Below, piece after piece: positions 1-57,395 of a stretch of DNA of 57,395 bases; position 1 is the first letter of the stretch; every line of letters begins with the position of its first letter. Where the stretch lies: IMG/VR virus record IMGVR_UViG_3300036791_001261, positions 1 through 57,395 of that record; one strand, given 5' to 3'. Source of the DNA: a virus. Lineage: Duplodnaviria; Caudoviricetes. The notes under the pieces were generated by a model. It searched no databases, was not told the DNA's origin, and saw only the letters and a program-made list of their open reading frames with translations. The translations under genes and the position numbers were made by a program.

Positions 1-10
1 ATGAGGTCGC

Positions 11-322
11 TCATCGGTTTTTGATCCACTGCTGTAACTGCGCCACTGCGGGCCACTCCTTCAAGACCCGCGCCTCCAGCCGGGGATCCGCCCGCCGGAT
101 GCGCATCTGGCTATCGAATACCAGGACGCCGGCACAGTGCCAGCAGAGGGTCACGGATCCGGGCTCGGGCACCGGCCGTGGCGGCAGGTCTTCTCCGCCC
201 GCGAAGCTGGCTCCCGTAACCGCGTCGAGCCGAGCGCCGCAATGCGGGCAGGCGCACTTGGGCAGGCCGTCGGTAGTGGCGATGACGGCGTTTCTCGCGC
301 GTTTAGCGTGCCGCTGGCTCAT
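11..322 (-). CDS. Zn-ribbon hypothetical protein (CPHC...CWHC)
   Basis: ATG at 322 overlaps the stop of 319..660; two CxxC pairs; paralogous to 940..1218. Confidence 0.7.
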   Translation of the reverse strand: MSQRHAKRARNAVIATTDGLPKCACPHCGARLDAVTGASFAGGEDLPPRPVPEPGSVTLCWHCAGVLVFDSQMRIRRADPRLEARVLKEWPAVAQLQQWIKNR

Positions 323-660
323 GGCTCCCCTTCGGGCATGACCCAGTCTCCCGGCCGGCCGGTGGGGCCGTGCCGCTTGCCGGTGATCTCGGCCCGGTAC
401 CTGCGAAAATCGGTGAGCAGTCCGGCAGCCTGTTCTCGGCCGGAACCGACGTGCTCGATCACCCACTGGAAGAGGAAGGCGTCGGTCTCGGCCGCCTCGG
501 CGGCTTCGAGTACGCCATAGCCATGAGCGCGGGCTTCCGCCGCCGTCAACTGGCCCAGGATCTTGCCGTTCAGGAGCAGTTGCACGAAGGGCTCGCCTTT
601 GGTGTTTACTCCACTCTGATACCCGAGCACGACATCGGGAAGTTTTTCAGATGCGCTCAT
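319..660 (-). CDS. Hypothetical protein
   Basis: 113-aa ORF, globular composition, ATGA-coupled to neighbour. Confidence 0.7.
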   Translation of the reverse strand: MSASEKLPDVVLGYQSGVNTKGEPFVQLLLNGKILGQLTAAEARAHGYGVLEAAEAAETDAFLFQWVIEHVGSGREQAAGLLTDFRRYRAEITGKRHGPTGRPGDWVMPEGEP

Positions 661-693
661 TTCTCGAACCCCCTCTGCGGCGCCACCGCCGCA

Positions 694-921
694 TTAGGGC
701 TTGACCTCCTTTTGCAAATCGCGGCAGTCGCCGCAGAAGCACTTCGCCCCGACACGCGGCGGATTACCGCCCAGGAACAGCGGCTCGTGGCCGCATTCGA
801 GTCTCGCTTCGTGTACATTCTCGACTATCGGAATCGGACGCCAGAGGGCCTCCACGCGCCGCTGAAATCGCGGATCGTGGAAATCAGGATCGTCGCTCTT
901 GACCAGGCCCGGCCAGTCCAC
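694..921 (-). CDS. Small Cys-containing hypothetical protein
   Basis: LECGH...CFCGDC motif; fits operon spacing. Confidence 0.55.
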   Translation of the reverse strand: MDWPGLVKSDDPDFHDPRFQRRVEALWRPIPIVENVHEARLECGHEPLFLGGNPPRVGAKCFCGDCRDLQKEVKP

Positions 922-939
922 CTTATTCGAATGCTCCTT

Positions 940-1218
940 TCACCCGGCCATGTGCTTGAGGAAGTGAATCGCCCCCACCAGCTGCGCGACCTCGTCCATC
1001 CAGGCCTGGTCGGCTACCAGCTCGTCCATCTCGGCTTCGGTCATGCCGCGCAGCTTGAGATTCTCGTCGAGCTTCATGACCGCGCCGCAGCGGAGACAGA
1101 CCGCGATGTCCCCAGGTGCGGGCTTGGCCTCGGCGCCGTCGGGGGTTCCGAGGGCGTCCATGGGCCGGCCGCAGCTCAGGCAGCGGCATTCGGGAATCTG
1201 GACGTGGTCCTTACCCAT
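940..1218 (-). CDS. Zn-ribbon hypothetical protein (CLSC...CLRC)
   Basis: PAPGDIAVCLRCGAVMKLD resembles PEPGSVTLCWHCAGVLVFD of 11..322. Confidence 0.7.
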   Translation of the reverse strand: MGKDHVQIPECRCLSCGRPMDALGTPDGAEAKPAPGDIAVCLRCGAVMKLDENLKLRGMTEAEMDELVADQAWMDEVAQLVGAIHFLKHMAG

Positions 1219-1477
1219 GACTTAGCTTTCCCCTCCCCCGCGCCAGCACGTCCGTCTTGAATGACAAGATTTCGTCCCGTAGCGCCCGCATCTGCGCCAG
1301 ATCCGCCTCCGTCGGCTCGCTCTCGGACGTGAGTGTCTCGATGACGGAGTCGAAAAGCGAGATGGCGCCGGCATAGAACGTCAGCCGGACCGACTCCACC
1401 TGCAGGCGCGAGGCGTCCGCCGGAAGCGATTCGCGCCGGAAGCGATTCCATTGTTCGAGAATCAGTCGCCGCGTCAT
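1211..1477 (-). CDS. Hypothetical protein
   Basis: 88-aa helical ORF with FYAGA motif; overlapping operon layout. Confidence 0.65.
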   Translation of the reverse strand: MTRRLILEQWNRFRRESLPADASRLQVESVRLTFYAGAISLFDSVIETLTSESEPTEADLAQMRALRDEILSFKTDVLARGRGKLSHG

Positions 1478-1701
1478 TCCGCCTCCGGTTTTCGGTCCCT
1501 CGAGACTTCGTAGAAAGCAGCGGGCAGTTTAGGCCCGGCATATCGATTCATTGCGGCTTCGACTTCTTCGCGGTGGGCATCTGTGTACGCGCCGCATTCT
1601 TCGGCTGTTTTGCAGTTTGCTCCGGTGATGGTGTTATAAAAGCGCACAACGTCGCTTTCCCAAAAATGCGGTTCTCTCGATTGTCGATGCCGTTGCCTCA
1701 T
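1474..1701 (-). CDS. Hypothetical protein
   Basis: GGAG RBS, ATGA overlap with the next gene. Confidence 0.6.
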   Translation of the reverse strand: MRQRHRQSREPHFWESDVVRFYNTITGANCKTAEECGAYTDAHREEVEAAMNRYAGPKLPAAFYEVSRDRKPEAE

Positions 1702-1725
1702 GCTCCCTCCGTCATCCTCACGGAA

Positions 1726-1938
1726 TTACTGGGGCTCCGCCCAGGTCACGGTGACTAGGACCATGTCGTTGCCCTTTTCGGGTGAGGCTTCGACGGTAAC
1801 CATTACGCCGTGTCTTCGCACGCCCGGACGGGCAGTGTCGTAACTGGCGAATGCCCCTGGTTGAAACGGGATTACGGTATGGCCGTCTTCGTCTATCTCT
1901 AGGGCCGATGTCAGAAAGGTGTCGCGGTAGCGATTCAT
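1726..1938 (-). CDS. Hypothetical protein
   Basis: 70 aa with GGAGG RBS. Confidence 0.5.
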   Translation of the reverse strand: MNRYRDTFLTSALEIDEDGHTVIPFQPGAFASYDTARPGVRRHGVMVTVEASPEKGNDMVLVTVTWAEPQ

Positions 1939-2149
1939 CTGCGCCCCCTCCCCAGCGGGCGTGTCCCGCCGGACGCCCGGAGCCGCGCACCCTGGGGAGT
2001 AGACGCGGGCCCGGTGTCCGGATTAGATGTGGAACTCGATAACGGTAACCCGACTCTCGACCCCGGCGCAAGAGATTCCCGCAAGTCACCGGAGGGCCAA
2101 TGTAGCGGGTTTCACATTTTGCGCTGATTTTATCAGCCGGTTCTCGAGA

Positions 2150-2377
2150 CTAGCGGCGCCTCTTCCGGCCCAGCCCGCGCGGCGCGGCGCGCAACCGCTC
2201 GGCCCGGGACTTCGCCGTGCGCGAGCGCTCGAGCGTGGCGGGGTCGCCGGGGACGCGCGCGGGCGGCTCCGGATCGCCGGCCAGATAATTCCCCGTGCCG
2301 GGCATGCCGAAGATCTCGCCCTTCACCCGCTTGCGGCGGGTCTGGACAAAGGCCTCGGCTTGCTCGCGGCGGGCCAT
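2150..2377 (-). CDS. Small basic hypothetical protein, possibly leaderless
   Basis: TATAAT 7 nt before the ATG at 2377; Arg-rich C-terminus GRKRRR. Confidence 0.4.
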   Translation of the reverse strand: MARREQAEAFVQTRRKRVKGEIFGMPGTGNYLAGDPEPPARVPGDPATLERSRTAKSRAERLRAAPRGLGRKRRR

Positions 2378-2586
2378 GGCCTGGATTATAGCGCCGGGGC
2401 CGTTAGACCGATCTGTTGAGGGCCGGACCCCGGCATGCATCAGCTCAATAGAGTTGTGAACGATTGTAGCGCGAGGGCCGTGGCGAAGGGGTTTACTTCG
2501 GGTTTCGCCATATTGTCCTCCGAAACTCGAATATCGTTGGAACACTAAAGGCTAATGTAACGCGCGCGCGAAGATCATAAAACCGG

Positions 2587-2729
2587 TGAGAGAGTTGAGA
2601 GAGTGAGAGAGTAAGAATACCAGAATACCGCGATACCGGTACCCCCCCCCTACCGGGTCTATCACTAAAACGCACTCTCTCAACTCTCTCAATAAATCTT
2701 TAACTCTCTCAACCCTCTCAACTCTCTCA
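2587..2729. repeat. Inverted iteron arrays; probable replication origin
   Basis: TGAGAGAGT x3 (2587, 2596, 2604) facing ACTCTCTCA x5 (2674, 2683, 2703, 2712 with 1 mismatch, 2721), with a C9 tract between; directly downstream of the primase-helicase. Confidence 0.75.
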
Positions 2730-4541
2730 CTCGTAGGCTTCCGGGGGTTCGTCTTCTCCCGGTAAGTTATAGTTGCCGTAGCCGGTACGGAGCACCAGCC
2801 CCAGTTCACACAGGGCCGCGAGCTGGCGGTTGATGCTCGAAATCGGCTTATGTAGCTCCTTGGCGATGGCTGAGGGACTCAAGCCTGGGGAGGTTTTGAC
2901 TTTGCCGGTTTTGCGGTCCCGGGCGGGCCGGCACTTGTCGCGCAGCAGCTGCAGGATGTCCTGGCGCGCGTCCGACTGGGTGACCTCGTCGCCTTCGCCG
3001 GTGATGGTCCAGGCGGCCGACGACTGGGCCCGCACCAGGCCGAACACGTTGTTGGGCACCTCGCGGCCGGTGACCGAGAGCGTGGCCTTGCCGTCGGGGG
3101 TGCGCTGCAGGACCCACACCGCGTCGGCGGCGGCGGTGGTGCCGCTGGTGCCCTGGATCAGGTCCAGGAAATCGCCCGAGGCCTTGCGCGTGTGGGCGAT
3201 CAGCACGAGCGCGATCGAGTGCTTGACCGCCAGCTCGCGCAGCGCGCGGACGAGGTTGTAGTCGTTCTGCATAAGGTCCATGTTTTTGCGGCCCGCCTGC
3301 TGTGCCGCCGCGAGCAGCGAGTCGACGATGAGCAGGTCCACCGGCTCGCGCGTGAGCGACTGGTCCAGTTGCTCCGCCCCGCCCGCCAGCAGCGGCGCCA
3401 GTTCGTATTGCAGGTCCAGGCCGTGCAGGTAGCTCGCATCCGGCACCAGGTGGCGCAGGCGCTTTTTGAGCTGCGGCTTGCGGTCCTCGAGCGAGACGTA
3501 CAGGCAGCGGTATTTTTTGGGGACCGCCAGATAGCCGCCCACCTTGAGCTGGTTCACCAGCGCGATCGCCAGCTGCAGCGCGAACCAGCTCTTGCCCATC
3601 TTGGGGCGTCCCCCCAGGATCGTCAGGCCGGGGTAGAGAATCGGCTCGATGAGCGGCGTCGGCTCCGGGCAGTCCGCGTCGTAGGAGGCCACCGCGTGCT
3701 CGCGCACCGGCGGCGCCAGCACGGCGGGCACGTCGATGACGGGCGCGGGCTGGTGCGCCGGCCCCGGCGTGTAGTTGCACACCGAGCGCGCGTACTGCTC
3801 GATGTGCTCGCGCGGCCCCGGCTTCTCGCAGCGCTTCTGGTTGACCTCCCACAGCGCCTCCACAATCTCCTGGTAGCCCATCCAGGCGGCCCGCATCTTG
3901 CCCGCGAGCGAGACCAGATATTTGTGTTGCTCGCCGTAGGGGATTTTTTCTGGTAGATGGAATTGGCGCCGCCCGCCGTTGGGCGCCGCGCCGTTCGCGG
4001 CTTGGGTCACCCATTCGATGAGCCACGGATCGGCCGGCTGCGGCGGCTCTTCGAGAATGCTCTGGCGGACCGTGTCCCAGGTGTACCGGTTGCCCGACGG
4101 ATGAATGGACGGTTCGACCACCACGTAGTTGTTTTCGCCGCGCGCGTCGATGCCCGGATAGTCGTCGTAAAGCGGCGCCTTGCCCACGATCACGGCCTGC
4201 TCCGGCTGCAGATAGAAACGCTGCGAGCCGCCTCCGCCGGTCTTCTGCATCAGGGTGTCGCGCAGCGCGCCGTGGGCCGCCACCAGGCGCATCAGCGATT
4301 GGTCGCCGCCGTGGGCCGGGTCGACGTCCAGTACCCAAAAGAAAACCCCGGTGCGGAGCGCCACGTTGGCCGTGGGCCACTTCTTCCACCAGGCCCGGAT
4401 CTGGGCTTCGTCCGTGGTGGCATCGAGCGATCCGTGCTGGGTCAGCGGCTGCTTGGCGCGCGGCTTGGCTGGTAACACCGGCCAGTGGAGGCGTTGGGCG
4501 TAAAACAGGGCGGCGCGTAACAGCGGATTCTTCTCCGGCAC
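2727..4541 (-). CDS. Bifunctional Prim-Pol primase + PriCT + RepA/AAA_25-type helicase + C-terminal wHTH
   Basis: ANVALRTG..VLDVD, DARGENNYVVVEPSIHPSG; Walker A GRPKMGKS, Walker B LLIVDS, HTRK; C-terminal HTH SPSAIAKELHKPISSINRQL. Confidence 0.9.
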   Translation of the reverse strand: MPEKNPLLRAALFYAQRLHWPVLPAKPRAKQPLTQHGSLDATTDEAQIRAWWKKWPTANVALRTGVFFWVLDVDPAHGGDQSLMRLVAAHGALRDTLMQKTGGGGSQRFYLQPEQAVIVGKAPLYDDYPGIDARGENNYVVVEPSIHPSGNRYTWDTVRQSILEEPPQPADPWLIEWVTQAANGAAPNGGRRQFHLPEKIPYGEQHKYLVSLAGKMRAAWMGYQEIVEALWEVNQKRCEKPGPREHIEQYARSVCNYTPGPAHQPAPVIDVPAVLAPPVREHAVASYDADCPEPTPLIEPILYPGLTILGGRPKMGKSWFALQLAIALVNQLKVGGYLAVPKKYRCLYVSLEDRKPQLKKRLRHLVPDASYLHGLDLQYELAPLLAGGAEQLDQSLTREPVDLLIVDSLLAAAQQAGRKNMDLMQNDYNLVRALRELAVKHSIALVLIAHTRKASGDFLDLIQGTSGTTAAADAVWVLQRTPDGKATLSVTGREVPNNVFGLVRAQSSAAWTITGEGDEVTQSDARQDILQLLRDKCRPARDRKTGKVKTSPGLSPSAIAKELHKPISSINRQLAALCELGLVLRTGYGNYNLPGEDEPPEAYE

Positions 4542-4543
4542 GG

Positions 4544-5191
4544 TTATTTCCTCAAGGTAGATAGATTGCAGCGCCGGCAGACGCAGCGCAAACGGGCGTG
4601 GATCGCGTGGTATTCGATCCAGCTCTGGGCGAGCGCGGGATCTTCCAGGTAGGAATTCTGCTCGTATTCCTTCCGGCGCACGATGGCGATGTCGTCAGGG
4701 GTCAGGTGTTCCGACTGCAGCCAGCCTTTGATCAACTGCTCGAAGGTGGCGGGATGGGCGTGATCGACATGGCAGTGCTCGGCCGCGAGACTGGCCCCGC
4801 AGGTTTCGCAGGCGCCGCGATAATGCTCTTCCTTGAAGCGGCGCTTCTCCTCCGCGATCAGATGGCGCAGAACGCCTGCCAGCTTGCGCGCGGCCGATTT
4901 CGGGGAGAGCGAATTGCGCCAGGAAAAATCCCGCCTGCTTCCGTCCGTTCTGAGCACCAGAAAACGCCGCTGGTCGGCTTCGTGAAACGGCACCGGCTGC
5001 ACGTGGATCGAGCGGATGCCGCAATCCACGATGACGGCGCGCGAGGGGTGCATCTCGATCAGCGCGAGCGCGAACTCCAGATCCTCGCCGGTCAGCGCGC
5101 CCATGGGCGGGTATCTCCAGAACATCTCGCGGATATGGCACTCCGCCGCCGCCTTCGTGGTGAAGGCCTTCGGGCCGATGTGGAGAGACAT
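4544..5191 (-). CDS. DCL/DUF3223-like domain fused to a Zn/HNH-like C-terminus
   Basis: LIEMHP...CGI..I.V...FLVLRTDGSRRDFSW matches the DUF3223 pattern; CETC..HVDH...CRRCN. Confidence 0.65.
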   Translation of the reverse strand: MSLHIGPKAFTTKAAAECHIREMFWRYPPMGALTGEDLEFALALIEMHPSRAVIVDCGIRSIHVQPVPFHEADQRRFLVLRTDGSRRDFSWRNSLSPKSAARKLAGVLRHLIAEEKRRFKEEHYRGACETCGASLAAEHCHVDHAHPATFEQLIKGWLQSEHLTPDDIAIVRRKEYEQNSYLEDPALAQSWIEYHAIHARLRCVCRRCNLSTLRK

Positions 5192-5215
5192 CGTCTTGGC
5201 TCCCGTGTGGCATGG

Positions 5216-5602
5216 TCAAGGCCTGGGGTTGCGGGCGAGCCATTCGGCCAGCTCGTCCGGGTCGGCAATCACCAGCGTTTCGGTGTGCCAGTGGTCGCGC
5301 AGTTCGGCGATCTTCGCTTCCTGTGCCTCGCGGAGCTTCCCGCCGGGACGCTTGAATTCGAAAAAGAGATGCGGAAGTGCGTAATCCGGTGTGCCGGCCT
5401 CGTTCCCCTCCGTCCAGCGGACGGGAACCCGCACCCGGCGGCAGGCTTCCACTACCGCCCGGTCCGGCAAAATGAATCGGCCACATTGCAGGCGCAGCGG
5501 ATAGTAGTGGTGCCAGCGCAATAGTTCGAGCGACGTGCGCACCACGTCCCTCTCGGCGAGCTTGAGCTCCGGCGGGCGTAGGCGGAATTCCTCGTCGCTC
5601 AC
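5216..5602 (-). CDS. VRR-NUC-like PD-(D/E)xK nuclease / Holliday junction resolvase
   Basis: GTPD...FFEFKRPGGKLREAQ; GTG start overlapping the upstream stop. Confidence 0.75.
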   Translation of the reverse strand: MSDEEFRLRPPELKLAERDVVRTSLELLRWHHYYPLRLQCGRFILPDRAVVEACRRVRVPVRWTEGNEAGTPDYALPHLFFEFKRPGGKLREAQEAKIAELRDHWHTETLVIADPDELAEWLARNPRP

Positions 5603-5856
5603 AGCTCCTCCCAGAGACGGGTTTGCTGGGGCGCGCGGCCCTCTTGGCGGCGGATCTTGGCGCGCTTCTTGGCTTCTGCTGGCGAGCACAGGTGGTGCGG
5701 ATCGTCCTCCGGCAGCGCCTCGAAAAACTCCCGCTCCGGCGGCTCTTCCCCGCCCGCGCGATTCTTGCCGTGGAACTGGCCCCCGCAGCGGCAGCGGCAG
5801 GCCTTGTTCTTGGCCGTCTCGCAGCGCCCGGCCTGGCGATTCGAGAGGGCCCGCAT
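5599..5856 (-). CDS. Cys/His-rich hypothetical protein
   Basis: CETAKNKACRCRCGGQFHG. Confidence 0.65.
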   Translation of the reverse strand: MRALSNRQAGRCETAKNKACRCRCGGQFHGKNRAGGEEPPEREFFEALPEDDPHHLCSPAEAKKRAKIRRQEGRAPQQTRLWEEL

Positions 5857-6191
5857 CAGGCCACCTCCGTCGCCAATCCCTCAAACGCCCGGCGGCAGGA
5901 ATCGCACACGGGCGTCCGGGGTTCCCGCTCAATCTGGAGCCACGTGAGGCGCTTCTTTTTCCAGCGGCTGTTGAGGGTGACGCCGCACCACGCCTGCGCA
6001 TAGTCGGCGAGGCCCAGATGCCACCCGGTCTCGCCTGCCGGCTTGGCGAGGCGGAATGCATACTCGCCTTTCTGGATCCGGGTGATGAAGTGTTTCTGTA
6101 GATCGAGGACGGCCTGGTAGGATTTGGCCTGCGTGCAGCCCGGGCAGTCCAGCAGGTCGTCGATCTCGCGGAAGCAGCTGCGGCAGATCAT
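5856..6191 (-). CDS. Zn-finger hypothetical protein
   Basis: CRSC, CPGC, CDSC motifs; coupled to neighbours. Confidence 0.65.
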   Translation of the reverse strand: MICRSCFREIDDLLDCPGCTQAKSYQAVLDLQKHFITRIQKGEYAFRLAKPAGETGWHLGLADYAQAWCGVTLNSRWKKKRLTWLQIEREPRTPVCDSCRRAFEGLATEVA

Positions 6192-6685
6192 GACTTATCC
6201 CCCCGCCGGGCTTTTGCGACCATTAGCTCTGAAACAGGTTTTAGGTGGTCCTCTGGTACAAACCAGGCCCACCCATGCCCACCGGGATTTATCCAGAATT
6301 CTGGCTGCTTGGCGTCTTTCCCCCGAATCCATCCGATGATTTCGTAGCGTGGCAGATCCCCCCGCACCAGGACGAAGAAGCGGTCATTGTGATCCTTCTC
6401 GCGAACGATGAGATCGCGCTCCCGTCGCCAACGCACCTCGATGCGTTCTCCTACGTCGGCCACCCCGTTGGCGAACGTGTTGATGGAGGCGTTCCAGTTT
6501 AGGTTTAGTTGTTTGGCGACGGCTTTCTCGGCGCCGCCCGATTGGATGTGGTTCAGGATGCTGGGTTGTTCGGAGTGGGGCGGCGCTTCGATATTTTGGC
6601 GTATCGCCTCGGCCTCGCGGCGGGCTCCGACGAAGATCGCCTGCTCGCATTCATACCATTCGAGAGTGACCCACTGTGAGTTCAC
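6188..6685 (-). CDS. Phage hypothetical protein, restriction-endonuclease-like fold suspected
   Basis: GAEKAVAK.LN...ADVG..IEVR...GWI.G pattern. Confidence 0.65.
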   Translation of the reverse strand: MNSQWVTLEWYECEQAIFVGARREAEAIRQNIEAPPHSEQPSILNHIQSGGAEKAVAKQLNLNWNASINTFANGVADVGERIEVRWRRERDLIVREKDHNDRFFVLVRGDLPRYEIIGWIRGKDAKQPEFWINPGGHGWAWFVPEDHLKPVSELMVAKARRGDKS

Positions 6686-8906
6686 TATGGCCCCCTTGTT
6701 GTAGAGGGCCGGCGGTCAGATTGGGAAAATTGGAAAACACTTGAGACTCACAAGAGTCACGAGTCACTCGAGAATTCGAGTTACTAAGTAACTTACGTGT
6801 CTTGAGTAAGTGACCAGGGTTCGAATCCCTCTCTCTCCGCCAGCCTGTTTTCAATAACTTAGGGGAATTACCCCCCAAAAATTGGGAAAATTGGAAAACG
6901 CATAGTAGAATAATCTCTCTATGCAGATTTACCTCATGCGCCGCCACGGCCCCCATTGCCCCGCCGGGCACCCCCAGGATTCCGCTACCGGCGAACTCGA
7001 GGAGCGCCGCAGGAACGCCAAGAAATGCTCCTGCCGCATCTACGCCTGGGGCACCCTCGCCGGGGTCTTCCACAAGCTCGCTACCAAGCAGCGCGACTGG
7101 GAACGCGCCAAGGAAATCATCGCTCCCTACGTCGCGGCGGGGCGCTGGGATGATGTCGTCCCAGTCCCCCCGCCGCCTTCCACTGATCCGGCCCCCCCGG
7201 CAGGGGATCCCTTGTGCGCGGCTCCGGAGGCCGGCTTCAGGAACGCGGACGCAGTGAAAGCTTTTTTGAAGAGTCACCAGACTTCCCAGTCGGCCCCCAA
7301 TACCATCAAGAAGTATCGCGAGGTCCTCGGCCAGTTCGAACGCTTCGGCGCCGACCTGGGACTGCGCTATGTCGAGGAGTGGACGCGGGCGCATGTGCGC
7401 CAGCTCGTCCTCCACTGGGGAGAAACCAACGGCCCCCTCACCGTGCAGAAAAAACTCGGCGCGCTCAAGGCCTTCTTCGAGCCGTTTTTCGAGGATCGCA
7501 TCCTCGCCGAGAATCCGGCGCGCATCAAGACCCGGCAGAACCGCGCCTTTCGCCTGCGCGCCGGTACCAACTCGAAACAGAAGAACCCGTTCACGGACGC
7601 CGAACTCAAACAGATGCTCGAAGGCTGCCGCTCGCTCGGCCGCACCGAGATCCGCGAGTGGCCCAAGAAGTCCGGGGGACGCCAGGTCGTGGCCATTACC
7701 CAATACCGCGACTACCACCGCAAGTGGACCGGCGAAGACCTGGCCGACTTCATCTCGCTTTCCTACTTCACCGGCCTGCGCATCTCCGACGTGGCCACTT
7801 TCGAAGCCTCCCGCCTCACGCCCGAGGGCGAGGTGCGGCTGCGCGCCACCAAGAACGGGACGTGGGTCTCGGTATGGATCCCGGAATGGCTGCGCCAGCG
7901 CATCCGCCTGCGCGCCGCGCGCTTCGGGGAGTCGATCTTCGGCACGCACACGTCGACCGACATGAACGTCATCACCGACGTCTGGCGCCGCAAGCTCAAC
8001 GTGCTCTGGGAGTCGAACGGGCCGTGGAAGGAAAAGCCTACCCACCATCGCTTCCGCCACACCTTCGTGCGCATCCTGCTCGAGCGCCACGTGCCGGTCG
8101 CGCTCGTGGCCGAGCTGGCGGGCGATACCGAGCAGATGATCCGCCGCCATTATTCCGCCTGGATGCCGGAACGGCAACAGTCGGCTTCGCGCGTCTTGGC
8201 GGAGGCCTTCCGCGATGTGCCCCGCTTTCATGTTTAGCGCCGGTTGGTGTTCCTCGCGAGCACGCGCTCGTAGACCGCGCGCGGCACGCGGATGATGGGC
8301 CGTTTGGAGCCGGGGGTGCGGATCACCTCCACTCCCGGCTCGTTGCGGAAGATGCGCCGCGCCGTGGGGCGTGAGACTCTCATCTCGCGCGCGCAATCGT
8401 CGAGCGTCATGAAGTCCGGATCCCAGCGCTCCTCGTTCGACTGTTTGAGCGCCTGCTGGCGCTCGGCCCTCTGCTCTATCGTGCGTAGCATGATCTTCTC
8501 CGTGGGTGTGTGGGTTCCCTCGATCCGGCGCGGTCCCCGGGACGCAGGCAACGGCGCACCGGACCCTCGCGCCCTCGCTCGCCCAGCTCGCCCTCACCAC
8601 CGGCCCGCCGCAACGTTCGCAGGTGCGTCCCGGAACCCACCGGATCCGCACCTGATCGCGGTAGTGCCAGCGCTTGGAGGGGCCGATACGCTCCACATCC
8701 ATCCGGCGGACCATGGTCTTGAAGTAGAGCCACCGCGCATGGTCGATGTTCCCCAGAGCGTCCGGCCCGCTGAGCCGTATCGCGAAGCGCGTGGCATGGT
8801 GCAACGGAATATCCCGCCACACCCGCTCGAACAGACTGCCGAGGTCCACCCAGCGTTCGCCCGGCGCCTGGCGCAACCGCGTATAGACCTCGGCCTGCCA
8901 GCTCAT
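6651..8906 (-). CDS. Hypothetical Zn-finger protein with no stop until 6651 (true end uncertain)
   Basis: ATGA-coupled to the ParB-like gene; first ~125 aa look genuine (CERC...CAVAC); the frame stays open across xis, antisense int and attP. Confidence 0.45.
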   Translation of the reverse strand: MSWQAEVYTRLRQAPGERWVDLGSLFERVWRDIPLHHATRFAIRLSGPDALGNIDHARWLYFKTMVRRMDVERIGPSKRWHYRDQVRIRWVPGRTCERCGGPVVRASWASEGARVRCAVACVPGTAPDRGNPHTHGEDHATHDRAEGRAPAGAQTVERGALGSGLHDARRLRARDESLTPHGAAHLPQRAGSGGDPHPRLQTAHHPRAARGLRARAREEHQPALNMKAGHIAEGLRQDARSRLLPFRHPGGIMAADHLLGIARQLGHERDRHVALEQDAHEGVAEAMVGRLFLPRPVRLPEHVELAAPDVGDDVHVGRRVRAEDRLPEARGAQADALAQPFRDPYRDPRPVLGGAQPHLALGREAGGFESGHVGDAQAGEVGKRDEVGQVFAGPLAVVVAVLGNGHDLASPGLLGPLADLGAAERAAAFEHLFEFGVRERVLLFRVGTGAQAKGAVLPGLDARRILGEDAILEKRLEEGLERAEFFLHGEGAVGFSPVEDELAHMRPRPLLDIAQSQVGAEAFELAEDLAILLDGIGGRLGSLVTLQKSFHCVRVPEAGLRSRAQGIPCRGGRISGRRRGDWDDIIPAPRRDVGSDDFLGAFPVALLGSELVEDPGEGAPGVDAAGAFLGVPAALLEFAGSGILGVPGGAMGAVAAHEVNLHREIILLCVFQFSQFLGGNSPKLLKTGWRRERDSNPGHLLKTRKLLSNSNSRVTRDSCESQVFSNFPNLTAGPLQQGGHSELTVGHSRMV
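6720..6899. other. attP region with arm-type direct repeats and an IHF-like site
   Basis: ATTGGGAAAATTGGAAAAC at 6720-6738 and 6881-6899; GAGT(C/T)AC at 6754, 6761, 6778; TTTCAATAACTTA near 6849; adjacent to the integrase. Confidence 0.85.
6816..6842 (+). other. att core = 3' fragment of tRNA-Ser (T-arm + acceptor + CCA)
   Basis: AGGGTTCGAATCCCTCTCTCTCCGCCA; G discriminator and TCTCTCC acceptor typical of tRNA-Ser; no 5' half present. Confidence 0.85.
6921..8237 (+). CDS. int: Tyrosine integrase
   Basis: TGLRISD, ATKNG, HRFRHT, RRHYSAW catalytic motifs; N-terminal H/C-rich arm-binding region; next to attP. Confidence 0.92.
   Translation: MQIYLMRRHGPHCPAGHPQDSATGELEERRRNAKKCSCRIYAWGTLAGVFHKLATKQRDWERAKEIIAPYVAAGRWDDVVPVPPPPSTDPAPPAGDPLCAAPEAGFRNADAVKAFLKSHQTSQSAPNTIKKYREVLGQFERFGADLGLRYVEEWTRAHVRQLVLHWGETNGPLTVQKKLGALKAFFEPFFEDRILAENPARIKTRQNRAFRLRAGTNSKQKNPFTDAELKQMLEGCRSLGRTEIREWPKKSGGRQVVAITQYRDYHRKWTGEDLADFISLSYFTGLRISDVATFEASRLTPEGEVRLRATKNGTWVSVWIPEWLRQRIRLRAARFGESIFGTHTSTDMNVITDVWRRKLNVLWESNGPWKEKPTHHRFRHTFVRILLERHVPVALVAELAGDTEQMIRRHYSAWMPERQQSASRVLAEAFRDVPRFHV
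8234..8491 (-). CDS. xis: Excisionase-like HTH protein
   Basis: MTLDDCAREMRVSRPTARRIF...IIRVPRAVYERV; GGAG RBS; convergent with int. Confidence 0.75.
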   Translation of the reverse strand: MLRTIEQRAERQQALKQSNEERWDPDFMTLDDCAREMRVSRPTARRIFRNEPGVEVIRTPGSKRPIIRVPRAVYERVLARNTNRR

Positions 8907-9931
8907 AGGGACGCCTGCGGGGGAGCGTTACTCGCACGATCCGCCCGCACCACCGGGTTACGTGTCATGCGGTTGACGCGCTCGATTTCCGCGAGGAGGC
9001 GCTTCAGGTTTTCCATCAACCCCTCGATCATGAGCATGGCGCGCGGCCGGTCTTCGAGCGCCGCGACATGCATCTGGTCGTAGGGCTTTTCGATCTGGTT
9101 GTTGAGCCGCTTGCAATCGCTGATGATGCGGTTGATCGCGCCCGGCGTGATGCGGCCATGCTTGGCCTTGGCGCGCGCCATGCGCCCTTCGGCCGCTTCG
9201 CGGAATCGCTCGACCACCGCCAGTTGCGTTTTCTCATCGCGCGCCTGCCGGATCTCTTGCGCCATGTCCTTGATCTCCCCGGACTGCACGCAGCTCAGGG
9301 TAGTGGCTAATTCCGCCGCTTTTTGAAAAACCACGTCACTGTGGATGGAGCCCAGCGCGAGCGTCGACTTCTGCGGCAGCCGGGTAAAGTCGAAGTTGAA
9401 GTTGCGCGCACGGATATGCGCGCGGCGCTCGGAGTAGGCGTTCGCCAGCATAGGTTCCCGGAGGCTCCATTCCTTGGCCAGGTCTTTGATCGACTTCCCC
9501 GGATACTGATCCTTCAGCACCAAAACCTGCGCAATCACCTCCTGGACGGTCATGCCGCGCCCTTCGATGGCATTGATCTGGCGGGATAATACCTGGCGCC
9601 GGTATTCGTCCGGCTCGATGACGACGTAAGCGTCGAACCAGGAGCGATCGATCGTCTCGGCCCCCCGGATGCGGTGCATGCCGGTGGCGACAATATATTT
9701 GTAGCTGCCGTACGGGGCGGCCAGATTCAACAGCACCAGGGCCGGGAACTCGCAGCCGTTCGCCATGTCATAGCCGTATTGCCAGGCGCGATCGTCGTCC
9801 AGCCGGCGGTTGAGCCGCGCCGGGTTCTCGTCCGAGGCCCGCAGGTCGATTTCTCGAAACTCGACGCGCGGCAGGTAAGTGAAGCTCCAATTACCCCGGT
9901 TGAGGTAATTTTCGGTTTTGGAATCCCGCAT
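8903..9931 (-). CDS. ParB/Srx-like N-terminal domain protein with helical C-terminus
   Basis: FPALVL...IVATGMHRIRGA resembles the ParB G.HR motif; AAAGGAG RBS before ATG 9931. Confidence 0.65.
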   Translation of the reverse strand: MRDSKTENYLNRGNWSFTYLPRVEFREIDLRASDENPARLNRRLDDDRAWQYGYDMANGCEFPALVLLNLAAPYGSYKYIVATGMHRIRGAETIDRSWFDAYVVIEPDEYRRQVLSRQINAIEGRGMTVQEVIAQVLVLKDQYPGKSIKDLAKEWSLREPMLANAYSERRAHIRARNFNFDFTRLPQKSTLALGSIHSDVVFQKAAELATTLSCVQSGEIKDMAQEIRQARDEKTQLAVVERFREAAEGRMARAKAKHGRITPGAINRIISDCKRLNNQIEKPYDQMHVAALEDRPRAMLMIEGLMENLKRLLAEIERVNRMTRNPVVRADRASNAPPQASL

Positions 9932-9950
9932 GGGGGTGCTCCTTTCCGGG

Positions 9951-10094
9951 TTAAGATCTTCCAACCAATTGCGCCAGCACCCACAGGAACAGGCCGGCAG
10001 CGACTAAATTGCCACGCGGTGCAGAGATCCCCACGGCCGCGAACAGGAACGACAGCAAGGCCAAGATGACCAGAACCAGATACAGGATATTCAT
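9951..10094 (-). CDS. 47-aa two-TM membrane protein
   Basis: Manually translated MNILYLVLVILALLSFLFAAVGISAPRGNLVAAGLFLWVLAQLVGRS; AGGAG RBS. Confidence 0.7.
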   Translation of the reverse strand: MNILYLVLVILALLSFLFAAVGISAPRGNLVAAGLFLWVLAQLVGRS

Positions 10095-10107
10095 GACTTT
10101 ATTTCTC

Positions 10108-10341
10108 CTATTGCACGGCCGTGGGGCCGTCCTGGCTGATGGGGCCGAGCTTGTCGGCGAGCACGCGGCCCATGCACTCGTCGATCGTGGCCGCCATCTC
10201 CGCCCAGGAGTGATGGACCACGGGCAGGTCTTTCACGTAGCGGTCGTAGGCGTAGCCCAGGCCGATCCCCATGCGGTGGGCAAGGGTGGCCGCCAGCAGG
10301 TAGCGCCCGAAGGTTTCGTAGATCTCGGCTTTCTCCATCAC
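10108..10341 (-). CDS. Hypothetical protein
   Basis: 77 aa, coupled to the upstream gene. Confidence 0.6.
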   Translation of the reverse strand: MMEKAEIYETFGRYLLAATLAHRMGIGLGYAYDRYVKDLPVVHHSWAEMAATIDECMGRVLADKLGPISQDGPTAVQ

Positions 10342-11243
10342 GCTTCCCCCTTCTCCCCGGACTCCGCCGCCCGTTCCGCCTGGCGCGCCGCGCGCCGCGC
10401 CACCAGCTTTTCGCGCAGGTTGTGTTTGCGGGTAGACGGCGTCTCTTCCTCCTCTTCGGGGGCGATGGCAAAGGCCTCCTCGATCGAGATCTCCTTGTCC
10501 TTAATGGCCGTGCCCAGGCCCACCAGCAGGCTCAGGTCCTCGAGGTCCACCGACTCGATCGACTCCTTCCCCAGGACGCGCAGGATGCGCTCCTTGTCGA
10601 CCCCCATCGAGTAGAACCGCTTGAACAGCTTGTCCCGCTTCACCTGCAGGGTGGAAACGTCGCCCGTCACCACGCGCTTGATTTCTTCATACACGGGCTT
10701 AATCAGCCCGAAGGGCACCACCGCGAAAACGGCGTTGCGCTTGGCGATGGCGCAGGCCGCCTGCGCGGTCACAATTTGCATGTCCTCGGAGTACGGCCTG
10801 CCGTCCTTGTGGGTGATCTTGCGCGAGACCTCGGCCGACATCATGACGTTGTTTTCGAGGTCCATGCACACCCCCTGGGCTGTCACTTTGCGGCCGTCGT
10901 TATCGATCACGCGTGCGCCGGCCCGGATGTTTTGGTAGCCCGCCACCACGAACTCGGCCAGGCGGATCGAAGGGCCCTGGATCAACACGGTTTTCTTCTC
11001 TTCCGCGTTCCAGCGCTTCAGGGTGTAAATGCAGGACGCTGCCGTGTCCTCGTCGACCGTGGCGCAGCTCAGTACGTGCTGCCGGAATTTCTGGATCTCC
11101 TTGCGCGGGTGGTCGATCGCGAACTGCATCATCGATTCGAGCTGGGTGCGCTCCATGACTTCGAGCGCACCCGGCGTGAGCGGTATGACGGTAGTCTCGG
11201 TGAGCTCTTCGGGCTCGGGCGGCGGCGGCGGCTTAGCTGGCAT
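10338..11243 (-). CDS. Putative single-strand annealing / recombination partner of YqaJ
   Basis: GPSIRLAE motif; close to the YqaJ exonuclease gene; GAGG RBS. Confidence 0.55.
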   Translation of the reverse strand: MPAKPPPPPEPEELTETTVIPLTPGALEVMERTQLESMMQFAIDHPRKEIQKFRQHVLSCATVDEDTAASCIYTLKRWNAEEKKTVLIQGPSIRLAEFVVAGYQNIRAGARVIDNDGRKVTAQGVCMDLENNVMMSAEVSRKITHKDGRPYSEDMQIVTAQAACAIAKRNAVFAVVPFGLIKPVYEEIKRVVTGDVSTLQVKRDKLFKRFYSMGVDKERILRVLGKESIESVDLEDLSLLVGLGTAIKDKEISIEEAFAIAPEEEEETPSTRKHNLREKLVARRAARQAERAAESGEKGEA

Positions 11244-11484
11244 GTTTGGCCTCCTCGTGTCTGGTGAATTCGGTGAGCTTCAAGGTCACGTACTCGAGCG
11301 TGATCGCGAAGCTGGAATCGTCCGCGCCCACGGCCCAGCCGAGGGCCTGGAACATGGCCCAGGCGCGCATGGCCTCCTCGCGCGCCTGGCCCCAGATAAA
11401 GGTCCGTGCCGGACCGATGAAGCTGGCGCCCAGGATGGCGATCGCCCCCCGCAGTTCTTCCGCGCTGCGGATTTCGTCGCTCAT
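11233..11484 (-). CDS. Hypothetical protein
   Basis: 83 aa, overlapping operon layout. Confidence 0.55.
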   Translation of the reverse strand: MSDEIRSAEELRGAIAILGASFIGPARTFIWGQAREEAMRAWAMFQALGWAVGADDSSFAITLEYVTLKLTEFTRHEEAKHAS

Positions 11485-12443
11485 CGGACGGCCTCCTCGC
11501 GGAAGTTAATGCGCCGCGAGCCGGCGACCACGTGCGTGTGCTGCTGGATGAGCCCTTCCTGCTCGTCGGGGGCGAAGCCGACCAGCTGCTCTTTAGCCAG
11601 CTCCTCCCAATTGGTCTTGGCGCTGTCCCGGGCCTTTTTCCAGGTCATTTTTCCGCGCTCCCAGGCCAGGCCCTCGTGGTCCCCGATGGCGCGCGTCAGC
11701 TGATTTTCAAGCACCCCTTTGCGCTCCTCGAGCAGCGCCAGCTGGCTGCGCACGCTGGCGTACTCCGCCAGCATTTCGGTCTCGGCCACCGTGGCCGGCC
11801 GCAGCTTCTCCCGCTCGCGCGGGTAACGCTTGCGCAGATAATCGCGCGCCTGGCGCGATCCCGAGAGCGGCGGCTCGACGCCCGGGAGCAGGTACTGGCG
11901 CCAGAAGGTTTCGCCCTCCTCGATGAGGATCTCTTCGAGCACCGGGTCGCGCGCGATCTTGTACACACGGAAATCGTTGCCGCCGATCAGTACCGCAATG
12001 TAGGCCAGGTCCAGCTCGCATACGCTCATCTGCCAGGCCACCTGCGCGACGTAATACTCGGGCACCCCGTCTTCGTTCCCGGCTTCCCGGTCCCATTCGC
12101 CCGCCCGGTACTGGCCGGCCGTTTTGATTTCGAGGATCTGGCGCTTGGGTTCGGTCAGGATAAAGGCGTCGGGGGACGCGTATTGCCAGGGACGCGTCGG
12201 CGAGTAGACGCGTTTATCGTGCCACGCTATGGGCAGATCCATACGCGCCGAGAAGACGCCCGCGATCACCGGCTCGAAGGTTTTCCCCCAAAACATCTCC
12301 TCCGTCTGCTCCGGCCCATCGATGAGTTCCTTCTTGCGCGCGTAGACTTCCCACGGTCCTTCCCAATCGGAAATCCCCGCCACGGCGGCGATCTCGCTCG
12401 CGCCGATCCCGGTTGTCTGGACGATGTCTTTCACGCTGGTCAT
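11481..12443 (-). CDS. YqaJ-like viral recombinase (lambda-exonuclease family)
   Basis: GIGASEIAAVAG, WGKTFEP, ASPD, LEIKTA, YVAQVAWQM. Confidence 0.92.
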   Translation of the reverse strand: MTSVKDIVQTTGIGASEIAAVAGISDWEGPWEVYARKKELIDGPEQTEEMFWGKTFEPVIAGVFSARMDLPIAWHDKRVYSPTRPWQYASPDAFILTEPKRQILEIKTAGQYRAGEWDREAGNEDGVPEYYVAQVAWQMSVCELDLAYIAVLIGGNDFRVYKIARDPVLEEILIEEGETFWRQYLLPGVEPPLSGSRQARDYLRKRYPREREKLRPATVAETEMLAEYASVRSQLALLEERKGVLENQLTRAIGDHEGLAWERGKMTWKKARDSAKTNWEELAKEQLVGFAPDEQEGLIQQHTHVVAGSRRINFREEAVR

Positions 12444-12676
12444 GCGGAAACTCCCAGCAGGCGGCGGCGCGTGGAGGGGTATGTCCCTCCCTTTTCCTGC
12501 CGTTCGGCCTCGAGTCCGCGCATGAAAAAGTAGGCCACGATCTCGCCCTGGGACCAGTGCATGAATTCATTTTTTTGAAAGCGCTGCTCAATTTCTTTGA
12601 GGGCCTTTTGGGCGGTCTCCGGCCAGCGGACGGAGAGTTTGGTATAGGGTTCTTTAGGGGAGGTTCTGCGCGCCAT
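12440..12676 (-). CDS. Small DNA-binding protein (RHH/Cro-position)
   Basis: First gene after the leftward promoter; KLSVRW strand followed by two helices; AAGGAG RBS. Confidence 0.55.
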   Translation of the reverse strand: MARRTSPKEPYTKLSVRWPETAQKALKEIEQRFQKNEFMHWSQGEIVAYFFMRGLEAERQEKGGTYPSTRRRLLGVSA

Positions 12677-12775
12677 TCAGGGTACTCCTTCAACGACACA
12701 CGACCAGCGCGGTAGGCCAGGTTTCACGTCCGCCCGGCCTCTTCAAGCCGCTTCAGACTGGTGCGGGTTGAGGGA

Positions 12776-12804
12776 ATGTTACCCCTCGCCGAAGTCCGCG
12801 TCAA
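12776..12804 (-). promoter_or_regulatory. Sigma70-type leftward early promoter
   Basis: TTGACG-N17-TAACAT on the minus strand. Confidence 0.7.
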
Positions 12805-12823
12805 CCCTTATTTACTCCTTTAC

Positions 12824-12864
12824 TGCCAGCACTTTGCCAGTAAGTTGTCTAACAAATGCCAGCA
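12824..12864. promoter_or_regulatory. Phased TGCCAGYA repeats (candidate operator)
   Basis: TGCCAGCA 12824, TGCCAGTA 12835, TGCCAGCA 12857 (11- and 22-bp spacing), just upstream of the -35. Confidence 0.45.
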
Positions 12865-13103
12865 TGTCTCCTGGACTATCGGCTACGGGTAATCCCCTTA
12901 CTGATGTGTACTAAATATCGGCGGGTCTTATACTTGAAAAACGGCTCTGAGGATCGCTGTCAGGACGGCAATTCTCAGCGTTTTTGTCGCTAGGTTGCAG
13001 ACAGATTGCCCCGCAAGTTTTTTACCCTAGGGCCAGGACGGTGCGTTTTGGGACAGGTTCACCCTGCGTTCATGCTGATAGGTGCGCGCTGCCGACATAG
13101 CCG

Positions 13104-13868
13104 ATGTTACGGTACTTTGTGGCCCGAAATAGGCCTTTTCGAAAGCGCCGGAAAACGCTACACTTTGGGCACTTGGGTGCCCCTTCTTCCCCCGCCCTGA
13201 AGCGGGCTTTCGGTTTGGCTCTGCGTGCTTTGCGCCAGCAGAGGGGCCTGACTCAGGAAGCCCTGGCCCAAAAAATGAACATGCATCCGGGTTACGTCGG
13301 CGAGCTGGAGCGCGGCGAGCGGGACGCCAGCCTCACGACGCTGTACCGCGTCGCCTCGGCGTTGCAATTTAAGCCCGCCAAGCTGCATCGCGAAATGGAG
13401 AGCCATCTGCGGAAAGAGACCAGGGGGTCGCGGGTCCCGTCCCTGTCGCGCGAGATGAAAGACCTGCGCGCGCATATGGACGCCTCGCCGCTCATGATGT
13501 GGTTGGCCGGTCCCGGCCAGAAAAATATGTATACCAACCGGCCGCTGCTCGACTTCCTCGGCCTCCCGCTCGAGGAGGTGACGGGCGATAAATGGAGAGC
13601 TGTGATGCATCCCGAGGACCTGGCCGCGCGCGACCAGGTCACGCGCACGGCGTTCGCCACCCGCCGGCCCTACACCTACCACTACCGTATCCGCGACAAG
13701 AGCCAGGCATTTGTCTGGATCGTGCAGCAGGCCCTGCCCATTTTCATCAAGGGGAAATATCTGGGCCACCTGGGAACCATGATCCCGGACGCCATTTTCG
13801 AGGGTAAGACCGGCCCTGTCGTCTTCGAGGTCAAGGCCGGCCCCAAGCCGCGCCAGCGCAAATCCTAG
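13104..13868 (+). CDS. XRE-family HTH repressor fused to a PAS domain (start may be TTG 13173)
   Basis: FGLALRALRQQRGLTQEALA...YVGELERGERDASL (HTH_3); MDASPLMMW...YTN...W..VMHPEDL...YRIRD...WI...P...GHLGT (PAS_3 pattern); divergent from the early operon. Confidence 0.88.
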   Translation: MLRYFVARNRPFRKRRKTLHFGHLGAPSSPALKRAFGLALRALRQQRGLTQEALAQKMNMHPGYVGELERGERDASLTTLYRVASALQFKPAKLHREMESHLRKETRGSRVPSLSREMKDLRAHMDASPLMMWLAGPGQKNMYTNRPLLDFLGLPLEEVTGDKWRAVMHPEDLAARDQVTRTAFATRRPYTYHYRIRDKSQAFVWIVQQALPIFIKGKYLGHLGTMIPDAIFEGKTGPVVFEVKAGPKPRQRKS

Positions 13869-13874
13869 CCTGTC

Positions 13875-14861
13875 CTAGTGGCGGCCCGCTATCGTCTGGG
13901 CGGCGGCGCCGAAGACCTGCCCATCGAGGAGGTCGGCTACTCCCTGGCGATGCTCATCGACCAGCAGCCAATGCATTTTGAGCCTGTTCCATTTCACGAC
14001 GCCGTTGCGCGCGAGACGGATGAGTTCGCGGTGCGAACCGTGGCCGGTGCGGCGCAGGTCGTCTTCGAGCGCGATCTTCTTCTCGAGGGTCTGCGACATG
14101 GCCGGGCCCTCGAGCAGTAGCCGCAGCGCCTTGGTGATCCAGGGCGGGATCGAGTCGTGCGCCACGCGCGCGATCGCCGCCATGTCGCTGGGGTCGGTTT
14201 CCACGCGTCCAAACAAATAGGCGTGCCGCACCGCCAGCAGGCCGAAGGCCTTGACGATCGAGTGCCAGTCGAGATACCAGGGCGCCAGGCGCTGCACCAG
14301 CTCGCAATGGTAGAGGAAATTGGGAGGCTCGAGGAAGCGCGGCGGATCGGGCGGACGCGCTGCCACGCGGTCTTCGAGCACATAGCGGGTGGCGGCTGCG
14401 AGCTCGTCGGCGCGCCGGTCCTGGTTGTATTTGTCGAGCGCCTTCAGGGGATCGGCGGCGCGGTGCGATTTGGTTCTCACGCGCAGGGCCCGCTGGAGAA
14501 AATACTGCGCCTGGGTGAGCCGGTGGAAGCGCGGAAATTTCTCCCAATCGCACTCGATGAACAGGCGCTCCTCCGACGGGGAATCGAGCATCTCCCGCAT
14601 CTCGGATTCGATGTCGCGCCAGGGCGAGCGCGCCCGCAGCCGGGCGAGCGAGCAGGGCAGCCACATGCCGCCGAACGAGAACCAGCCGTCCTCGCAGTCG
14701 CGCGAGTACCAGTTGGTTTCGAGGATCAGCCAGACCGAGGGGGTGCGCGGGCAGGGGATCAGCCCGGAGAGCAGGACCTCGACCGCCACCCGGTCCTCCA
14801 CGTTGTATTCCCGGGCCAGCAGGCTCGCCAGCTCGTCGACGCGCGAAGCCCAATCGATCAT
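13875..14861 (-). CDS. Hypothetical protein, possibly degenerate MCM-like AAA+ with C-terminal wHTH
   Basis: VWLIL with no intact Walker A; HAYLFGRVETDPSDMAAIARVAHDSIP lid-like motif. Confidence 0.5.
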   Translation of the reverse strand: MIDWASRVDELASLLAREYNVEDRVAVEVLLSGLIPCPRTPSVWLILETNWYSRDCEDGWFSFGGMWLPCSLARLRARSPWRDIESEMREMLDSPSEERLFIECDWEKFPRFHRLTQAQYFLQRALRVRTKSHRAADPLKALDKYNQDRRADELAAATRYVLEDRVAARPPDPPRFLEPPNFLYHCELVQRLAPWYLDWHSIVKAFGLLAVRHAYLFGRVETDPSDMAAIARVAHDSIPPWITKALRLLLEGPAMSQTLEKKIALEDDLRRTGHGSHRELIRLARNGVVKWNRLKMHWLLVDEHRQGVADLLDGQVFGAAAQTIAGRH

Positions 14862-14902
14862 CGCCCTAGAGATAACGGGCAGGGTGTTGTAAAGTCAACT
14901 CA

Positions 14903-17900
14903 ATGTTAGGCGGTGGAGGATTTTCTCCCGGCGGCATCGCGGTGCCCGGTCCTGTCGGTCCTCAGGGACCGCAGGGAACGCGCGGCCCGGTCGGGCCTCC
15001 GGGTGAACCAGGACAACAGGGACCGCGTGGCTTTAACGGTTCTAGTGGCCCCGCTGGCCCGCCCGGTCCTGCTGGCCCGGACGGACCCCAGGGACCTCAG
15101 GGCGATCCCCTGATCGCGATTAATATCGTGGGCGTGGTCGCGACCAGCGCCGATCTGCCGGCGACGGGCAATACCACCGGCGACGCCTGGGTCACTAGTT
15201 CCGACGGACACGTCTGGTTCTGGAACGGCACCGCCTGGGTCGATGGCGGCCCCATGCGCGGACCCACCGGTCCCGCAGGTGAGCAAGGCATCCAAGGCCA
15301 ACAAGGCGTCCAGGGCAGCGATGGCTCCCAGGGGCCGCAGGGGCCGGCGGGAGGCCAGGGATCGCAGGGAACTCCCGGCCCGCAGGGTCCGCGTGGCGGC
15401 TGTGGTCCTCCCGGTGTCGGCGTCTTTCTGAAGGGCACCGTTCCCACCGCTGCCGACCTGCCCGTGGTCTGCAATCAGGTGGGCGATGCTTTTATCGCCG
15501 CCGATACCGGCGACCTGTGGTTCTGGGACGGCTGCAAGTGGGTGGATCTCGGTCAGGTCCGAGGCCCGCAAGGCCCGCAAGGGGATCAAGGTGTGCCGGG
15601 GCCGGAAGGCCCCATGGGAAACCAAGGTCCGGTAGGCCCTCAGGGCGTCCAAGGCGTGCAGGGTCTGACCGGTCTCGAAGGGGAGATGGGTCCTCCCGGC
15701 ACCAGCGTGGCGTTTCAAGGATCGGTGCCCAACTCCGGCTCCCTGCCGCCCAGCGGCAATCAGCCGGGTGACGGATATCTGGATGAATCGAACGGCCACC
15801 TTTGGGTCTGGGACGGCACGCAGTGGATCGACGAAGGGCCGATTCAAGGCCCCCAGGGGCCGCAAGGCCCGGAAGGCAGTGTAGGTCCGCCCGGCATCCA
15901 AGGCGTCTCCGGCGTGCAAGGCCCAGAAGGCGTGCGCGGCCCCGAGGGCATTCCGGGGCCGGAAGGGCCGCTTGGTCCGCCGGGGCCAGCCGGTACCGGA
16001 GTCTGCTGTAAAGGCGTGGTCGACACTGCGGCGGATCTGCCCACCGATACCGCCTGCCTGCGTTGCTGCGATGCCTTTATCGCGGCGGACACGGGGCACA
16101 TGTGGGTCTGGGACTGCGTGAACAAGGTGTGGGTGGACGCCGGTCAAATCCAGGGTCCTACCGGCCCGGAGGGTCCGGTGGGCCCGGAGGGTCCGCGCGG
16201 CCCGCAGGGCAATGACGGTCCGCCTGGCCCGCAAGGCTCCCAAGGCCCGCGCGGACCCGAAGGCCCTCTCGGCCCCGCAGGTCCTGCCGGGGCACAGGGC
16301 GTTGCCGGGATTGGGATCAACCTCAAGGGTAATGTCCCCACCTTCGCTGACCTGCCGCCCGGCCCGCACACGCAAGGGGACGCCTGGGTGGTGGAGGACA
16401 CGGGCCATTTGTGGGTGTGGGACGCGACCAACTCAACCTGGATCGACGCGGGGAAAATTGTCGGCCCGCAGGGTCCGGCCGGCCCGCAGGGTCCGCAAGG
16501 CATCCAAGGCCCGCAAGGCTCGCAAGGTAACACTGGGCCGCAGGGCGCGCAAGGCCCGCAAGGCGTGCCGGGTCCCACGGGTCCCACGGGGCCTGCGGGA
16601 CCTCCGGGAGCAACTGGGGCAACCGGCCCGCAGGGTCCCCAGGGCGCTCCCAGCCCAGCCGGGGATTTGATCGCCGGTCCGGGGATCGGCCTGGTAACCA
16701 ATCCAGGCCCGCCGGTCGAGACCACCATCAGTGTCGTGCCCGCGTGCTTCATACAATCCCCCTGGCTCTGTGATCACGATGCGGCCGGATTCAGGCTCTT
16801 CACGCAAGCCGCCTCCAATCTGCCGCTCCTGTTCGCGCCAAATAATAGTGAGGCTGTGCGCATCACGGGGGCGGGCAATGTGGGCATCGGAACGGCGACA
16901 CCCGCTGCTCTGCTCGACGTCAACGGAGTGATCCGCTCGATTAGCGCTAACAGTATTCCGGCCAGCGGGGTCGGTGTGGAAATTTACTACGACCCCTCGT
17001 TGACGAGCGGAGTAGTGCAGGCTTATGACCGCACCGTTAGTCCCAACAGTCCCGATACTTTGCTCTTGAACCCCTACACGCGGGCGGATGCGACAGATCC
17101 AGTCGCTGGAGTAGGAATCGGAACTACACGGGTTCCGACATACGGCATCAGCGGAGACGCCACGTATTTGAGCATCGTGGGACCAATCGAGCACACGCAA
17201 GCTGATCCAGGTTCTGGCGCTGCCGGAATAGAGCTAGCCTCCAATGGCCCGGATGTTACAAGAACCATCGGCATAATCAATTTCACCGACCTGCAGAACA
17301 CGACAACGGTGAAGGACGCGGCGCACATCTCCGTCGAAATTACAGGCAGCGTATTAGGCAACCGTGGCAGTGACATGTTATTCGCAACCAGGCCGGATAA
17401 CTATAACCCTACGCCTGGACCGTTTGTGCTTTCTCCGGAACGCATGCGGATCACGCAGGATGGCCTGGTGGGCATCGGGACGGCGGTTCCCCAGGCCTTA
17501 TTGGAAGTCAACGGAGTGATGCGCTCGACTAGCAATACCCCTATCCCGACTAGCGGGGTCGGTGTCGAGATTTATTACGACCCCTCGTTAACCAGTGGCG
17601 TGGTCCAGGCGTATGACCGCACTGCTGCGACTCCTGTTGATCTGCTCTTGAATCCCTACACGCGAGCCAATGCGGCAGATCCAGTCGCCGGAGTGGGAAT
17701 CGGAACTACGCAAGTTCCGACATATGGAATTTCCGGAGAGGCAACATATCTCAGCATCGTCGGGCCACCAGAGAGCACGCTGGCCCCGGGTGATCCCGGT
17801 GCGGGCGCTGGTGGTCTAGAGCTAGCCTCTAACGGTCCTGATCAGGCACGGACTGTCGGCATCATCAACTTTACTGATCTGAAGAACAGCACACCGTCCA

Positions 17901-19219
17901 AAGATGTGGCACACATCAGCGGAGTAATCACAGGCAGCGTTGCCAACAACCGGGGGGGTGCACTGGTATTCGGCGTCAGGCCGGATTCGTATTCAGGGTC
18001 CCCCACTCTCACTGCTCCGGAACGCATGCGCATCGATGGCATCACCGGCAACGTGGGCGTTGGGAACACGGGTCCGACCTACCGGCTCGATATCAGCACT
18101 AGCGCAGTTAGCGTCCTTAGGGCCGTAAGCTCATCGGCAGTTAACGCCGTATTCGCGTTAGGTGCCAATAGTACGCAATGGTCGTGGATGGCAAACGGTA
18201 CATCTCCCAGCGCTGGCGCGGCGGGTGATTTTTGGCTCAATAGAGTCGGATTTGGTTCGGTGCTGCTCGTGCAGAGCGCCACCAACTACGTGGGCATCGG
18301 GACGACGGCACCTTTCTATCCCCTCGATGTGCAGGCTCTCGGAGTGGATATAGGTTCAGGTGGTACGCCAACAGCTTTCAACAACGTCGTCTCTGAATTC
18401 GTGAGCAACGACGGAAATTTTAGCGGAGTCGCGCTGGGATATGACACCAGGGCACCTCACATAGGCACTGTCGCCGCGCAAGGCGCGGCAGCGCCTACTC
18501 AACTGGCCTTTTGGACTTCCATTGCCACTGCCCCAGCGGGTTGGTATGAGCGCATGCGCATCACGGGGGAGGGCAACGTAGGCATCGGGACGACGACTCC
18601 GCAATGCTCATTAGATGTCGCGGGCCTGATTCGGTCTACAGCAGATACTCCGGGGCCTACCTCCGGAAAATGCATAGAAATGTACTTTCATCAGGCCACA
18701 AGTACGGGTCAAGTTGACTGCTATGATTACACCGGAGGTGCGTTTACACGGCTGTCGCTTGTTGGGAACCCGCTGATATTGAATCCTGATGCTACACTCC
18801 ACGTCGGCATTGGGGCCTTCGCTGGAAGTCCGCCTCACCTCTTCGAACTATCCATAGACGATGCCGCTAAGCCATCCACAAACACGTGGACGATTGCATC
18901 GGATACGCGACTAAAGCGCAACATAAAGGATCTTACCGGGGGACTAGACATTATCACTCGCTTACACCCAATCGAGTGTGAATATAACGGGTTACATGGC
19001 ACGCCAGAGGGACAACGCATAACTGGTTTTCTGGCTGATGAGATTCGAGAAATTCTGCCGGGTACAGTGAAATCTCATCGTGGCAAACTCCGCGAGACTG
19101 ACCAGCAGGAAACCGATATCCTAGATTTCAATCTTCATGAGGTGCTAATCCATCTCGTCTTAGCAGTGAAGCAACTCGCGGCCGCGCAAGTCGAGACTGC
19201 CGGATCGAAAATGAAATGA
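14903..19219 (+). CDS. Long tail fibre: collagen repeats with 5 Trp-rich knobs, GNVGIGT modules, C-terminal S74 intramolecular chaperone
   Basis: (Gly-X-Y)n; GDA(W/F)...[11 protein letters not shown] x5; [12 protein letters not shown]...[12 protein letters not shown]...AVKQL. Confidence 0.92.
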
Positions 19220-19575
19220 CACTTACCCTAGATCATAACCAACGGCTCAATCTTGTTTTCGTCTTAGGGAGCCACGACGTGCGTGGCCGCGAGCTACACG
19301 CCGTCTGGCATCTCCAAGACACCCTGGACTTGAGCGAAGATGAAAAACAAGCCATCGATTTGCGCGAAACGCTAGTCAACGGTCAAAAGGCGACGTACTG
19401 GGACAGTGCGAAGGCCCTTCAGCCGCGATCCTTTGATTTCGTTGAGGCTGATATCGAGCGCATCCGCAAGGCGATGGACGAGTTCCCCAACATGAAAGCG
19501 TCACGCGATCGCCTCTGGGCGGAACCGATCTACGCCCAACTGCCCGAGACCAACGGCGCAAAGGCTAGCCGCTGA
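19216..19575 (+). CDS. Hypothetical protein (possible fibre chaperone)
   Basis: ATGA-coupled to the fibre gene. Confidence 0.6.
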
Positions 19576-19578
19576 GTA

Positions 19579-19989
19579 TTGGCGATGCCAGAAAGTGAGT
19601 CAGCGATGTCGGTTAAAACCAGCGACGGGACGGCTCGCGCGGCCGAGAGTGTCACGGTTACGACTTACAACACCGTCACGCTTTCGAACGGCGATGTTTT
19701 TACGCTGGTCACCCCCTATTGTGGTCCGTACTACTACGACATCCTGAATCTCGGCCCCTGCACGGTGTACATCCGCGCCGACGCCGATCCGGCCGTCAAC
19801 GATCCGCAATCGGAAACCCTGCCGCCTTACTGCGCCGACAATCTGGTGGTGCTTCCCGAGGGCACGGTTGGCCTGCGCTTCCTCGCAGGCCCCCCCTGTG
19901 TGGCCGGCAACGGCCTGGGGCCGCCCCCCTGCGCGACCGGCGCCAAGGGCTGCGTGGCGACCATCACCGTGCGACTGGTGAGAGGATAG
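19579..19989 (+). CDS. Cys-rich small beta-sandwich-like virion protein
   Basis: ILNLGPCTVYI motif; 6 Cys. Confidence 0.5.
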   Translation: MAMPESESAMSVKTSDGTARAAESVTVTTYNTVTLSNGDVFTLVTPYCGPYYYDILNLGPCTVYIRADADPAVNDPQSETLPPYCADNLVVLPEGTVGLRFLAGPPCVAGNGLGPPPCATGAKGCVATITVRLVRG

Positions 19990-19993
19990 GCGT

Positions 19994-20575
19994 ATGCCCT
20001 TGCCGTCGATGCTGACGTTTAACGAGCTGGACGGGTCGGAAGTCGCGCACGTTTTGGAAAATCGCTTCGGGCAAATCCTCCAGGCCGTGCCCTACTTCAA
20101 GAAGCACATCACGCTGCCGCGCGTGCGCATGACGCTCAATGTGAGGCTTGAAATCTGGGCCGACCAACCGTCACCCGAAACGCTCAATATCGGCGATCGC
20201 CTGACCATCGTGTTCGACGAGCCCCAACTGACGGACACCATCACTGCCGAATCCGTGGACTGCGCCGCTCCCGTGGCCGGGGGCCACCCGCCCGATCAGA
20301 TTCGGGAAATGCACGGCCTGCCCATTTCGCAGCCGGCGCGGGGCCCCCGCGAACTGGGCGGGCAGGTCTCGATCAGCGACCAGCAGGTGCCGCTCGAGGG
20401 CCGCGAGGTGTCCGACATGCCCGGACTCAAGGTGAGCCGCACGGGCACCGGCTTCATCGACGGCCTGCCGACGAGCGGCAACGCCACGGTGGCCAAGATC
20501 GACCAGGGGCCGGCGGGCCTGCGCAGCGGACAGATGAACCGCGACGCCTGGCATTTTGGAGGAGGTAAGAAGTAA
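19994..20575 (+). CDS. Hypothetical protein
   Basis: 193 aa, GAGGA RBS. Confidence 0.7.
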   Translation: MPLPSMLTFNELDGSEVAHVLENRFGQILQAVPYFKKHITLPRVRMTLNVRLEIWADQPSPETLNIGDRLTIVFDEPQLTDTITAESVDCAAPVAGGHPPDQIREMHGLPISQPARGPRELGGQVSISDQQVPLEGREVSDMPGLKVSRTGTGFIDGLPTSGNATVAKIDQGPAGLRSGQMNRDAWHFGGGKK

Positions 20576-20920
20576 ATGGCGGGAGCGATTGCCGCGCAGC
20601 AGATTGAGATCGGCGCCATCGTGCGCATCACGGCCCCCGGGTCGCGGGAAACCGAGGGCGAGGCGCGCACCATCCCGGCGGTGGTCATGCACCAGTGGCC
20701 GGACGGAAGGCTGCAGCTTTACTGCTTTCACTTCCAGGGATCGGCGCTGCTCACGAATGCCGCACGCCCCGAGGACGTGGAGATGGTCCTGAGCCGCACC
20801 GAGATCGACGCCATTTTCGACGGCATCAACCGCCGTCTCACGGAACTCGAAAATCAGATGGTCTCGCTCGGCGGCCGCAAATACCGCGAGCCCATCAAGA
20901 TGGCCGATGACGCTACTTGA
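20576..20920 (+). CDS. Hypothetical protein (SH3-like N-terminus, coiled C-terminus)
   Basis: GGAGG RBS; IGAIVRI...PAVV pattern. Confidence 0.65.
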   Translation: MAGAIAAQQIEIGAIVRITAPGSRETEGEARTIPAVVMHQWPDGRLQLYCFHFQGSALLTNAARPEDVEMVLSRTEIDAIFDGINRRLTELENQMVSLGGRKYREPIKMADDAT

Positions 20921-21302
20921 ACTGCATGTCGACGTGGCGCGCGTGGCGGACGCGCTCGAGCGGATCGCCTTTCTGCTCGAAAGGCTCGTGTTTCCTCCTT
21001 CGCCCGCCGACGTCAAGGTCCACCAGGCCACGCTCGACGATCTGCACACCGTCACGCCGGAAGACATCGCGCGCATGGGGGCCGAGCAGATGGAATTCGC
21101 GGAGCGCTTTCGCGTGGTGCCGGGATCGCCGGCCATGATGCAGGCGCTCCAGGATTGGGAAGCTGAGCAGAGGAGCCTTTATGGCAAAGACTGGCAAGCC
21201 CCGGAAGACTGGCGGACGATCCTCGCCGCCGCGCGCGGAAGCGTTCGAGAATTTGCCGGCGAAGCAGCTGCCGCCCCCGCCGATCCACGTAGCCAAGGGT
21301 AA
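20907..21302 (+). CDS. Hypothetical protein
   Basis: VARVADALERIA motif; overlapping layout. Confidence 0.6.
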   Translation: MTLLELHVDVARVADALERIAFLLERLVFPPSPADVKVHQATLDDLHTVTPEDIARMGAEQMEFAERFRVVPGSPAMMQALQDWEAEQRSLYGKDWQAPEDWRTILAAARGSVREFAGEAAAAPADPRSQG

Positions 21303-21879
21303 GCAGCGCAAGCTGGGGTTGGCCAGCCGCAGCCCGCTCTCGGTGGCCTTTCGCCACATCAAGCCCGACTGGCGGCGCTATATCCAGTACGTCGACCTCG
21401 CTGCGCGCAAGGGCGACATTGCCATGGCCCGCTTCCGCGACTGCTACGAGTCCCTCGATAGGTTCGACAAGGTCAATGTTTGGCCCGAGCAGCTCTGCGT
21501 GATGGCCAACATCACGCCCGGCGAGCTGGTGGGCACGGTATGCCGCCACATCTGGGAATCGAAGGCGGCCGAAAGCTCCATGGTCAGCTCCATCGCCCAT
21601 CCCGAGCTACTGCTGGACACGATCAAGTTTGCCCGTAGCGAAGAGAACTACCGCGACCGGGAGCTGTTCTTCCGCCTGACCGGGTCGCTGCCGGATCGCA
21701 AGGGCGCGTCGATTAATATCTTCAACGCCGCCGCCGGCCAGGTGAACGAGACGCTGCCTGAAATCCGGCAAGGCCCGAGCCGGCTGCGGACGTTTGATGA
21801 CGAGGTGATCGACATGAGCCGCGATCTGGAGAACGACCCGCCGTTTTTAGTGAAGGACGACCCGGATGTTTCACCATAG
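21181..21879 (+). CDS. Probable terminase small subunit (positional)
   Basis: AGGAG RBS; immediately upstream of and overlapping terL. Confidence 0.5.
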   Translation: MAKTGKPRKTGGRSSPPRAEAFENLPAKQLPPPPIHVAKGKQRKLGLASRSPLSVAFRHIKPDWRRYIQYVDLAARKGDIAMARFRDCYESLDRFDKVNVWPEQLCVMANITPGELVGTVCRHIWESKAAESSMVSSIAHPELLLDTIKFARSEENYRDRELFFRLTGSLPDRKGASINIFNAAAGQVNETLPEIRQGPSRLRTFDDEVIDMSRDLENDPPFLVKDDPDVSP

Positions 21880-24037
21880 GATCATCGAAGCCACACTGCG
21901 CCGCTGGGCCGCGAAACCGGCGAACTTCGAGCCGGAGTATCACTCGGCGCTCGAGGCCGAGCGCATCACCGCCCACTTCAACTCGCTGATAGAGCCCGAT
22001 GAAAACGGCACGCTGCGCAGCGTCCGCCACCCCGATAAAGACTGGCGCGAAACGCTGGAGCCGGACGAGATCCGCCTCATCCGCAACGAAATGATTCTGT
22101 GCCGCGCCGATTTCAACTATTTCGTGAGCCGCTACGCCTGGATCAAATCCGACGAGGACCGCGTGGTGCGCCTCGATCCGTGGATCTCGCAGCAGATCTT
22201 CCTGTCGATCCTGGCCGAGATGCAGGAGCAGGATATCTCGCTCATGCTGATCATTCTCAAGGCGCGTCAGCTGGGCTTGTCGCGCATCATCTCGCTCATC
22301 GTGCTGCACAGCGTGCTGTATTTTCCCCACACCAACGCCTTCTTGGCATCGAGCACGGAGGACAAGACCGGCTTGCTGTTCGACATGCTCGACTTCGTGC
22401 TCTACCGCCTGCCGTTTTGGATGCGGCCGGCGGAAAAGTACCGGCGCGAGAATAAATTCCTCGAGCTGCTCAACGGCAGCGCGCTCACGCTGCAGCACGG
22501 GCAGCAGACCACCGGCATCGCGCGCGGCACCACGCCCACCAAGGCGCACATTTCGGAGCTGAGCGAGTTCGATGAGTTCAAGGTCAGCGATCTGATCGAC
22601 AGCGCCTTGCTGCGCGCCATGCACGATTCGCCGCAAACGTTCCTGGCCTTGGAGAGTACCGCCAAAGGCCAGAACAACTGGTGGCATCACAAGTGGGTTT
22701 CGGCCAAGGCCGGGTGGCCGGAGCGCCGCTCGCGATTGCGGCCGCTCTTCCTGCCCTGGTTCGTCGGCGGCCTGTACCCCAAGGAGCACTGGCTGCGGGC
22801 CCACCCGGTGCCGCCCGATTACTCGAGCCGCATGCTCGATTGGGCCGCCGCGCACGCCGAGGGCGCGGAAGAATACGTGCGCAAAACCGAGTACCTCTAC
22901 GCGCGCCTGGGGCGCGACTGGCAGATGCCGCTCGAACAAATCTGGTATTACGAGTGTGAGCGCGACGCCGCGATCCGCGAGAAGCGGCTGAACAAGTTCC
23001 TCCAGGAGATGCCTTCGAATGACGACGAGGCCTTCCAGTCGACGGCCCTCTCGGTCTTCCCCACGGAGACCATCACGTTCTACCGCGACAACGCGCACCG
23101 GCAGGAGTTGCTCGGTACTTACGGCCTGGTCGGCGCGCCGGAAATCGTGAACCCGCGCCTGCAGCCGCCCTCCCTGCTGCGCAACCCCAATCAGCCCTCG
23201 ATCATCGTCCGCTGCGAGCGCACGACCAGCTATCCGATGCAGTTCGAGCTGGTGCCGCTGCGCTTTGACGGCTGGTCGCTCGAGTCGGGCGTCGACAAGA
23301 TTTACATCTGGGAGATGCCGATCGCAGGCGAGACCTACGGCATCGGCATGGACACTTCCGACGGCATCGAAAAAGACCGCACCGTGCTGGAGGGCCTGCG
23401 CAAGGGTTCGATCAACGGGCCCACCAAGCAGGTTTTCGAGTACGCCTCGGGTAAGATGAACGCCCTTGACAGCTGGCCCTTCGCGCTCGCGCTGGGAACG
23501 CTTTACTCGGTGCCCGACCAGACCGGTATGGTACAGCAGCCGCGCATGGCGATCGAGTGCAAGGGCCACGGCGATATGGCCCAAAATTTAATCCGCCAGA
23601 TGGGCTGGACGAATTTCCATCCCTGGAACGACAAGCAGCTCGACAACCGCACGCCCAGGCTTTCCCAGTTCCACAAGATCGGCGTGTACACCACCAGCTG
23701 GTTCAGGGACGGGATGATCGAGATGCTCGTGAAAATGCTGCGCGACGGCGATATCGAGATTGCGAGCCCGTTCTTCGTGCAGGAGATGGCCTCGCTGCAG
23801 GGCGACCAGTTCGTGCAGTCGCTCAAGGCCGGCTATGGCGGCTTCGACGATCGCATCATGGCTTTCGGTTTCATCCTCGTCTCGCTCTACAAGTGGGACG
23901 CGGACTATTTCCGCAGCGCCAAGATCGCCGCCTACAGCGGGCGCAGCCCCGTGGGCCGCGAGCAGCCCAAACGGCAGTATGCCCAGTGGGTATATTCCTA
24001 TCAGGAGCGCAACGATGTCGGTATCTATGAATCTTGA
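21866..24037 (+). CDS. terL: Terminase large subunit
   Basis: IILKARQLGLS (Walker A), AHISE (Walker B), LESTAKG, YGIGMDTSDG..KD, FDDRIMA. Confidence 0.93.
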   Translation: MFHHRIIEATLRRWAAKPANFEPEYHSALEAERITAHFNSLIEPDENGTLRSVRHPDKDWRETLEPDEIRLIRNEMILCRADFNYFVSRYAWIKSDEDRVVRLDPWISQQIFLSILAEMQEQDISLMLIILKARQLGLSRIISLIVLHSVLYFPHTNAFLASSTEDKTGLLFDMLDFVLYRLPFWMRPAEKYRRENKFLELLNGSALTLQHGQQTTGIARGTTPTKAHISELSEFDEFKVSDLIDSALLRAMHDSPQTFLALESTAKGQNNWWHHKWVSAKAGWPERRSRLRPLFLPWFVGGLYPKEHWLRAHPVPPDYSSRMLDWAAAHAEGAEEYVRKTEYLYARLGRDWQMPLEQIWYYECERDAAIREKRLNKFLQEMPSNDDEAFQSTALSVFPTETITFYRDNAHRQELLGTYGLVGAPEIVNPRLQPPSLLRNPNQPSIIVRCERTTSYPMQFELVPLRFDGWSLESGVDKIYIWEMPIAGETYGIGMDTSDGIEKDRTVLEGLRKGSINGPTKQVFEYASGKMNALDSWPFALALGTLYSVPDQTGMVQQPRMAIECKGHGDMAQNLIRQMGWTNFHPWNDKQLDNRTPRLSQFHKIGVYTTSWFRDGMIEMLVKMLRDGDIEIASPFFVQEMASLQGDQFVQSLKAGYGGFDDRIMAFGFILVSLYKWDADYFRSAKIAAYSGRSPVGREQPKRQYAQWVYSYQERNDVGIYES

Positions 24038-24045
24038 GGAGAGGT

Positions 24046-24270
24046 ATGGCCGTCGCACAGTCTAGTCATCTGCAGGAGCATCACTACGATCCCAACACCG
24101 AGACCCTGACCATCCAGTTTCAAAACGGCGCGATCTATCAGTACGCGGGTGTGCCCAAAACCATCTACGACACTTTCCACCAGAACGGCGGCGCCGGGAC
24201 GTACTTCTGGACTAAAATTCGCGGCCGGTATGCCACGACCAAAATCTTCGATCCCAAGGATGCGCGATGA
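24046..24270 (+). CDS. KTSC domain protein
   Basis: SSHL...YDP....L.IQFQNGAIYQYAGVP...G.YF..KIRG. Confidence 0.88.
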   Translation: MAVAQSSHLQEHHYDPNTETLTIQFQNGAIYQYAGVPKTIYDTFHQNGGAGTYFWTKIRGRYATTKIFDPKDAR

Positions 24271-24791
24271 ACTGCTCCGAGTGTGGCCGCGAAATCGAAA
24301 TTGGCGACTGGCCGTATTGCCCCCACGGCGCGCTCCATGAAGTGCACGCGCAGCGCTTCGATCCCATCGTGGTGTGGGCCAGCAACTCCGACCCCGATAA
24401 GTTCAGTTTCCCTGGCCAGGCAAACGAGCGCTGCCCGCCGGAATACCACCGCGTGGAGATCACCAACCTGCGCGAGGCGGATCGCTTCGTGTCCCGCATG
24501 AACGCCATCGAGCGCGCAAAGGCAGAGGCCTCCCGCGACCTCAACTACCAGGCCCTCGACGAGCAGACTAAGCGTCGGCGCGAAGACACCATGGCGCGCA
24601 TTCGCGGCAACCCGAAAGCTGAGGCTCTGTTCCGCGCCGCGCGCGAGTGGGCCGACCGCCGCCGCGAGGAGAAGCGAGCCCGGCACCGGAACCTCGATCC
24701 GCACTTCCACATCAACGTGCTGAGCTTCGACAGCGGCAACCGGAACTCGTACAGTGGGCCCGAAACCGGCTGGCGGGAGCGGAAAAGCTGA
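24267..24791 (+). CDS. Hypothetical protein with N-terminal Zn ribbon
   Basis: CSEC...WPYCPH. Confidence 0.7.
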   Translation: MNCSECGREIEIGDWPYCPHGALHEVHAQRFDPIVVWASNSDPDKFSFPGQANERCPPEYHRVEITNLREADRFVSRMNAIERAKAEASRDLNYQALDEQTKRRREDTMARIRGNPKAEALFRAAREWADRRREEKRARHRNLDPHFHINVLSFDSGNRNSYSGPETGWRERKS

Positions 24792-24914
24792 TGAATTATT
24801 TCGCTCTGGGCTACCTGTATGGGCGCCCTGTGGTGTTGACCTGCGTGTCGGGCAGATTTAAGATCACGTTTCTTGACTAGCGCGAACTGGCGCGGCTAGT
24901 AGAGAATCACAGGT

Positions 24915-27098
24915 ATGCCAGGCGTTGATTCGGCGTACCTCTGTCCCGCGCCGTTCGAGAACCCGGCGGATAGCCGCGACTTCGCGACCGCTGATTCGCT
25001 GCTGGCCTGGGCGCGGGACATCGTTTCCGATGGCCGCAGCTATCTGCGGCTGCAGCCCGCTTATCCGTTTATCCAGGACGGGGTCGACCTAGTCAACGGG
25101 GAGGCCGTCACTACACCCATCGGCCTGCTTTCGAGGATGCGCACCGACCAGACCGTGCGCAACGCCAAGGAGCTGATCGCCGCCCAGACCAACATCCGCA
25201 TCATCCCCGCGTTCAAGTCGAACATGGAAGAGTTCAAGCGCCAGGAGAGTATTCTCAACAAATCCTTTCTCGCCTGGCAGGGGATGACGTTTGCGGACCG
25301 GCGGTTGCGTAAGGCCTGGCAGTACGCCTGCATCGCTGGAACCGGATACATCGGCACGCGCTATGACCCTCACTTCTGGTACAGGGGCAGGGGCGACATC
25401 GTGTGGGATGCCTACGGGCCGCTCGACGTGCTGCCGGTCGGCATGGGCCGCCAGCATGATATCCAGAAGGCCTACGCCGTGGCGCTGCGTGTCGAGACGC
25501 CGGTGCACGAGGCCTGGCGGCTGTTCCCGCTCTATGTCGACGAGATCAAGCCGGCCCGCGACGCCCGCGCCGGCCACGGCGTGGTCATCAGCCAGGCTGT
25601 CAAATTCGCAACGGCGGTGCTGCGGCGCTTTGGCCAGGGCGTGCGGTTCGAGCGCGAGGCCGCGCCGTGGGCCATGGTCGACGTGTTCTACATCTACGTC
25701 GACGACGACTCGGTGAACGATACCGGCGAGGTGGTCAAGATGCGCGGCCCGGACGGCATCTACGGCACCAGCTGGAGCTATGACGTTCCCTATGTCGGCC
25801 AGGAGGTTCCCATCGGCGACGGAAAATTCCGCAAGGCTACGCGCGAAGACTGCCTGCTCTATCCCAACCGCCGACTGGTAATCGCGGTGGGCACCGACCT
25901 GTTGGGCGTGGTCGTCAATCCCGATCCGACGTGCCAGGCCTCGCCCAATTGGCACGCCAAGGTGCCGGTCGCGCAACTGCGGGCGGACGACTGGGCCTGG
26001 AACTTTCTGGGCTTTCCGATCACGCGCTACGGGCAGTCGCTCGAGAAGGCCTCGATCGAGATGTGGCGCGGCATGATCGACGCCATGAACGCGCGCCTGT
26101 CGCCGCCGCGCGGTTTTGATCGCAACAGCCAGGCCGCCGCCCTCGCCCAAACGATCAACACCCGAATTCCCAACCAGGTCGTCGGCCTCGATCTGTCGCT
26201 CGTGCCGCTCGCGCAGCAGATGGGCCCGCTGCTGCCATTTCAGTGGTATGAGTATCCCGCCCACTATTTGCAGGCGCAGCAGATGCTGCAGGCGATGATC
26301 AAAGACCAGATGGGCGTAGCGGATGCTTCCGCCATGGCGCGTGCGCGGCAGCTTCCCTCCGGCGACTCGGTCGAGAAGATCATGGAGCAGCTCGGCCCGC
26401 TGATCAAAGACCAGTCGCGCAACATGGAGGAATCCATCCGCTCGCTGGGCGAGCAGTGGAAATCAAGCTTTTTCCAGTTCTACACCGCCGCCCGGAGAAT
26501 GCAGATGCTCGGCCCCGAAGGCCTGGCCGACGAGGACTTCGACTACCGCCCCGGCACGCTGATTCCCTACGCCAATGACGAGGACTGGAAGTCCACCGGC
26601 GCGCCGGATCTCAAAAGCGTCGAGATGCGCCGCAAGTTCGGGGCCCCGGAAGAATGGGAGGCCTACTTTGCGCGCGGCGAAATCGTTCCGCAATTCGAGC
26701 GGGCCCGCTGGCACAAGGACAACTTCAACTTCACTGTTACGCCGTATTCGTTGCACGAATTCAATTCCGTTTCGCGCAAGCTGTTCTACATCCAGTTGCA
26801 GTCGCGCGGGTTCCCCATCGATCCTTGGACCCTCGCCGAGCTGTTCGACATCCGCAATTTCGGCGAGGTGCCCATGATTCCCGATCCCAACACGGGCGAG
26901 CTGCGCAGGGCGCAAACCATCATCGAGCGGTGGCTGGCCTGGATGCAGATGCAGGCCCGCATTCAGCAGTCGATCGGCGGCGGACAGGGTGGTGGCGGAG
27001 GGAAAGGAAAACCGGGACGGCCGCCCACGGCGCAGCAGCCGCCCACCATGGAGAACAAAGGAGGAGTGCGTCCGATTGTCCGGGAAAGCAAACGTTAG
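24915..27098 (+). CDS. Portal protein
   Basis: 727 aa after terL; AWQYACIAGTGYI..YD pattern; P22/T7-like size; G/Q-rich tail. Confidence 0.8.
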   Translation: MPGVDSAYLCPAPFENPADSRDFATADSLLAWARDIVSDGRSYLRLQPAYPFIQDGVDLVNGEAVTTPIGLLSRMRTDQTVRNAKELIAAQTNIRIIPAFKSNMEEFKRQESILNKSFLAWQGMTFADRRLRKAWQYACIAGTGYIGTRYDPHFWYRGRGDIVWDAYGPLDVLPVGMGRQHDIQKAYAVALRVETPVHEAWRLFPLYVDEIKPARDARAGHGVVISQAVKFATAVLRRFGQGVRFEREAAPWAMVDVFYIYVDDDSVNDTGEVVKMRGPDGIYGTSWSYDVPYVGQEVPIGDGKFRKATREDCLLYPNRRLVIAVGTDLLGVVVNPDPTCQASPNWHAKVPVAQLRADDWAWNFLGFPITRYGQSLEKASIEMWRGMIDAMNARLSPPRGFDRNSQAAALAQTINTRIPNQVVGLDLSLVPLAQQMGPLLPFQWYEYPAHYLQAQQMLQAMIKDQMGVADASAMARARQLPSGDSVEKIMEQLGPLIKDQSRNMEESIRSLGEQWKSSFFQFYTAARRMQMLGPEGLADEDFDYRPGTLIPYANDEDWKSTGAPDLKSVEMRRKFGAPEEWEAYFARGEIVPQFERARWHKDNFNFTVTPYSLHEFNSVSRKLFYIQLQSRGFPIDPWTLAELFDIRNFGEVPMIPDPNTGELRRAQTIIERWLAWMQMQARIQQSIGGGQGGGGGKGKPGRPPTAQQPPTMENKGGVRPIVRESKR

Positions 27099-27107
27099 GA
27101 GGAAGCG

Positions 27108-27269
27108 ATGCCATCCGAGACCGTTATGCACGAATTCAAGCATGGCCGCCTTCGGTCAGGGTCGAAGCGCGGGCCCAAGGTCAAGTCGCGCAAGCAGGCG
27201 ATCGCGATCATGCTCTCCGAACGCCGCAAAGAGGGCAAGCGCGGTGCGAAGTCGAAGCGTCGATCTTAA
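27108..27269 (+). CDS. DUF6496-like small basic protein (53 aa)
   Basis: Manually translated MPSETVMHEFKHGRLRSGSKRGPKVKSRKQAIAIMLSERRKEGKRGAKSKRRS; AGGAGG RBS. Confidence 0.8.
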   Translation: MPSETVMHEFKHGRLRSGSKRGPKVKSRKQAIAIMLSERRKEGKRGAKSKRRS

Positions 27270-27294
27270 CGGTTTGCTTCAATCACTCGCGGGC

Positions 27295-27471
27295 ATGCCG
27301 GGCGCGCACACCGAAACTCACGAGAGCGTGCGCTTCGAGGCGGCCGGCCTCAAAGAAGCCGTGGAATCCATCAAGCGGCTGCAGGGCACGGGCGCCCTCA
27401 CGATTCACTTCAGTGAAGGCAGGCCCAACGGCATGGCGGAGTGGAAGACCTCCCAGCGCGCCAAGCCTTGA
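27295..27471 (+). CDS. Small hypothetical protein (start uncertain)
   Basis: GTGALTIHFSEG beta-hairpin-like segment; fills the gap before the promoter. Confidence 0.45.
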   Translation: MPGAHTETHESVRFEAAGLKEAVESIKRLQGTGALTIHFSEGRPNGMAEWKTSQRAKP

Positions 27472-27497
27472 CAACTCCCGTGTTCCATACGTATAGT
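27468..27497 (+). promoter_or_regulatory. Sigma70-type promoter for the head operon
   Basis: TTGACA-N18-TATAGT. Confidence 0.65.
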
Positions 27498-27545
27498 CCT
27501 CCCTAGGAACGGTAAACCAGCCCCGAAAGTTTTTTCGGTTAGCCC

Positions 27546-27608
27546 AGGCCCGTTGCCTCCCGGTTTTTTACCATCATTCACCGGGACGGCAGCGGGCCTT
27601 TTGCTTTT
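27546..27608 (+). terminator. Long GC-rich hairpin + U-rich tract (terminator/attenuator)
   Basis: AGGCCCGTTGCC-TCCCGGT pairs with ACCGGGA-C-GGCAGCGGGCCT, followed by TTTGCTTTTT. Confidence 0.7.
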
Positions 27609-27676
27609 TGGGGTGGTTTATCTACTCGCGAGTACCGATAGCCGCGCCGAGCGGCGGTCGGAGAAAGGAGTGATGC

Positions 27677-27748
27677 ATGCTGGGCACCTTCGAGGTTGCA
27701 AATCGCGGCGGCCGCCGTGGCCGACACCGTGGCCGCAAGCGGCGCTAG
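27677..27748 (+). CDS. 23-aa Arg-rich peptide
   Basis: MLGTFEVANRGGRRGRHRGRKRR; AAAGGAG 6 nt upstream; followed by a cUUCGg hairpin. Confidence 0.6.
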   Translation: MLGTFEVANRGGRRGRHRGRKRR

Positions 27749-27832
27749 CGCGGCTCCCAGGGGCCGGGCTTCGGCGCGGCCTCTTGACTTTAACTTTGGC
27801 CCGTAACTAAACGGCAAGGAGAGATTGCCCGC

Positions 27833-28201
27833 ATGGCTCCTTCTGGACTGCGGTCTCCCGACGACACGCCCAGGCCTCCTGGCGGAACCGCACCTGGTCC
27901 CGCCTCCCTGGCGGGGATGACCGGCGGAGAAGGAGGCGGCTCCCCGGAAAACCCCGCGACCCCGGAAGGCGGCGGTCCCGGTGGTGGGATGAGCGGCATG
28001 CTCGGGCAAGGCTTGCAGCAGGTCATGCAGACCGAAATGATGCTCGGCCAGTTGGCCAGCCAATTCCCGGCGACGGCTCCCGCTTTAAGGCGGGCCCGAA
28101 CCGGACTGCAGGACGCTGGTGAAGCCCTCCGCGCCGCGTTGCGGCAAATCATGACAAACCCCGGTCAGCCTGAGCCTCCCTCCCCCGCCATTGGCGGATA
28201 A
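27833..28201 (+). CDS. Gly/Pro-rich hypothetical head-associated protein
   Basis: AAGGAG upstream; between portal and scaffold. Confidence 0.65.
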   Translation: MAPSGLRSPDDTPRPPGGTAPGPASLAGMTGGEGGGSPENPATPEGGGPGGGMSGMLGQGLQQVMQTEMMLGQLASQFPATAPALRRARTGLQDAGEALRAALRQIMTNPGQPEPPSPAIGG

Positions 28202-28275
28202 AGGCGGGAACAAGCCGGGCGTCCGTGGTGGGTCCGAGTCAGCAGCCGGGAAACCGACTGACAGAGGAACAGGCA

Positions 28276-29313
28276 ATGCCGGTGGATAAAGAAGCGTTGA
28301 AGGATGCGATCCGGGAAGCGGCGGGGGAAGACGGGGAGCTGTACGCGTTCCTCGAGCAGAAGATGCTGGCCAACGACAAGATCGCCACGCAGTTCCTGGG
28401 CGGCTTCATGCGCAACAAAGACTACACCCAAAAAAATCAGGCCCTGGCGACCGACCGGCAGACCATAGAGGCCGACCGCAAAACGATGGAAGACAAGATG
28501 GAACAGTTCCGCCAGCTGCTCGAAGCCGCCGAGGTGGAGAAAGCCAAGGTGCTCAAGGACCTGGCCCAGCACAAGATCGACGTCGCCACGTCCCAGGCGC
28601 GGCTCAAGCACATCAAGCAGACCTACCAGCTCAGCGACGACGACATTCCCAACATTCCCGATCAGATCGAAACCTTTCAGACGAGGAGGCCCGTGGATAC
28701 TTCGACCGATATCGACACCAAGCTCGCGGACTTCAAGAAAGACTTTAAGGACGACATCACCAAGTACCTCGCCGAGAAGCTGGTGCCCGAGCTGGGCGGC
28801 ATGGCGCAGCTCGATATCATCTGGGCGGACATCCGCGACCAGCACCGGGAATTGACCGGCAAGCGCATGAGCGCGAAAGAGGCCCAGGAGCTGTTCAACG
28901 AGGCCGACCGGCGCGGGCGCGCCGGAAAGCCGATTTCGCTGGCGTCTCTCTGGGAAGAGAAGTACGACGTCCCCGCGCTGCGCCAGAAGCATCATGACGA
29001 GGATCTCAGCAAGAAGCTGCGCGCGGACTGGGACGCGGAACAGGCGGCCAAGCTCTCGGAAGCGGCCCTGGCCGGCGTGCGGCCCGGCGCGATGGAGCAG
29101 GGCCTGCGCACATCGCATGTTTTCGACCACAAATTCAAGGTGCACGAAGAGACGCAACCGCAGGCTGCGCCCAAGCTGCGCGAGGCGCCCAGCGCGGCCG
29201 ACCGGCAGGCGCTCTCCGGGGCGGAGCGCGCGAGCAGGAGATATATCGAGCGGCGCGCGAACGGAATTCCCATGGGCGCTCCCGACGAGCGCAAGCCGAC
29301 GAAGGTGGCATAA
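28276..29313 (+). CDS. Capsid scaffolding protein (positional)
   Basis: Highly charged coiled coil immediately upstream of the capsid gene. Confidence 0.7.
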   Translation: MPVDKEALKDAIREAAGEDGELYAFLEQKMLANDKIATQFLGGFMRNKDYTQKNQALATDRQTIEADRKTMEDKMEQFRQLLEAAEVEKAKVLKDLAQHKIDVATSQARLKHIKQTYQLSDDDIPNIPDQIETFQTRRPVDTSTDIDTKLADFKKDFKDDITKYLAEKLVPELGGMAQLDIIWADIRDQHRELTGKRMSAKEAQELFNEADRRGRAGKPISLASLWEEKYDVPALRQKHHDEDLSKKLRADWDAEQAAKLSEAALAGVRPGAMEQGLRTSHVFDHKFKVHEETQPQAAPKLREAPSAADRQALSGAERASRRYIERRANGIPMGAPDERKPTKVA

Positions 29314-29316
29314 CGT

Positions 29317-30471
29317 ATGGCGGACCCCTTACTAGATGAGATAAACACGACCACATTGCCCGAAATCAACGACGCGGCCATCGAAGACAATTTTTTTCTG
29401 GCCAGCGTCCTGCAGGCGCACCTCCGCGCGAAGTGCCTCGTTCCCTTCACCGGCGGCGCGTTCACGCGCAACGTCTTCCTCTACAACCCGCTCAACGGCG
29501 GCGCGTACGCGAAAGGCATCGGCGGCTTTAACTTGACGAAGCCGCAGACCCTCGGCTCGACGGTCTTCGACCCCAGGTATTACGTGGTCATGATCATCGA
29601 GTATTTAGAGGACATCAGCGTCTTAAACACCGGAGACCTGGCCGTCTTCAGCCTGCTCGAGACCGACATGGCCAACGCCTACCAGACGATCTCGGCGATC
29701 ATGGCGCTCGACATCCAGCAGAACGGCCAGATCGCGCCGCGCACGATCAACATCAACGGGTGGGTAGAGGCGATCAACGACGGCTTCGTACCATCGTGGG
29801 ATGGAAATGTCTACACGACGTATGGCACTGCGCTGCGCAATGGCAATGTTCGCAAGGCCCTTAATGGCAACGTCTACTGGGCCGGAAAAGCCGATGGAAC
29901 CGCAGGAACTATTACTTATCCGGTTTTTAACGCCGCCTACAACCTGGCCAAAAGAGGCACAGACGAACCGGATCTTTTTTGCGCTAACAAGCCGTTCGTC
30001 TCCTTTGTCGAAAACCGCATCCAGCCTCAGCAGCGCTTCGGGCAGGATACCGCCAGTGTTAAAGATCCCTATTTCGGCGCGGTTGGCTTCCGCTTTAAGA
30101 ACTCTGTCGTCATGATGGACGACTACTTCCCGTCCGCGCTGGGGTTCCCCTATTCCGATCCCTCGAACGGGGGCCTGGGAAACAACCAGACCGGCATCGT
30201 CCCGTACACGGCGCCGGCCCCGCCCACGCCGCCTGCGAATAACTTTCCGCCGGCCGCCATCACCACGTTGCAGGTCGGCGAAGTCGGCGTGTTCTTCAAC
30301 ACGAGCCGCTGGAAATTCAGGGTCTCGAACGATCAGGAGTTCGGATTCAACCCGACCGACTTCATCAGGGCACCGGACAACACGCGCGTGGCGAGCCAGC
30401 TCAAGGCGGCGGTCAACTTGGAATGCACGGCGCCGTGGTCGAACACGCAGATCTACGGAGTGAGCAGCTAG
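29317..30471 (+). CDS. Major capsid protein
   Basis: 384 aa; TTLPEI..AIEDNFF, INGW..AI, GFRFKNSVVMMDD patterns typical of HK97-fold capsids. Confidence 0.85.
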   Translation: MADPLLDEINTTTLPEINDAAIEDNFFLASVLQAHLRAKCLVPFTGGAFTRNVFLYNPLNGGAYAKGIGGFNLTKPQTLGSTVFDPRYYVVMIIEYLEDISVLNTGDLAVFSLLETDMANAYQTISAIMALDIQQNGQIAPRTININGWVEAINDGFVPSWDGNVYTTYGTALRNGNVRKALNGNVYWAGKADGTAGTITYPVFNAAYNLAKRGTDEPDLFCANKPFVSFVENRIQPQQRFGQDTASVKDPYFGAVGFRFKNSVVMMDDYFPSALGFPYSDPSNGGLGNNQTGIVPYTAPAPPTPPANNFPPAAITTLQVGEVGVFFNTSRWKFRVSNDQEFGFNPTDFIRAPDNTRVASQLKAAVNLECTAPWSNTQIYGVSS

Positions 30472-30480
30472 GAGGAAATT

Positions 30481-31110
30481 ATGCCCATCGGTGGCACTGC
30501 GTTTTTCGGACAGAATCAATCGCCGCGTATCACCACGAACTATCTCAATCAGCTGAACCGCCACGGTGATCCTGCGCCTGGCGTACCGGTCTCAACCGCC
30601 CAGGTCTCCGGGTCGATCGTGCAGCCCTACAGCGGCTTCGAAGGCGGCAAGCTGACCATCACCAATCCGTGGGCCGTGCAGTTCGCCGATCCGCAGGTGG
30701 GTCCGCTTTACGGTGGCGTCTACATGTACGTGCAGCTCGATCCCCTGGCCACCGTCCCGCTCGAGCGTGGCGCGCCGGTATTTTGGCTGAACGAGCTGCA
30801 ATATGTCGTTACGGCGGCAGGCACTACAGGCGGCACCCCGAACAAAATCGCGGGCATCGCGTTGAACAGCACGTCTCCCGGCTACTGGGACTTCATCCAG
30901 ATCATGGGGATTGCAATGGTGATGTTCACTGGCACTGGCTCGGGTGTAATCGGCAATCTGGTGGAGGTCGATGGGTCGGTGACTCCACCTTCGGTGCAGC
31001 CGGGTACGACCCTCAGCGAAAATACGATTGGAACGGCGGTGCTTGCCGCACCAGCGGCGGGCGCCATCAGCCCAGTGGAGCTGAACCTTCAGGCTGGTTA
31101 CAACTTCTAA
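30481..31110 (+). CDS. Capsid decoration/cement-like protein
   Basis: Follows the capsid gene; YGGVYMYVQ...AGIAL...GYWDFIQI.G. Confidence 0.7.
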   Translation: MPIGGTAFFGQNQSPRITTNYLNQLNRHGDPAPGVPVSTAQVSGSIVQPYSGFEGGKLTITNPWAVQFADPQVGPLYGGVYMYVQLDPLATVPLERGAPVFWLNELQYVVTAAGTTGGTPNKIAGIALNSTSPGYWDFIQIMGIAMVMFTGTGSGVIGNLVEVDGSVTPPSVQPGTTLSENTIGTAVLAAPAAGAISPVELNLQAGYNF

Positions 31111-31120
31111 GGAGGAAAAT

Positions 31121-31222
31121 ATGGCACGGCAAAGAGCGCGTCGGGCAATGGGTCGTGGAGCTCGGCGGGGAATGGCGCGCGGCATCCGCATCGGCCGGCG
31201 CAAGCAAGCGATGGGGCGTTAA
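31121..31222 (+). CDS. 33-aa protamine-like peptide
   Basis: MARQRARRAMGRGARRGMARGIRIGRRKQAMGR; AAGGAGG RBS; stop abuts the next ATG. Confidence 0.75.
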   Translation: MARQRARRAMGRGARRGMARGIRIGRRKQAMGR

Positions 31223-31576
31223 ATGTCCGCTACCGTAATGTCGCGGTTCTCTTATCCCAAGGTGCCGGGAGACTCCCTTTGGTCAGTCGCCGATGTCACT
31301 GGTCCGAACCCATACTCCCCCATTGTCGTCGGCACGCCGCCCAGCGGAGGTCAGGTACTGAACGCATCGGATTTCGGCCTGCAGTCGATTGATTGGGTTC
31401 AGTCGATGGCAAGCAATAACGGACACTACGGTATCGTCTGCGTTCCGGGGGCGTTCAGCCCCGGTAATCCCATGGCGTCGGTCCGGCTGATGTGGGTCGT
31501 CGCTGCCACGGGAGCGGAGGTCGGTGCGATTAATTTGTCGGCGTTCACTGTGCGGCTGATGGCCATCGGACGGTGA
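31223..31576 (+). CDS. Small virion structural protein
   Basis: GP.PY...GG..L....FGL...TGAEV...NLS..TVRL.AIG pattern. Confidence 0.7.
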   Translation: MSATVMSRFSYPKVPGDSLWSVADVTGPNPYSPIVVGTPPSGGQVLNASDFGLQSIDWVQSMASNNGHYGIVCVPGAFSPGNPMASVRLMWVVAATGAEVGAINLSAFTVRLMAIGR

Positions 31577-31577
31577 T

Positions 31578-31682
31578 ATGGCAAGGAAGACCGTGAGAAA
31601 AACGCCGCAGCTGCAGACGGCGGCGCATCAGTTGGTGCTTTCCGCCAATCGTCGCGGTGGGCGGAAGCGCAAGAGGAAATAA
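31578..31682 (+). CDS. 34-aa basic peptide
   Basis: MARKTVRKTPQLQTAAHQLVLSANRRGGRKRKRK; stop overlaps the next ATG (TAATG). Confidence 0.7.
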   Translation: MARKTVRKTPQLQTAAHQLVLSANRRGGRKRKRK

Positions 31683-32731
31683 TGGCATTCACGGACATGA
31701 CGGCGGAGCTCGTCGGGACAGTCCCGCGCATGTCCGCGCTACACGCGCAGCAGGTCATTCAGAGGGCCTGGAGCCGCGTACGCGATGGACGGCTGTGGAG
31801 CTTTAATTTTGTAAGCGACGCGCAGCTGTTCTGCCCAGACGCCATCGTGGGCGGATCGGTGTCGGCCACTTTCGGGTCGAAGGAGGTCATCGCGGATGCC
31901 GCAGCCGCAGCGGCGTTCGACGCCGTGGCGCTGGCCAATCCTCCGTTAGCGTCACCAATTCTCGGCGTTGGACGTCAGCTGCGGGTCGGCTCCATCAACG
32001 GCATCTCGGCCCCCACGGGCCCGAACTACAGCATCGTGGCATGGGACGGCATCGACACCATCACCATCGACCGGCCTTACGGCGAGGCCACGACCACGCG
32101 ATCGCCCTATCAGGTCTTCAAGTGCTATTATGCTCCGCCGGCCCCGCCGCCCTTCGCCAATCTCCAGCCCGACCTGCGCTTCGTGCGTTACATGGTGATC
32201 GCCAACCGCTACTCGGGTTACGCCATCTTCGGCCCGAACCTGTACTGGAACCAGGCGCAGCTCAACGCCATCGACCCGCAGCGCGGCGGGCAAGGTGATG
32301 CCTACATCGTGGCGCAGTACATGACCAATCAGAGGGGCGAGCCGGTCGTTGAGCTATATCCCAACCCGGTGCGCTTCACGACTTACTACGCGACCTACTG
32401 GACGAGGTGGCCGGATCTATCGGCGAACCAGGACTTGCCGATGGTCTCTTACGAGCTGCCGGACCTGGTTATGTTCCAAAGCAAGTGCCTGGCGAGTGAC
32501 TGGGCGCTGGCCAACGTCAACACCTTCCCCGAGCTGGCGCAAACCAACTGGGTGGCGTACCGGCAAACGCAAATGGCGGAATACAGGGAGAGCCGCATCG
32601 AGTGCTACAAGCAGGACGATGAGCAGTTCCCGCTACTGCCGTTCCGGCAGGGCCAGGGCTTTATGTTCCCCTTGGGTGGCCAATTCCTGCAGAGCCACGA
32701 TGTGACCTCGATCCTCCCCAGGGGCTACTAG
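31682..32731 (+). CDS. Head-tail adaptor-like protein with inserted beta domain
   Basis: Helical N-terminus, VELYPNP motif, helical C-terminus; position in the head operon. Confidence 0.6.
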   Translation: MAFTDMTAELVGTVPRMSALHAQQVIQRAWSRVRDGRLWSFNFVSDAQLFCPDAIVGGSVSATFGSKEVIADAAAAAAFDAVALANPPLASPILGVGRQLRVGSINGISAPTGPNYSIVAWDGIDTITIDRPYGEATTTRSPYQVFKCYYAPPAPPPFANLQPDLRFVRYMVIANRYSGYAIFGPNLYWNQAQLNAIDPQRGGQGDAYIVAQYMTNQRGEPVVELYPNPVRFTTYYATYWTRWPDLSANQDLPMVSYELPDLVMFQSKCLASDWALANVNTFPELAQTNWVAYRQTQMAEYRESRIECYKQDDEQFPLLPFRQGQGFMFPLGGQFLQSHDVTSILPRGY

Positions 32732-32744
32732 AGAAGGAGCTGAT

Positions 32745-32963
32745 ATGGACCCGAATCTTCAGGCAGTCTTACTGTGGCAGAACCACCAGACCACCACGCC
32801 TTTTATGCCGAGCCTGGGCGGGGCAGGCACGCGAGCCGCCGCCGATCCGGCCAAGAAGGAGGAACTGCCCGACCAGGAGCTCGAGGAGGTCGAGGAGAAC
32901 GGCGACGAAGAGGAAAAAGACGAAAGTAACGAGGAGGAAAAGCAAGGTGGCGAAAAACATTAA
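32745..32963 (+). CDS. Small highly acidic protein
   Basis: AAGGAG RBS; Glu/Asp-rich C-terminal half. Confidence 0.55.
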   Translation: MDPNLQAVLLWQNHQTTTPFMPSLGGAGTRAAADPAKKEELPDQELEEVEENGDEEEKDESNEEEKQGGEKH

Positions 32964-33156
32964 TTCATCCCTGGGTGCGAAGACATCCGGCCACATCGGC
33001 CCGATGCGCAGCCCCATGTGCAACAACCTCGCAGTCGGCGAAAACAAACTGAAGCTCAATCCCAGCGTTGCCGCCAACACGACCAGGCCCGGCATCGCCA
33101 AGTCATCCGCGCCCATTCGCAGCCCCATGAACGGGGGCAGCATAGTCAAGTACTAG
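32947..33156 (+). CDS. Small hypothetical protein with internal repeat
   Basis: PMRSPM / PIRSPM repeats. Confidence 0.55.
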   Translation: MAKNINSSLGAKTSGHIGPMRSPMCNNLAVGENKLKLNPSVAANTTRPGIAKSSAPIRSPMNGGSIVKY

Positions 33157-33223
33157 TGCGCCCACGAGGCGCACAGTGAAATGGAGCTGAAACAGAACTA
33201 GAGAGTTTAAAAAGGAGAACCTC

Positions 33224-33631
33224 ATGCTTTGCGACGTCACGCCCGTTGGAAGAGACGACAATCCGGTTGACCCGGACTTTGGAGTTCCTACACGTCCTCC
33301 CCATGTCAGCGGAGGACCGATTATTCCTCCGCTTCTGCCAGGAGTAAGCCCGCCTCCAGGGGTTGCAGTGCCGCCGATCCATCTTCCTGGTGGACCTATC
33401 GCCATGCCACCGATCTATGTTCCTATAGAGCCTCCTCCAGTAATAGGTGGTGGGCCAATTCTACCCCCAATACTATGGCCTCCTGTACCACCTGATGTTG
33501 GACTTCCACCTGGAAAAGCTGGGGTTCTTGTTTTAGTGTATTACAACGATAAGTGGCATCCCCACTGGTATGTAGTAGATACCAAGCCTCCTGATGGCGG
33601 AAAGCCGCCGGAAGCTGGACCGAAAAGATAA
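33224..33631 (+). CDS. Proline-rich protein
   Basis: AAAGGAG RBS; PPI repeats; A/T-ending codons. Confidence 0.65.
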   Translation: MLCDVTPVGRDDNPVDPDFGVPTRPPHVSGGPIIPPLLPGVSPPPGVAVPPIHLPGGPIAMPPIYVPIEPPPVIGGGPILPPILWPPVPPDVGLPPGKAGVLVLVYYNDKWHPHWYVVDTKPPDGGKPPEAGPKR

Positions 33632-33635
33632 CTAG

Positions 33636-35000
33636 TTGGCTCAACCTGGCTACACTTACCTCACACTCGGAGGCGCGCGTACGGAACTCGCCGCGCGCCT
33701 CGAAGACAACGGAAGGCCCGGACAGTCGCCGCTCGTCTTCTGGACGGCTGCGGAGCTGAACGATCTCATCGCGGAGGCCGTCCGCACCTGGCAGGCGCTG
33801 ACCGGCACGTACAAGCAGCGCGCCACATTCCAAATTGAGCCCAGCGGCGGCGTGGGCGGTAGCGCGTTCTACGATCTGCGCAGCATGCCTTCGGGCATTC
33901 TGAGCTTCTACGTCACGGATCTGCAGATCGTCAACATGGTGCTGGCCTGCCTGCTGGAGCCGCCGCTCACGCCCACCTGGACCGGCACCGGCCAATACTT
34001 CTTCGACCAGATCGTCAACACGTTGCAGAACCGCATCAATCGCTGGCTGACGGACACCGGTGCGAACGTGACACGGCAGATCCAGAATGTCGGCACAGGA
34101 CCATCGGCGGCGCGCACGTTCCTGCCCGAGGCCGTACTCGACGTGCGGCGCGCGGCGTGGGTCAACACCGTCGGCAAATACAGCACGCTATGGCGCGACG
34201 ATGAATACGCCATGCAGGCGTTTCTCAACTCCGGCTCGCTGGCGCCGGTCGACCCGCCGCTCGTCTGGGGCAAGTTCACTCTCCCGCCGGTCGGCGTCGA
34301 GGTCTACCCGCCGCCGCTCAATCCCGGCGAGCTGGAGACGCTGGTCGTAACCAGCGGCCCGCAGATCGGCACCACGCCGGCCACCGTCTACGACACGCCC
34401 ACGGTGCTGAACATTCCGGAGGATTTCGTATGGGGGATGATCTTCGGCGCGCTGAGCGATCTGTTCTCGGCGGACGGGCCGGCGCGTGATCCCGACCGAG
34501 CCGTATACGCCGAGACCCGTTACCAGGAGTCCGCCGAGCTGTACCGCCTGAACCCTACGTTACTCCAGACGCAGATCGACGGCGTGCCGATCTGGTCGGG
34601 CTCTGTGTTCGAGATGGACTCGTTCCTGGCCACCTGGCAATCGAACCCGGGCGTGCCGCAGTTCGCGGGTATGTGTGATCGCAACCTGGTCGCCTTCGGG
34701 CCGACGCCGGACAGCACCTACAGCGTCACCATGGACGTGGTCGGCAATATCCCCGTACCGGGCGGCGATGCCGACTACCTGCAGGTGGATCGCGGTGTGA
34801 TCAATCCGTTGATTGACTACGCCTTTCACTTGGCCAGTTTCAAGATGGCGGGCCCCGAGTTTCACAACACCGACAAGCTGCGCCAGAACTTCTACAAGGC
34901 CGCCGCGCTCGAGAATAGCCGCCTCACCAAGGCCAACTTCTACCGCACGGCGCTGCAGTTGCCCGCTATGCGGCAACAGGCGGAGGTGCCAAGGATCTGA
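33636..35000 (+). CDS. Adaptor/tail-associated protein (two adaptor-like repeats)
   Basis: FWT..ELND.I.EA.R.W, VYPPP and FGPTPD motifs. Confidence 0.65.
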
Positions 35001-35092
35001 TGACGCCCATGGATCTCATCTTGGCGCTTCTGATAGTCGCCCTTATAGTCGCCGCTTACCTCGCCGGGAAATCTCATGGGAGGAGGCGCTGA
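35000..35092 (+). CDS. 30-aa single-TM peptide with basic tail
   Basis: [30 protein letters not shown]; TGATG overlaps on both sides. Confidence 0.65.
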
Positions 35093-36174
35093 TGCAGCGG
35101 GCGCAGGGATTCGCGCAGCAGGGCAACCGGCTGGTGTGGACGGCGGGGCTGTCGTCGTCCAATCTCGTCCAGGAGAGTTGGCCCTTCGCTACCATTGCGG
35201 TCTACCTCACTGGCACCGCGACGCTGGCCGAGATTTACGCCGACAACCTGCTCCCGCCCACGCCGCGCCCCAACCCTTTCACCGCCAACCAGGACGGCTA
35301 TTGGTGGTTCTATGCGGCCAACGGCCGCTATGACGTGATGATGACGTCGGGGAACCTCTCCTGGACTATTAGCGATCTGCCTCTCGTTGATACCGGCATC
35401 AATTTCCGGGGCATTGTCACCGACACCTCGCAGTTGCCGCTGACCGGCAACGGAGTGGGCGATGCCTTTTGGAACTCGACCACCGGCGTTCTGTGGGTGT
35501 GGGACGGCACGCAATGGACAAACTCCGGCTCATTCATGGGCCCTCAGGGCGCAACGGGACCGCAAGGCGCAGCAGGCACTCCTGGGGCGACCGGCCCGCA
35601 GGGACCGATGGGCCCGCCCGGCCACAGCACGACCATCCAGGGGAGCGTACCGGACTCCAGCCAGTTGCCGCCCTCGGCGAACGAGGGGGACGCCTACATC
35701 GACGACTCGACCGGCGATCTCTGGTCATGGACGGGTACCGCCTGGATAAACGTGGGCAAGATCATGGGGCCGCAAGGTCCCGTCGGTCCGGTCGGTCCCG
35801 GTGGTCCGCAGGGGCCGCAAGGACCGCAAGGAATTCAGGGACCGCAGGGGATTTCGGGGGTGCCGGGGGCGCAGGGCCCACCGGGGCCGAGTGGCAGCGG
35901 TATCGGCGCGGGCGGCCCCGTTACCGCGCAGCGCGCGTTCAATGTCAGCTACGTCAACAACACCGGCAGCGCGATGATGGTTACGGTCAGCGCGGAGCTT
36001 GCCTCGTCCGCCACGGTAGCCGCTACCGTCAATGGCACGCTGGTCGCGGAAATCTGGAACACACCTACCGAATACAACATCTGTGCCCTGTCATTCTGGG
36101 TGCTCCCAGGGCAGAGCTACGAATGTCAGGGAGCCGGGGGTCCTATTTTGCAAGTCTGGAGCGAATGGTGGTGA
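35092..36174 (+). CDS. Short collagen-like fibre with virion-attachment N-terminus
   Basis: LAEIYADN...[17 protein letters not shown] anchor; 2 Trp knobs + Gly-X-Y repeats. Confidence 0.8.
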
Positions 36175-36177
36175 TGC

Positions 36178-39100
36178 ATGGCCGAATTCCAGCGCAAGCC
36201 GATTCCGTTTCTGCACAATGGCATGAACTGGAACAGCCCCGTGGAGAAACTAGCCGACGGCCAGGTACCGTGGGTCAAGAATGCGCGCGTGCTCGAACGC
36301 GGCACGGTCTCTAGCGCCCACGGCTTCAGCGACGCCTTCCCCGGCCATCACCTAGCCGACGCCTACCTGCACTCACTCTCGCGGCTGAACGTCCTGAACC
36401 TGGAGTACGACCCAAACCTGCGTCGCACTTATGTCATGGGCGGCGATCAGGAGCTGTTCGTGTTCCAGGATGGCCCCATCCTGACGAACTCTACGCTCAA
36501 TCCCGTATCGACTCCGCTGGGCCAGTTCGGCGGCTTCTCCGGCAACCCGCTCTCCATCGTCGACGCGCAGCCGGCCGGCGCGGCGGTGGCGTGGAAGTAC
36601 ATCGCCGACTCGAAGCAGATGGTCACGGCGGGCTACTATCCGTCCGACGTCGCCGGCGAAACGATGGGGCGGTGTCTGACCGTGGGCCTGACGCCGCCGG
36701 TAAACCAGGCCATCCCGTCGGTGTATGGGGCCGGCAATCTCCTCGGCGACTATCAGTGGTCCTTCGCTTACCGGCGTGTGCCCACCGGTGCGCGGTCCAA
36801 TCCGAGCGCGGCGACCAGGCAATGCGTAGGCCCGGCCTCGACCACCTGCAAACCGGCTCTGACGCTCACTAGCCAATCGGCCACCATGATATTGCCGACG
36901 CCCCCCAACGACCCGCAGACGGGGAATCCCGACCCCAACGTCGTGATCGACATTTACCGCTTCGGCGGCGCGGTGCTGCGCTGGGCGCTAGTTGGTTCCG
37001 GCGCTGGAGGCACGCAGTTCATCGACAACACGTTGGATCTCGACTTACTCGCCGCGCCGTCGCCTCCGCAGGTGACGGACGCCAGCACCGGCCAAACTCG
37101 ATTCAATCTGTTCCGGCCGTTTGTGACGGGGGATATCGACCGGGCGGGCACAGCCAGTATTGATGCTATCCCGCTAGGAAACCATGCCTGGGTGCTCAAT
37201 TTTACGGCTGGCACCGACGGCAAGACGACAGAGTTCAACACGAACTGGCTGCCGGGGTCGACCATCACCGTGTTTGGCCACGCCTTCACCATCTACCAGG
37301 TCATCTCCCCAACCAAGCTGGAGCTGATGGACGATGCGACCGGTATTCTGGTTCGGGGCGACAGTTACCCCTGGAGCATCGCCGCTGGCACGCTCAAGGC
37401 GGGGACGCCCCTCGCGCACCTGTGGGGACCGTATGGCGTCGGCCAGTCTGGATCGTATCTGTTCGCCTGCGGCGACCAGAACTCCACGGGCACGCTGTAC
37501 TGGACCAACGGCAACGATCCCGACTCGACGGACATCGTCAATAACATCGTCGTGACCAGCCCTTCGGAAAAACTGGTTACGGGCTGCATCTACAACGGCC
37601 AGCCATGGTGCTGGTCGACCGAGCGCCAGTTTCAGGTCAACCCCTCGCTTACGGTTTTCGGCCAATTCACCACGCAGGAGATGGCTGGCGCCCGGGGATG
37701 CTGGCTCGAATGGTCGCTCTCCGTGCAGTCCAATGGCTTCGCGGATCAGAGTGTCACATGGCGCGGCAAGGACGGACTCTATGATTGGTCCGCCAATGGA
37801 GGCCTGCAGAGGCTGACGGATCCGCTCTATGCGTTTTTCCCGCACGATGGGCATCCCGGCATTGCGCCCGAGACCATCATGCCGTTCATCGGACCCAACT
37901 CCGAACAGCCGGAACATGTCGGCAACCTAGCGGACGGCAGCGTGGCCGACGGCTCGCCGGCCACCAAGTATCACCGGACGTGCTGGTTTCAGGGGCTACT
38001 GTTCTATGACTTCGTGGCCTTGACGGAAGACACCTCGGGCGCGAGTGTGAACACTTTCTCGACGCTCGTCTGGGATACGGTCAACATCCAGGGTGGCGGC
38101 TGGGTGTCACTCGATCAGCCGTTCGCCGACACCACCAAGCCCGTAGCCCGTTTCGTGGAAGTCGGAGCGAACGATTCCACGGTCGACAGTCAGATCCCCG
38201 AGAGTGGCATTGGCCTGGGGCCGGCACAACGCGGCGGCAATCTCAAAGTGACCTGGGGAGGAACCATCTACGACTACCTGGGCTTCACGCGCGGTTTCGA
38301 GACTCGCATCATCACTCGCGCCGAAGACATGGGAGACTCGCGGGCTCCCAAGCTATGGGGCGACTACTGGCTGGATTGCTCGCCCGTGAGTCAGATCACT
38401 GTCGTCCCCCTGGTCAATTTCAACCTGTCCAACATCACGCCCAACACGATCCCGCCGCCCGCAGGCTTTCCGCCGCCGCCTACCCTGCCGCCTCCGCCCT
38501 CGCTGCAGATCGTCGAGCGCACGCAATACGTACTCGATTTCTTCGACATGTTGATCGCGGGCGGCAAGGGTCTGCTCAACAACACGCTCGGCCTGGACGT
38601 GCGCTGGATCGCGCCGGACGGCCAGTATCTCACGACCATCAATCAGTGGCAGCCGTCGTTCATCATCAAGCCCGAAGTGCTGCAGTTCCGCGCGCAGGAT
38701 CGCGACGATCAAGGCGCAATCCAGGCGAAATACCTGATGGGCATGAACATGGAGGCCAACACCAACGTGTTCGACGAAACGCCCGTCCCGAGCTTCGTGC
38801 TGAATGTAATCGTCGACGGCCAGGTCGTCGCGCAGCCGCTCGTCCAGCATGACGGCCAGACCATCAAGCCCTACGGCTGGGAGCCCGTCGCGGGCTACGA
38901 GTTCCAGGTGCAGATGAGCTATCCGGAGGCCGTCAATTGGCAGCTGTTCAAGGTCAATTGGCTCTTCGAGCCGTGGCCCGACGCCGTGGTGCGCAAGTAC
39001 CCCTTCACTAGCCTGGGAGAGACGGGCGACAAGTTCATCCAGGGCATCGTGCTGCCCATGGAGACCAACGGTGAACCGGCCACGGTGGGAGTCTGGTTCG

Positions 39101-39636
39101 ACGACACAAACCAAACCGAGACCTGGACCAAGACGACCCTGCCGCTAAAGAAAACCGGCGTGGTGCTGGATATGCCGGAGCCGATCATCGCGCACTTTAT
39201 CCAGTTTGAGACCCTCACGCCGCATCGTATCTGGCCCGCCGAAGCCAAGGTCGTCTGGGAGCCGGTCCCCGAGCTGACCAGCACCTGGCAGACACAGGAG
39301 ACCGATCATGACTTGGGCACCTGGCACCACCTGCGCGACTGCTTCATCGCCTACATGGGCGGCACCGGCTCGCCGATCTTTACCGTCACCGACGAATACG
39401 AATCGGTGCAATATGTGCTCGACCCGGTGAGTCCCGGCCAGTTCATCCGCTGCTATCGCGTGCTGAAGCCCATGAAGGCGAAGTGGCACAGGTACCGCGT
39501 CGACGGTGGTGTTCCGGGCATTCGCCTCTACGTCAGGGACACCATCGTGCGCGTCAAGGAATGGGGCTCGATCGCCCCCTACGTCAGTGCACAACCGTTC
39601 GGCGATCTGAGCCGCGCTGCCGGAGCGAGAATATGA
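36178..39636 (+). CDS. Tail nozzle/hub-like large structural protein
   Basis: 1152 aa, beta-rich; N-terminal GMNW.SP...N motif; LYWT...DPDS; position before the ejection genes. Confidence 0.65.
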   Translation: MAEFQRKPIPFLHNGMNWNSPVEKLADGQVPWVKNARVLERGTVSSAHGFSDAFPGHHLADAYLHSLSRLNVLNLEYDPNLRRTYVMGGDQELFVFQDGPILTNSTLNPVSTPLGQFGGFSGNPLSIVDAQPAGAAVAWKYIADSKQMVTAGYYPSDVAGETMGRCLTVGLTPPVNQAIPSVYGAGNLLGDYQWSFAYRRVPTGARSNPSAATRQCVGPASTTCKPALTLTSQSATMILPTPPNDPQTGNPDPNVVIDIYRFGGAVLRWALVGSGAGGTQFIDNTLDLDLLAAPSPPQVTDASTGQTRFNLFRPFVTGDIDRAGTASIDAIPLGNHAWVLNFTAGTDGKTTEFNTNWLPGSTITVFGHAFTIYQVISPTKLELMDDATGILVRGDSYPWSIAAGTLKAGTPLAHLWGPYGVGQSGSYLFACGDQNSTGTLYWTNGNDPDSTDIVNNIVVTSPSEKLVTGCIYNGQPWCWSTERQFQVNPSLTVFGQFTTQEMAGARGCWLEWSLSVQSNGFADQSVTWRGKDGLYDWSANGGLQRLTDPLYAFFPHDGHPGIAPETIMPFIGPNSEQPEHVGNLADGSVADGSPATKYHRTCWFQGLLFYDFVALTEDTSGASVNTFSTLVWDTVNIQGGGWVSLDQPFADTTKPVARFVEVGANDSTVDSQIPESGIGLGPAQRGGNLKVTWGGTIYDYLGFTRGFETRIITRAEDMGDSRAPKLWGDYWLDCSPVSQITVVPLVNFNLSNITPNTIPPPAGFPPPPTLPPPPSLQIVERTQYVLDFFDMLIAGGKGLLNNTLGLDVRWIAPDGQYLTTINQWQPSFIIKPEVLQFRAQDRDDQGAIQAKYLMGMNMEANTNVFDETPVPSFVLNVIVDGQVVAQPLVQHDGQTIKPYGWEPVAGYEFQVQMSYPEAVNWQLFKVNWLFEPWPDAVVRKYPFTSLGETGDKFIQGIVLPMETNGEPATVGVWFDDTNQTETWTKTTLPLKKTGVVLDMPEPIIAHFIQFETLTPHRIWPAEAKVVWEPVPELTSTWQTQETDHDLGTWHHLRDCFIAYMGGTGSPIFTVTDEYESVQYVLDPVSPGQFIRCYRVLKPMKAKWHRYRVDGGVPGIRLYVRDTIVRVKEWGSIAPYVSAQPFGDLSRAAGARI

Positions 39637-40061
39637 GCCAACGCAATCAGACCGCCGGCTGGCTTCCCAATCTCACCAACCTGGGCCTGCCCCGGCAGCT
39701 CACCGACGGGATCACGCAGAATTTCACGCTGCTCTACTCGCTGCGTGACACAGCCTCGCAGACCGCGACCGACGTCAGCCGCATGAACCAGTACGGCGCG
39801 CACACCAAGCGCGTGCAGCAGATCGCGGCGGCCAGCTCCCCCAACGGCGGGCTCTACTTCGAAACCGATCGGGCTACGGCGTTTTATCAGTCGCGCCTGG
39901 CGCAGGCCGGGGGGACGCCCCGCTGGTTCTATGCGGGCGGCATCTACTACGACGTCCTGGCCAATCAGCCCACCGACCTGGGCACCGACGACACCGGCTT
40001 CCTGTTCCTGGCGGGGACGCAGCTGTATCGCTGGAACGGCGCCAGTTGGGATACGGTATAG
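39633..40061 (+). CDS. Small virion protein with Trp-knob motifs
   Basis: GLYFETDR, LYRWNGASW; ATGA overlap. Confidence 0.65.
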   Translation: MSQRNQTAGWLPNLTNLGLPRQLTDGITQNFTLLYSLRDTASQTATDVSRMNQYGAHTKRVQQIAAASSPNGGLYFETDRATAFYQSRLAQAGGTPRWFYAGGIYYDVLANQPTDLGTDDTGFLFLAGTQLYRWNGASWDTV

Positions 40062-40063
40062 GC

Positions 40064-40867
40064 ATGGCGACCACCATCGTCAATCCGTCGGGTGGCAGCG
40101 TTCCGGGCATGGACCAGATCGACCAGGCCTTCGGCCGGATCTACAACATGTTCGGCAACCCGGGCCAGAGCAATACCAGCACGGGCGGCACCGGCCCCGG
40201 CGGTATTACGCCGCAGCCGATCTCGGGCTCGGACAACTCGCTCACCGCGTTCTGGCGCGGCCTCTCGAACCTGGCGGGATCGACGGTGCCGAGCTTCCTG
40301 CAGTCAGGCGGCAACCTGCTGGGCACGGGCATGGGCGTGACGCAGGGCGGGCTCGACATGTCGGGGACCGGCTTCGGCACCACAACGCAGGGCCTTCAGA
40401 CCCTGCAGCCGTCGATTGATTTCTACAACAAGATCTTGTCCGGCGACCCCACGGCCACCGCGCAAGCGCTCGCCCCCACGGCGGCGAATATCTCGCAGAT
40501 CACGTCAGGTGCGACCAACCAGGCAACCCAGGGACTGCCTGGGGGTGGCTACCGGGCCGCCACCCTGGCCGGTCTGCCGTATGCGCAGGCCGCGCAGGTG
40601 GGCAACGCGGCGCTCCAGCTGCAGCCGGCGGCGGCTACGGCTCTCGGGCAGCTCGGCGGCGAACAGGCGCAGATCGGCGCCACGCAGGCGGGTATTGGCC
40701 AGGGCGTTTCGCAGACCGGCCTGGGCGTCGGCCAGTTGGGAACCGTGCTCACCGGCCAGGGCCTGCAGACATTGCAAAACACGATCGCTGACGTGCTCAG
40801 CAAGATGGGGATCAACATTCAGGGCGGAACTGCGAATCTGTTCAGCCAGATCGTGGGGTCGCTATAA
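40064..40867 (+). CDS. Gly/Gln/Ala-rich ejection (pilot)-like protein
   Basis: Low-complexity G/Q/A/L heptads typical of DNA-pilot proteins. Confidence 0.65.
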   Translation: MATTIVNPSGGSVPGMDQIDQAFGRIYNMFGNPGQSNTSTGGTGPGGITPQPISGSDNSLTAFWRGLSNLAGSTVPSFLQSGGNLLGTGMGVTQGGLDMSGTGFGTTTQGLQTLQPSIDFYNKILSGDPTATAQALAPTAANISQITSGATNQATQGLPGGGYRAATLAGLPYAQAAQVGNAALQLQPAAATALGQLGGEQAQIGATQAGIGQGVSQTGLGVGQLGTVLTGQGLQTLQNTIADVLSKMGINIQGGTANLFSQIVGSL

Positions 40868-40877
40868 GGGAGGATTT

Positions 40878-41126
40878 ATGGGATTAATTCGCGATGCAGC
40901 TTTGGGAGCCATCACCGGCGGGATGGGTGGCGGCGGGGCTATGGGCGCTTTACAAGGGGCGGCAAAAGGAGCTGCGGGCATGCCTGCCCGTAAGAAACGC
41001 CCTGGCAGCACCGATGTTTCAGGCGCGGGGGAGATTCCAGGGCAGGAGGAATACTCTGACGAAGGCTCAGGAGAGGGTGCCAAGCGCCCCAACGGTAAGC
41101 GCAGCAACGGGAAAAGCAGGCTATAA
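40878..41126 (+). CDS. Small disordered protein starting MGLIRD
   Basis: GGGAGG RBS; Gly-rich N-terminus, basic C-terminus. Confidence 0.65.
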   Translation: MGLIRDAALGAITGGMGGGGAMGALQGAAKGAAGMPARKKRPGSTDVSGAGEIPGQEEYSDEGSGEGAKRPNGKRSNGKSRL

Positions 41127-41129
41127 ACC

Positions 41130-42143
41130 ATGGATCTGAATCTGCTCTTGGGAACGACAAGCGTGTTGGGCATGGGGGCCGGAGTCTGGGCCCTCGTGCT
41201 GCATCGCAAAAACGGCAACGGCCACGCGCTTCCGCAGCCGGTCGAGCCCTGGCAGACGGCACAGCTGGCCGAGACGCTGCAGCCGCTCGCGATGCTGCCT
41301 CACCAGCTAGAGGCCAGCTTCGCGCACTTCCTCGAAGCGTTGGCGCCGGCTGAGCCCGAACCCGAACCCGAGCCCGCGTTTTGGCCGGGTCGCATAACTG
41401 ACCGGCTGGAGGAGATCCGCAACCTCCTGGCCGTCGAGCCACTCTGGCCCGACGAGCTGCGCAAGACGATCGAGCGCCTCGGTGCGGTGCTCGAGGAGCG
41501 CGCTACGGTCCCGGCCCCCGACATCGAGCGTACCCTCGAGCTGCTTGCCCGGGTGCAACCGCCTCCGCCGCCGCAGCGCCCCGACCCCACGGCGGGCCTG
41601 GTGCGTGCGCTCGAGGAGCTTCCCGCGCGCCTGGTGGATATGCTGGCGGCGGAGCGCAATCGCAGGCTGACTTCCGGCAACGTCAACACCACGTCCGGCC
41701 CCGCCGGGGGAGGAGAGGCCGGGGGCGGGAGCGGCGGGAGCCCACCCTCCCGCCGCGTAGCACCCGCGCTACCCAGGCTGCCGCCCACGACGCTGCCGCC
41801 CTCACCCTCGATCCCGGCCGCGTATGTCGCGGGATCCGTTTGGGTCCCGGCCCAGGTGGCGAACCTGCTGGAGCTGATCCAGCAACAGCTCGCCCCCAAC
41901 TGTCCCGGCACCGCCGTGGAGTTCGTCATCGCCGCCGACGAGGGGAACGCTGATCCCGTCCTGGTGGGAGCCGCCTCCTCGCTGGGAGGCCCGCTCACCC
42001 AGGACAACTACGCCTTCAAGCTCACGGCCTCGAGCCCGCCGCGCATTTACCGTTCGACCTATCCGGGGACCTCGACTCCCATCGGCGAGTTGCAGGTGCT
42101 CGCGGCCTCGTCGAGCGTCCTGCATGTGGAGGTGCAATCGTGA
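41130..42143 (+). CDS. N-terminally membrane-anchored protein with a C-terminal domain paralogous to 42140..42502
   Basis: Hydrophobic aa 1-23 then HRK; YVAG...LLELI.QQL...PGT.VEF...DNYA...YR..YPGT.TP...LHVEV. Confidence 0.75.
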   Translation: MDLNLLLGTTSVLGMGAGVWALVLHRKNGNGHALPQPVEPWQTAQLAETLQPLAMLPHQLEASFAHFLEALAPAEPEPEPEPAFWPGRITDRLEEIRNLLAVEPLWPDELRKTIERLGAVLEERATVPAPDIERTLELLARVQPPPPPQRPDPTAGLVRALEELPARLVDMLAAERNRRLTSGNVNTTSGPAGGGEAGGGSGGSPPSRRVAPALPRLPPTTLPPSPSIPAAYVAGSVWVPAQVANLLELIQQQLAPNCPGTAVEFVIAADEGNADPVLVGAASSLGGPLTQDNYAFKLTASSPPRIYRSTYPGTSTPIGELQVLAASSSVLHVEVQS

Positions 42144-42502
42144 GCGCGTTCCCGCCGCGATCTTCGGTTCCGGCTCCGTATGTCGCGGGGACGATCACCG
42201 TGGCTGCGGGTAAGACGTACGGCCTCCTGGAGTTGATTCACCAGCAGCTCTTCCTGGATGTCCCCGGCACCTCTGTAGAGTTCCGCATTGAGGCGGATGC
42301 CACTAACGCGGCTCCGATCTTCGTAGGCGCGACATCGCCGGGAGGCGGCCCGATCAGTTGCGACAACTACGCGTATGCGCTGACGCCCATGGGGCCGTCG
42401 CGCAAGTATCGTGCGTCTTACCCCGGCACCGGCACGCCGCAGGGGGTGCTGCAGGTTTTTGCGCCGGCCGGGGGGAAGTTGCACGTGGAGGTGAACGAAT
42501 AA
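42140..42502 (+). CDS. Stand-alone copy of the same beta-rich domain
   Basis: Aligns by eye over its full length with the C-terminus of 41130..42143. Confidence 0.75.
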   Translation: MSAFPPRSSVPAPYVAGTITVAAGKTYGLLELIHQQLFLDVPGTSVEFRIEADATNAAPIFVGATSPGGGPISCDNYAYALTPMGPSRKYRASYPGTGTPQGVLQVFAPAGGKLHVEVNE

Positions 42503-42714
42503 TGGGTTTGTTTCGCGACATCGTATCCGGCGTCACCGGCGTCCCGCTTGGTGGCAGCAAGAAGCGCTCGTCGAGCAACAGCAGCGACGGCTCGAATTCC
42601 AATCCGGACGACACCGGGGCATCTTCCGATTACGGCGAGAAGTACGGCACGAGCGTGCTGCGGGCCGTAAAGCGCTCCGCGCGGCGTATCACCGACAAGG
42701 GGGACGACCGATGA
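42502..42714 (+). CDS. Small disordered protein starting MGLFRD
   Basis: TAATG overlap, GGAGG RBS. Confidence 0.65.
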   Translation: MGLFRDIVSGVTGVPLGGSKKRSSSNSSDGSNSNPDDTGASSDYGEKYGTSVLRAVKRSARRITDKGDDR

Positions 42715-42911
42715 TCACCAATGGCGTGCGAGATAGCGCGACGCCGGTGCACAGCACCCTGCGCGAGAAGTTCGACTACGCCGGAGCGGTCCACGATCAC
42801 CAGCGCGCGGCGCAGGCTGGTGGGCCTCGCCAGATCGCGCGCGACTTCGGACGGCCGCGCGGATCGGATCGCTTTCCGGCGAAGCGCCGCAGCAGACGAT
42901 CCAAGCGATGA
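42711..42911 (+). CDS. Small protein with Arg-rich tail
   Basis: ATGA overlap; ends KRRSRRSKR. Confidence 0.6.
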   Translation: MITNGVRDSATPVHSTLREKFDYAGAVHDHQRAAQAGGPRQIARDFGRPRGSDRFPAKRRSRRSKR

Positions 42912-42914
42912 ACT

Positions 42915-45119
42915 ATGGGCATCTTTCGGGATCTGATTTCAAACGTCGCCAACGCCCGCATGATGGAGGAGCAGCAGAAGCTCCAACGCAATCTGAATCT
43001 GGGCCAAGTATTGACCACGCTGATCCAGAACCCGTATACCGATCCCGCCACTCTGACCAGGGCGTCCTCTCTTTACAAGGGCCTGCTGCGCCAGCATGGC
43101 GGCAAGCAAGGCAGGGACATTCAGGACCAGATCGACCAACTTCTCGGGGGCCTGATAGGCCACCGGACCCAGCAATGGGCACAGCAGGATCAGGGCGGAG
43201 GGCAGCAAGGCGGGCAGCAGGCCCCGCCTGTCCAGCCCACGCCTCCCGGCGGCACGCAGGCGCAGCAAGGAGAGCCGACCGTGGCCGACACTGGGCCGCC
43301 GGTTATGCGCCGAGGCGTGCCCAGCGGTATGCCTCCCCAGCAGCCGGTGCCCCCAGGTCAAACAGCGGGCCAGCCCGGAGGCGTGAATTACGGCTGGCAA
43401 GCAGCGGGAGCCCCCGCCACGCCGGTCACCCTGGCGGGCGGCGCGGCTCCTCCCGGCCCGCAGCAGCAACCGGCGGCAGCGCAGCGCAGCGGCGGCTTCC
43501 GCTCGGTGCTGCGCGCTCTCGCTGGCGCGGGGGGCGAGATGCTGGGCATCCCCAGGGGCGGAGCCGACGATTTGCTGATGTACGACCCCAAGCTGTTCGG
43601 GCCAACGCCCGGGCAGGCGGCGCAAGAGGCGGGCACTCTCGCGGGCGTGCAGAGGGGGGCGGAAACGACCGCCTCGATCAAGGCGACCATGGCCGCCTTC
43701 GCCGATCCGAAGTTCCGCCAGCAGATGAAGGATCAGGGCCTCACTGATGCGCAGATCGGGGACGCTGAGCTGCGGGCCCTGGGCGTACCCTCGGCGCAGC
43801 TGACGCGCACGCCGATGGTGGTCTTCGATCCGGAAGGCACCAGGCATAACTGGTGGGTGGACAGGGGTGGCCAGTACTACGACGAGATGGGCGCGCCGGT
43901 CAATCTCGGTGCTGGCTGGAGCCAATACAAGATCGGCACCGAGAAGGCGGGCGGCAGCGATCAGATGGCCACGCAGTTGAGGCCGGGCTACCAGGCCTCC
44001 AAGATCCTCCTGACACGCCAGCACCGGAAGGACGGCACATGGGAACAGGGCTGGGATCAGAAGCGCGTCGACGACGAATCCCTAGTGCAGTCAGCGATCC
44101 AGTACGAGCGAGCGTCGGGGTCGACGGTGGTCGGCAGAGAAGAGAAGAATGCCCGCGACAACGCGCTGGGCAAGCTCAGCGGTGTGACTCCGCCGCCGGA
44201 ATGGATGTCGGAGGGGGCATCCTTCGACGCCCAGGTCGGCGCCGCCATGGGCCGGACGCCGCCTTCGGCCTACGAGCAGCCCGTTCCGGCAAAAGGTCAG
44301 CCGATCACCGATCCGGCAGCGGCGGCGGCGTTCGACGAGTTCGCCCTGCGGGCCTCAAAGGTCCTGCCAATGGGCAGGCAGGACGAATGGGCGCAGGTCC
44401 GCTACAACTACGGCCTCAAGATCGCCATGGCGCAAATGGGCACTACCAATCCCTTCGAGCTGAGCTCGGTGTTTGAGCTGAAGAAGGACCAGGCCAAGGC
44501 TCTCTCAATGACCGTGCAGCGTGCGGCCGGCGTGGAGACCCTGAACCAGCAGCTGCACGCTTTCGGCGACCTGCTTCAGGAGGCACGCAGCAGGGTAGAC
44601 AACACCGGCATCCCGCTGATCGATCGTTATGTCCAGCGGGGCACGCGCGGTCTGGGCGATCTAACCGGAGACCAGGCGAACTTCGTCGGCCAGCTGGATG
44701 TTGCGCTCAATGCTGTCTCGCGGATCTACGGGCAGCTGATTTCGAATAACGCCTACGTCTCGGTGGCGATGCCGCACGTGCAGACGGAAGCTCAGGCTCG
44801 CGAGGCCCTCCAGGGCTATATGTCGGATAAAACCATCGGTGGTGTTCTAGACCGGATGTACACCGAGGCCGACGCCGACCGGCAGAAATATAAGCAGCGC
44901 GAGGCGGAGCAGTTCAACGAACTCAGCCTCTCTCTACCGGAAGCTGCCGCGCAGGCTAGGGGCGCGACTCCCACCCCGAGCCCGGTTCCAACTCGCCTCA
45001 CCCCCACTCCGACTCCTGGGCGGCAGGGCACCAACGGGCGCGGCGGAACTACGACACCCCCCACGAGACCGATGCCGAAGACCGGCGATGAGTTCTGGAA
45101 GAACCGAGGGCTTCAGTAG
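42915..45119 (+). CDS. Large internal virion/ejection protein starting MGIFRD
   Basis: 734 aa, Q/G/P-rich linkers plus helical domains; position. Confidence 0.7.
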   Translation: MGIFRDLISNVANARMMEEQQKLQRNLNLGQVLTTLIQNPYTDPATLTRASSLYKGLLRQHGGKQGRDIQDQIDQLLGGLIGHRTQQWAQQDQGGGQQGGQQAPPVQPTPPGGTQAQQGEPTVADTGPPVMRRGVPSGMPPQQPVPPGQTAGQPGGVNYGWQAAGAPATPVTLAGGAAPPGPQQQPAAAQRSGGFRSVLRALAGAGGEMLGIPRGGADDLLMYDPKLFGPTPGQAAQEAGTLAGVQRGAETTASIKATMAAFADPKFRQQMKDQGLTDAQIGDAELRALGVPSAQLTRTPMVVFDPEGTRHNWWVDRGGQYYDEMGAPVNLGAGWSQYKIGTEKAGGSDQMATQLRPGYQASKILLTRQHRKDGTWEQGWDQKRVDDESLVQSAIQYERASGSTVVGREEKNARDNALGKLSGVTPPPEWMSEGASFDAQVGAAMGRTPPSAYEQPVPAKGQPITDPAAAAAFDEFALRASKVLPMGRQDEWAQVRYNYGLKIAMAQMGTTNPFELSSVFELKKDQAKALSMTVQRAAGVETLNQQLHAFGDLLQEARSRVDNTGIPLIDRYVQRGTRGLGDLTGDQANFVGQLDVALNAVSRIYGQLISNNAYVSVAMPHVQTEAQAREALQGYMSDKTIGGVLDRMYTEADADRQKYKQREAEQFNELSLSLPEAAAQARGATPTPSPVPTRLTPTPTPGRQGTNGRGGTTTPPTRPMPKTGDEFWKNRGLQ

Positions 45120-45122
45120 GCC

Positions 45123-47900
45123 ATGGCCGACAATCTTCCCGATATCCGCACGATCTTCGCTGATCCCGAATTCCGGCAGTTATCGGGCCCGGAGAAAATC
45201 AATGCGCTGAACCGGTATCCAGACTTCGCGCAGCTGCCGCTCAAGGAGAAAGCCAGCGCCATCCAGAGTGGCCTGCAGAAGATCCCCATGACCGCGCGAC
45301 AGGCGCCGGGCTTTTGGAGAACCATCGGCGGCGAGCTGAGCGGCATGGCCGGTGCGTTAACGCAAGGGATACGGCATCCCATCGAAAGCGCCAAACATAT
45401 GCCGGAGCAGGCGCTCGCTGCGGGACTCGAGCAGGCGGAGCAGTTCTTCAAGGCGGGCCGCGAGTTCAGGGCGGGTCAGCCGATCCGTGGGGCGGGCTAT
45501 GTCGGCGCGGGCCTATTGCCAGTCGCCGGCCCTGCAGCGGCCCAGGCGGGCGAAGAATTTCAGCGCGGCGAGTACGGCGCGGGGGCGGCCCATACCGCGA
45601 TGCTCCTGGGCCCGGATGTCGCGAGCGCCGGATTGGGCCTCACCGAAAGTCTCGCTGGAAAAGCCTCGCGAGCGGCCCTGCGCAGCCGTTTGACGCCCGT
45701 GCAGGCGGCGCGCTTCGCGGAAGCGGAAGCACGTGCGGCGAAGGCGGGCTTTAAGGGCCCGGTGACCACGCGGGGAGAAGCGGCGGGTGTGCCGTGGGTC
45801 CGAAAAGTCGAGCGCACGATGCAGCACACACCCGGCGCCGCTGGCCGCGCGGAGGACTTCTACACCACGCGCGCCGGGGAGCTGGAGCGGCAGGCGCGCC
45901 AGTCGGTGGAGGCCGTGGCACCCACGATGCATCCGGGATCCACTCCGGTCGATGTAGCCATGAACGTGTACGGCGAGGCGGGGCAGACCATCCGGTCAAC
46001 CGAACGGCAGGCAACCACGATCTACAATGAGGTTCGCGCACGGGCAGCCACGGACACGCAGAACCTCCGCATCGGAACCAAGGTGGAGGTGGCGGCCGAC
46101 GGAACGAAAACATACAAGCCGATCTACGGCACGTATGAAGCGCCGGTACCGCTGAAGCCGTTGCGCACGAGCCTCAGGCCTCTGTATAACGAATTCCGCA
46201 CCGTATTCAAGGACCTGGATGAAAGCCAGAAGATGGCCAATCCAGGCTACGCGTCCCTCCACCGGATTATGACCGACATCGATCCGCTCACCGATAGGCC
46301 CCGGATGTACATGGGCGCCATGGACCTGGAGAAAGAATTGAGTTCGATCAAGGGGCAGCTGCGCGACCGCCGGTTTTCCAACTTTCTGTTCAGCCCGTCC
46401 GGCAGAGTGCAACTCCGCATCATCAACGAAGGGGAAGCGGCCATTGGCAAGGCCTTGAATAAGGCCCAGCCCGGCACGTATGCGATTCTTCAGCAGGGGC
46501 GGCAATTAGTGCGTTCGTACAAAAACGCCGACGCGCTGCTGACTCAACTGATCGGCAAAGACCCGCAGAAGCTGAACCCGATGGGGATCTTCGAGGCCAT
46601 GACGCCGGCCGCCGATAAGAAGCTCTACGCCGTGACGCGGCTCGCCCAGATGGCCCCCAAGACCTCGAAGGCCGTGGCGCGCATGTATCTCGAAGGGCTG
46701 ATCGAGACCGCCACAAAAAACGCGGGCCGCCTGGAAGAAGGGGTAGGTAAGGGCCTGGTGGACGGCTTCGACCGGCTCGGAGCGAAGACCAAGCAGGTCT
46801 GGTTCGGGCCCAAGCTGACCGAGGAACTGAACACCGTCTTCCACAACATCAAGGATCTGATGCCGAAAGAGGGATCGCCCACCGCGTGGCGATATCCTGC
46901 GATGATGCTCACCGGCGCGGCACTCGAGGCGTTCCAGGCGCTGTTTATGGGACACCCATTCACGGCTGCGGGAGTCGCAGTCAAGACGGGGGCGACTATG
47001 ACGGGCGCGAATATCATGGCGCGCGTTATGTTCAGCCGTGGCGGCGGCGCAACAGTGTCCCGGTTGCTGCGTGCCGCGAAGATTGGTGGCGTAGTGCTGC
47101 GCGAGGCTACTCGCGCTTTCGAGGCGCGCGTGGCCGTCGCCCAGCAGGAGCAGCGCGAAGAGCAGGAGCGCGCGACGGCGGCCCCGGCGGAAGCTCCCGC
47201 TCAGGCGGCCGACACGCCCTCAACCCCGTCGCCGGCCGTCGGCGTGCCGGAAGCCGTTGCGCCTACCGCTGTTCCGTCACCGCTTCCCTCCAGACTGGAA
47301 CAGCCCGGGGCGACGATCAACTACGGCTGGCCCACCGCTGGCGGTGCCGTTCAGTCAGCCGCCGTCTCCCGACCAAGGGCGGCAGCGCGCCGCAACACGC
47401 CACAATCGCCCGCCGGGCCGACGTGGGTGCGCCAGGAAACGCCGAAGGCTGCTTCCCCTCGGGCAGGCGGCGGATACCCGACATGGGATCGGACGAAGAA
47501 CTTCCTCGCGGACTTCCAGAACGTTGGGTCGAGCACCGGCGTGCCTCCCGGTCTGTTGCGCGCGGTCGCGTTCATGGAGTCGAGCGGCAATCCGAACGCG
47601 AGAGGCAAAGACGGCGAGATCGGCCTCATGCAGCTCATGCCCGCAACAGCGCAGACCCTGAAGGTCGATCCGCGCGATCCGCAGCAATCGATTCGCGGCG
47701 CGGCGACGCTCCTGCGGCGTCTGATGAGCAAGTACCGGGGGGACATTGGGAAGGTGCTGGCGGCATACAACGAGGGGGAGACGGCTTTCGACCGGCATCA
47801 GCGGCGCGGCGAGGCGCTGCCCGACATCACCCAGCAGTATGTGCGCAATGGGCTTCGACTGCTGAGGGGTGCCGGGCAGGCTCAACTGGCGGCGCGCTAG
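45123..47900 (+). CDS. Ejection protein with C-terminal lytic transglycosylase (SLT)
   Basis: AVAFMESSGNPNA, GLMQLMPATA, LAAYNEG. Confidence 0.88.
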   Translation: MADNLPDIRTIFADPEFRQLSGPEKINALNRYPDFAQLPLKEKASAIQSGLQKIPMTARQAPGFWRTIGGELSGMAGALTQGIRHPIESAKHMPEQALAAGLEQAEQFFKAGREFRAGQPIRGAGYVGAGLLPVAGPAAAQAGEEFQRGEYGAGAAHTAMLLGPDVASAGLGLTESLAGKASRAALRSRLTPVQAARFAEAEARAAKAGFKGPVTTRGEAAGVPWVRKVERTMQHTPGAAGRAEDFYTTRAGELERQARQSVEAVAPTMHPGSTPVDVAMNVYGEAGQTIRSTERQATTIYNEVRARAATDTQNLRIGTKVEVAADGTKTYKPIYGTYEAPVPLKPLRTSLRPLYNEFRTVFKDLDESQKMANPGYASLHRIMTDIDPLTDRPRMYMGAMDLEKELSSIKGQLRDRRFSNFLFSPSGRVQLRIINEGEAAIGKALNKAQPGTYAILQQGRQLVRSYKNADALLTQLIGKDPQKLNPMGIFEAMTPAADKKLYAVTRLAQMAPKTSKAVARMYLEGLIETATKNAGRLEEGVGKGLVDGFDRLGAKTKQVWFGPKLTEELNTVFHNIKDLMPKEGSPTAWRYPAMMLTGAALEAFQALFMGHPFTAAGVAVKTGATMTGANIMARVMFSRGGGATVSRLLRAAKIGGVVLREATRAFEARVAVAQQEQREEQERATAAPAEAPAQAADTPSTPSPAVGVPEAVAPTAVPSPLPSRLEQPGATINYGWPTAGGAVQSAAVSRPRAAARRNTPQSPAGPTWVRQETPKAASPRAGGGYPTWDRTKNFLADFQNVGSSTGVPPGLLRAVAFMESSGNPNARGKDGEIGLMQLMPATAQTLKVDPRDPQQSIRGAATLLRRLMSKYRGDIGKVLAAYNEGETAFDRHQRRGEALPDITQQYVRNGLRLLRGAGQAQLAAR

Positions 47901-48046
47901 CGCTTGCCGGAAGTTGAGTCGATGTGGTTCACGCACACAGCAACAAACAAGATCACCAGTAGCAAGGCGATCATGAGGGCCGCATCGAACCAACGCCCGG
48001 ATACAACACAGACTGCGAGCAGCGCGGCGAATAACAGCCACATCAT
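47897..48046 (-). CDS. 49-aa two-TM membrane peptide
   Basis: MMWLLFAALLAVCVVSGRWFDAALMIALLLVILFVAVCVNHIDSTSGKR; GGAGG RBS; ATGA-coupled to the recombinase. Confidence 0.65.
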   Translation of the reverse strand: MMWLLFAALLAVCVVSGRWFDAALMIALLLVILFVAVCVNHIDSTSGKR

Positions 48047-48966
48047 TGGTTCCTCCCCAGGCCCAACCGGTCGTTGGGCGCATTCACCAGATCCTGCGTA
48101 GTGCCCAGGTAGCGCTCGGTCGTCTGGATCGACTCATGACCAAGCATCAGCTGGATCTGCTCGAGCGCGCTGCCTGCCGAGCGGCATAACTTCGCGCAGG
48201 TGCGACGAAGGTCGTGCGCCTTGAGCGCCACGCCAATCGTACGGCCGTAGTGCGTGGTGAGGTCCAGGATCGCGGTGCCGCTGATCGAGTCGCCGCCGAT
48301 GTGTCCCCACTGGTCGATGCTGCGGAGAATGGGCCCCGTCTGGAGTTGTGCCGCTTCCGCCCACTGGTCGATCGCGGCCTTCACCCAGGCGGGCACCGCG
48401 ATGGTGCGGATCCGGCCCCGCTTGCCCCGGATGTCGACGATGGCCCAGCGCTCCTCGCGCTGCTGGATGTGCTCGAAGGTGAGTTGTGCCGCTTCCGACC
48501 GCCGCAGGGCGCAGCCCACGAGCAGCGCCAGCACGGCATAGTCGCGCTTCCCCTTGAGCGTCGTCAAGTCGGGGGCGCGGAGCAGCTTCTGGGCTTCGGC
48601 CAGCGTCAGCCAGTTGCCGGCGCGATTGCCCGACTGCCGCGCGTTGGATACCTGCCGGACGGCGGCGGCGGTTTCGGCGTCGAGATAGCCGTTCAGCGCG
48701 GCCTCGGCGGCCAGCTTGCGGATAGCCGCCAGGCACTTGTTGATGGTCGGCGGCTGGAGGCCTCGCCCGACAAGTTCCGTGCGCCAGGCCTGCACGCTGG
48801 CGCGGTTGAACGGAAGCGCGCGCTCGGACTGCCAGGCGAGGAACTCGGCCAGGGCGTGGCCGTACTGCCGCTTGGTTTCGGGATTCGAGACGGCGCCGAG
48901 CACCAGGCCCAGCACCGCCTCGAGCGCGGAGGACTGCGGGATGACGGCAAGCGCTGTGGTCGCCAC
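48043..48966 (-). CDS. Second tyrosine recombinase (Xer/resolvase-like, no arm-binding domain)
   Basis: CALRRSE, GKRGRIRT, AHDLRRT, LGHESIQTTERY. Confidence 0.92.
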   Translation of the reverse strand: MATTALAVIPQSSALEAVLGLVLGAVSNPETKRQYGHALAEFLAWQSERALPFNRASVQAWRTELVGRGLQPPTINKCLAAIRKLAAEAALNGYLDAETAAAVRQVSNARQSGNRAGNWLTLAEAQKLLRAPDLTTLKGKRDYAVLALLVGCALRRSEAAQLTFEHIQQREERWAIVDIRGKRGRIRTIAVPAWVKAAIDQWAEAAQLQTGPILRSIDQWGHIGGDSISGTAILDLTTHYGRTIGVALKAHDLRRTCAKLCRSAGSALEQIQLMLGHESIQTTERYLGTTQDLVNAPNDRLGLGRNQ

Positions 48967-49193
48967 TAGAGGTCCTCCTTTGCCGGAGCGGGCTCGCAGT
49001 GATGACAGCGGATGCGAGCGAGCTTCAGCGTCATGAGGCCGCAGGGACAGCGCCGCTTCTTCGAGCGCGGTCGGCCCGGACCGGCAGCGTAGGTCATTCG
49101 CAGCGAGGCCAGCTCGCGTGCCCGCTTGGTGCCGATGGGCTTGCCGGGGATACCCGGGGGCCTGCCCTTCTTCTTAGTTTTCGTCTTCGTCAT
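48966..49193 (-). CDS. Small basic protein with AT-hook-like and CPC..CHHC motifs
   Basis: KKGRPP, PGRPR, RCPCG...RCHHC. Confidence 0.6.
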   Translation of the reverse strand: MTKTKTKKKGRPPGIPGKPIGTKRARELASLRMTYAAGPGRPRSKKRRCPCGLMTLKLARIRCHHCEPAPAKEDL

Positions 49194-49482
49194 GTGCCAA
49201 TGCCTCCAGGATCTCTTTCGCCCGCGCCACCGAGTTCGCCAGTTCGATCCGGGCGAAGTGCTTGGTGGACTCGTAGTGCGCGAACGGCGGCATGCGCTCG
49301 AGGCCCCCCTCCAGGGCCTCGAGATCTGCGAGCAGTTGCTTGTAGCTCAAATCATTTCTCCTTCGGATTTCGAAACAGCCAGCGTCTTCGTCTTCCCCGT
49401 CCTCTTCTTGGTCGTCCTCCACTTCATCCGGTTGGTCGAAAAAGGACGGTTCCTGGAAATAGCGGTCTTCCTGTTCGCTCAT
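49174..49482 (-). CDS. Acidic hypothetical protein
   Basis: DEVEDDQEEDGEDED tract. Confidence 0.55.
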   Translation of the reverse strand: MSEQEDRYFQEPSFFDQPDEVEDDQEEDGEDEDAGCFEIRRRNDLSYKQLLADLEALEGGLERMPPFAHYESTKHFARIELANSVARAKEILEALAHDEDEN

Positions 49483-49748
49483 CCTATGAACCTCCGCTCT
49501 TCCAGGCGGGTGATGCGATCGCCGTGCTCGGCGACTTTGTCCGAGATGCGCTGGCTTAAGCGCGATTCCATCTCCGTCATCTGGAGCTTCAGCCGCGCTT
49601 CCGAAGTGCCGATTTCCGCCTTGCAAGTGCCGATTTCCGCCTTGATCGTGCGCAGCAGCGGAATTGTGACTATGCCGTAGAGGCCCGCGATCAGTGCAGC
49701 GATAGCGCCGATGGTCGCTGCTATCGGTTGCCAGTATTGTGGATTCAT
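49479..49748 (-). CDS. TM + coiled-coil protein
   Basis: N-terminal hydrophobic helix; KAEIGT repeat; RITRLEE. Confidence 0.7.
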   Translation of the reverse strand: MNPQYWQPIAATIGAIAALIAGLYGIVTIPLLRTIKAEIGTCKAEIGTSEARLKLQMTEMESRLSQRISDKVAEHGDRITRLEERRFIG

Positions 49749-49894
49749 TTGTCCTTGTCCTTTCGCTTGTCTTCAGTCTCGCGCTTTCGCGCTGTTATCG
49801 TCAAACGGAGCGTTCGTTCGTGCTATGATTGTGCTGTCTATTGTCCTTTCGTTTGCGGGCGGCGTCTTAATGTCCTCGCCGCCCGCAGCGTTTT

Positions 49895-50356
49895 TCAGTC
49901 CTCCACCTCATCCCAGATCCAGCAACCTGTGCCGATGGGATAGGCGTGGACCTTCTCGCCCTCCACGACGATGTCCTCTCCCGGCCAGTCCTCGGGGTCC
50001 TGATCGTCGTACTGAGTGGTCACGATGTCCGCCGCTTCGTCCACGTTCACCCGGTAGCCTTCCGCTTGCGCTTTCTGCCAGGCCACGTACGCGGGTAGCT
50101 GTTCCCGAGTGAAGTAGGGCATCACCCAGCCGTTCCAGTCCTCGCCGACCACGATGTAGGCGGGGAGCGCGGTCCCGCCGTCAATCGTGACCTTCGTCAG
50201 CCGGTAGCGCCGTTGTGCGTCATGGCAGACGCCGCACAGATGCTCCGCCACCTGCCGCGCGATACGCGCCACGCCGTCATAGTCCACTGAGCCGAATTCG
50301 GTCGTGACCTCGTGGCCGCAGGCGGCTTTCAGGATAATCTTGCCTTCAATTCTCAT
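49895..50356 (-). CDS. Hypothetical protein
   Basis: ACGH..CGVC; WNGWVMPYF; YPIGTGCWIW. Confidence 0.7.
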   Translation of the reverse strand: MRIEGKIILKAACGHEVTTEFGSVDYDGVARIARQVAEHLCGVCHDAQRRYRLTKVTIDGGTALPAYIVVGEDWNGWVMPYFTREQLPAYVAWQKAQAEGYRVNVDEAADIVTTQYDDQDPEDWPGEDIVVEGEKVHAYPIGTGCWIWDEVED

Positions 50357-50655
50357 GTTCTGTCCTTCCAGCCGACGGCGAAGTCGAGCTGCGTGCCCAC
50401 ACCGTCGGTCTCAGCGCTGTAGTGCTCATGGCTCTGTCGGCAGAGGTCGTAAAGGTCTAGCCCGCGCCGGTCGCAGAGGTGGGCCAGATCGGCAATCAGA
50501 TCGTAGATGGCCGTGTCCAGTCCATCGCCTTCTTCCGTGAGGCCGGTGCGCTTCATGAAGCATTGCACGGCATCAAGCGCCCACTCTGCCCGGTCGTCGT
50601 TCTGCTCCTCCGGGTCGGGCGGCAAGGGCTTCGTTTCGTCTTGCTTTTTCGTCAT
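50353..50655 (-). CDS. Hypothetical protein
   Basis: DLIADLAHLCD motif; conserved leader. Confidence 0.7.
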   Translation of the reverse strand: MTKKQDETKPLPPDPEEQNDDRAEWALDAVQCFMKRTGLTEEGDGLDTAIYDLIADLAHLCDRRGLDLYDLCRQSHEHYSAETDGVGTQLDFAVGWKDRT

Positions 50656-50682
50656 TGTCTTGTCCTTTCGTTTGTGCTGATG

Positions 50683-50925
50683 CTATTCGCACTTCCTGCA
50701 ATAGAGGCTGCCGGGGACCTGCAGGCGCTCCAGGCATTCGACGCAGTAGCGCGGATGCTCGGGGTCAATGCCGGTAAGCTCCCGGGCCTCGGCAATCAGC
50801 CGACTGACGGTCTCAACGGCGTCATCCCCGTCCATTCCGCCTTCGATTTCGTATTCGCTCGTCATGCGGGCGATCTGCTCCACAAAGGCCGAAGGGCTGC
50901 GCCATCGGTTCTTAGTTGTGCTCAT
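50683..50925 (-). CDS. Hypothetical Zn-finger protein starting MSTTKNR
   Basis: CVEC..CRKC. Confidence 0.65.
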   Translation of the reverse strand: MSTTKNRWRSPSAFVEQIARMTSEYEIEGGMDGDDAVETVSRLIAEARELTGIDPEHPRYCVECLERLQVPGSLYCRKCE

Positions 50926-51212
50926 TTCTTCACCTCGCTAATCGAGACACGGAACTTGCGCCCGTTGTGCTCGACGACATCGCCGTTCGAGATCACGTAG
51001 TCATCGTTGACGTAGATCACATGATCAAAGTCCTCCTGGCTTTCCGGGTCCTCGTTGTGCTCCCAGTCGTAGTTCTCGTCTACCTGCTTCTGGATCTCCG
51101 CGTGCGCCGTGGTGGCGTCGTTGCGGCCATACGCGGCGAAATAGCAGTAGTTCTCGTCATCGCCATGCGAACGCCAGTTGACGATCTGGATGCGGTTCTT
51201 GGTTGTGCTCAT
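50922..51212 (-). CDS. Acidic hypothetical protein starting MSTTKNR
   Basis: GGAGGA RBS; ATGA overlaps. Confidence 0.65.
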   Translation of the reverse strand: MSTTKNRIQIVNWRSHGDDENYCYFAAYGRNDATTAHAEIQKQVDENYDWEHNEDPESQEDFDHVIYVNDDYVISNGDVVEHNGRKFRVSISEVKK

Positions 51213-51457
51213 TGCTTGTCCTCCTCTCCTTGTCCTTGCACCTCCAGCCCGACAATGTCGAAGCTCTCGTCTTCATTGCAGTCGAAATACTGCTCCGAGC
51301 GCTCATCGGGATCATCCGGCATGGGCGCTTCGTCCATTTCCTTCTCCCACCAGTCCTGGACATAGGCGTCCAGTTGCGCGCAAGCGGCTTCTTCGGTGGT
51401 GAACACCCAGTAGTCCCGACCATGCCTGTGGTCGATGACGAGCAAATGGATAATCAT
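51209..51457 (-). CDS. Acidic hypothetical protein
   Basis: IDHRHG motif; ATGA overlaps. Confidence 0.65.
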   Translation of the reverse strand: MIIHLLVIDHRHGRDYWVFTTEEAACAQLDAYVQDWWEKEMDEAPMPDDPDERSEQYFDCNEDESFDIVGLEVQGQGEEDKQ

Positions 51458-52155
51458 GCCGCCCTCTCAATCTGCACGAACCCGCCCGCCGGGAGGTGCT
51501 GGATGATGTGCCCTTTCTCCCGCAGCCCCACAATCACGCCTTTCGGATCGAGGAATCTTAAATCGTGCCGGTCGCCGTCGATGACCCGCACGCCATGCCA
51601 GGTCCGGGGCTTCGCCCCACGGAACACCACCGCCACGTTGATGTTGTGCTCCAAAGCCTTCATGCAGTGCTTTAGGTTTGTGCCGCTAAAGCTATACGTC
51701 AGGTGGTAGTTCTCCATGGTCCGCTCCCACGGCCGCTGGAGTTTCGTGTAATCGTAGAACGGCACCTCGGGATAGCGCCGCGCCATGGCCCGGGCAAGCT
51801 TGGGCTGATCGCTTGTGCCGTTCAGCCGCTCGGCCGGTTTCAGCCCCCGGCTCTCGCACTCCACCAGGAATTTATCCGTGTCCCGCTCCAGGCGAGCGCA
51901 GAACGCCCCGAAGTCCGCGAGATAATCCAGGGTCTTCGCGATCCGGGCCTGCTGGATCGTGGGGTAAACCTCGGCCAGGCCCGAGCAGTTCAGGCAGGCC
52001 AGGGTGCATTCCGGGCTACGTCCGCCGCACAGGTCGTGCACGCCGTCGGCCTCCCTGGCCGGGGCGAGATAGAGCAGCGCCGTGAGCCATCCGTAGGCCT
52101 TGCCCTTTTTGCTCTTGGCGTCGCGGTCGACGCTCAGTAAATCGTATTTTGCCAT
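51454..52155 (-). CDS. GP88-like phage protein (radical-SAM-like Cys motif)
   Basis: CGGRSPECTLACL, RLNGTSD, FYDYTK, DGDRHDLRFLD. Confidence 0.8.
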   Translation of the reverse strand: MAKYDLLSVDRDAKSKKGKAYGWLTALLYLAPAREADGVHDLCGGRSPECTLACLNCSGLAEVYPTIQQARIAKTLDYLADFGAFCARLERDTDKFLVECESRGLKPAERLNGTSDQPKLARAMARRYPEVPFYDYTKLQRPWERTMENYHLTYSFSGTNLKHCMKALEHNINVAVVFRGAKPRTWHGVRVIDGDRHDLRFLDPKGVIVGLREKGHIIQHLPAGGFVQIERAA

Positions 52156-52189
52156 GTCTATGCCCTTTCTGTCATAAGTCCTTGCGTTT

Positions 52190-52240
52190 CAGCGCGATGT
52201 GCGCTGTTTCGAATTTCGCACATCGCGCTGTTTCAGTCAA
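52190..52240 (-). promoter_or_regulatory. -35 box (TTGACT) overlaid by a perfect 14-bp inverted repeat (candidate operator)
   Basis: CAGCGCGATGTGCG (52190-52203) and CGCACATCGCGCTG (52217-52230); A-tract upstream. Confidence 0.6.
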
Positions 52241-52268
52241 GAAATTTCAAATTTTTTTTGTGCGCCCG

Positions 52269-52571
52269 CTAATCCAGGTCCTCCTTGCCTGCGGCGGTCT
52301 TGTCGATGTCCACGACGATGCGGCTGAAGGCCTCGCGGAATTCCTCCACGGCCTCCTTCGTGGTCATGCATTGGGCTGCGATATTGAGCGGCGCCAGGAA
52401 CCGCTGGACGGCCCGCAGGGCTTGTGCCTGCAGGTCGAACGGCAGGCAGTCGAACAGGCTTAGTGCGTCGGACTGGTTAAGGGCCTCGCGCAGCATGGTG
52501 CGGAAGATGTGATCGTAGGCCGGGGTCAGTACGATCTCCCGGGCGTCGGCGTCGTTCGATGGGTTGTGCAT
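52269..52571 (-). CDS. Hypothetical protein
   Basis: 100 aa, GAGGA RBS. Confidence 0.6.
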   Translation of the reverse strand: MHNPSNDADAREIVLTPAYDHIFRTMLREALNQSDALSLFDCLPFDLQAQALRAVQRFLAPLNIAAQCMTTKEAVEEFREAFSRIVVDIDKTAAGKEDLD

Positions 52572-52572
52572 T

Positions 52573-52773
52573 TCAGTCGTCCTCCTCGTCTCGAAATGTC
52601 TCTTTCCAGCATTCGCCGCAGATCCCGCTCAGGAGCAGTTCCCGTTCAGCGGCGGGCACGTCGGGCATTGCCTGCTGGGCTAGTGCTCCGTTCTTCCAGT
52701 CCTGGAATTGCTCTTCAGTGCAGTGGATGGGGCGCGGTTTGCCGCAGACCACGCAGGTTCGTGCGATAGCCAT
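52573..52773 (-). CDS. Zn-ribbon hypothetical protein
   Basis: CVVC...Q.AMP...RELLLSGICGECW. Confidence 0.75.
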   Translation of the reverse strand: MAIARTCVVCGKPRPIHCTEEQFQDWKNGALAQQAMPDVPAAERELLLSGICGECWKETFRDEEDD

Positions 52774-52777
52774 AGTG

Positions 52778-53086
52778 TTAGTCCTCCTCCTCTTCGTCTT
52801 CGCCCGATTCTGCCGGCGTGGCGATGACCACGTCGCCGACGATGTAATCGCTCCAGGCCATGCCGGAGTGTTGTGCCGCGATCAGATCCGCGACCGGGTT
52901 GTAGGGCAGATCGTTGAGCTTGCCCTCCTCGGCGAGCCACATGACCGTGCCATCGTTGAGCGGCAGGGCTTCGATCACCCCTCCGACCATGTGTTGAAGC
53001 TCTTCGAGCGTGAACGCCTTGCCATTGCGCGGCGTGATGCTGGTGCTCGATACGGTTTCGCCTTCGACTCTAATCCAGAGCGCCAT
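52778..53086 (-). CDS. DUF3846-like protein
   Basis: LEELQHMVGG.IE...EEGKLNDLPYN..A...IVGDVV. Confidence 0.8.
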   Translation of the reverse strand: MALWIRVEGETVSSTSITPRNGKAFTLEELQHMVGGVIEALPLNDGTVMWLAEEGKLNDLPYNPVADLIAAQHSGMAWSDYIVGDVVIATPAESGEDEEEED

Positions 53087-53270
53087 GTTCTTGTCCTTTC
53101 AGTTTGTTGATGGCATGCGCTATCGCTTTTTGTGCCGCGTACGAGTCATAGTCCGCGATGTAAGTGTGCAGTCCGGGCAAATCCGGATGGGTATATTCGT
53201 GGTGCGTGGTGCCGATCAGCTTGTGCTCGAATCCTTGCGCCACGAGATAGACGTGCAGCGGGTGTTTCAT
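53070..53270 (-). CDS. Hypothetical protein
   Basis: Preceded by the conserved leader. Confidence 0.6.
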   Translation of the reverse strand: MKHPLHVYLVAQGFEHKLIGTTHHEYTHPDLPGLHTYIADYDSYAAQKAIAHAINKLKGQEHGALD

Positions 53271-53320
53271 ACGTCTTTGTCCTTTCGTTGTGCCAGGGGA
53301 GGCTTACGCCTCCCCATGGG

Positions 53321-53752
53321 TTACCCGTTGCGTCCTTCCCTGATCATGCGATCGAGTGCGGCGACGCCCTCCGCCACGGTAATGTCCTTCAAGCTGCGGT
53401 AGTGCAGTTCGTCCGTGCCGTAGTTGTGATCCAGCCTCCAGGCGTCCTCGGCCATGTAGCCTCCCCGGTTGAAGAACAGGCGTTCGGCCTGGTGCAGGTC
53501 GAGCCCCAGTAGTGCAGCGGCGTTATCGCCGGTGATCTGGTCTCCGTCTTCGCCGAACAGCAGGCAAGTCCATCCGGCCAGACAGCCGGACGTGCCGCAG
53601 CTCTCCGTTGTGCCGAGGAATTTCCTGGCGTCGTCCACGTAGTTCAGCCCCATGGCCTCGATGAACGTGCCCATGTTGAAGTGCAGCTTGCCGTTGAATG
53701 CCTGGCCCTCGGCCAGGGCGTTGCGTAGTGCCGTCATCCGTTCGATGTTCAT
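53321..53752 (-). CDS. Hypothetical protein
   Basis: FNM...CGTSGCLAGW...AAALLGL...LF; second ATG fits RBS spacing. Confidence 0.7.
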   Translation of the reverse strand: MNIERMTALRNALAEGQAFNGKLHFNMGTFIEAMGLNYVDDARKFLGTTESCGTSGCLAGWTCLLFGEDGDQITGDNAAALLGLDLHQAERLFFNRGGYMAEDAWRLDHNYGTDELHYRSLKDITVAEGVAALDRMIREGRNG

Positions 53753-53806
53753 GTTCATGTCCTTTCGTCTTGCTGAAGGGGAGAGTTGTGCTCTCCCCTA
53801 GATTGT

Positions 53807-54001
53807 TTAGGTGTGGATGTAACCGTCATACTCGATGCCGATGTACATCCCCCATCGCTCGAAGAAGTAGTGATCGTAGTTGTGCCGGATGAGCGGGAGT
53901 ATCTCTGCCGCCTGATCGGGCCATGCCTTGGTCACGGCGTTGACCACCGCCACGGGCAGGACTTCGTCCGGCAATAGTGCCAATTGCCTAGTGCTGCTCA
54001 T
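53807..54001 (-). CDS. Hypothetical protein
   Basis: GMYIGIEYDGYIHT C-terminal motif. Confidence 0.65.
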   Translation of the reverse strand: MSSTRQLALLPDEVLPVAVVNAVTKAWPDQAAEILPLIRHNYDHYFFERWGMYIGIEYDGYIHT

Positions 54002-54239
54002 CGGCTGTCTCCAGCTTTACCAAGCCCATGACCAGCAGCTCCTCCAGGCCATAGACCTTGGCTGCGCCACAGGCCTCGCATTCGTATCGTCTGGCGTCCG
54101 GCTCTACGCCTGTGGTCTCCGCTCCGCAGGCCAGGCAAAAGCCTGCGCTGTCGCCATCAGCCTGGATATACTCCCGTTCGCTCATGACAGGGCGATACTG
54201 TTTCGCCCCGTGCCTTGTCGTGTACGTCTCTACGGTCAT
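53988..54239 (-). CDS. Zn-ribbon hypothetical protein
   Basis: GFCLACG...VEPDARRYECEACG..VYG.EELL. Confidence 0.75.
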   Translation of the reverse strand: MTVETYTTRHGAKQYRPVMSEREYIQADGDSAGFCLACGAETTGVEPDARRYECEACGAAKVYGLEELLVMGLVKLETADEQH

Positions 54240-54322
54240 GTCTATGTCCTTTCGTCTTAGCCTGTCTCATCAGCATGGGTAGGCTATCTCCCATGGACCA
54301 GGGACGATGTCCCTGGTTTCGA

Positions 54323-54574
54323 CTATCCCCGCAGGTCCTGCCGTATGGCGTTGACTGCAGACCATTCGTCAAAGGCGTCATTCCGTTTCTCGTCCTCCGG
54401 TGTCTGGTAGCCTTTGCCTTGGCATCGATAACACTCACCGCCTGGACCCGTAGGCTTGCCATTGACCACCATGGTCACGAACTGTCCAGTCCCCGCGCAT
54501 CGTCCGCAGAACACGCCCACGACCTTGGTCCCGTCGTGGATTTCGCCCGTAGACTTTCTCCGATATAGCTTCAT
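54323..54574 (-). CDS. DnaJ-type Zn-finger small protein
   Basis: CGRCAGTG...CYRCQGKG. Confidence 0.7.
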   Translation of the reverse strand: MKLYRRKSTGEIHDGTKVVGVFCGRCAGTGQFVTMVVNGKPTGPGGECYRCQGKGYQTPEDEKRNDAFDEWSAVNAIRQDLRG

Positions 54575-54626
54575 GTCCATGTCCTCCAGGGTTAGGGGAG
54601 AGCCGAAGCCCTCCCCTCGTCTTCCC

Positions 54627-54962
54627 TTACTCCTGCCCCTTTCTCTTCAGCCGCGAGTCGTTCGCCTTCATGAAGGCTTCGATATCGCCCTTAGCCTGGA
54701 ACAGCCGTTGCCATTGCTCCACGTACAGCGTGAAGGGGAATCGTCCCATCCCGTAGACCGAGAGCGCGCCCTTCTCCGAGATCCTCAGGCTTAGCCCGGT
54801 CTGAGGCTTACTCCTCAAGGCTTCGTTCTCAGCCTTCAGCTTGTCTATCTCCAGCTCCAGGAGTAGCTGAGCCTCAGTCTTAACCGGGATGATCGGCGTG
54901 CTTAGAACAGCCTCATTGCTGATCATCGCCCCATTCACTGGCCTATTCGTCGTCTTACCCAT
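54627..54962 (-). CDS. Conserved small phage protein
   Basis: LRISEKGALSVYGMGRFPFTLYVEQW motif; first gene of the small-gene arm. Confidence 0.75.
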   Translation of the reverse strand: MGKTTNRPVNGAMISNEAVLSTPIIPVKTEAQLLLELEIDKLKAENEALRSKPQTGLSLRISEKGALSVYGMGRFPFTLYVEQWQRLFQAKGDIEAFMKANDSRLKRKGQE

Positions 54963-55683
54963 GGTCTATGTCCTTTCGTGCGGCGCAATTGCCGCACCTC
55001 GATCGTTGCACGCAAACAGCGCAAATGCAAGCGAATTCGCAGGGCGCCTGCAAAAAAAACTGAACGCGCAAACGCGGTCGGCAGCGGTCGGCAGAATGCC
55101 GCGCAACCGAGCGGAAACGGCCCCAGGATCGCTTGCAGCGCGTCGGGCGGTATGCTGGCATCAAACGCGGCGGCGATCGCGCTACGGGCAGCTAAACGCG
55201 ATTTGCGGCGATTTCCGCATGGGTTAGGCTGATAGTGGGTGGGGGCGGCGTCGGTTTAAAAGTGGGCTGGAACGGGTATAACTTGCGGGATATGAAGAGC
55301 ATAGGGCAAGTCAAACCCTGGCGCAAGGGGAAAATTGCGCAAGGGTAATGCGTGATGTGATACAGGCTACAGCGCTGCAAGTGCCGAGTGCTATGCCATG
55401 GGGATACCAAGGCGCGTTGCCGCATCGCGTGTGGGAATTCGGATTCCCGCAAGCGATCGGACACCTTGGCACGGCGTACCCGTAGCCTAGACTAAGTCCT
55501 GTCCTTGCTACGACATAGACGTGGGCAAAGGGTACTACCATAGGGCTAGGGCTAGAGCTGGACGTTGTCCAGGGGGTGGGGGCCCTGCTGCGCCTGTTAG
55601 CTTCATCCCCGCATAGAATTTTTCGCTGCTGATTTTTTTGCTTTGCGCGCTGATTTTATCAGTGGATTTTGCAAAAAGCCGGG

Positions 55684-55731
55684 AATTTCCGCGCGCGCGG
55701 AAGTTGCGCGGAAGTTTTCTGCGCGGAAATT
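55684..55731. repeat. Four copies of 11-mer GCGCGGAA(G/A)TT (one inverted)
   Basis: Inverted copy 55684-55694; direct copies 55695, 55706, 55721. Confidence 0.7.
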
Positions 55732-55996
55732 ATTTCTCGTTTGTTTTAAATAGGTTAGAGGATTTACGCTGTAACCTCGGGGAAAATCCCCCGTCCCCTA
55801 CGGACGATAAGATCCGTTCCAGTTCCCGCTCCTGCTCGCGGATTTCACGCAGGCTGCGGAGCGCCCAGAGGGATACGCCCAGCCCGATTGCGCCCGTGAG
55901 GATCACGCCCACCCAGCCCAGGTAGCTGTTGCAGAGATACCCCCAGGCCGCGCCGATGGCTGCGCCAAGTGTCGCGCGCGCGAGGAGGCGTCTCAT
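55730..55996 (-). CDS. Two-TM membrane protein
   Basis: TLGAAIGAAWGYL..LGWVGVILTGAIGLGVSLWAL; ATGA overlap. Confidence 0.55.
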   Translation of the reverse strand: MRRLLARATLGAAIGAAWGYLCNSYLGWVGVILTGAIGLGVSLWALRSLREIREQERELERILSSVGDGGFSPRLQRKSSNLFKTNEK

Positions 55997-56529
55997 GGTT
56001 CCTTGGGCAGTGCGCGCTGCGGCGCCCAGGCTTGCTCCTGATCCCGTACCAGGCGATGCGGCTGGCCGATCTTGAGCTGTTTCACGCCCGGGAAGCACCA
56101 GAGGGTGTAGTAGTTGCTGGGATCGAGCAGGCGCGATTCCGCCGGATAGAGTTCGAAGGCTTCGCATTCCGGCCCGGCCAGCTGGTTCTTGATGGCTTGA
56201 AATTCCCGCCAGTCGTGGCGGGCGGTGCCGTCGAGCGAGCAGATGCCCAGCTGCATCATGCCGCCATGCGCGCCGAATACCGGATCCTTGTCGTGACGCC
56301 TCAAAGTGACGTTGTAGGTATCGTTGAACCAGATCTCGTCGGGCTCCAGCACGTCCGACTTCGACCACTCCAGGCGCATCAAGGGCTTGTTGACCGCGCT
56401 CGTCTCTTGGGCCGCCTGGGGAAAATGTTCCCGCCACTTGGCAACGAGCTTGGCCTGCACGCCTTCGTCCTCCTCCCGCATGTAATCCGCCAGGCGCTTG
56501 CGCATTTCGGTCCGTTGGCTAATGTTCAT
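55993..56529 (-). CDS. Conserved phage hypothetical protein
   Basis: HDWREFQAIKNQLAGPECEAFELYPAESRLLD..NYYTLW. Confidence 0.75.
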   Translation of the reverse strand: MNISQRTEMRKRLADYMREEDEGVQAKLVAKWREHFPQAAQETSAVNKPLMRLEWSKSDVLEPDEIWFNDTYNVTLRRHDKDPVFGAHGGMMQLGICSLDGTARHDWREFQAIKNQLAGPECEAFELYPAESRLLDPSNYYTLWCFPGVKQLKIGQPHRLVRDQEQAWAPQRALPKEP

Positions 56530-56840
56530 AGGCGCACTCTCTTCCGGTAAGCCTCTACCGCCCGCGCGTGCTGGGCTTCCGCCTCGAGCCAGGTGGAGCA
56601 GCGCTCCACGATATCTTCCGCCTCGCCATCGGTGAAGATCATGGTTTCGAACACGAGCGGCGGGCCGTCGCCGAAATGCCGGTGGTCGAGCCCGAGGAAT
56701 ACGGTGGAGATCAGGCTGGCCCCGATCCGGTCCTGAGCGACCACGCGATCGGCGGTTTCCATCCAGTAGGCCCACCTGAGGAGGTCCGATTCCGGAACGG
56801 GCGTCTGGCCGGCCAGCGTATACATCAGGCCCCGGATCAT
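56526..56840 (-). CDS. Conserved phage hypothetical protein
   Basis: ISTVFLGLDH..GDGPPLVFETMIF. Confidence 0.75.
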   Translation of the reverse strand: MIRGLMYTLAGQTPVPESDLLRWAYWMETADRVVAQDRIGASLISTVFLGLDHRHFGDGPPLVFETMIFTDGEAEDIVERCSTWLEAEAQHARAVEAYRKRVRL

Positions 56841-57049
56841 GACACTCTCGCCGGCCGGTAATCCGGGGGCGCGCTGGTCCGCCATTCGTCCCATAAGATC
56901 ATGGCCCGGCTGCGTCTGAGCGCAAGGCGCGGATGCTGGCGGATCGACCAGGCGTACTTTCTGAGCCACAACGGAGACGAGGGAGTCACACGCGTTACGA
57001 TCCGCCGGTCGATATCGATCAGCAGCGGCGTGCCCATGCGCCAGTTCAT
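56837..57049 (-). CDS. Hypothetical protein
   Basis: ATGA overlaps on both sides. Confidence 0.5.
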   Translation of the reverse strand: MNWRMGTPLLIDIDRRIVTRVTPSSPLWLRKYAWSIRQHPRLALRRSRAMILWDEWRTSAPPDYRPARVS

Positions 57050-57282
57050 GGCTTCGGTTCCGGCTGGCGGTACTTCTCCGGGATTTCGTACGGCCGGAAA
57101 TGCGGGTTGGTGCGGTTGAGGCGGTTCACGAAGTCCAGGAAGAGATAGAAGAGCTCCTGGCTTTCGTCCCACTCATCCGCGATCGCAGAGCCCAGCATGA
57201 ACAACAGCCGCTCCCAGTCCGCGTGGCTCATCTCGATGGTCACCCGGCCGTCGGTTTCGGTGTAGGTGATGAGGTCGCTCAT
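57046..57282 (-). CDS. Hypothetical protein
   Basis: Start overlaps the stop of 11..322 across the circular join. Confidence 0.6.
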   Translation of the reverse strand: MSDLITYTETDGRVTIEMSHADWERLLFMLGSAIADEWDESQELFYLFLDFVNRLNRTNPHFRPYEIPEKYRQPEPKP

Positions 57283-57395
57283 CGGTTTTTGATCCACTGC
57301 TGTAACTGCGCCACTGCGGGCCACTCCTTCAAGACCCGCGCCTCCAGCCGGGGATCCGCCCGCCGGATGCGCATCTGGCTATCGAATACCAGGAC
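57269..57395. repeat. 127-nt exact direct repeat of nt 1-127 (circular assembly overlap)
   Basis: atgaggtcgctcatcgg...gaataccaggac identical at both ends; length equals a common k=127; the stop of gene 11..322 overlaps the ATG of gene 57046..57282 across the join. Confidence 0.95.

Follow-up and report, generated by a model that had tools for sequence, protein, structure and literature searches.

An XRE helix-turn-helix/PAS regulator in the switch region of an uncultured temperate phage: a candidate lysogeny repressor

Genome and locus

The window (the whole stretch of viral DNA that was analysed, 57,395 nucleotides) is a metagenome-derived 57.3-kb phage record that is complete, with terminal repeats. 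It carries a tyrosine integrase, which gives a temperate phage context, and the nearest matches to its terminase are in Tunturiibacter (Acidobacteriota) phages, at 32% identity. The genes and sites considered below are as follows.

11481..12443, minus strand: YqaJ/RecE-like recombination exonuclease (Pfam YqaJ, E 4.9e-23; phrog_434, E 3.8e-70)
12440..12676, minus strand: first early-operon gene, 78 aa, with a strong AAGGAG ribosome-binding site and a 4-nt overlap with the exonuclease start
12677..13172, no strand: divergent intergenic control region, 496 bp, flanked by the 78-aa gene and by the regulator gene's probable TTG start
12776..12804, minus strand: TTGACG-N17-TAACAT, the probable early promoter of the 78-aa gene and the exonuclease operon (motif match; equivalents in relatives)
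12821..12864, plus strand: cluster of TGCCAGYA boxes at 12824, 12835 and 12857, with an inverted one-mismatch copy at 12821 (three phased copies reached in 0 of 500 shuffles)
13173..13868, plus strand: HTH-PAS regulator gene (HTH_3 and PAS_3 above cut-off), probable start TTG 13173, 231 aa
13221..13382, plus strand: XRE-type helix-turn-helix (HTH) domain (six-frame HTH_3 search, E 3.1e-17)
13461..13778, plus strand: PAS domain, residues 120-225 of the 254-aa open reading frame (PAS_3 and PAS matches)
13779-13865, plus strand: short basic C-terminal tail, 3' of the PAS domain
13875..14861, minus strand: conserved 328-aa gene; it and the HTH-PAS gene converge, their stop codons 6 nt apart
48043..48966, minus strand: tyrosine integrase, a temperate-lifestyle marker (Pfam Phage_integrase, E 1e-18, 68.1 bits)

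Divergent from the HTH-PAS gene lies an early operon in which the YqaJ exonuclease is followed by Prim-Pol/AAA_25 genes (primase-helicase). The 78-aa protein that heads this operon matched nothing in Pfam, PHROG, PADLOC or the PDB by sequence, and its AlphaFold2 model reached a pLDDT of only 59 with no Foldseek match; a ribbon-helix-helix assignment, considered from the sequence pattern, is unsupported by any of these searches.

The 328-aa protein on the other side is 59-65% identical in four related phages and 65% in a fifth (L120). It has no Pfam, PHROG, PDB or PADLOC match. In the ESM Atlas its structural neighbours are hypothetical proteins of viruses, and its C-terminal half gives weak leads to winged-helix proteins. 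There was no tblastn match to it among 50,697 deposited phage genomes, nor, in a search for prophages and hosts, any match in 401 genomes from the phylum of a Terriglobus MAG, 401 from the phylum of a Pirellulales MAG, or five single genomes. The scanned neighbours of the HTH-PAS gene contained no restriction-modification (R-M) domain.

The HTH-PAS gene had been described in a first-pass annotation as the only repressor-like gene, lacking an S24 autoproteolytic domain, and both statements hold up. A six-frame HTH_3 search of the whole record gave one match, the HTH-PAS gene itself, and an equivalent search for Peptidase_S24 (PF00717) gave none at E<=1. When the HTH-PAS reading frame and 50 others were scanned with Pfam, HTH families appeared in one of the 51, again the HTH-PAS gene, and the scan of 15 additional reading frames found no recognised DNA-binding domain. 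Small Cro- or ribbon-helix-helix-type proteins can slip past Pfam. No known antirepressor family was present among the window reading frames scanned.

The regulator and its predicted fold

The longest reading frame of the HTH-PAS gene (13104-13868, plus strand) starts at ATG 13104 and encodes 254 aa. Translation probably begins at TTG 13173, because the N-termini of homologues align there and because GC3 shifts from 0.57 in 13104-13172 to 0.82 in the remaining reading frame. No Shine-Dalgarno motif precedes any of the candidate starts, and the database gene calls for this gene (197 and 212 aa) truncate the HTH.

The proposed fusion of an HTH_3 domain with a following PAS_3 domain is borne out by both sequence profiles and modelling. 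In the 254-aa frame, HTH_3 covers residues 40-93 (E 6.1e-15, 55.4 bits, cut-off 23) and PAS_3 covers residues 142-214 (E 5.7e-11, 43 bits, cut-off 25.6); the PAS family PF00989 matches residues 120-225 with a score slightly under its cut-off. The AlphaFold2 model has a mean pLDDT of 83.5 and is laid out as a five-helix HTH (pLDDT 84-89), joined by a short linker of low confidence to a helix that immediately precedes the five-stranded PAS core (strands 108-112, 118-121, 167-174, 180-192 and 195-205 of the model; pLDDT about 90). With Foldseek, the HTH superimposed on the R-M controller protein C.BclI (2b5a; rmsd 0.7, target TM 0.93) and the PAS region matched PAS/LOV domains (target TM 0.74-0.78), so that the PAS fold suspected from the letters is also supported by the model. 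Profile and fold agree for each half of the protein: XRE/HTH_3 with a five-helix fold, and PAS_3 with a five-stranded antiparallel sheet and flanking helices. A two-copy homodimer prediction made from a family alignment scored 0.28, the mark being 0.42, a value that speaks neither for nor against a dimer. Judged from this architecture, the gene product is most likely a one-component transcription factor.

The translation contains no cysteine, which rules out LOV-type or thiol chemistry for the PAS domain, and no cofactor motif (LOV flavin-cysteine, haem or FAD) was recognised in the protein by eye. A non-covalent ligand would still be compatible with the cysteine-free sequence. By sequence, the closest solved PAS relatives are the PAS-B domains of HIF-1a/2a and NPAS, together with a sensor-kinase PAS of unknown ligand. 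The residues of the PAS that are invariant in the family alignment (HP.D, YR and several G) are what we take to be the general PAS_3 pattern, with no pocket signature.

Relatives of the regulator and of the phage

The HTH-PAS family is very rare, consisting of about ten metagenomic singletons that share 34-56% identity; PAS_3 was above cut-off in all five of the other members tested. Genomic context, available for two of the members, places each at the same slot in related phages. A metagenome scan retained 80 loci, one of which, L004, is full-length (query residues 2-225). Nine others, when translated, proved to be long proteins (557-1437 residues) with multiple PAS domains, some of them truncated where the contig ends, and were rejected; the other 70 matched in the PAS part alone. 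Scans of viral contigs with the window protein, one family alignment and the members P0123 and P0153 gave no relative, and neither did a viral contig scan anchored on the exonuclease. One viral locus (L003), found with another family alignment, was discarded as an unrelated 774-aa multi-domain PAS protein. Genome contig scans yielded 0 loci and 11 HTH-only loci, none of them full length, and tblastn of the regulator against the 50,697 deposited phage genomes gave a single match, also HTH-only. With the family profile, no full-length member was found in 401 genomes from the phylum of a Sphingopyxis MAG; the 55 places at E<=1e-20 in those genomes were all PAS-only, in open frames of 350-1609 aa. 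The papers found by full-text literature searches described no XRE-PAS phage repressor.

In six related phages, the slot beside the 328-aa gene holds an HTH-PAS gene in two, a homologous HTH without PAS in one, and nothing in three (L095, L097 and L120). The HTH-only case is a complete relative (G002), in which this protein is the sole HTH_3 gene. Of the empty-slot relatives, L095 and L097 carry integrases; both are known from fragmentary records, 34% and 45% complete. With half of the slots empty, this phage group either can do without the regulator or draws a replacement from elsewhere.

L004 is the second related phage with a family member in this slot. Its regulator is 37% identical to that of the window and its flanking 328-aa gene 61% identical; its first early gene is unalignable with the window's, as is the counterpart of the 496-bp intergenic region. 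This pattern of divergence around a syntenic slot looks like that of an immunity region.

The control region

A promoter had been reported at 12776-12804, and the promoter-like site is there as described. TTGACG-N17-TAACAT fits the consensus at 9 of 12 positions, and a TTGAC[AGT]-N17/18 sequence is the top-scoring site at the equivalent place in five relatives (L004, L095, L096, L097 and L120). The count of such sites (one, versus 0.5 +/- 0.7 in shuffles) is not significant alone. Rfam searches of 12300-13400 returned no credible family, only a chance-level match.

The three phased TGCCAGYA boxes are likewise real. They are spaced by 11 and 22 nt and account for three of the six matches to the motif in the window, and none of 300 Markov simulations placed three same-strand copies within 60 nt. 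The cluster stands upstream of the -35 hexamer, at a distance of 19-60 nt, and leaves the promoter itself uncovered, and no operators overlapping the early promoter were found in the window. Such a placement is unusual for occlusion and more typical of activator sites.

Two of the relatives that lack an HTH gene, L095 and L097, also show repeats phased at 11 nt on the upstream side of their early promoter; simulations equalled these in 1 of 500 and 0 of 500 runs, respectively. The TGCCAGYA boxes therefore need not be operators of the HTH-PAS protein. L004, L095 and L097 have similar box cores (GTWCCA/GGNNCC), and only L004 of these has the regulator. Clean three-copy 8-mers, however, occur only in the three phages with an HTH gene (0, 1 and 0 of 500 shuffles, versus 184, 159 and 179 of 500 for the remaining phages).

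Comparison with known regulators

The window protein resembles lambda CI in its N-terminal XRE HTH, whose profile hits the N-terminal domains of lambda CI at E about 2e-5, and in the setting of its gene, which is transcribed divergently from a temperate phage's early operon and has no second of its kind in the genome. Further matches of the HTH are to PHROG repressor families and to the immunity repressor of PDB 8bny. The difference lies in the C-terminal domain, which in the window protein is PAS_3 and not S24, so that RecA-stimulated autocleavage is impossible for it.

The best whole-chain Foldseek match was MltR, an MmyB-like protein (PDB 3pxp; E 5.4e-8, global (query) TM 0.30, 16% identity), in which an XRE N-terminus likewise precedes a C-terminal module related to PAS. 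MltR forms a homodimer and binds myristic acid in its PAS-like domain (PMC3406030). The MmyB ligand-binding domain gave no Pfam match at E<=0.1 in the window protein, and the relatives of MltR are chromosomal regulators, mainly of actinomycetes, whereas the window protein is phage-borne. The XRE+PAS architecture is in any case already known from bacteria, MmyB/MltR being an example. Bacterial-labelled HTH_3 + PAS clusters in the ESM Atlas combine these two domains in proteins of comparable length (PAS_3 in 90% and HTH_3 in 67% of the members of a 209-aa cluster; 99% and 55% in a 334-aa cluster); these are unaligned leads by feature score (0.93).

VqmA-Phage of vibriophage VP882 is also a phage-encoded one-component regulator with PAS and HTH domains. 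It is divergent from the small gene qtip, activates qtip and itself, and governs the lysis-lysogeny decision of VP882 (PMC8284805). Its PAS domain takes up a ligand and also mediates dimerisation, for which the PAS of VqmA is required; a PAS can act simply as a dimerisation module (PMC8284805). The order of domains differs: VqmA has an N-terminal PAS and a C-terminal HTH (PMC8284805), whereas in the window protein an HTH of XRE type comes before the PAS. VqmA-Phage, moreover, activates an antirepressor gene and is not itself the repressor, while no separate repressor was found in the window genome.

The nearest relatives of the HTH itself are R-M controller (C) proteins (C.BclI, E 6.3e-14; C.AhdI, E 5.7e-13; PADLOC Control_protein, E 7.2e-13). 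C proteins are single-domain chains of 74-77 residues encoded beside R-M genes, unlike the 231-aa window protein with its PAS. R-M controller proteins both activate and repress.

What the regulator may do

The explanation that we favour, tentatively, is that the HTH-PAS protein is the lysogeny (early-operon) repressor, which is plausible. Its gene occupies a variable, immunity-like slot between the 328-aa gene and the divergent early promoter, which would drive the 78-aa gene, the RecE-like exonuclease and, further on, the primase-helicase. The HTH would bind sites within the 496-bp intergenic region and the early operon would be repressed, with the PAS supplying the dimerisation that the C-terminal domain gives lambda CI. 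Lacking an S24 domain, such a repressor could not be released by RecA-stimulated self-cleavage. The assignment as a switch-region regulator in the first-pass annotation stands as far as the CI-like position, the divergence from an exonuclease/primase operon and the integrase are concerned, but it is weakened by boxes that lie off the promoter and by the sharing of phased repeats with HTH-less relatives; its interpretation as a whole is partly supported.

The features that we count against a repressor are the three empty slots in six, the boxes upstream of the -35, the want of an operator that could be assigned to it, the repeats in HTH-less relatives, the lack of a Shine-Dalgarno motif, and an HTH resembling those of R-M controllers.

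If the protein does repress, its PAS may be purely structural, serving dimerisation or oligomerisation. No ligand would then be sensed, and induction would come about by other means, such as an antirepressor, proteolysis, or interference by transcription of the convergent 328-aa gene; we regard this as possible, though on the unlikely side. It would suit the HIF, NPAS and sensor-kinase PAS neighbours, the cysteine-free sequence, invariant residues that we read as the general PAS_3 pattern, and the HTH that stands alone in the slot of G002. The dimerising PAS of VqmA (PMC8284805) points the same way, whereas the fatty acid bound by MltR (PMC3406030) and the lack of a known antirepressor family among the reading frames scanned point away from it; conservation of the PAS across the family would fit a structural or a sensing role alike. 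The first-pass annotation had instead suggested sensing at the repressor itself. In that form the HTH-PAS protein would be the sole lysogeny repressor, and a host metabolite or small molecule bound by the PAS would turn DNA binding off, making induction independent of both SOS and antirepressors. We consider this improbable, and direct signal sensing by the protein, taken by itself, is speculative and has a low probability in our judgement.

The upstream boxes recall a signal-dependent activator of the VqmA kind, in which a cue acting on the PAS would turn on the divergent early promoter (perhaps its own too) and so lytic development, lysogeny not being maintained by the HTH-PAS protein. The cluster is at a common activator location, the -10 hexamer TAACAT is weak, as in activator-dependent promoters, and the divergent first gene is small, as qtip is in VP882 (PMC8284805). 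Nevertheless, the genome is complete and no other repressor candidate was found in it, the domain order and HTH type are unlike those of VqmA, no ligand is indicated, and the phased repeats extend to relatives without an HTH gene, which together leave us thinking an activator quite unlikely. Those same repeats, significant in both L095 and L097, count in favour of another reading, in which the gene is an accessory cassette: an optional regulator for superinfection immunity, fine-tuning or host genes, with the core decision and the binding of the repeats left to group-wide proteins such as the 78-aa or the 328-aa protein. The uneven occupancy of the slot and the similar box cores in phages with and without a regulator agree with this. 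Against it, the HTH-less records of known completeness are fragments, the clean three-copy 8-mers are confined to the phages with an HTH gene, and neither the 78-aa nor the 328-aa protein has a recognised DNA-binding domain; we rate it as rather unlikely.

Implications

In most temperate phages studied, induction proceeds via RecA-dependent cleavage of the repressor or via an antirepressor, and the known phage PAS regulator, VqmA-Phage, works one step upstream of the repressor. The practical weight of the present case is limited, because the phage is uncultured, the family is tiny and XRE+PAS proteins are already known from bacteria. A repressor with a built-in PAS module would connect a cellular cue to the induction of the prophage by the shortest path there could be and, if true, a sensing repressor of this kind would differ from both lambda CI and the VqmA/Qtip relay of VP882. 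The natural series of HTH-PAS, HTH alone and empty slot in otherwise similar phages offers a comparison for what the PAS adds.

A complete temperate phage with a divergent control region

The first and last 127 nt of the record are identical (1-127 = 57269-57395, a direct terminal repeat) and its 57,395 nt are rated 100% complete; the complete genome is either closed into a circle or terminally redundant. With these ends, an integrase and a phage gene set, the window is thus the whole genome of a temperate phage of uncultured origin. Its G+C content is ~63%, there are no tRNA genes in the window and, among its ORFs, the portal gave only a weak match below the Pfam cut-off. The main features are:

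12440-12676, minus, 78-aa gene, first of the early operon
12776-12804, minus, putative early promoter
12821-12864, cluster of TGCCAGYA boxes
13104-13868, plus, HTH-PAS gene
13875-14861, minus, 328-aa gene
14903-19219, collagen-repeat gene (1438 aa, repeats seen in translation)
21866-24037, large terminase, nearest to Tunturiibacter phages (32% identity over 89% of length)
48043-48966, tyrosine integrase (Pfam E 1e-18)

Because the ends are identical and the genome complete, the leftward array, which holds the 78-aa gene as well as genes for a YqaJ/RecE-like exonuclease and for a Prim-Pol/AAA_25 primase-helicase, starts at 12676 and continues across the record ends as far as the integrase at 48043. 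Three copies of a 27-nt motif, TTTCACATTTTGCGCTGATTTTATCAG and variants, lie in the leftward early region (2110-2136, 52214-52240 and 55636-55662) and could represent a recurring regulatory sequence or terminator. Between 50645 and 54593, five small leftward genes have in common a conserved 30-nt translation-initiation region (AAGACGAAAGGACATGAACATG-like, coding strand), and a 21-nt tandem duplication at 49604-49645 repeats the peptide KAEIGT in a small membrane-protein-like ORF. Collagen-like Gly-X-Y repeats and a common WVWDG motif occur in two genes, 14903-19219 (with internal 580-nt duplications) and ~35480-35880. From its sequence, the former is a candidate tail-fibre gene; no tool gave it a name.

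The HTH-PAS protein and its relatives

The first-pass annotation had described an HTH_3 and PAS_3 fusion, the sole repressor-like gene and lacking an S24 domain, and each of these points held. Against cut-offs of 23 and 25.6 bits, HTH_3 and PAS_3 scored 55.4 and 43 bits, respectively; HTH_3 occurs once in the record, and a Pfam scan of 51 ORFs gave an HTH family in this gene only. None of the six frames of the window contains Peptidase_S24, an absence that excludes SOS-driven self-cleavage. AlphaFold2, given a 10-row family alignment, returned a model with a mean pLDDT of 83.5: a five-helix HTH (6-85), a low-confidence short linker (86-89), a pre-PAS helix (93-104), a five-stranded PAS core (108-205) and a basic tail predicted to be disordered. 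Short K/R/P-rich C-terminal tails are found in 6 of the 10 aligned family members, the window's protein included (13779-13865); examples within the family are GPKPRQRKS and PKPKKRKP. The tail could provide non-specific DNA contacts or mark the protein for degradation. The window's protein has no cysteine.

Homologues begin ~8-12 residues ahead of the first helix, equivalent in the alignment to TTG 13173, and GC3 is 0.57 in 13104-13172 versus 0.82 in the remainder of the gene. No candidate start is preceded by a Shine-Dalgarno motif, in contrast to the 78-aa gene, which has AAGGAG. At 13104-13275, automatic calls in public collections (197 and 212 aa) use internal starts within the HTH, as does the 215-aa call for the homologue in the related phage L004. 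Such calls remove part of the HTH, so that the fusion is hidden and the product annotated as PAS only.

In sequence comparisons, the HTH comes nearest to the restriction-modification controller proteins C.BclI and C.AhdI, with weaker matches to phage immunity repressors and lambda CI; the nearest relatives of the PAS domain are the PAS-B domains of HIF-1a/2a and NPAS and a sensor-kinase PAS. Over the whole chain, Foldseek ranked MltR (3pxp) first, though with a global TM of just 0.30. MltR is an MmyB-like regulator that pairs XRE with a PAS-like module and binds myristic acid (PMC3406030).

When 1.84 billion representative proteins were searched exhaustively with phmmer, 29,699 hits passed E<=0.001, nearly all of them multi-PAS sensor proteins. 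Eight short single-stretch relatives (94-258 aa, 39-57% identity) were among the best 150 of these, and a ninth, P0153, came from a word-indexed search. Both domains exceeded their cut-offs in all five family members tested, and the family clusters hold one or two members each, all metagenomic. There was no member in 50,697 deposited phage genomes, in IMG/VR beyond the window itself, in species-representative genomes or, by profile search, in 401 genomes of one phylum. HTH plus PAS is not unique as an architecture: several bacterial Atlas clusters pair HTH_3 with PAS_3 or PAS_9 (leads only), and uncultured-phage 'PAS domain' proteins in a viral structure library align over 168-191 columns. The window's protein reads as a variant of two known kinds, the phage immunity regulator and the one-component regulator of XRE+PAS type.

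The regulator slot in related phages

One family member with long flanking sequence, L004 on a 23-kb metagenomic contig, occupies the same slot in a phage syntenic with the window. An early operon and a divergent control region come first there, and the HTH-PAS gene is followed by a 325-aa gene (61% identity to window 13875-14861) and a collagen-repeat gene. With the 328-aa gene as anchor, four more relatives were found (L095, L096, L097 and L120). The L096 genome, G002, is complete (53.8 kb, terminal repeats); its slot encodes a 107-aa HTH-only protein with 34% identity to the window HTH (E 1e-12), and HTH_3 matches nothing else in G002. The slots of L095, L097 and L120 have no plausible gene, just 230-430 nt of DNA. 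Integrases are present in all three of the records holding L095, L096 and L097. Since the six slots comprise two HTH-PAS, one HTH alone and three empty, the regulator appears to be optional in this phage group.

The regulator is 37% identical, and the control DNA and first early gene are both unalignable, while the flanking 328-aa gene stays 59-65% identical across the five related phages; this is the pattern that would be expected of an immunity region. The 328-aa protein had no match in Pfam, PHROG, PDB or PADLOC. In the Atlas, its structural neighbours comprise viral hypothetical proteins (397-413 aa) and a 699-aa cluster with Toprim_2 in 30% of members, and its C-terminal half gives weak winged-helix leads. 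The protein could be a replication initiator or some other regulator; as binder of the phased boxes, with its weak hints of a winged helix and of Toprim-fused relatives, it would suit an iteron-type origin. Its gene converges with the HTH-PAS gene, with 6 nt between stop codons, an arrangement that would leave room for transcriptional interference.

The probable early promoter and phased repeats

Of the promoter-like sites in this region, the near-consensus one noted earlier (TTGACG-N17-TAACAT, minus strand) is the best, matching at 9 of 12 positions, but alone it is within chance expectation; with sequences oriented along the early operon, a TTGAC[AGT]-N17/18 promoter scored highest in all six phages. 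The three phased boxes, spaced by 11 and 22 nt, proved to be far from chance: none of 300 simulations had three copies in 60 nt, and none of 500 shuffles three phased copies. An inverted one-mismatch fourth copy at 12821 places boxes 1-2 within an imperfect palindrome, TTACTGCCAGCACTTTGCCAGTAA.

Repeats upstream of the early promoter in six phages (phage; slot; repeat; simulations)
Window; HTH-PAS; TGCTGGCA/TACTGGCA x3; 0/500
L004; HTH-PAS; TAGTTCCA/TAGTACCA x3; 1/500
L096; HTH only; ATCACGT x3; 0/500
L095; no HTH gene; degenerate GGNNCC units, 11-nt period; 1/500
L097; no HTH gene; degenerate GGNNCC units, 11-nt period; 0/500
L120; no HTH gene; none found

All five sets lie upstream of the -35 hexamer; the boxes thus sit off the promoter, at the usual place of activator or architectural sites. 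Since two HTH-less phages have phased repeats, and L004, L095 and L097 have similar cores, the boxes may belong to a factor common to the group; candidates are the small protein encoded first in the early operon and the 328-aa protein. Against this, clean three-copy 8-mers occur only in the three phages with an HTH gene. In L004, a 23-nt palindrome, TTTTGCAGGGTACTCCTGCAGAA, across the spacer and -10 is a candidate for a more conventional operator; no equivalent was found in the window.

Along the early operon, two adjacent boxes (12821-12842, minus strand) read TGGCA-N6-TGGCA, resembling the sigma-54 -24/-12 consensus, TGGCAC-N5-TTGCA; the phage showed no enhancer-binding ATPase. In the window and in L004, the early promoter and box cluster are bracketed by a long-range inverted repeat whose core is TTWCCCCT-like (window 12779-12792/12879-12892; L004 9694-9702/9876-9884). 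Both HTH-PAS phages have the 8-mer CTACGGGT on the regulator side; it was not seen in the 90 nt upstream of the -35 hexamer in L095, L096 or L097. Nearer the regulator gene (12961-13041), GTTTTTGTCGCTAGG and GTTTTTTACCCTAGG lie 37 nt apart, flanked by two copies of CAGGACGG, and may mark the regulator's own promoter or operator region.

Role of the HTH-PAS protein

We tentatively favour, at a little under an even chance, a one-component XRE-HTH/PAS transcription factor whose target would be the divergent control region and whose likeliest role is that of lysogeny repressor. The repressor switch first proposed for this locus gains from the immunity-like divergence and the shared slot in L004, but the position of the boxes and the three empty slots count against it. 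An accessory role for the gene, as a cassette in a phage whose core switch lies elsewhere, is rather unlikely, and a VqmA-like activator distinctly more so.

Under the repressor reading, the PAS domain would by default dimerise the protein, as in VqmA, where PAS dimerises the HTH regulator and the DNA-binding domains on their own are inactive monomers (PMC8284805). Ligand sensing is possible but speculative, by analogy with MltR and VqmA; a purely structural PAS within a repressor is on the unlikely side. The most useful outcome of the analysis is the natural series of HTH-PAS, HTH-only and empty slots.
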